From Thermodesulfobacteriota bacterium (GTDB taxonomy: Bacteria; Desulfobacterota; Desulfobulbia; Desulfobulbales; SURF-16): a DNA stretch of 17,655 nucleotides. A program made the position numbers and the translations under genes. The notes beneath the pieces are model-generated. The model was not told the DNA's origin and ran no database searches. It worked only from the letters and a program-made list of their open reading frames with translations. Location: the NCBI GenBank assembly GCA_039715015.1, contig JBDLIE010000054.1, forward strand, positions 1 through 17,655, written 5' to 3'. Within the stretch, counting starts at the first letter, position 1; each line of letters starts with the position of its first letter. Positions 1 to 17,655 of this stretch are shown one piece after another.

Positions 1-197
1 TACGCCGCCATCCTGTTTACCGTAATTGTTTTTTGCCTGCGGAACATTTTGTGCTTATACATTTCTCATATAAAGAGTTGGATGTATTAGGTGCAAAATT
101 TCCGGTGGGGGTCGAAAAGTTTTTTTTACCGCCTCACAGTCTAAGTAAATTTTATACAATTTCAACGCCGCGCCATACCGGCTTTGGAGGAGGTATC

Positions 198-1787
198 ATG
201 AAGGCAGCCACCATCTTCCATCTGCTCCTCGGACTGTTGATTATCTCATTTTATTCTCTGCCATCGCAGTCTTTAGGCCAAGATAACAGCTATCTGGAGC
301 CATCCGAAAAATTCAGCAGGGAAGAGCTCGCCCAGATGCTGGCACCCATCGCCCTCTATCCCGACGCGCTCCTGTCCCAGGTCCTGATGGCATCGACCTA
401 TCCCATCGAAGTGATTGAGGCCGACCGTTGGCGCGGCAAAGAGCCGGAGTTGAAGGGCGAGGCCCTTGACGAGGCGCTGCTGGCCAAGGAGTGGGCCCCC
501 AGCGTCAAGGCGATCTCTCACTTCCCGTCCATCCTGGCCCTGATGAGCGAGCGGATCACCGAGACCACCAACCTCGGCAACGCCTTTCTCGCCCAGGAGG
601 ACGAGGTCATGGACATGGTCCAGGAGCTACGGGCCAAGGCAGAGGCCCAGGGCAACCTGACCACCACCTCCGAGCAGAAGGTCATTGTCGAAAAGGAGAC
701 GATCATCATCGAATCGGCAGACCCCCGGGTCATCTACGTGCCCTACTATGATTCTTTCCATATCTACGGGCCGTGGTGGTATCCCGCCTATCCCCCCTAT
801 TACTGGGGCCCCCCTGGCGTGAGAGTCGGCACCGGCATCTCATACTGGCCCCGTTTTTACTTCGGGTTCGCCTTCGGTGCGTGGAGCTATTTCGATTGGC
901 ACCGTCACTACATTTACATCGATATTCACAAGCGGCCCAGATTTGTCAGGCACAACAGGTGGATATCCAGGCCCGGCCGCTGGCATCACGCGCCCAGGCA
1001 CCGGCGGGGTGTGGCCTACCGCGAGAAATCCACTGCCAGGAAATATGGCCAGTACCCCCGCCGCTCCAGGGGTTACCGGCGCGATACCCGTGGTTTTCCT
1101 GAACACCGGGGCCGCGACAGAAACCGGCTTAAGCGCGACGTTGATCACTCAAGGATCGAGCGCGATCGTCAGCACCGGCAACGAGTCGATCGTGATAAAC
1201 AACGACGTGAACAGCAAGAGCGCCAAGGCAAAGCGCGGCAACGGACGCAGCGCCGCGACACACAAATTCGTGAACAAGCCGAACGAAACAGGCAGGAGCG
1301 GGCCAGGCCCGAACGTGTCCGGCAGCAGCGCGAACGTAGCGATCGTACTAGACAGATAGATGAACGAGCCAAGCGCGGCCGCCAGGAACGGCAACGTGTT
1401 GAGCGTGAGCGCCAAAGGCGGCCCCGGGCCGACCAGGAAAGGCGGGGGCGACAGCGGGTTGAGCGCGGCAAACAGATACGCCAACAAGCCGAGCGAAACA
1501 GGCAGGAGCGGGCCAGGCCTGAACGTATCCGGCAGGAACGGCAACGTGTTGAGCGTGAGCGCCAAAAGCGGCCCCGGGTCGACCAGGAAAGGCGAGGGCG
1601 GCAGCGGGTTGAGCGCCAACAGCAACAGAGGAGGCGCGACAATATCTTCAACCGGGTCGAAGATGGCAGGAAGGTGCGTAAATCAAGAGAGCGAGGCCGG
1701 GTCAGCCGTCAAGGAAGAGAGCAAGGACGGCGCGATGGCTCCCGCGGCCGGGGGCGTCGTGATGGCCGGGGCCGTAACCGGCGATGA
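198..1787 (+). CDS. DUF3300 domain exported protein with long Arg/Gln/Glu-rich C-terminal tail
   Basis: ATG at 198 follows SD GGAGGAGG, so the ORF-track start at 33 is unlikely. Signal-peptide-like N-terminus, motif ELAQMLAPIALYPDALLSQVLMASTYP typical of DUF3300, YVPYYD motif, low-complexity basic tail. Confidence 0.88.
   Translation: MKAATIFHLLLGLLIISFYSLPSQSLGQDNSYLEPSEKFSREELAQMLAPIALYPDALLSQVLMASTYPIEVIEADRWRGKEPELKGEALDEALLAKEWAPSVKAISHFPSILALMSERITETTNLGNAFLAQEDEVMDMVQELRAKAEAQGNLTTTSEQKVIVEKETIIIESADPRVIYVPYYDSFHIYGPWWYPAYPPYYWGPPGVRVGTGISYWPRFYFGFAFGAWSYFDWHRHYIYIDIHKRPRFVRHNRWISRPGRWHHAPRHRRGVAYREKSTARKYGQYPRRSRGYRRDTRGFPEHRGRDRNRLKRDVDHSRIERDRQHRQRVDRDKQRREQQERQGKARQRTQRRDTQIREQAERNRQERARPERVRQQRERSDRTRQIDERAKRGRQERQRVERERQRRPRADQERRGRQRVERGKQIRQQAERNRQERARPERIRQERQRVERERQKRPRVDQERRGRQRVERQQQQRRRDNIFNRVEDGRKVRKSRERGRVSRQGREQGRRDGSRGRGRRDGRGRNRR
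1273..1616 (+). repeat. Intragenic mosaic duplication (A-B-A-B)
   Basis: Unit A 1273-1325 recurs at 1483-1535 (offset 210). Unit B 1383-1466 recurs at 1533-1616 (offset 150). Both copies are near-identical at DNA level and in frame. Confidence 0.9.
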
Positions 1788-1829
1788 GTCGGAGCCCCCA
1801 TGATTTCATTCATACAGTGAGGGACGCAG

Positions 1830-2819
1830 ATGATGGTGCGAAAAGAATATAAATACAGGATGTTGTGGTTGTTTCCCTGTCTAGTGGCAATGCTCATGTT
1901 GATGGTCGTGCTGTCCCCCCCCGCTGCCGCCATGTCTGAGAGACCGGTGGCGCAGAAGAGTTTCGCCTCCCTGCCGGAGGCGGTGGACGCGCTCATCGCG
2001 GCCTTGCAGGGCGGTAACGATAACCAGTTGCTCGCCGTCTTAGGCCCTGGCTCGGAAAATTTCACCTACTCTGGCGACCGGGTTGCGGACCAAAACGGCA
2101 GAGCGCATTTTCTCAAGGCCTATAAAGAGAAGAACAGCATCGAGCAGGAGAGCGCAGAGCGGGCGGTGCTCCTGGTCGGCGACAAGGGCTACCCTTTCTC
2201 GTTTCCCCTCGTGAGACAGAAAGATGCCTGGCTCTTCGATACCAAGGCCGGCATGGAGGAAATCCTCAACCGCCGGATCGGTAGAAACGAGCTGCACACC
2301 ATCGAGGTAATGCACGCCTATACCGACGCCCAGCGTGAGTATGCCTGCAGGGCCCGCAATGACGGTGGTGGCCCGCAGTTCGCCCAGTATTTCACCAGCA
2401 GCGAGGGCAAGAAAGACGGACTCTACTGGCAAGCAAGTGAGAACGATGCGGAAAGTCCATTCGGGCCCTTGATTGCAAGGGCCACCGAGGAGGGGTATGC
2501 AGGCGGCCTGGATGAGGACCCCCCCGAAGCCTTTCACGGCTATTATTTCAAGATCCTCAAGGTGCAGGGCGAGCATGCCAACGGCGGCACCTTTGACTAT
2601 GTGGCCGATGGCAAAATGGTCCTCGGATTCGCCTTGGTCGCCTATCCTGCCAAGTACGGGGTCTCGGGCATCATGACTTTCATCGTCAACCAGGAGGGGG
2701 TGATCTATGAAAAAGACCTTGGCGCGGACACGCCCAAGGCGGCAGCAATGGCCATCTTTGACCCCGATGAAACGTGGAGCAAATACGAAGAAGAGGCCGC
2801 TGAGCAATGGCAATTTTAA
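1830..2819 (+). CDS. DUF2950 family exported protein
   Basis: Signal peptide; motifs EEILNRRIGRNEL, KKDGLYW, FHGYYFKIL, FALVAYPAKYGVSGIMTFIVN; sits in its usual position after DUF3300. Confidence 0.88.
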   Translation: MMVRKEYKYRMLWLFPCLVAMLMLMVVLSPPAAAMSERPVAQKSFASLPEAVDALIAALQGGNDNQLLAVLGPGSENFTYSGDRVADQNGRAHFLKAYKEKNSIEQESAERAVLLVGDKGYPFSFPLVRQKDAWLFDTKAGMEEILNRRIGRNELHTIEVMHAYTDAQREYACRARNDGGGPQFAQYFTSSEGKKDGLYWQASENDAESPFGPLIARATEEGYAGGLDEDPPEAFHGYYFKILKVQGEHANGGTFDYVADGKMVLGFALVAYPAKYGVSGIMTFIVNQEGVIYEKDLGADTPKAAAMAIFDPDETWSKYEEEAAEQWQF

Positions 2820-2988
2820 TTATTCAGGCAATCCTGTCGTTCGCCTCGTGTTGTGGAATGGCACAAATAATACGAGTAGGAGCACTTAGAATTTCCCGCT
2901 CCTCAACATAGACACCCTTCAAAATTGTTAACATCAGCGGTGTCTACTGAAACAGGGGAAGTCCAGTAATCACCTGGGGAGGAGCATC

Positions 2989-3396
2989 ATGCCACGAATT
3001 CCTGCTACCTTGTTTCAGTTTTTTCTTTCCTTGGTTTTGCTCAATCTCTTGGTTGGGTGCGGCTGGTTTTATAATGGTTTTGACGATCAACAACAATCGG
3101 CTGCAGCAGGCGTCCCTCAAGAGCAGCAAGTCACGCCCTCCGTTGTTTTGTGCAAAACAGATGCCCGTGCGGTCTTGAAGAAATCTTGCGGGAAATGTCA
3201 TCAAAAGAGCATTTCAAAAGTCCCCAAGGCCCTTAATGTCTATGATCTGGAAGAGGACGTCTGGTATAGCCGCATGTCAAAATCTCAAGTGAAAGGCATC
3301 AAAAAACGGATTCGCAAAGCGGATAATATCTCCCAAGAAGAAGTAAATTTTGTCAATGCTTGCGTGGCCTGCCTTCTGTCGGACAATTGCCGCTGA
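2989..3396 (+). CDS. Putative lipoprotein, monoheme c-type cytochrome-like
   Basis: SD GGAGGAG, hydrophobic leader ending LLVGC (lipobox), single CGKCH heme-attachment motif. Confidence 0.65.
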   Translation: MPRIPATLFQFFLSLVLLNLLVGCGWFYNGFDDQQQSAAAGVPQEQQVTPSVVLCKTDARAVLKKSCGKCHQKSISKVPKALNVYDLEEDVWYSRMSKSQVKGIKKRIRKADNISQEEVNFVNACVACLLSDNCR

Positions 3397-3411
3397 ACAT
3401 AAAAAAAGAGT

Positions 3412-3428
3412 CAGGCATGCATTTTGCT
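3412..3428 (+). promoter_or_regulatory. Candidate sigma-54 (-24/-12) promoter for cfa
   Basis: CAGGCATGCATTTTGCT has GG(3414-15)-N10-GC(3426-27) with TTGC, about 70 nt upstream of the cfa start. Confidence 0.5.
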
Positions 3429-3497
3429 AATTTTTTGGAGGATAGGTGAAGAAAAAGGGGCCCCATTTCAGCCATTGAACAAAAAAGGTGATTCGTT

Positions 3498-4616
3498 ATG
3501 GTCATGAATAGCTTCCGGGACAGGTTCGAAGAGTTATTGTCGTGTGCTGATGTCAGGATAAACGGAGAGCGCTCCTGGGACCTCCAGGTGCATAATGAAA
3601 AGTTTTACTCAAGGACGTTGGCCCAAGGCTCATTTGGCCTGGGTGAATCTTATGTCGACGGCTGGTGGGACTGCAACCGCCTTGATGAATTCTTCCATCT
3701 CATTTTGCGGGCCAAACTCTATGAGAAGGTTAAGCCTTGGAAAGGTGTTATAAATGTGGTGACGGCGAAGCTTTACAATCGGCAAAACCGCAACCGCGCC
3801 TTTCAGGTCGGTGAACAGCACTATGATATCGGCAACGACCTGTATCGGTGCATGCTCGACGACCGGATGATCTATAGTTGCGGATACTGGCAGAGTGCGT
3901 CCTGCCTAGATGAAGCCCAGGAGACCAAGCTCGATCTGGTCTGCAGGAAGCTCAATATAAAACCGGGAATGCGGGTGCTTGACGTCGGCTGCGGCTGGGG
4001 CGGCACCGCTAAATTTATCGCGGAAAACTATCACGCCGAAGTAGTGGGTATCACGGTTTCGCAGAAACAAGCGCAACTTGCCAAAGAACAGTGCAAAGGG
4101 CTGCCGGTGGATATACGTCTTCAGGATTACCGCACTCTTGATGAAAGTTTTGACCGTATCCTTTCCATCGGCATGTTTGAACATGTGGGCCACAAAAACT
4201 ATCAGGAGTACATGCGGGCAGTTCGCCGTAACCTAAATGACGACGGCTTGTTTCTCCTCCATACCATCGGCAGAAACCGAACGGCGGCAAGCACCGATAC
4301 CTGGCTTGACCGCTACATATTCCCCAATTATATGATTCCGTCCTCCAGTCAAATAAGCGCCGTTGCCGAAGGAGTATTCGTTCTCGAAGATTGGCATAAT
4401 TTCGGTGCGGATTACGACAAGACGCTTATTAAGTGGTTTCATAACTTTGACAGAAGCTGGCCGACGCTTAAAAGCGATTATGGTGAGCGCTTTTACCGCA
4501 TGTGGAAATATTATCTTCTCTCCTGTGCCGGCTCGTTCAGGGCGAGAAAAAATCATGTCTGGCAGATAGTCTTTTCTCTTGGCGGTGTTCAGGGAGGCTA
4601 TGTGGCTCCTCGCTAG
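3498..4616 (+). CDS. cfa: Cyclopropane-fatty-acyl-phospholipid synthase
   Basis: HYDIGNDLY, YSCGYW, SAM-binding VLDVGCGWGG, SIGMFEHVG, RMWKYYLLSCAGSFRAR; 372 aa. Confidence 0.95.
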   Translation: MVMNSFRDRFEELLSCADVRINGERSWDLQVHNEKFYSRTLAQGSFGLGESYVDGWWDCNRLDEFFHLILRAKLYEKVKPWKGVINVVTAKLYNRQNRNRAFQVGEQHYDIGNDLYRCMLDDRMIYSCGYWQSASCLDEAQETKLDLVCRKLNIKPGMRVLDVGCGWGGTAKFIAENYHAEVVGITVSQKQAQLAKEQCKGLPVDIRLQDYRTLDESFDRILSIGMFEHVGHKNYQEYMRAVRRNLNDDGLFLLHTIGRNRTAASTDTWLDRYIFPNYMIPSSSQISAVAEGVFVLEDWHNFGADYDKTLIKWFHNFDRSWPTLKSDYGERFYRMWKYYLLSCAGSFRARKNHVWQIVFSLGGVQGGYVAPR

Positions 4617-4743
4617 GCGTCGTTCTTCGGTTTTGTTCGGCGGAACAGTTTAATAAATCTGTCTCCTTTCGGCCAATTGGCGCTGAAGTTAGAAAAAGGA
4701 CAGGCTTGTTTGGTCAGCCAAAAAACCATGCAATATCAATGGG

Positions 4744-7095
4744 ATGGTGATGGTATATAGAATGCCGATGAAAAATTTTATCAGTGTGTTGGTAGGGGTG
4801 CTTGTTGTAACAAACTGGCTCTATTTTGAGCAACCACACGCTGAACCAGAGCAACCGCCACCTTCTCTGCAAGAGCAAGTGGTCCCTGCGCTCGATCCTG
4901 AAAAAGTAAAAAGCAGGATAAAGGCAATAAAAGAGAAGGGAGAGATTGCTGAGTCCACAGAAAACGAGGAAACAGCCCGCCAGCTTGGGGTGCCATTAAC
5001 ACGCCTACAGGAACATAACTCTAACCTGCGGAAGATGGAGACCATCTACCAGCGTCAGCTCACCTCGCTGGAAAGGCGGGATTCCTTAAAAAAAGAAACA
5101 GAGAGCCTGGGTAAAAAGCTCGAATCCCAACAGGAAAGTCTCATTGCCCAGCCGCCCCCCTATAACCTGAGCGTCTATGACAGTCTCCTTGACGAGCTGA
5201 CAACTGCTAAACAGCAGGAGCAAACCATCAGTATTACGCTCAAATCGGCAAAAAAGGCGCTTGAAGAGGCGAAAAACAAACTAGCGCTGGCAGGACAAAG
5301 AGTCCGTGAGGCCACGGAAGAATTACAAAAGGAGGGCCAGACAGACAAGTCTTTGCAGCTGAGTTGGCATCTTGAATATGCAAAAGTCGGGGAGGAACTG
5401 GCTGGGGCCCTGCTTGATCTGCAAAGAAGCACCACGGAAAATGCCGCCACAGAATTGAGGCTTGCCCAATTAAAAAAGCAAATCAACCAGCGCCACGTGG
5501 ATTGGGTGCGGTCAAAACTTGCTTTTGACCAGGAGGATCTGGACAACCTCCTTGGCTCACTGGAAGAGCGGCGCACAACTCTGCAGACACGTATCAATAC
5601 TCTGCGGGAGGGCCAGCAGGAGGTTAAAAATGCATTATCAGAGGCCCAGAAGGAGTTTGAGGCGGCCCAAGGCGCTGATGAAGCTGTCAAGGCAAGGGCA
5701 ACGGCTTTTCTGAAATCACGGGAGGCATGGCGTGATACGTATCAAAAAGTCTTAGAACAGACCGAGACCATACTGCTTATTCTGGACCAGGAGAAACAAT
5801 TCTGGCAGCGCCGATATGCCCTCCTTGAAAACGATGTTAACTACGAGAAACCAGCTAGCTGGAAGAAGCAAACTTCTGATTATATAAAGAATATTGAGCG
5901 GCTCATCAAAGTCAGAGAAAAAGATCAGACCAATTTGCAGTCTGAAATCGCCGGCATCCAGAAACAGCTTGCCGCCGAAAGCTTAGGCCCAGACATGAAA
6001 CAGCATGTGGAAACACATGTGGACGCCTTGAGTAAGATGGCGGAACGCGGTTTTGAATACCTCTCGCTTCTTCAAGGTGCCAAAGCAATAGGGCAACGGC
6101 TTCTGGATGAGATAAATCTGAGGCAAAAAGATATCGCCCTCAAGAAAAAGATTAAGGGGGTTGGAAGCAGAGTACAGAATATATGGGAAATTGAGTTGTG
6201 GGTGGTTGACGAACGTTCCGTCACCGTCAGGAAGTTAGTGATTGCGCTCTTCATTCTCGTGGTCGGTATGTGGGTGGCGTTGTGGTTCACGCGCTCAATA
6301 TTCAGGCGAATTCTTTTAAAGACCCGACTTGATAAAAGTGCAATAGCTGCCATCGAAAAAACGCTCTATTTTCTCACCCTGGTAGTCCTTTTGGTTTTCG
6401 CCTTACGGTCCGTCAACATACCCCTTACTGTATTTACCTTTTTTGGCGGCGCCATTGCTATAGGTGTGGGGTTTGGTGCCCAGAATTTGCTCAATAATTT
6501 TATCAGCGGCTTCATCTTGCTGGCAGAACGGCCGGTGAAGATAAACGACATGATCGAGGTGGAAAATAATTTCGGCATCATTGAAAATATCGGTATGCGC
6601 TGCACCCGTGTCCGCACCCCCGGCAATGTCCACATCCTGGTGCCAAACAGTATTTTTCTAGAGAAAAACATTGTCAACTGGACCTTGTCCGACCAGGAAA
6701 TCAGGGCTAAAGTAGAGCTTGGCGTGGCTTACAGTTCGGACCCCAGCCAAGTGTCGGGACTTATGCTCAAGGCGGTCCAGGAGCACAAAAAAGCCCTAAA
6801 AACACCGGAGCCCATAGTGCTGTTCGACGAGCTGGGCGATAGTTCTTTTAAGTTTACAGTTTACTTCTGGGTCAGCATGAAAAGACTCCAGCTTCTGGAG
6901 CGGCGGATCATTGAAAGCGATATTCGCTTTCGCATCGTTGAGTTGTTCCGCGAAGCTGGTATTGTGATGGCATACCCGCAACGGGATGTCCATCTTGACA
7001 CCTCAAAGCCTCTTGACCTGAGACTTATTGGGCCCGAAAATGATGCTGGTGGGAAAAACCAGGACGCGGCCCAGGGCCATGAAAGTTCTAAATAG
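4744..7095 (+). CDS. MscS-family mechanosensitive channel with large N-terminal periplasmic coiled-coil domain
   Basis: C-terminal MscS signature GGAIAIGVGFGAQNLLNNFISGFILLAERPVKIND, plus ILVPNS, VNWT and AYPQRDVHL; long helical N-terminal region. Exact start uncertain (4744-4768). Confidence 0.9.
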   Translation: MVMVYRMPMKNFISVLVGVLVVTNWLYFEQPHAEPEQPPPSLQEQVVPALDPEKVKSRIKAIKEKGEIAESTENEETARQLGVPLTRLQEHNSNLRKMETIYQRQLTSLERRDSLKKETESLGKKLESQQESLIAQPPPYNLSVYDSLLDELTTAKQQEQTISITLKSAKKALEEAKNKLALAGQRVREATEELQKEGQTDKSLQLSWHLEYAKVGEELAGALLDLQRSTTENAATELRLAQLKKQINQRHVDWVRSKLAFDQEDLDNLLGSLEERRTTLQTRINTLREGQQEVKNALSEAQKEFEAAQGADEAVKARATAFLKSREAWRDTYQKVLEQTETILLILDQEKQFWQRRYALLENDVNYEKPASWKKQTSDYIKNIERLIKVREKDQTNLQSEIAGIQKQLAAESLGPDMKQHVETHVDALSKMAERGFEYLSLLQGAKAIGQRLLDEINLRQKDIALKKKIKGVGSRVQNIWEIELWVVDERSVTVRKLVIALFILVVGMWVALWFTRSIFRRILLKTRLDKSAIAAIEKTLYFLTLVVLLVFALRSVNIPLTVFTFFGGAIAIGVGFGAQNLLNNFISGFILLAERPVKINDMIEVENNFGIIENIGMRCTRVRTPGNVHILVPNSIFLEKNIVNWTLSDQEIRAKVELGVAYSSDPSQVSGLMLKAVQEHKKALKTPEPIVLFDELGDSSFKFTVYFWVSMKRLQLLERRIIESDIRFRIVELFREAGIVMAYPQRDVHLDTSKPLDLRLIGPENDAGGKNQDAAQGHESSK

Positions 7096-7122
7096 AATAG
7101 CCACTCCACTAATTCCGTCTAA

Positions 7123-7145
7123 TTCCGGGAAGACCATACTTAATT
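7123..7145 (+). repeat. Short dispersed intergenic repeat (REP-like), copy 1
   Basis: TTCCGGGAAGACCATACTTAATT matches 9258-9280 at 19/23 positions; followed by GGGGTCAGGTCTTGA. Confidence 0.5.
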
Positions 7146-7300
7146 AATCAGGTAAGTCGGGGTCAGGTCTTGATCAGGCAGCTTTTGGATGAAGGGCGGT
7201 CCTTTTTCCTGTCGCTGGGCAGAGGGTGGGCTGCGGGTTTCATCAGCAATCGGTTTTGGCACGGCTTTGGCGCCCACAATGGGCACACGGAAACAGAATC

Positions 7301-8209
7301 ATGAGAAAAACAGCTTTTGGATACTCAACACGGTGCAATATCAAATGTGAACATTGTGTTGCCGATGACGCCGTCCCCCAAAATATAAAAATGGAACTGG
7401 CCCAGGCAAAAGATATCATTGCCGAACTGGCCGGGGCTCAGGTCCGGGGCATAAGCTTTACCGCCGGTGAACCGCTTATCTATCTGGATGACATTAGCGA
7501 ACTGGTTGGCCTCTGCCGGGACTATGGCATGTACACCCGGGTGGTGACCAATAGCTTCTGGGCCAAAACTCCGCAGCTTGCCGAGAGCTGCGTTATCCAG
7601 CTCAAAGAAAAGGGCCTGTCGCAACTGCGTCTGAGCTATAGCCGCTGGCACCAGAAAAATATAGATCGCCAGAATATATTGAACGCCGCCCAGAGTTGTC
7701 AGAAAAAGGGCCTGGATTATTTCATCTCATTTGTAACGGATTTCTCAGAACAGGATGATGCCTTTGAGCACTATCTCCGCGATCATGGCCTCAAGTTTTT
7801 CCCGGAACCAGTCATCTTTGCCGGCCGGGCAAAGGAATTTGATCGTCTGGCCATCCGCACCGATTACCAGGCAAACTGCTGCCCGATGAATCCCTATCTG
7901 GCACCAAATCTTGACATGTATGCCTGCTGCGATGCCGGCAGCCATTTTACAAGCACCAACTTCTTTCACCTTGGCAATGTAAAGGACAGCAGCGTTGAGG
8001 AGCTTTTCAGCAAGAGTGAAAGCAACAAGTTGTATAACCACATTCGGACCATGGGTATCAGTGCGATAGCGTCTTTTGCCGGTTTTCAGGCGCGGGAGAT
8101 AGTCCAGTACAGAAAATGCGAATTATGCGAAAAATTATTTAACTCACCGGAGCTGCTTGCAACCCTTGAGCAGGAAGCTGATGCCGGGTTAAACTCCTGG
8201 TATCGGTGA
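7301..8209 (+). CDS. Radical SAM protein, YydG/EpeE (peptide epimerase)-like
   Basis: CNIKCEHC (CxxxCxxC) near the N-terminus; ISFTAGEP, TNSFW, SYSRWH; C-terminal CCP...YACC...CELCEKLFNS. ATG 7301 preferred over the ORF-track GTG start at 7226. Confidence 0.85.
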   Translation: MRKTAFGYSTRCNIKCEHCVADDAVPQNIKMELAQAKDIIAELAGAQVRGISFTAGEPLIYLDDISELVGLCRDYGMYTRVVTNSFWAKTPQLAESCVIQLKEKGLSQLRLSYSRWHQKNIDRQNILNAAQSCQKKGLDYFISFVTDFSEQDDAFEHYLRDHGLKFFPEPVIFAGRAKEFDRLAIRTDYQANCCPMNPYLAPNLDMYACCDAGSHFTSTNFFHLGNVKDSSVEELFSKSESNKLYNHIRTMGISAIASFAGFQAREIVQYRKCELCEKLFNSPELLATLEQEADAGLNSWYR

Positions 8210-8237
8210 GTTTAGAGAAGTTTTTTGGAGAGAGAGT

Positions 8238-8603
8238 ATGCAGGGTAAGAGCGGCAATGGAAAAGGAGTGATGGCCGAGGCCCTCCGCGACAAGGCAATG
8301 CGGGAAAAATCCTATCGCGAGCGGGCCCTCAAATTGTTTCCATGGGTCTGCGGCCTGTGCGGCCGGGAGTTTGCCGGTAAAAAAATCAAGGAACTCACGG
8401 TCCATCATCGGGACATGAACCATGACAATAACCCAGCTGACGGCAGTAATTGGGAGCTGCTCTGTATCTACTGTCATGAGAATGTCCACTCCCGGGAACT
8501 GGCAGCCGGGCATGGCGGTTCCGGGCGAGAAAGTGGCCAGGATGACGATACCACCCAACAGCCCTTTGCCGCCCTGGCCGCCCTGTTAAAAGAGAAGAAA
8601 TAG
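8238..8603 (+). CDS. yajD: YajD family HNH nuclease
   Basis: YRERALKLFPWVCGLCGREF...LTVHHRDMNHDNNPADGSNWELLCIYCHENVHSR. Confidence 0.9.
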   Translation: MQGKSGNGKGVMAEALRDKAMREKSYRERALKLFPWVCGLCGREFAGKKIKELTVHHRDMNHDNNPADGSNWELLCIYCHENVHSRELAAGHGGSGRESGQDDDTTQQPFAALAALLKEKK

Positions 8604-8755
8604 CTTGTCCTGCTTGCAGATACCCTGTACCTGGTCTTGAGAGATAATTAATCAGGGGTGTCTTTGGCTCCTGGTTGTCTTGGCAGGGCAGTGAGATGGT
8701 CATTAATATGGACAGACACTAGATAATATCTGAAGGATCGTGGCGGGGAAAGAGC

Positions 8756-9241
8756 ATGGGAAATCCGTTTCAGGACCAGCTGCTTAAGGCCGGGCTGGTC
8801 AATAAAAAACAGGTCAAGAAGGCCAAGCATGAAAAACGTGTCAGTAAAAAGCAGAATAACAACAGCAAGGGCACTGATGCAACGAACAAAATTAAGCAGG
8901 AACAGGCCGCCCGGAAAAAGCGTGATCAGGAGCTAAACCGTAAACTCTCTGAGGAGAAGCAGGAGCGGGAGCGCCTGGCTCAGGTAAAGCAGCTTATTGA
9001 GCAAAATCTCCTGGAGAAGGATGATCGCGGCGAAGCGTATAATTTTGTCCATGGCACCAAGATAAAGCGAATCTATGTTGCCGCGGAGATAGCTGACCAG
9101 TTGAGTCGCGGTCTGGCTGCCATTGTTAAGCTGGGCAGCAGCTATGAGGTTGTCCCCGTCAAGGTGGCCCGGCAAATAGCCAGTCGCGATAAGGATACAG
9201 TCCTCGTTTTACACGAGGGGAGTCTTGAAGATCAGGCATAA
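8756..9241 (+). CDS. DUF2058 (YaiL-like) family protein
   Basis: QDQLLKAGLV start, Lys-rich coil, AQVKQLIEQN, YNF..G.KIKRIYV, QLSRGLAAIV. Confidence 0.85.
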   Translation: MGNPFQDQLLKAGLVNKKQVKKAKHEKRVSKKQNNNSKGTDATNKIKQEQAARKKRDQELNRKLSEEKQERERLAQVKQLIEQNLLEKDDRGEAYNFVHGTKIKRIYVAAEIADQLSRGLAAIVKLGSSYEVVPVKVARQIASRDKDTVLVLHEGSLEDQA

Positions 9242-9257
9242 CGAACACAGAGGGAAG

Positions 9258-9280
9258 TTCCCGGGACACCATCCTTAATT
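9258..9280 (+). repeat. Short dispersed intergenic repeat (REP-like), copy 2
   Basis: TTCCCGGGACACCATCCTTAATT just after the DUF2058 stop; 19/23 identical to 7123-7145. Confidence 0.5.
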
Positions 9281-9445
9281 GACCAGAACTACGGCAGCCG
9301 GCCCAGAACTCTTCACGGCCTGTCTATCAAGCACCTGGCAAGCCGCAACAGATCTATTTTCCTGTTACAATTTCTTAGAACAAGTTAAATGAACTGAAAG
9401 ACGCAGCCACCAGGGTGTGCGTATCCATTTATGGAGTGATTTTAT

Positions 9446-10135
9446 ATGGCGCAGCCATGGCAGGTTATTGATAAGGCTGACACTGATGAGGGCCTTTTGG
9501 AATTGCGGCAACGGGGGGAGAAGGATTTTTTGATCCTCATTGATGACCGGGTGCTGATGAACTCCTATGCCAATCGTTCGGAGATAGTGTTGTCAGAGCT
9601 TGCCTGTCAGGCCATCAGCGGCCGGAAAAACCCGCGGGTGCTCATGGGCGGGCTGGGCATGGCTTTCACCCTCAAGGCGGCCCTGGATAATCTTTCTGAT
9701 CATGCCACGGTGACAGTGGCTGAATTGAACCCGGTGGTAGTCGACTGGTGCCGTGGTCCCTTGGCCGCCCTCACCGGTAAGGCTGTGGCTGATCCCAGGG
9801 TGACGGTGGAGATTGCTGACGTGGCAACGGTGATTGCTCAGGCTGCGCGGCAAGGGGGTAAGGCAGGATTTGATGCGATTATCCTGGACCTTTATGAAGG
9901 CCCTTCCGAATCCAGCAGGACACGTGGCGAGTATGAGCATCTTTACGGTGCTGCTGCCCTTGCGCTAAGTAGTGCCGCCCTGAAGCCGGGAGGGGTGTTC
10001 GCCGTCTGGTCCGAAGATCCGGACAAGGCCTTTGAACAACGCCTTAGCCGTGCCCATTTCTCCTTTGACCAGCAACGGCCAGGGCGGGGCGGACGCCGGC
10101 ATGTGGTCTATATTGCCAGGAAGTCCGGTGGCTGA
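9446..10135 (+). CDS. Spermidine synthase-like SAM-dependent transferase
   Basis: VLMNS...SE, VLMGGLGMAFTL, VAELNPVVVDWCRGPL, FDAIILDLYEGP, LKPGGVFAVWS; SD GGAG. Confidence 0.82.
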   Translation: MAQPWQVIDKADTDEGLLELRQRGEKDFLILIDDRVLMNSYANRSEIVLSELACQAISGRKNPRVLMGGLGMAFTLKAALDNLSDHATVTVAELNPVVVDWCRGPLAALTGKAVADPRVTVEIADVATVIAQAARQGGKAGFDAIILDLYEGPSESSRTRGEYEHLYGAAALALSSAALKPGGVFAVWSEDPDKAFEQRLSRAHFSFDQQRPGRGGRRHVVYIARKSGG

Positions 10136-10223
10136 AAGGGGCACGTTCTTTAATCACCAATCAGGTTTTGGCCTTGGCATAGTGGCAAAACACGCTTAGT
10201 AGGTAACGATTACAGGGAAGAAA

Positions 10224-11060
10224 ATGGCAGAGATCGGCAGGATAAATAAGCTTACCATTAAAAGATTGCGGGACTACGGCGTCCATTTTGATGGTGGTGA
10301 GGCAGGGGATATCCTCTTAAAGAGCAAGGATGTTCCCGAGAGCTGGCAGCCAGGCGATGAGGTCGAGGTTTTTGTTTATCAAGACCGGCAAGATCGTCTG
10401 CGGGCAAGCACCCAGAGACCGTCCGTCATGGTGGGGCAGTTTGCCAAATTGCGGGTGAAGGCAAACGCCGCCGCAGGGTCGTATCTGGATTGGGGCCTGC
10501 AAAAAGATCTGTTTGTGCCCAAGAACGAGCAGCAGGACAAAATGGTGGAAGGCAAATCATATGTTGTCTTTGTCTTCCTTGATGAAAAAACCAAGCGCAT
10601 CACCGCCTCATCAAAGCTGGAGAAGTTTCTGAACCGGCAGCCGCCAAGCTATAAAGAGGGTGAAGAGGTGGACCTGATTGTCTATGAGAAAACAGAGCTT
10701 GGGTTTCGGACCATTGTCAACCACGCCCATGAGGGCATGGTCTATAAAAGCGAGGTGTTTAAGAAGCTTTTTATCGGCCAGGAGATCAAGGGCTATATTA
10801 AAAAAATTCGCGAAGACCTGAAGATTGACCTGATCCTGCAAAAGCCAGGCTATAAAGGCGTTGATGATATTGCCCAGACCATCCTGAAGACAATTAGGGA
10901 TTTTGGCGGCACTATTGCCCTGACTGATAAAAGTCCGCCGGAAGATATCTACTCCCTGTTCGGGGTCAGTAAGAAGGTATTCAAAAAGGCCATAGGCGCC
11001 CTCTATAAAAAAAGGCTTATTACCATGGACAAGAGCGGTATCAAGCTTGCCCGGAAGTGA
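10224..11060 (+). CDS. CvfB/YitL family S1-domain RNA-binding protein
   Basis: IGRINKL, GDEVEVFVY, YLDWGLQKDLFVP, C-terminal winged helix DKSPPEDIYSLFGVSKKVFKKAIGALYK. Confidence 0.9.
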   Translation: MAEIGRINKLTIKRLRDYGVHFDGGEAGDILLKSKDVPESWQPGDEVEVFVYQDRQDRLRASTQRPSVMVGQFAKLRVKANAAAGSYLDWGLQKDLFVPKNEQQDKMVEGKSYVVFVFLDEKTKRITASSKLEKFLNRQPPSYKEGEEVDLIVYEKTELGFRTIVNHAHEGMVYKSEVFKKLFIGQEIKGYIKKIREDLKIDLILQKPGYKGVDDIAQTILKTIRDFGGTIALTDKSPPEDIYSLFGVSKKVFKKAIGALYKKRLITMDKSGIKLARK

Positions 11061-11089
11061 GAGAAAAGGATTATGAAGGGTGATTGCCA

Positions 11090-12076
11090 ATGAGCAGCGA
11101 AGTTATCATCTACAAGCAAGAAGGGCAGGCCGTTGAAGTGCGTCTGGACGGCAAACAGGATACCATCTGGCTGACCCAGCGACAGATGGGTGAATTATTT
11201 GATAAAGATAGTGATACTATAGGATTACACCTAAAAAATATCTATAAGAGCGGTGAGCTAGATGAAAATACAACTACCGAGCAATCCTCGGTAGTTCGCC
11301 AGGAAGGCAAACGTCAGGTTAAACGCGAAATCAATTTTTACAACCTTGATGCCGTCATCTCGGTCGGGTATCGGGTCAACTCAAAACGTGCTGTTCAGTT
11401 CCGCCAATGGGCAACCCGTATTCTACGCGAGCACCTGGCCCAGGGCTGGACCCTAAGCCGCCAACGTTTCGAAGCCAACGCCCGGGAACTGGAAGCTGCA
11501 ATGGAGCTGGTGCGCAAGGCGGTGCAAAGCCCGGAACTGCTTGCTGATACCGGTCGAGGCTTAGTGGAGATTGTGACCCGCTATGCCCAGACTTTTCTGC
11601 TCCTTCAAAGATATGACGAAGGGCTACTTAGTACACCGGGTGTGCAGACAGGTGGAATTTTGCCAACGGTTGTGGAGGCGCGGAATGCTTTGGCCGGGTT
11701 AAAGGCTGAACTGATTAGCCGTGAAGAGGCAACTGAACTGTTCGGACAGGAGCGGGAGGAAGGGCTGGCCTCATTGCTCGGCAATCTCGACCAGACGATT
11801 TTAGGCAAACCGGCCTATCCCAGCATTGAGGCCAAGGCGGCCCATCTTCTCTATTTTGTTATTAAAAACCATCCCTTTTCTGATGGTAATAAACGCAGTG
11901 CGGCCTTTCTTTTTGTCGACTTTCTAAACTGCAACCAACGTTTACTCAATGACCAGGGAGAGCCAGTGATTAATGATATTGGTCTGGCGGCCCTGACCTT
12001 GCTGGTTGCTCAGTCAGATCCTGCCAACAAGGAGACGATGATCCGCCTAATCATGAATATGTTGGCCCACTCATGA
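11090..12076 (+). CDS. RhuM-domain / Fic-Doc family protein
   Basis: N-terminal RhuM motifs (TIWLTQRQMGELF, YNLDAVISVGYRVNSKRAVQFRQWA); C-terminal Fic motif HPFSDGNKRSA. ATG 11090, alternative TTG 11084. Confidence 0.9.
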   Translation: MSSEVIIYKQEGQAVEVRLDGKQDTIWLTQRQMGELFDKDSDTIGLHLKNIYKSGELDENTTTEQSSVVRQEGKRQVKREINFYNLDAVISVGYRVNSKRAVQFRQWATRILREHLAQGWTLSRQRFEANARELEAAMELVRKAVQSPELLADTGRGLVEIVTRYAQTFLLLQRYDEGLLSTPGVQTGGILPTVVEARNALAGLKAELISREEATELFGQEREEGLASLLGNLDQTILGKPAYPSIEAKAAHLLYFVIKNHPFSDGNKRSAAFLFVDFLNCNQRLLNDQGEPVINDIGLAALTLLVAQSDPANKETMIRLIMNMLAHS

Positions 12077-12103
12077 AAAACGGGCCAAAAAGCCTCTTGC
12101 CCC

Positions 12104-12358
12104 TTAAATTTTTTTCACTTTTTCACCGACCAACATGGATTTTTCGCAGTGGGCGCCTTCCCTGGGTTGGCAGTCGAGGAGTATACCCATGACCTTGTCA
12201 GCGGTCTTGTAGCAGCCGGCGTCCTCCAGTCTTCCCAAGAGGTCGGACATCAGCTTGTTAAACTCCAGGCATTTTTCGTGATCGGCAGAGGCGCGCTGGT
12301 GTAAGGCAACGGCCCTGTCCAAATCCTTCCTGATATCTTCAGGGATTATTTCAGCCAT
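12104..12358 (-). CDS. Hypothetical protein (84 aa, 4 Cys)
   Basis: Intergenic ORF with SD-like TAAGGA upstream; helical, protein-like composition; family not recognised. Confidence 0.7.
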   Translation of the reverse strand: MAEIIPEDIRKDLDRAVALHQRASADHEKCLEFNKLMSDLLGRLEDAGCYKTADKVMGILLDCQPREGAHCEKSMLVGEKVKKI

Positions 12359-12535
12359 GATCTTTGGTCCTTATATACGGCTTTTGGAGAGCGTGTACGG
12401 GTTGCGGTTGAATTTTTAAGATGGCCTTGGGCCAATGGTAACGTATAAATATGCTAATCTGCCATAGAAAATATAGGAAAATATACGTATTAATTTTCTA
12501 AAATTCAATCGTGGTGTTGGGATAAAGAGAGGATT

Positions 12536-12985
12536 ATGAAGATCTGGGTTGATGCTGATGCGTGCCCCAACGTTATCAAAGAAATATTGTTTCGGGCTGC
12601 CGAACGGTTGCAGATCCCGCTTGTCCTGGTGGCTAATTCGTTTTTGCGGCCCCCTTCATCGCGCTACATCCGAGCAATTCGGGTGGGGGCCGGCTTTGAT
12701 GTGGCAGATAAGAAAATAGTCGATGAGATGGAGGCCGGTGATTTGGTTATCACCGCTGATATCCCCCTGGCATCCGAGGTGATTGGTCAAGGGGGCCATG
12801 CCTTGAATCCGCGGGGAGAATTGTACACCAAGGAAAATATCGAAGAGCGCCTGTCCATGCGTAATTTCATGGACGAATTACGGGGCGCCGGAGTAGATAC
12901 CGGCGGCCCAGCGGCACTGGGCCAGAAAGAGCGCCAGGCCTTTGCTAATCGGTTGGATCAGTTTTTGACTAAACACCATAGATAA
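12536..12985 (+). CDS. yaiI: YaiI/YqxD (UPF0178) family protein
   Basis: [48 protein letters not shown]. Confidence 0.93.
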
Positions 12986-13012
12986 CGATCTTGTTAGCGC
13001 CGGCTGGCAGGA

Positions 13013-13372
13013 TCATCCTCCGGCCAGTTTGGCCTTATAGCCTAGCTTGATCAGGGCATCGACCAGGGCGTCGCGATGATCGCCCTGGATTTCAATGACC
13101 CCATTCTTGACGGTGCCGCCGGTACCGCATTTCTTCTTGAGCTGTTTGCCAAGCTTTTTGAGTTCTGCCTCGCCAAGGGGCACCCCGGTTATCAGACAGA
13201 CGCCGCTGCCCTTACGGCCCTTGGTCTGGCGGCTTACCCGCACCACGCCATCGGCCTGTGGCTGGTTTTTCTTTTTACTGCAGCAGCATTTTTTAACAGG
13301 ATGGCCGCAACCCGGACAGGTCCGCCCTGTTTCGGTGGAGTAAACCAGGCCTTTTGTTTTTATAGTTCTCAT
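13013..13372 (-). CDS. yciH: Translation initiation factor Sui1/YciH family protein
   Basis: LVYSTETG, TKGRKGSGVCLITG, LKKKCGTGGTVKNGVIEIQGDHRD; N-terminal CPGC...CCC. Confidence 0.93.
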   Translation of the reverse strand: MRTIKTKGLVYSTETGRTCPGCGHPVKKCCCSKKKNQPQADGVVRVSRQTKGRKGSGVCLITGVPLGEAELKKLGKQLKKKCGTGGTVKNGVIEIQGDHRDALVDALIKLGYKAKLAGG

Positions 13373-13462
13373 TCTTTTTCTTTAAAGGATTCCGTAAGTT
13401 TTTTCAGTCCTTTATTTCTCCGAGGGGCCCCAGTTACAAATGTTTGCGCCTTTTAGCAAGGA

Positions 13463-13490
13463 GAAAGCCGTACTGAGTCGCACGGCCTTT
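13463..13490 (-). terminator. Candidate intrinsic terminator after the B12 radical SAM gene
   Basis: On - strand, AAGGCCGTG-loop-TACGGCTTT hairpin directly after the stop codon. Confidence 0.45.
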
Positions 13491-14999
13491 TTAAACGGCT
13501 GGTGTGGATATGGTGGCATGCCCTTGAGCTGAAATACGCTGCGCCATTTTTTCGTAATGGAGGCCAAAGATTGCCAGTTCAACGGCAAAGGGCAGGGCGC
13601 GGCGCTTACGAAACAGGGTGACGATCAGCAGCCGCCAGTACAGGAAACGGCACCGCGAGAAGATACCGATCTGCCAGATGCTTTTAGCAAAGGCGACCAG
13701 GTCTATAGCCTGTAACCTCTTGCGCACCGTGGGCGAATAGCTGTGCAGGAAGGTATGGATCCGCTGGTAATAGCAGGTAGGCGAATAGATAGTGGCCAGG
13801 ATTTTTTCATAGCCTTCCTGCAACTGCTGGCGGTCCATTTTGGGTAAAAAGTTTAAATTACCGTCGGTGTTTTCACCGGTGGCGTTGGCAATGAGCCGTC
13901 CCTCTGCTTTGAGGCGGTGCCAAAGCCTTGTCTGCGGCAAGGCGGTAAGGAGACCTACCATGGCGGTTACCACCCCGATCTGCTGGATGAATGCGATCTG
14001 GGCGTCAAAGATGCTCTCGGTGTCTGAATCAAAACCAACAATAAAGCCGCCCATCACCTGCATGCCATGGCCATGAATGGCCTGCACCGCATCGATGAGG
14101 TTGATCTGGGTGTTTAGGTGTTTGCCGCACTCCTCTAACCCTTCCTCACTGGGGGTTTCCAGGCCGAGAAAGACCTTGTAGAAATTGGCAGTGCTCATGA
14201 GTCCCATGAGTTCCTTGTCGGCGGCCAGATCGGTACTGGCCTCGGTGAGCAGGGTAAAGGGATAGCGGTGCTCCTGCTGCCAGGCAATGAGAGTGGGCAG
14301 CATCTCTTTAACCTTGGTCTTGTTGCCGATGAAATTATCATCGACGATAAAGACCGCCTGCCGCCAGCCCGCAGCATGGAGCGCCGCGAATTCCCGGCGC
14401 ATCTGTTCCGGGCTTTTGGTCCGCGGCCTGCGGCCATTCATGATCACGATATCGCAGAACTCGCAGTTGTAAGGACAGCCCCGTGAAAACTGGACGGCCA
14501 TGGTGGCGTAGTTTCCCACCTTGATGAGCGACCAGAGCGGCACCGGGGTTTGGGCCAGGTCTGGCCTTTTCGTGTTGCTATACACCGGCTTGGGGCAGCC
14601 GGCAGCCAGGTCGCGCAGAAAAGGCGGCAGGGTGAATTCCGCTTCGTTCAGCACAAAGTGATCGACATCATGAAATTTTTCGTGCTGGGCGGTAAAGGCC
14701 GGGCCGCCGGCCACGATCTTTTTGCCGTGCCGTTTGCAGCGGCTGATCTCTTCCTGGGCGCTTTGTTGCTGGACCAGCATGGCGCTGACCATCACCATGT
14801 CGGCCCAGGCGATGTCGGAATCGGTGAGCGGTTCAACGTTCAGATCGATGAGCCGTTTTTGCCAATCAGCAGGCAACATGGCGGCCACGGTCAAGAGCCC
14901 CAGGGGTGGGAATGCCGCCTTTTTTGAAATGAATTTGAGTACGTACTTGAAGCTCCAGAACGTGTCTGGGTATTTGGGGTAGAGCAACAGAACCTTCAT
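13491..14999 (-). CDS. B12-binding radical SAM protein (DUF4070-containing, HpnP-like architecture)
   Basis: PDTFWSF, PPLGLLTVAAMLP cobalamin-binding N-domain; SRGCPYNCEFCDI; FIVDDNFIGNK; GGFIVGFDSD. ATG at 14999 preceded by SD GGGAGG. Confidence 0.9.
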   Translation of the reverse strand: MKVLLLYPKYPDTFWSFKYVLKFISKKAAFPPLGLLTVAAMLPADWQKRLIDLNVEPLTDSDIAWADMVMVSAMLVQQQSAQEEISRCKRHGKKIVAGGPAFTAQHEKFHDVDHFVLNEAEFTLPPFLRDLAAGCPKPVYSNTKRPDLAQTPVPLWSLIKVGNYATMAVQFSRGCPYNCEFCDIVIMNGRRPRTKSPEQMRREFAALHAAGWRQAVFIVDDNFIGNKTKVKEMLPTLIAWQQEHRYPFTLLTEASTDLAADKELMGLMSTANFYKVFLGLETPSEEGLEECGKHLNTQINLIDAVQAIHGHGMQVMGGFIVGFDSDTESIFDAQIAFIQQIGVVTAMVGLLTALPQTRLWHRLKAEGRLIANATGENTDGNLNFLPKMDRQQLQEGYEKILATIYSPTCYYQRIHTFLHSYSPTVRKRLQAIDLVAFAKSIWQIGIFSRCRFLYWRLLIVTLFRKRRALPFAVELAIFGLHYEKMAQRISAQGHATISTPAV

Positions 15000-15050
15000 T
15001 TGGACCTCCCCAGGCAAAGGCTTGATCGGTCAGAACATCATTGCTCGGGC

Positions 15051-15090
15051 AAAAAAAAGCCGAGCTACCTTAATCTCAAGGCAGCCCGGC
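15051..15090 (-). terminator. Riboswitch expression-platform intrinsic terminator
   Basis: - strand GCCGGGCTGCCTTG-AGAT-TAAGGTAGCTCGGC hairpin followed by T8; its 5' arm is the 3' end of the aptamer. Confidence 0.85.
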
Positions 15091-15152
15091 TGAGTATGAA
15101 ACTCCCGTGGCTTTCCGCCCCTGTCTCACAACAGGTTTGACTTTTTCTTCAG
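15078..15152 (-). ncRNA. c-di-GMP-I (GEMM-I) riboswitch
   Basis: - strand AAAAAGTCAAACCTGTT-GTGA-GACAGGGGCGGAAAGCCACGGGAGT...ACTCAGCCGGGCTGCC: P2 with AAA internal loop and GNRA tetraloop, GCGGAAAGCC junction and AGCCGGGCTGCC 3' motif typical of deltaproteobacterial GEMM-I RNAs; lies in the 5' UTR of the radical SAM gene. Confidence 0.9.
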
Positions 15153-15344
15153 CAGAACAGCACAATAATTTTTAAAGAATCATTCTATAGAATATCGCCA
15201 AATCAGGAGAGACACAAGCCGATAAATATATAGTTGTTCAGACCCGATCTGACAGTTTTGGCGATAAGGCATTATTAAATCTGACATTCAGTAGCAACCT
15301 TCACCAAAGGGTGGTTTGAAAAAGCCTGATATTAGGTTTGGTAA

Positions 15345-15468
15345 TATTAACGCAAAGCTAAGACGCGCGCCTAGCCGAGGTTGAGTAAGTTCGGGTTGTA
15401 CTCAAGATTGCCGAAGCCGATATAGCGAAGCGCAAGTCTGCGCGTCGTGCTTGAGCGGATTGTTATGC
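15345..15468 (-). mobile_element. Integron attC site (last of the array)
   Basis: - strand GCATAAC-AATCC-GCTCAAGCACGACGCGC ... GCGCGTCTTAGC-TTTGC-GTTAATA: R'', L'' with extrahelical base, L', R'; 124 bp imperfect palindrome. Confidence 0.85.
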
Positions 15469-15502
15469 CCAAATTTCATCTGCCGGAAGTAGCTTTTTTA
15501 AA

Positions 15503-15540
15503 TCAAAAGCCCTGCATAAGTGGTTATACAGGGCTTTTGA
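15503..15540 (-). terminator. Strong hairpin, probable terminator after the small secreted protein gene
   Basis: TCAAAAGCCCTG / CAGGGCTTTTGA 12-bp perfect arms, extendable to 17 bp with one G-U on the - strand; 7 nt after the stop. Confidence 0.7.
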
Positions 15541-15547
15541 CGATTGA

Positions 15548-15790
15548 TTAAAAGCCGGGTAATGGCGGAGGTGGAGGCAGAGGAATTTTGATCTTCACAG
15601 AGTCACCGGGTTCTTCCCTATGGGGTCTACGGTATTTGTCGTGCTCTTTATGATACTCCTTCTCATATTTCTTATGTTCCTTGTGCCTCTCCCCACGGCC
15701 ACGCCAATGACCGCTTTCGTTTTTATCCGGGTCAGCCTGCACCGGCGTGGCCAGCATAAGCAACAAACAAATGAACCATAGTTTTTTCAT
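15548..15790 (-). CDS. Small secreted protein (cassette ORF)
   Basis: Signal peptide MKKLWFICLLLMLATPVQA, then DPDKNESGH, a His/Lys/Glu-rich middle and a Pro-rich end; SD AAGGA. Confidence 0.8.
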   Translation of the reverse strand: MKKLWFICLLLMLATPVQADPDKNESGHWRGRGERHKEHKKYEKEYHKEHDKYRRPHREEPGDSVKIKIPLPPPPPLPGF

Positions 15791-15969
15791 AACACTTTCC
15801 TTGTCAGAGTTAATTAAATTGACGATGCGACTCTCTGCTCAATTACACTTAGGCAGTGCATAAATTTATCTTGTTCCAGCATGAAATCAAGCAAAGAAAC
15901 AGCTTTGTGTAACTTTTGGGTCTTTGTCATGTTTGCAGAATGTAAGATGTTTGGTGAACATCTAAAAAA

Positions 15970-16008
15970 CGCACGTTCTCGCGGGTCTGGTTGAACGAAT
16001 TGTTCGGT
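15970..16008 (-). mobile_element. Truncated or degenerate attC (R''-L'' half only)
   Basis: - strand ACCGAAC-AATTC-GTTCAACCAGACCCGCG, about 30 nt after the DJ-1 stop; no clear L'/R' partner. Confidence 0.65.
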
Positions 16009-16039
16009 TTGTCTCATGCAGGGCTTGAATATATGCCCC

Positions 16040-16675
16040 TTATTTATTTGTTTCAAGTAGGTCGTTTTTCATTAGCTCCCATTGTTTTTCATACTCCATT
16101 ATGTATGCTACTTTGTCTACAAAATCAATATCATACCCAAACCGCTTTAGAAGGTGAAAACTAACCTCTATTCCAGATGTGATACCGCCACCTGTTACAA
16201 TACGACCAGTATCAACAACTCTATGGCGATCAATTATACATTTAGGTGCAAGCTGGGCAAGCCTGTCAATTGGTACTAATGGTTCATTTGGGTCGCCATT
16301 TTTTCTGTTTGTTGCTTTGATACCATCTAGTAACCCTGCAACACCATAAACCCATGACCCTGTACAAACACTAACAAGCATGGTCTCTTTTGGAACTGAT
16401 TTAACAAAGTTTAGTAAACGACTATTGTGTATTTCTGGGCGTGTGCCAATACCGCCAGGAATAAGAAAAGCATCCATACTTGGATTATCACTTAACCCAT
16501 ATTTGGGGACAACTCGTAAACCTGCTGTGGCTACAACAGGTGCTATCGTGTCACCAATAAGAAATGTTTCTAATTCTGGGTCCATTCTTTTTGCTACTGC
16601 AAATACGCCTGTTGGACCAGCCCAATCAATTACTTCTGCATTGTCAAAAATATAAATTCCTAATCTCTTTTTCAT
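16040..16675 (-). CDS. DJ-1/PfpI family protein (isonitrile hydratase InhA-like subfamily)
   Basis: EVIDWAGP, FLIPGGIGTR, nucleophile motif SVCTGS, AGLLDG, VVDTGRIVTGGGITSGIE; SD AAGGAG. Confidence 0.9.
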   Translation of the reverse strand: MKKRLGIYIFDNAEVIDWAGPTGVFAVAKRMDPELETFLIGDTIAPVVATAGLRVVPKYGLSDNPSMDAFLIPGGIGTRPEIHNSRLLNFVKSVPKETMLVSVCTGSWVYGVAGLLDGIKATNRKNGDPNEPLVPIDRLAQLAPKCIIDRHRVVDTGRIVTGGGITSGIEVSFHLLKRFGYDIDFVDKVAYIMEYEKQWELMKNDLLETNK

Positions 16676-16700
16676 TTTCTTGATTCTCCTTTGTTGTGTT

Positions 16701-16718
16701 TACAGACCAGTCTGTCTA
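16701..16718. promoter_or_regulatory. Putative TetR operator upstream of the DJ-1 gene
   Basis: ACAGAC-CA-GTCTGT palindrome, same motif as at 16770-16785 and 17392-17407. Confidence 0.7.
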
Positions 16719-16761
16719 GGGAGTGGTGAAAGATTACTTTGCTCTTTTGACACCACCTCAA

Positions 16762-16793
16762 ACGACAGAGACAGACAGGTCTGTCTCTGTCGT
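16762..16793. repeat. Perfect 15-bp inverted repeat containing the operator core
   Basis: ACGACAGAGACAGAC-AG-GTCTGTCTCTGTCGT, 11 nt downstream of the tetR stop. Confidence 0.85.
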
Positions 16794-16804
16794 GGTAAAA
16801 AAAA

Positions 16805-17374
16805 CTACTCAGTTAGTAATTTTCTGGCTACTTCTTGAGCAGACTCGATAGGCCAAATTGCGTTGTAGTTTTGACTAGCAACAATAGCTCCCTCAACTAA
16901 AACATAAACTGCTTTTGTTGTATTGGTTGCATTTTGTTTTGGGGATACAATATCCGAGATTATTGCATGTAGATATTTTTGAAGACTATCTTTGTGTTTT
17001 ATTACTTCGGAACGAATTTTTGAATCTGATAAGGGTATTTCTGAGGCAATATTTAAAAATGCACAACCTCGATAGTTACTATCTTGCATCCATTTCTTTA
17101 AAAATGAAAAGACAGCTGATAGTTTTTCTTTATCTGTTTTATTATTCTCGACATGATCTTTTAGCCAACCCATCCAAACACCATGACGGGCTTGGAGATA
17201 GGCAACACACAAGGCTTCTTTTGAATGGAAATTGGAATAAAAGGTTGCCTTTGCAACTTTAGATTCCGCAATAATTTGATTAATACCTGTCGCCAAGTAT
17301 CCTTGCTTATAAAAAAGATCAAGGGCTGTTTCGATTATACGGTCTCTGGCATTATTTTCATTTTTGATCGGCAT
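16805..17374 (-). CDS. TetR/AcrR family transcriptional regulator (NemR/YxaF-like)
   Basis: RDRIIETALDLFYKQGYLATGINQIIAESKVAKATFYSNFHSKEAL helix-turn-helix; YRGCAFLNIASE; LVEGAIV. Confidence 0.93.
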   Translation of the reverse strand: MPIKNENNARDRIIETALDLFYKQGYLATGINQIIAESKVAKATFYSNFHSKEALCVAYLQARHGVWMGWLKDHVENNKTDKEKLSAVFSFLKKWMQDSNYRGCAFLNIASEIPLSDSKIRSEVIKHKDSLQKYLHAIISDIVSPKQNATNTTKAVYVLVEGAIVASQNYNAIWPIESAQEVARKLLTE

Positions 17375-17380
17375 GACAAC

Positions 17381-17409
17381 AAAATAAGGTAGACAGACCT
17401 GTCTGTCAA
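17381..17409 (-). promoter_or_regulatory. sigma-70 promoter of tetR overlapped by operator
   Basis: TTGACA (17409-17404)-17 nt-TATTTT (17386-17381); operator GACAGAC-CT-GTCTGTC at 17392-17407; ATG follows the -10 hexamer after 6 nt. Confidence 0.7.
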
Positions 17410-17442
17410 TTGTTTTTTATATGTGGATGCTTGGTTTTGGAA

Positions 17443-17561
17443 ACCTAACGTCTTGATCACCAGCCAAAAGGTGAACTGTGAGTTAGCCTTTTAGCACCGT
17501 AAACACGTAATTTATTTACTTCTAAAACCGGCGTTCCTTTTGGTCTGGTGCATTAAATTGT
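17443..17561 (-). mobile_element. Integron attC site interrupted in R'' by a group II intron
   Basis: - strand [..A]AC-AATTT-AATGCACCAGACCAAAAGG ... CCTTTTGGCTGGTGAT-CAAGAC-GTTAGGT; R' fits GTTRRRY; R'' is cut at TTGT| on the + strand. Confidence 0.85.
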
Positions 17562-17655
17562 GTACGCCCGGCATGGGCGTGAACTAGTGGGGTTCAAGTC
17601 CCCTGTGGGTGTTCCTGTGTTAGGTGTGAAACTTAACATGAACCACTAGCCGAAG
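17562..17655 (+). mobile_element. 5' end of group IIC(-attC) intron (continues beyond window)
   Basis: GTACGCCCGGCATGGGCGTGAACTAGTGGGGTTCAAGTCCC resembles class IIC 5' ends (GTGYGCCCGGCATGGG...); starts right after TTGT on the attC bottom strand, antisense to the cassettes. Confidence 0.82.

What the first reader, a model, noticed from the sequence alone, without database searches (positions are those of the whole stretch)
17550..17655. Group IIC-attC intron inserted in an attC site, with atypical GUACG 5' end
Seen: the attC bottom strand is interrupted exactly after TTGT, where GTTRRRY should continue, by GTACGCCCGGCATGGGCG. Established: IIC-attC introns insert at TTGT/T after the attC stem-loop, antisense to the cassettes, and have been proposed to take part in cassette genesis. 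The 5' end GUACG departs from the GUGYG consensus. The insertion should disable recombination at this attC, fixing the upstream cassette.
Basis: partly seen in the sequence, partly recalled or inferred. Interest (0 to 1): 0.7.

Follow-up and report, generated by a model that had tools for sequence, protein, structure and literature searches.

The report
Ordinary attC-targeting group II intron end
The contig ends in the first 94 bases of a known kind of mobile intron that has inserted into an integron gene-cassette recombination site and likely disables it; its supposedly unusual start, GUACG, is the normal start for this intron lineage, so the finding is ordinary.

Summary
Observation confirmed. 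An attC bottom strand (17443-17561) breaks after TTGT (17558-17561), and 17562-17655 is the 5' end of a group IIC-attC intron. A second copy, identical over 91 nt, follows TTGT in a different attC on contig C66. The 'atypical GUACG' claim fails. All 7 named plasmid introns checked start GTACG, including copies whose promoter fingerprints match the published S.ma.I2 group, as do 64 of 80 related starts. The rest of the intron is missing from the assembly. In the probable source run a 305-nt contig extends it through domain I and ends in a 27-nt repeat insertion. A separate contig of similar depth links domain III to an RT motif, so an RT gene is likely but not shown. The 3' junction was not seen. 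The split R box should block recombination for the cassettes on both sides, not only the upstream one (inferred). Eighteen relatives are short, ORF-less forms; the scan noted such families before on other DNA. Verdict: new member of a known kind, low interest.

The parts
17562..17655 (+). 5' end (nt 1-94, start of domain I) of a group IIC-attC intron; cut by the contig end
   Evidence: 100% to C66:1-91; 83% over 93 nt to the full-length RT-coding intron in L030; helices shared with 43 relatives; extended to about nt 300 by a 305-nt contig of run X1 with 0 differences over the overlap
17558..17561 (+). IBS1, TTGT, the last four bases of the 5' exon; GT is the first part of the split R'' GTT
   Evidence: TTGT in 44 and TGGT in 14 of 69 starts (includes the two G000 copies)
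17443..17561 (-). attC site (T-N6-C type) whose R'' box is split by the intron; its bottom strand is the hairpin target
   Evidence: box geometry as described in PMC7923331 and PMC3053210 (passages)
17630..17635 (-). possible -10 box (TAAGTT) of an outward promoter (P1out position); the -35 box would straddle the contig end
   Evidence: geometry only; untested
16003..17449 (-). downstream cassette with a TetR regulator (17374-16805) and a DJ-1/PfpI protein (16675-16040); own promoter-like site and three operator-like palindromes
   Evidence: Pfam PF00440, PF01965; promoter scan; palindromes at 16701, 16770, 17392; a contig of run X3 matches 16003-17450, close to both cassette ends
15960..16008 (-). 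left half of a second attC; no matching right half found
   Evidence: 80.6% over 62 nt to the C66 attC; no end-to-end fold
15345..15468 (-). third attC-like site, complete; last of the array before chromosomal genes
   Evidence: read (R''-like GCATAAC, R' GTTAATA, long bottom-strand hairpin); my heuristic scan missed it

Best explanation
Bases 17562-17655 are the 5' end of a group IIC-attC intron that sits, in at least two copies in this genome, at the TTGT junction in the bottom strand of attC sites, where it likely arrived by reverse splicing and likely inactivates the site. How it works (established for the lineage, inferred here): the intron RNA with its RT/maturase recognises the folded attC bottom strand, pairs its EBS1 (ACAA) with TTGT and EBS3 with the next T, reverse-splices and is copied into DNA, antisense to the cassettes. 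The insertion splits the GTT of R'', so only 2 bp of the R box can form and the genome's IntI should no longer use this attC (inferred). The cassettes on either side could then move only together, through flanking sites. A at position 3 is the lineage norm and needs no compensation that I could find: the epsilon contact in IIC introns uses position 4 (here C) with a G in the Z-anchor. The full element is likely about 1.9 kb with an RT gene (my odds 0.65).
For: Junction and attC anatomy. Second copy after TTGT in another attC. Full-length relatives have D1-D4 Rfam matches, domain V/VI, a YADD RT (TIGR04416 398.9 and 414.3 bits, cut-off 300) and a 3' exon starting with T that restores GTT (19 of 19, 11 of 12). 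GTACG starts L119/L121, whose P1out (77-105) and P2out (322-350) match the S.ma.I2/E.c.I7 row of Table 3 in PMC3001079, and L026, L120 and L122, which match other rows. EBS1 tracks IBS1 in relatives: ACAA-type 28 TTGT and 5 TGGT; ACCA-type 4 TGGT and 1 TTGT (38 insertions, not independent). In run X1 the intron contig has depth 189.7 against 52.4 for the flank. A contig of depth 172.5 joins the domain III motif to the RT stretch around FSESS..SAH, and its loose ends resemble the RT-coding L106/L108 clade. IntI is present at C59:544-1485, 441 bits. Epsilon is U4-G107 in the O. iheyensis IIC intron (PMC3964913, passage).
Against: Only 94 nt are in the assembly. No RT, no matching domain V/VI and no 3' junction were found in G000. 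The depth-172.5 contig is not shown to be contiguous with the 305-nt one and may come from another organism. The closest 5' ends among relatives with both ends visible are ORF-less forms (L046, L047, L062). EBS1 and EBS3 of this copy could not be read. A 27-nt insertion in the I(i)/I(ii) loop may impair folding: L054, which has it plus one more insertion, loses both closing stems in the MFE fold. X1 is probably the source sample, so it is not independent support.
Confidence: 0.9

Rival explanations
1. Same lineage and site, but this copy is an ORF-less, roughly 700-nt non-autonomous intron moved in trans by an RT from an unassembled or foreign full-length intron.
For: 18 of 80 related starts are short elements (344-916 nt) with both ends, against 12 full-length with YADD (19 were flagged and I dropped L027, whose tail lacks domain V). 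The best-scoring complete relatives are of this form. L054, which shares the 27-nt insertion, is ORF-less. No RT in G000.
Against: The depth-172.5 contig with the same domain III type runs into RT coding sequence. No contig at a depth near 190 skips the ORF among the 15 joints shown of 18. A collapsed 1.9-kb repeat would be shorter than the smallest contig held (2236 nt), so the missing RT says little. The short-versus-full count is biased because many loci hold only about 1.6 kb after the start.
Confidence: 0.22
2. The copies are dead remnants: 3'-truncated, or crippled by the repeat insertion after they spread, and no longer mobile.
For: 23 of 80 relatives show neither a 3' end nor YADD in 1 kb or more. 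The three relatives with the same kind of insertion (L043, L054, L079) are truncated or ORF-less. S.ma.I2 is reported untranscribed in its host (PMC3001079, Discussion).
Against: The two assembled copies are identical over 91 nt, and the 305-nt contig that includes the insertion is a single unbranched piece at 3.6 times the flank depth. This fits spread after the insertion.
Confidence: 0.2
3. Assembly chimera: a repeated intron end from another genome was joined to this attC.
For: The join is at a contig end of a metagenome assembly, and many organisms in run X1 carry related intron ends.
Against: A 2146-nt contig of X1 spans the junction to 17585 with no differences (24 bases past the junction, below the tool's 31-letter bridging rule). 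The join falls exactly on the known target site in two different attC sites.
Confidence: 0.03

Closest known systems
Group IIC-attC introns: S.ma.I2 / E.c.I7 and the Klebsiella, Shewanella, Geobacter and Desulfurivibrio members listed in Table 3 of PMC3001079
   Same: Bottom-strand insertion after TTGT in R'', antisense to cassettes; GTACG start; same domain I scaffold; near the distal end of an array; P1out-like geometry.
   Different: Belongs to a different subclade: relatives' proteins are 48-53% identical to the two plasmid IEPs. It carries a 27-nt repeat insertion in domain I. Its own RT and 3' end are not assembled.
ORF-less IIC-attC derivatives (L046, L047, L059, L062 here; earlier scan notes e1-9874012, e1-9784798, e1-6822275)
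   Same: Closest 5' 94 nt; same junctions.
   Different: This copy more likely keeps its RT. PMC4424553 (passages) calls ORF-less bacterial introns rare.
Terminator-targeting IIC introns (O. iheyensis intron of the crystal structures; B.h.I1)
   Same: IIC ribozyme with a hairpin-dependent target and a U4/C4-G epsilon contact (PMC3964913, PMC4424553, passages).
   Different: They insert after intrinsic terminators, not in attC. Their GUGYG start is recalled, not checked by a call.

Membership tests
[quoted passage not shown]
   both G000 copies
Group IIC-attC intron | 3' junction: intron end AY followed by T-RRRY | tested here: inconclusive
   Not in the assembly; met in relatives (19 of 19; 11 of 12)
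Group IIC-attC intron | IIC-type domain I | tested here: met
   94 nt align with relatives that match RF02001/RF01998; the X1 contig matches L030 intron nt 1-271 with 39 differences and 4 gaps over 273 nt. The 94 nt alone give no Rfam hit.
Group IIC-attC intron | EBS1 (ACAA) and EBS3 complementary to the target | tested here: inconclusive
   Letters of this copy's EBS1 not readable; EBS1/IBS1 fit in 32 of 38 relatives; EBS3 not examined
Group IIC-attC intron | RT/maturase ORF (YADD, no endonuclease) in the IIC-attC clade | tested here: inconclusive
   Absent from the assembly; RT motif on an unlinked contig of similar depth; present in relatives; no tree was built
Group IIC-attC intron | Domains V and VI | tested here: inconclusive
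   Not assembled; the only RF00029 hit in G000 (C20:826-900) does not match the relative's intron
Group IIC-attC intron | Splicing and mobility into attC | not testable with these tools
   Two copies in different attC sites imply past mobility
attC site | R''-L''-L'-R' geometry, bottom-strand hairpin, two extrahelical bases | tested here: met
   T-N6-C, a type excised efficiently in PMC3053210 (passages); five bases of R'' lie beyond the intron
General group II 5' consensus | GUGYG start | tested here: not met
   GUACG here, as in 64 of 80 related starts; GUGCG in 8. Not a defining feature of IIC-attC.

The most novel reading that the evidence does not exclude
An active IIC-attC intron that carries a REP-like hairpin repeat in the I(i)/I(ii) loop of domain I, the loop that docks the Z-anchor, and has nevertheless spread to three or four attC sites. 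A genomic mini-repeat would be hitch-hiking on the ribozyme at a recurrent hotspot (seen in three relatives from two subclades), within a lineage that also keeps shedding ORF-less, trans-mobilised copies.
Probability: 0.3. Interest if true: 0.35.

Novelty: new member of a known kind. Interest (0 to 1): 0.14.

Why it matters
It matters little as a single case: attC-targeting IIC introns are described, including in Geobacter and Desulfurivibrio. Two points are useful. GUACG should be treated as the normal IIC-attC start, so scans should not flag it and GUGYG-based boundary callers will miss it. And these introns are common in this order (112 of 401 genomes searched), where they break assemblies inside cassette arrays and may weld neighbouring cassettes into blocks.

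Tried and rejected
Extending the contig inside G000: no contig continues the tail. No RT by Pfam or by a relative's protein; a full relative matches only the two 5' ends. The domain V/VI fragment on C20 was rejected as the missing end: no match, different terminus, no attC after it. Exact 41-nt and 31-nt patterns found nothing in genome contigs and metagenome contigs. No RNA holder listed. A compensatory epsilon' change for A3 was sought and not found: among 51 sequences (43 A3, 8 G3), nine other columns sort with G3 imperfectly and none as a Watson-Crick partner; the G3 forms look like one subclade. My attC heuristic missed the window's sites and C66's first site, so I give no genome-wide attC count. 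An empty allele of this attC was not seen among the X1 contigs shown, but contigs drop rare variants. Small-share runs X2, X3 and X7 carry relatives only and were not used for habitat. The two primary papers by Leon and Roy 2009 are not held. A search for GUACG with group II intron listed 11 papers, none on this lineage by title; a search for group II intron, attC and Desulfobacterota found 0. No supplements were read; they and the unavailable papers may already print the GUACG boundary. No protein tree was built.

Full report
1. Observation. The window is the whole contig C54 of genome G000. TTGT lies at 17558-17561 and GTACG starts at 17562, leaving 94 nt to the contig end. Upstream is an attC. 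On the minus strand the AC remnant of R'' is followed by a 5-nt spacer, L'' (17554-17547), a long arm, L' (17461-17455), a 5-nt spacer and R' GTTAGGT (17449-17443). The bottom strand folds at -18.1 kcal/mol (z -2.94; 4 of 200 shuffles as good), with T17544 and C17551 bulged six bases apart, the T-N6-C type that several integrases excise well (PMC3053210, passages). Contig C66 begins with the same ATTGT plus 91 identical bases after a different attC. Two independent sites with the same junction rule out chance and explain why both contigs stop here.

2. What it is. The 94 nt match 13 of 40 genomes of the family and 112 of 401 of the order, G000 included in both. Complete relatives are group IIC introns: Rfam D1-D4 and domain V/VI matches and RT/maturase ORFs above the TIGR04416 cut-off (2 of 2 tested). 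Their lengths are 1840-1970 nt (12 elements). The 3' exon begins with T and restores GTT in 19 of 19 and 11 of 12 (the two sets overlap). This is the published IIC-attC pattern, TTGT/T in R'' on the bottom strand (PMC7923331, passages; PMC3001079, two of six parts and the Discussion). In relatives the EBS1 loop tracks the target: ACAA-type 28 TTGT and 5 TGGT; ACCA-type 4 TGGT and 1 TTGT (38 insertions in which EBS1 was found; kin are not independent). The genome has an integron integrase on C59. On C54 the invaded site is followed by a TetR plus DJ-1/PfpI cassette, a half attC, a short ORF and a last complete attC, so this is the distal end of an array. An exact 27-nt match was found in a Desulfocapsaceae assembly, so the host is probably a related sulfur-cycle bacterium (inference).

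3. The GUACG claim. It departs from the textbook GUGYG (PMC4424553, passages) but not from this lineage. All 7 named plasmid introns I fetched start GTACG. Numbering from that G, L119 and L121 carry P1out at 77-105 and P2out at 322-350 exactly as Table 3 of PMC3001079 gives for S.ma.I2/E.c.I7; L026, L120 and L122 match three other rows. I identify them by these fingerprints, not by name. Of 80 distinct related starts, 64 are GTACG, 8 GTGCG and 8 other, mostly degenerate. Most were found by similarity to the query, but a pattern lacking the 5' end gave 20 loci, of which 19 start GTACG and one was not anchored. Structurally, epsilon in the O. iheyensis IIC intron is U4-G107 (PMC3964913, passage). 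Here position 4 is C and the AGG of the Z-anchor motif is constant in 51 of 51 relatives examined; no column compensates position 3.

4. Beyond the contig. No RT, matching domain V/VI or 3' junction is in G000. In run X1, probably the source sample and so not independent, a 305-nt contig starts at 17557, is identical over the overlap and has depth 189.7 against 52.4 for the flank. Depth is not a copy number, but it fits three or four copies. Laid on the full-length relative L030, the same contig matches intron nt 1-271 and ends in 29 loose bases that equal a 27-nt insertion plus two resumed bases seen in L054. Folding of four insertion-free relatives places this spot in the 3' strand of the loop between stems I(i) and I(ii), a region that contacts the Z-anchor in the O. 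iheyensis intron (PMC12660903, passages; the correspondence is my inference). A second contig, depth 172.5, matches the domain III motif and the RT stretch around FSESS..SAH; its loose ends resemble the RT-coding L106/L108 clade. It is not shown to join the first, and other organisms in the run carry related introns. I put an RT gene at about 0.65. Against it, the nearest complete relatives are ORF-less. In one search, 18 of 80 are short with both ends (19 flagged, L027 dropped), 12 are full-length, 2 have both ends but are otherwise altered, 23 have no 3' end or YADD in 1 kb or more, and 24 run off their DNA; short forms are favoured by the locus size.

5. Mechanism. Shown: position, orientation, two copies, lineage. 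Inferred from the lineage: reverse splicing into the folded bottom strand through EBS1/IBS1 and EBS3/IBS3, then reverse transcription. Inferred from geometry: with the intron in place R'' reads GT followed by intron bases, so the R box keeps 2 bp and should not recombine. Excising one cassette needs the attC on each side (established integron biology, own knowledge), so both neighbours lose single mobility but could move as a block; the downstream cassette is also bounded by a half site. A search for group IIC intron, integron, attC and cassette excision listed two papers; the passages I read report no test of an interrupted site. An outward promoter is possible at the P1out position, but the TetR cassette has its own promoter-like site. 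Nothing here tests the cassette-genesis proposal.

6. Comparison and verdict. It works like, and on every feature that could be read is, a group IIC-attC intron; the RT, domain V/VI, EBS and 3' junction tests are inconclusive for this copy, not failed. Geobacter and Desulfurivibrio members are already listed in PMC3001079. PMC8876359 was read in passages. The two Leon and Roy 2009 papers were not available and no supplements were read. Verdict: new member of a known kind; the feature that raised the first score is ordinary. Interest 0.14.

Noticed in passing
relatives L046, L047, L053, L054, L059, L062, L068-L070, L072, L075, L077, L079, L088, L112, L118, L025, L029: 18 short (344-916 nt) IIC-attC elements without an RT ORF, with both ends and mostly TTGT or TGGT / T junctions; L059 and L062 are 97% identical over 706 nt at different sites. 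Earlier scan notes describe such families.
   Followed up: partly
intron nt about 272-298 (beyond the window, run X1); L054, L043, L079; G000 C10, C11, C16, C17, C36: A 27-nt repeat with a short palindromic head sits in the 3' strand of the I(i)/I(ii) loop; 8 similar heads occur elsewhere in G000. REP-like by appearance only.
   Followed up: partly
L105:227-1378; L002, L043, L046, L054, L068, L069, L070, L072, L075: An IS110-family transposase is inserted in domain I of one relative; a 23-nt insert with a similar start recurs at several positions and in both orientations in others, possibly an IS footprint.
   Followed up: partly
window 15076-15150 (-): c-di-GMP-I-GGC riboswitch (60.7 bits) upstream of a B12-binding radical SAM/DUF4070 gene at 15017-13491.
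   Followed up: no
window 16701-16716, 16770-16785, 17392-17407: Three near-identical palindromes, one overlapping a TTGACA-17-TATTTT site ahead of tetR: likely TetR operators of a self-regulated two-gene cassette.
   Followed up: partly
window 15960-16008 (-): Left half of an attC only; with the intron-split site upstream, the TetR/DJ-1 cassette has no intact flanking attC on either side.
   Followed up: partly
G000 C59:544-1485; C66:92-212, about 1030-1120, about 3090-3180; C20 about 1650: Integron integrase, and further attC sites at or near other contig ends; C54 and C66 may be pieces of one array.
   Followed up: partly
G000 C20:826-900: Lone domain V/VI of a different group II intron (RF00029, 45.4 bits), with no RT found in the genome.
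   Followed up: partly
L107, L029, L031: L107 and L029 keep only 110-130 nt of the 5' end and 140-170 nt of the 3' end around an unrelated middle; L031 has a 609-nt intron followed at once by a second, truncated start.
   Followed up: no
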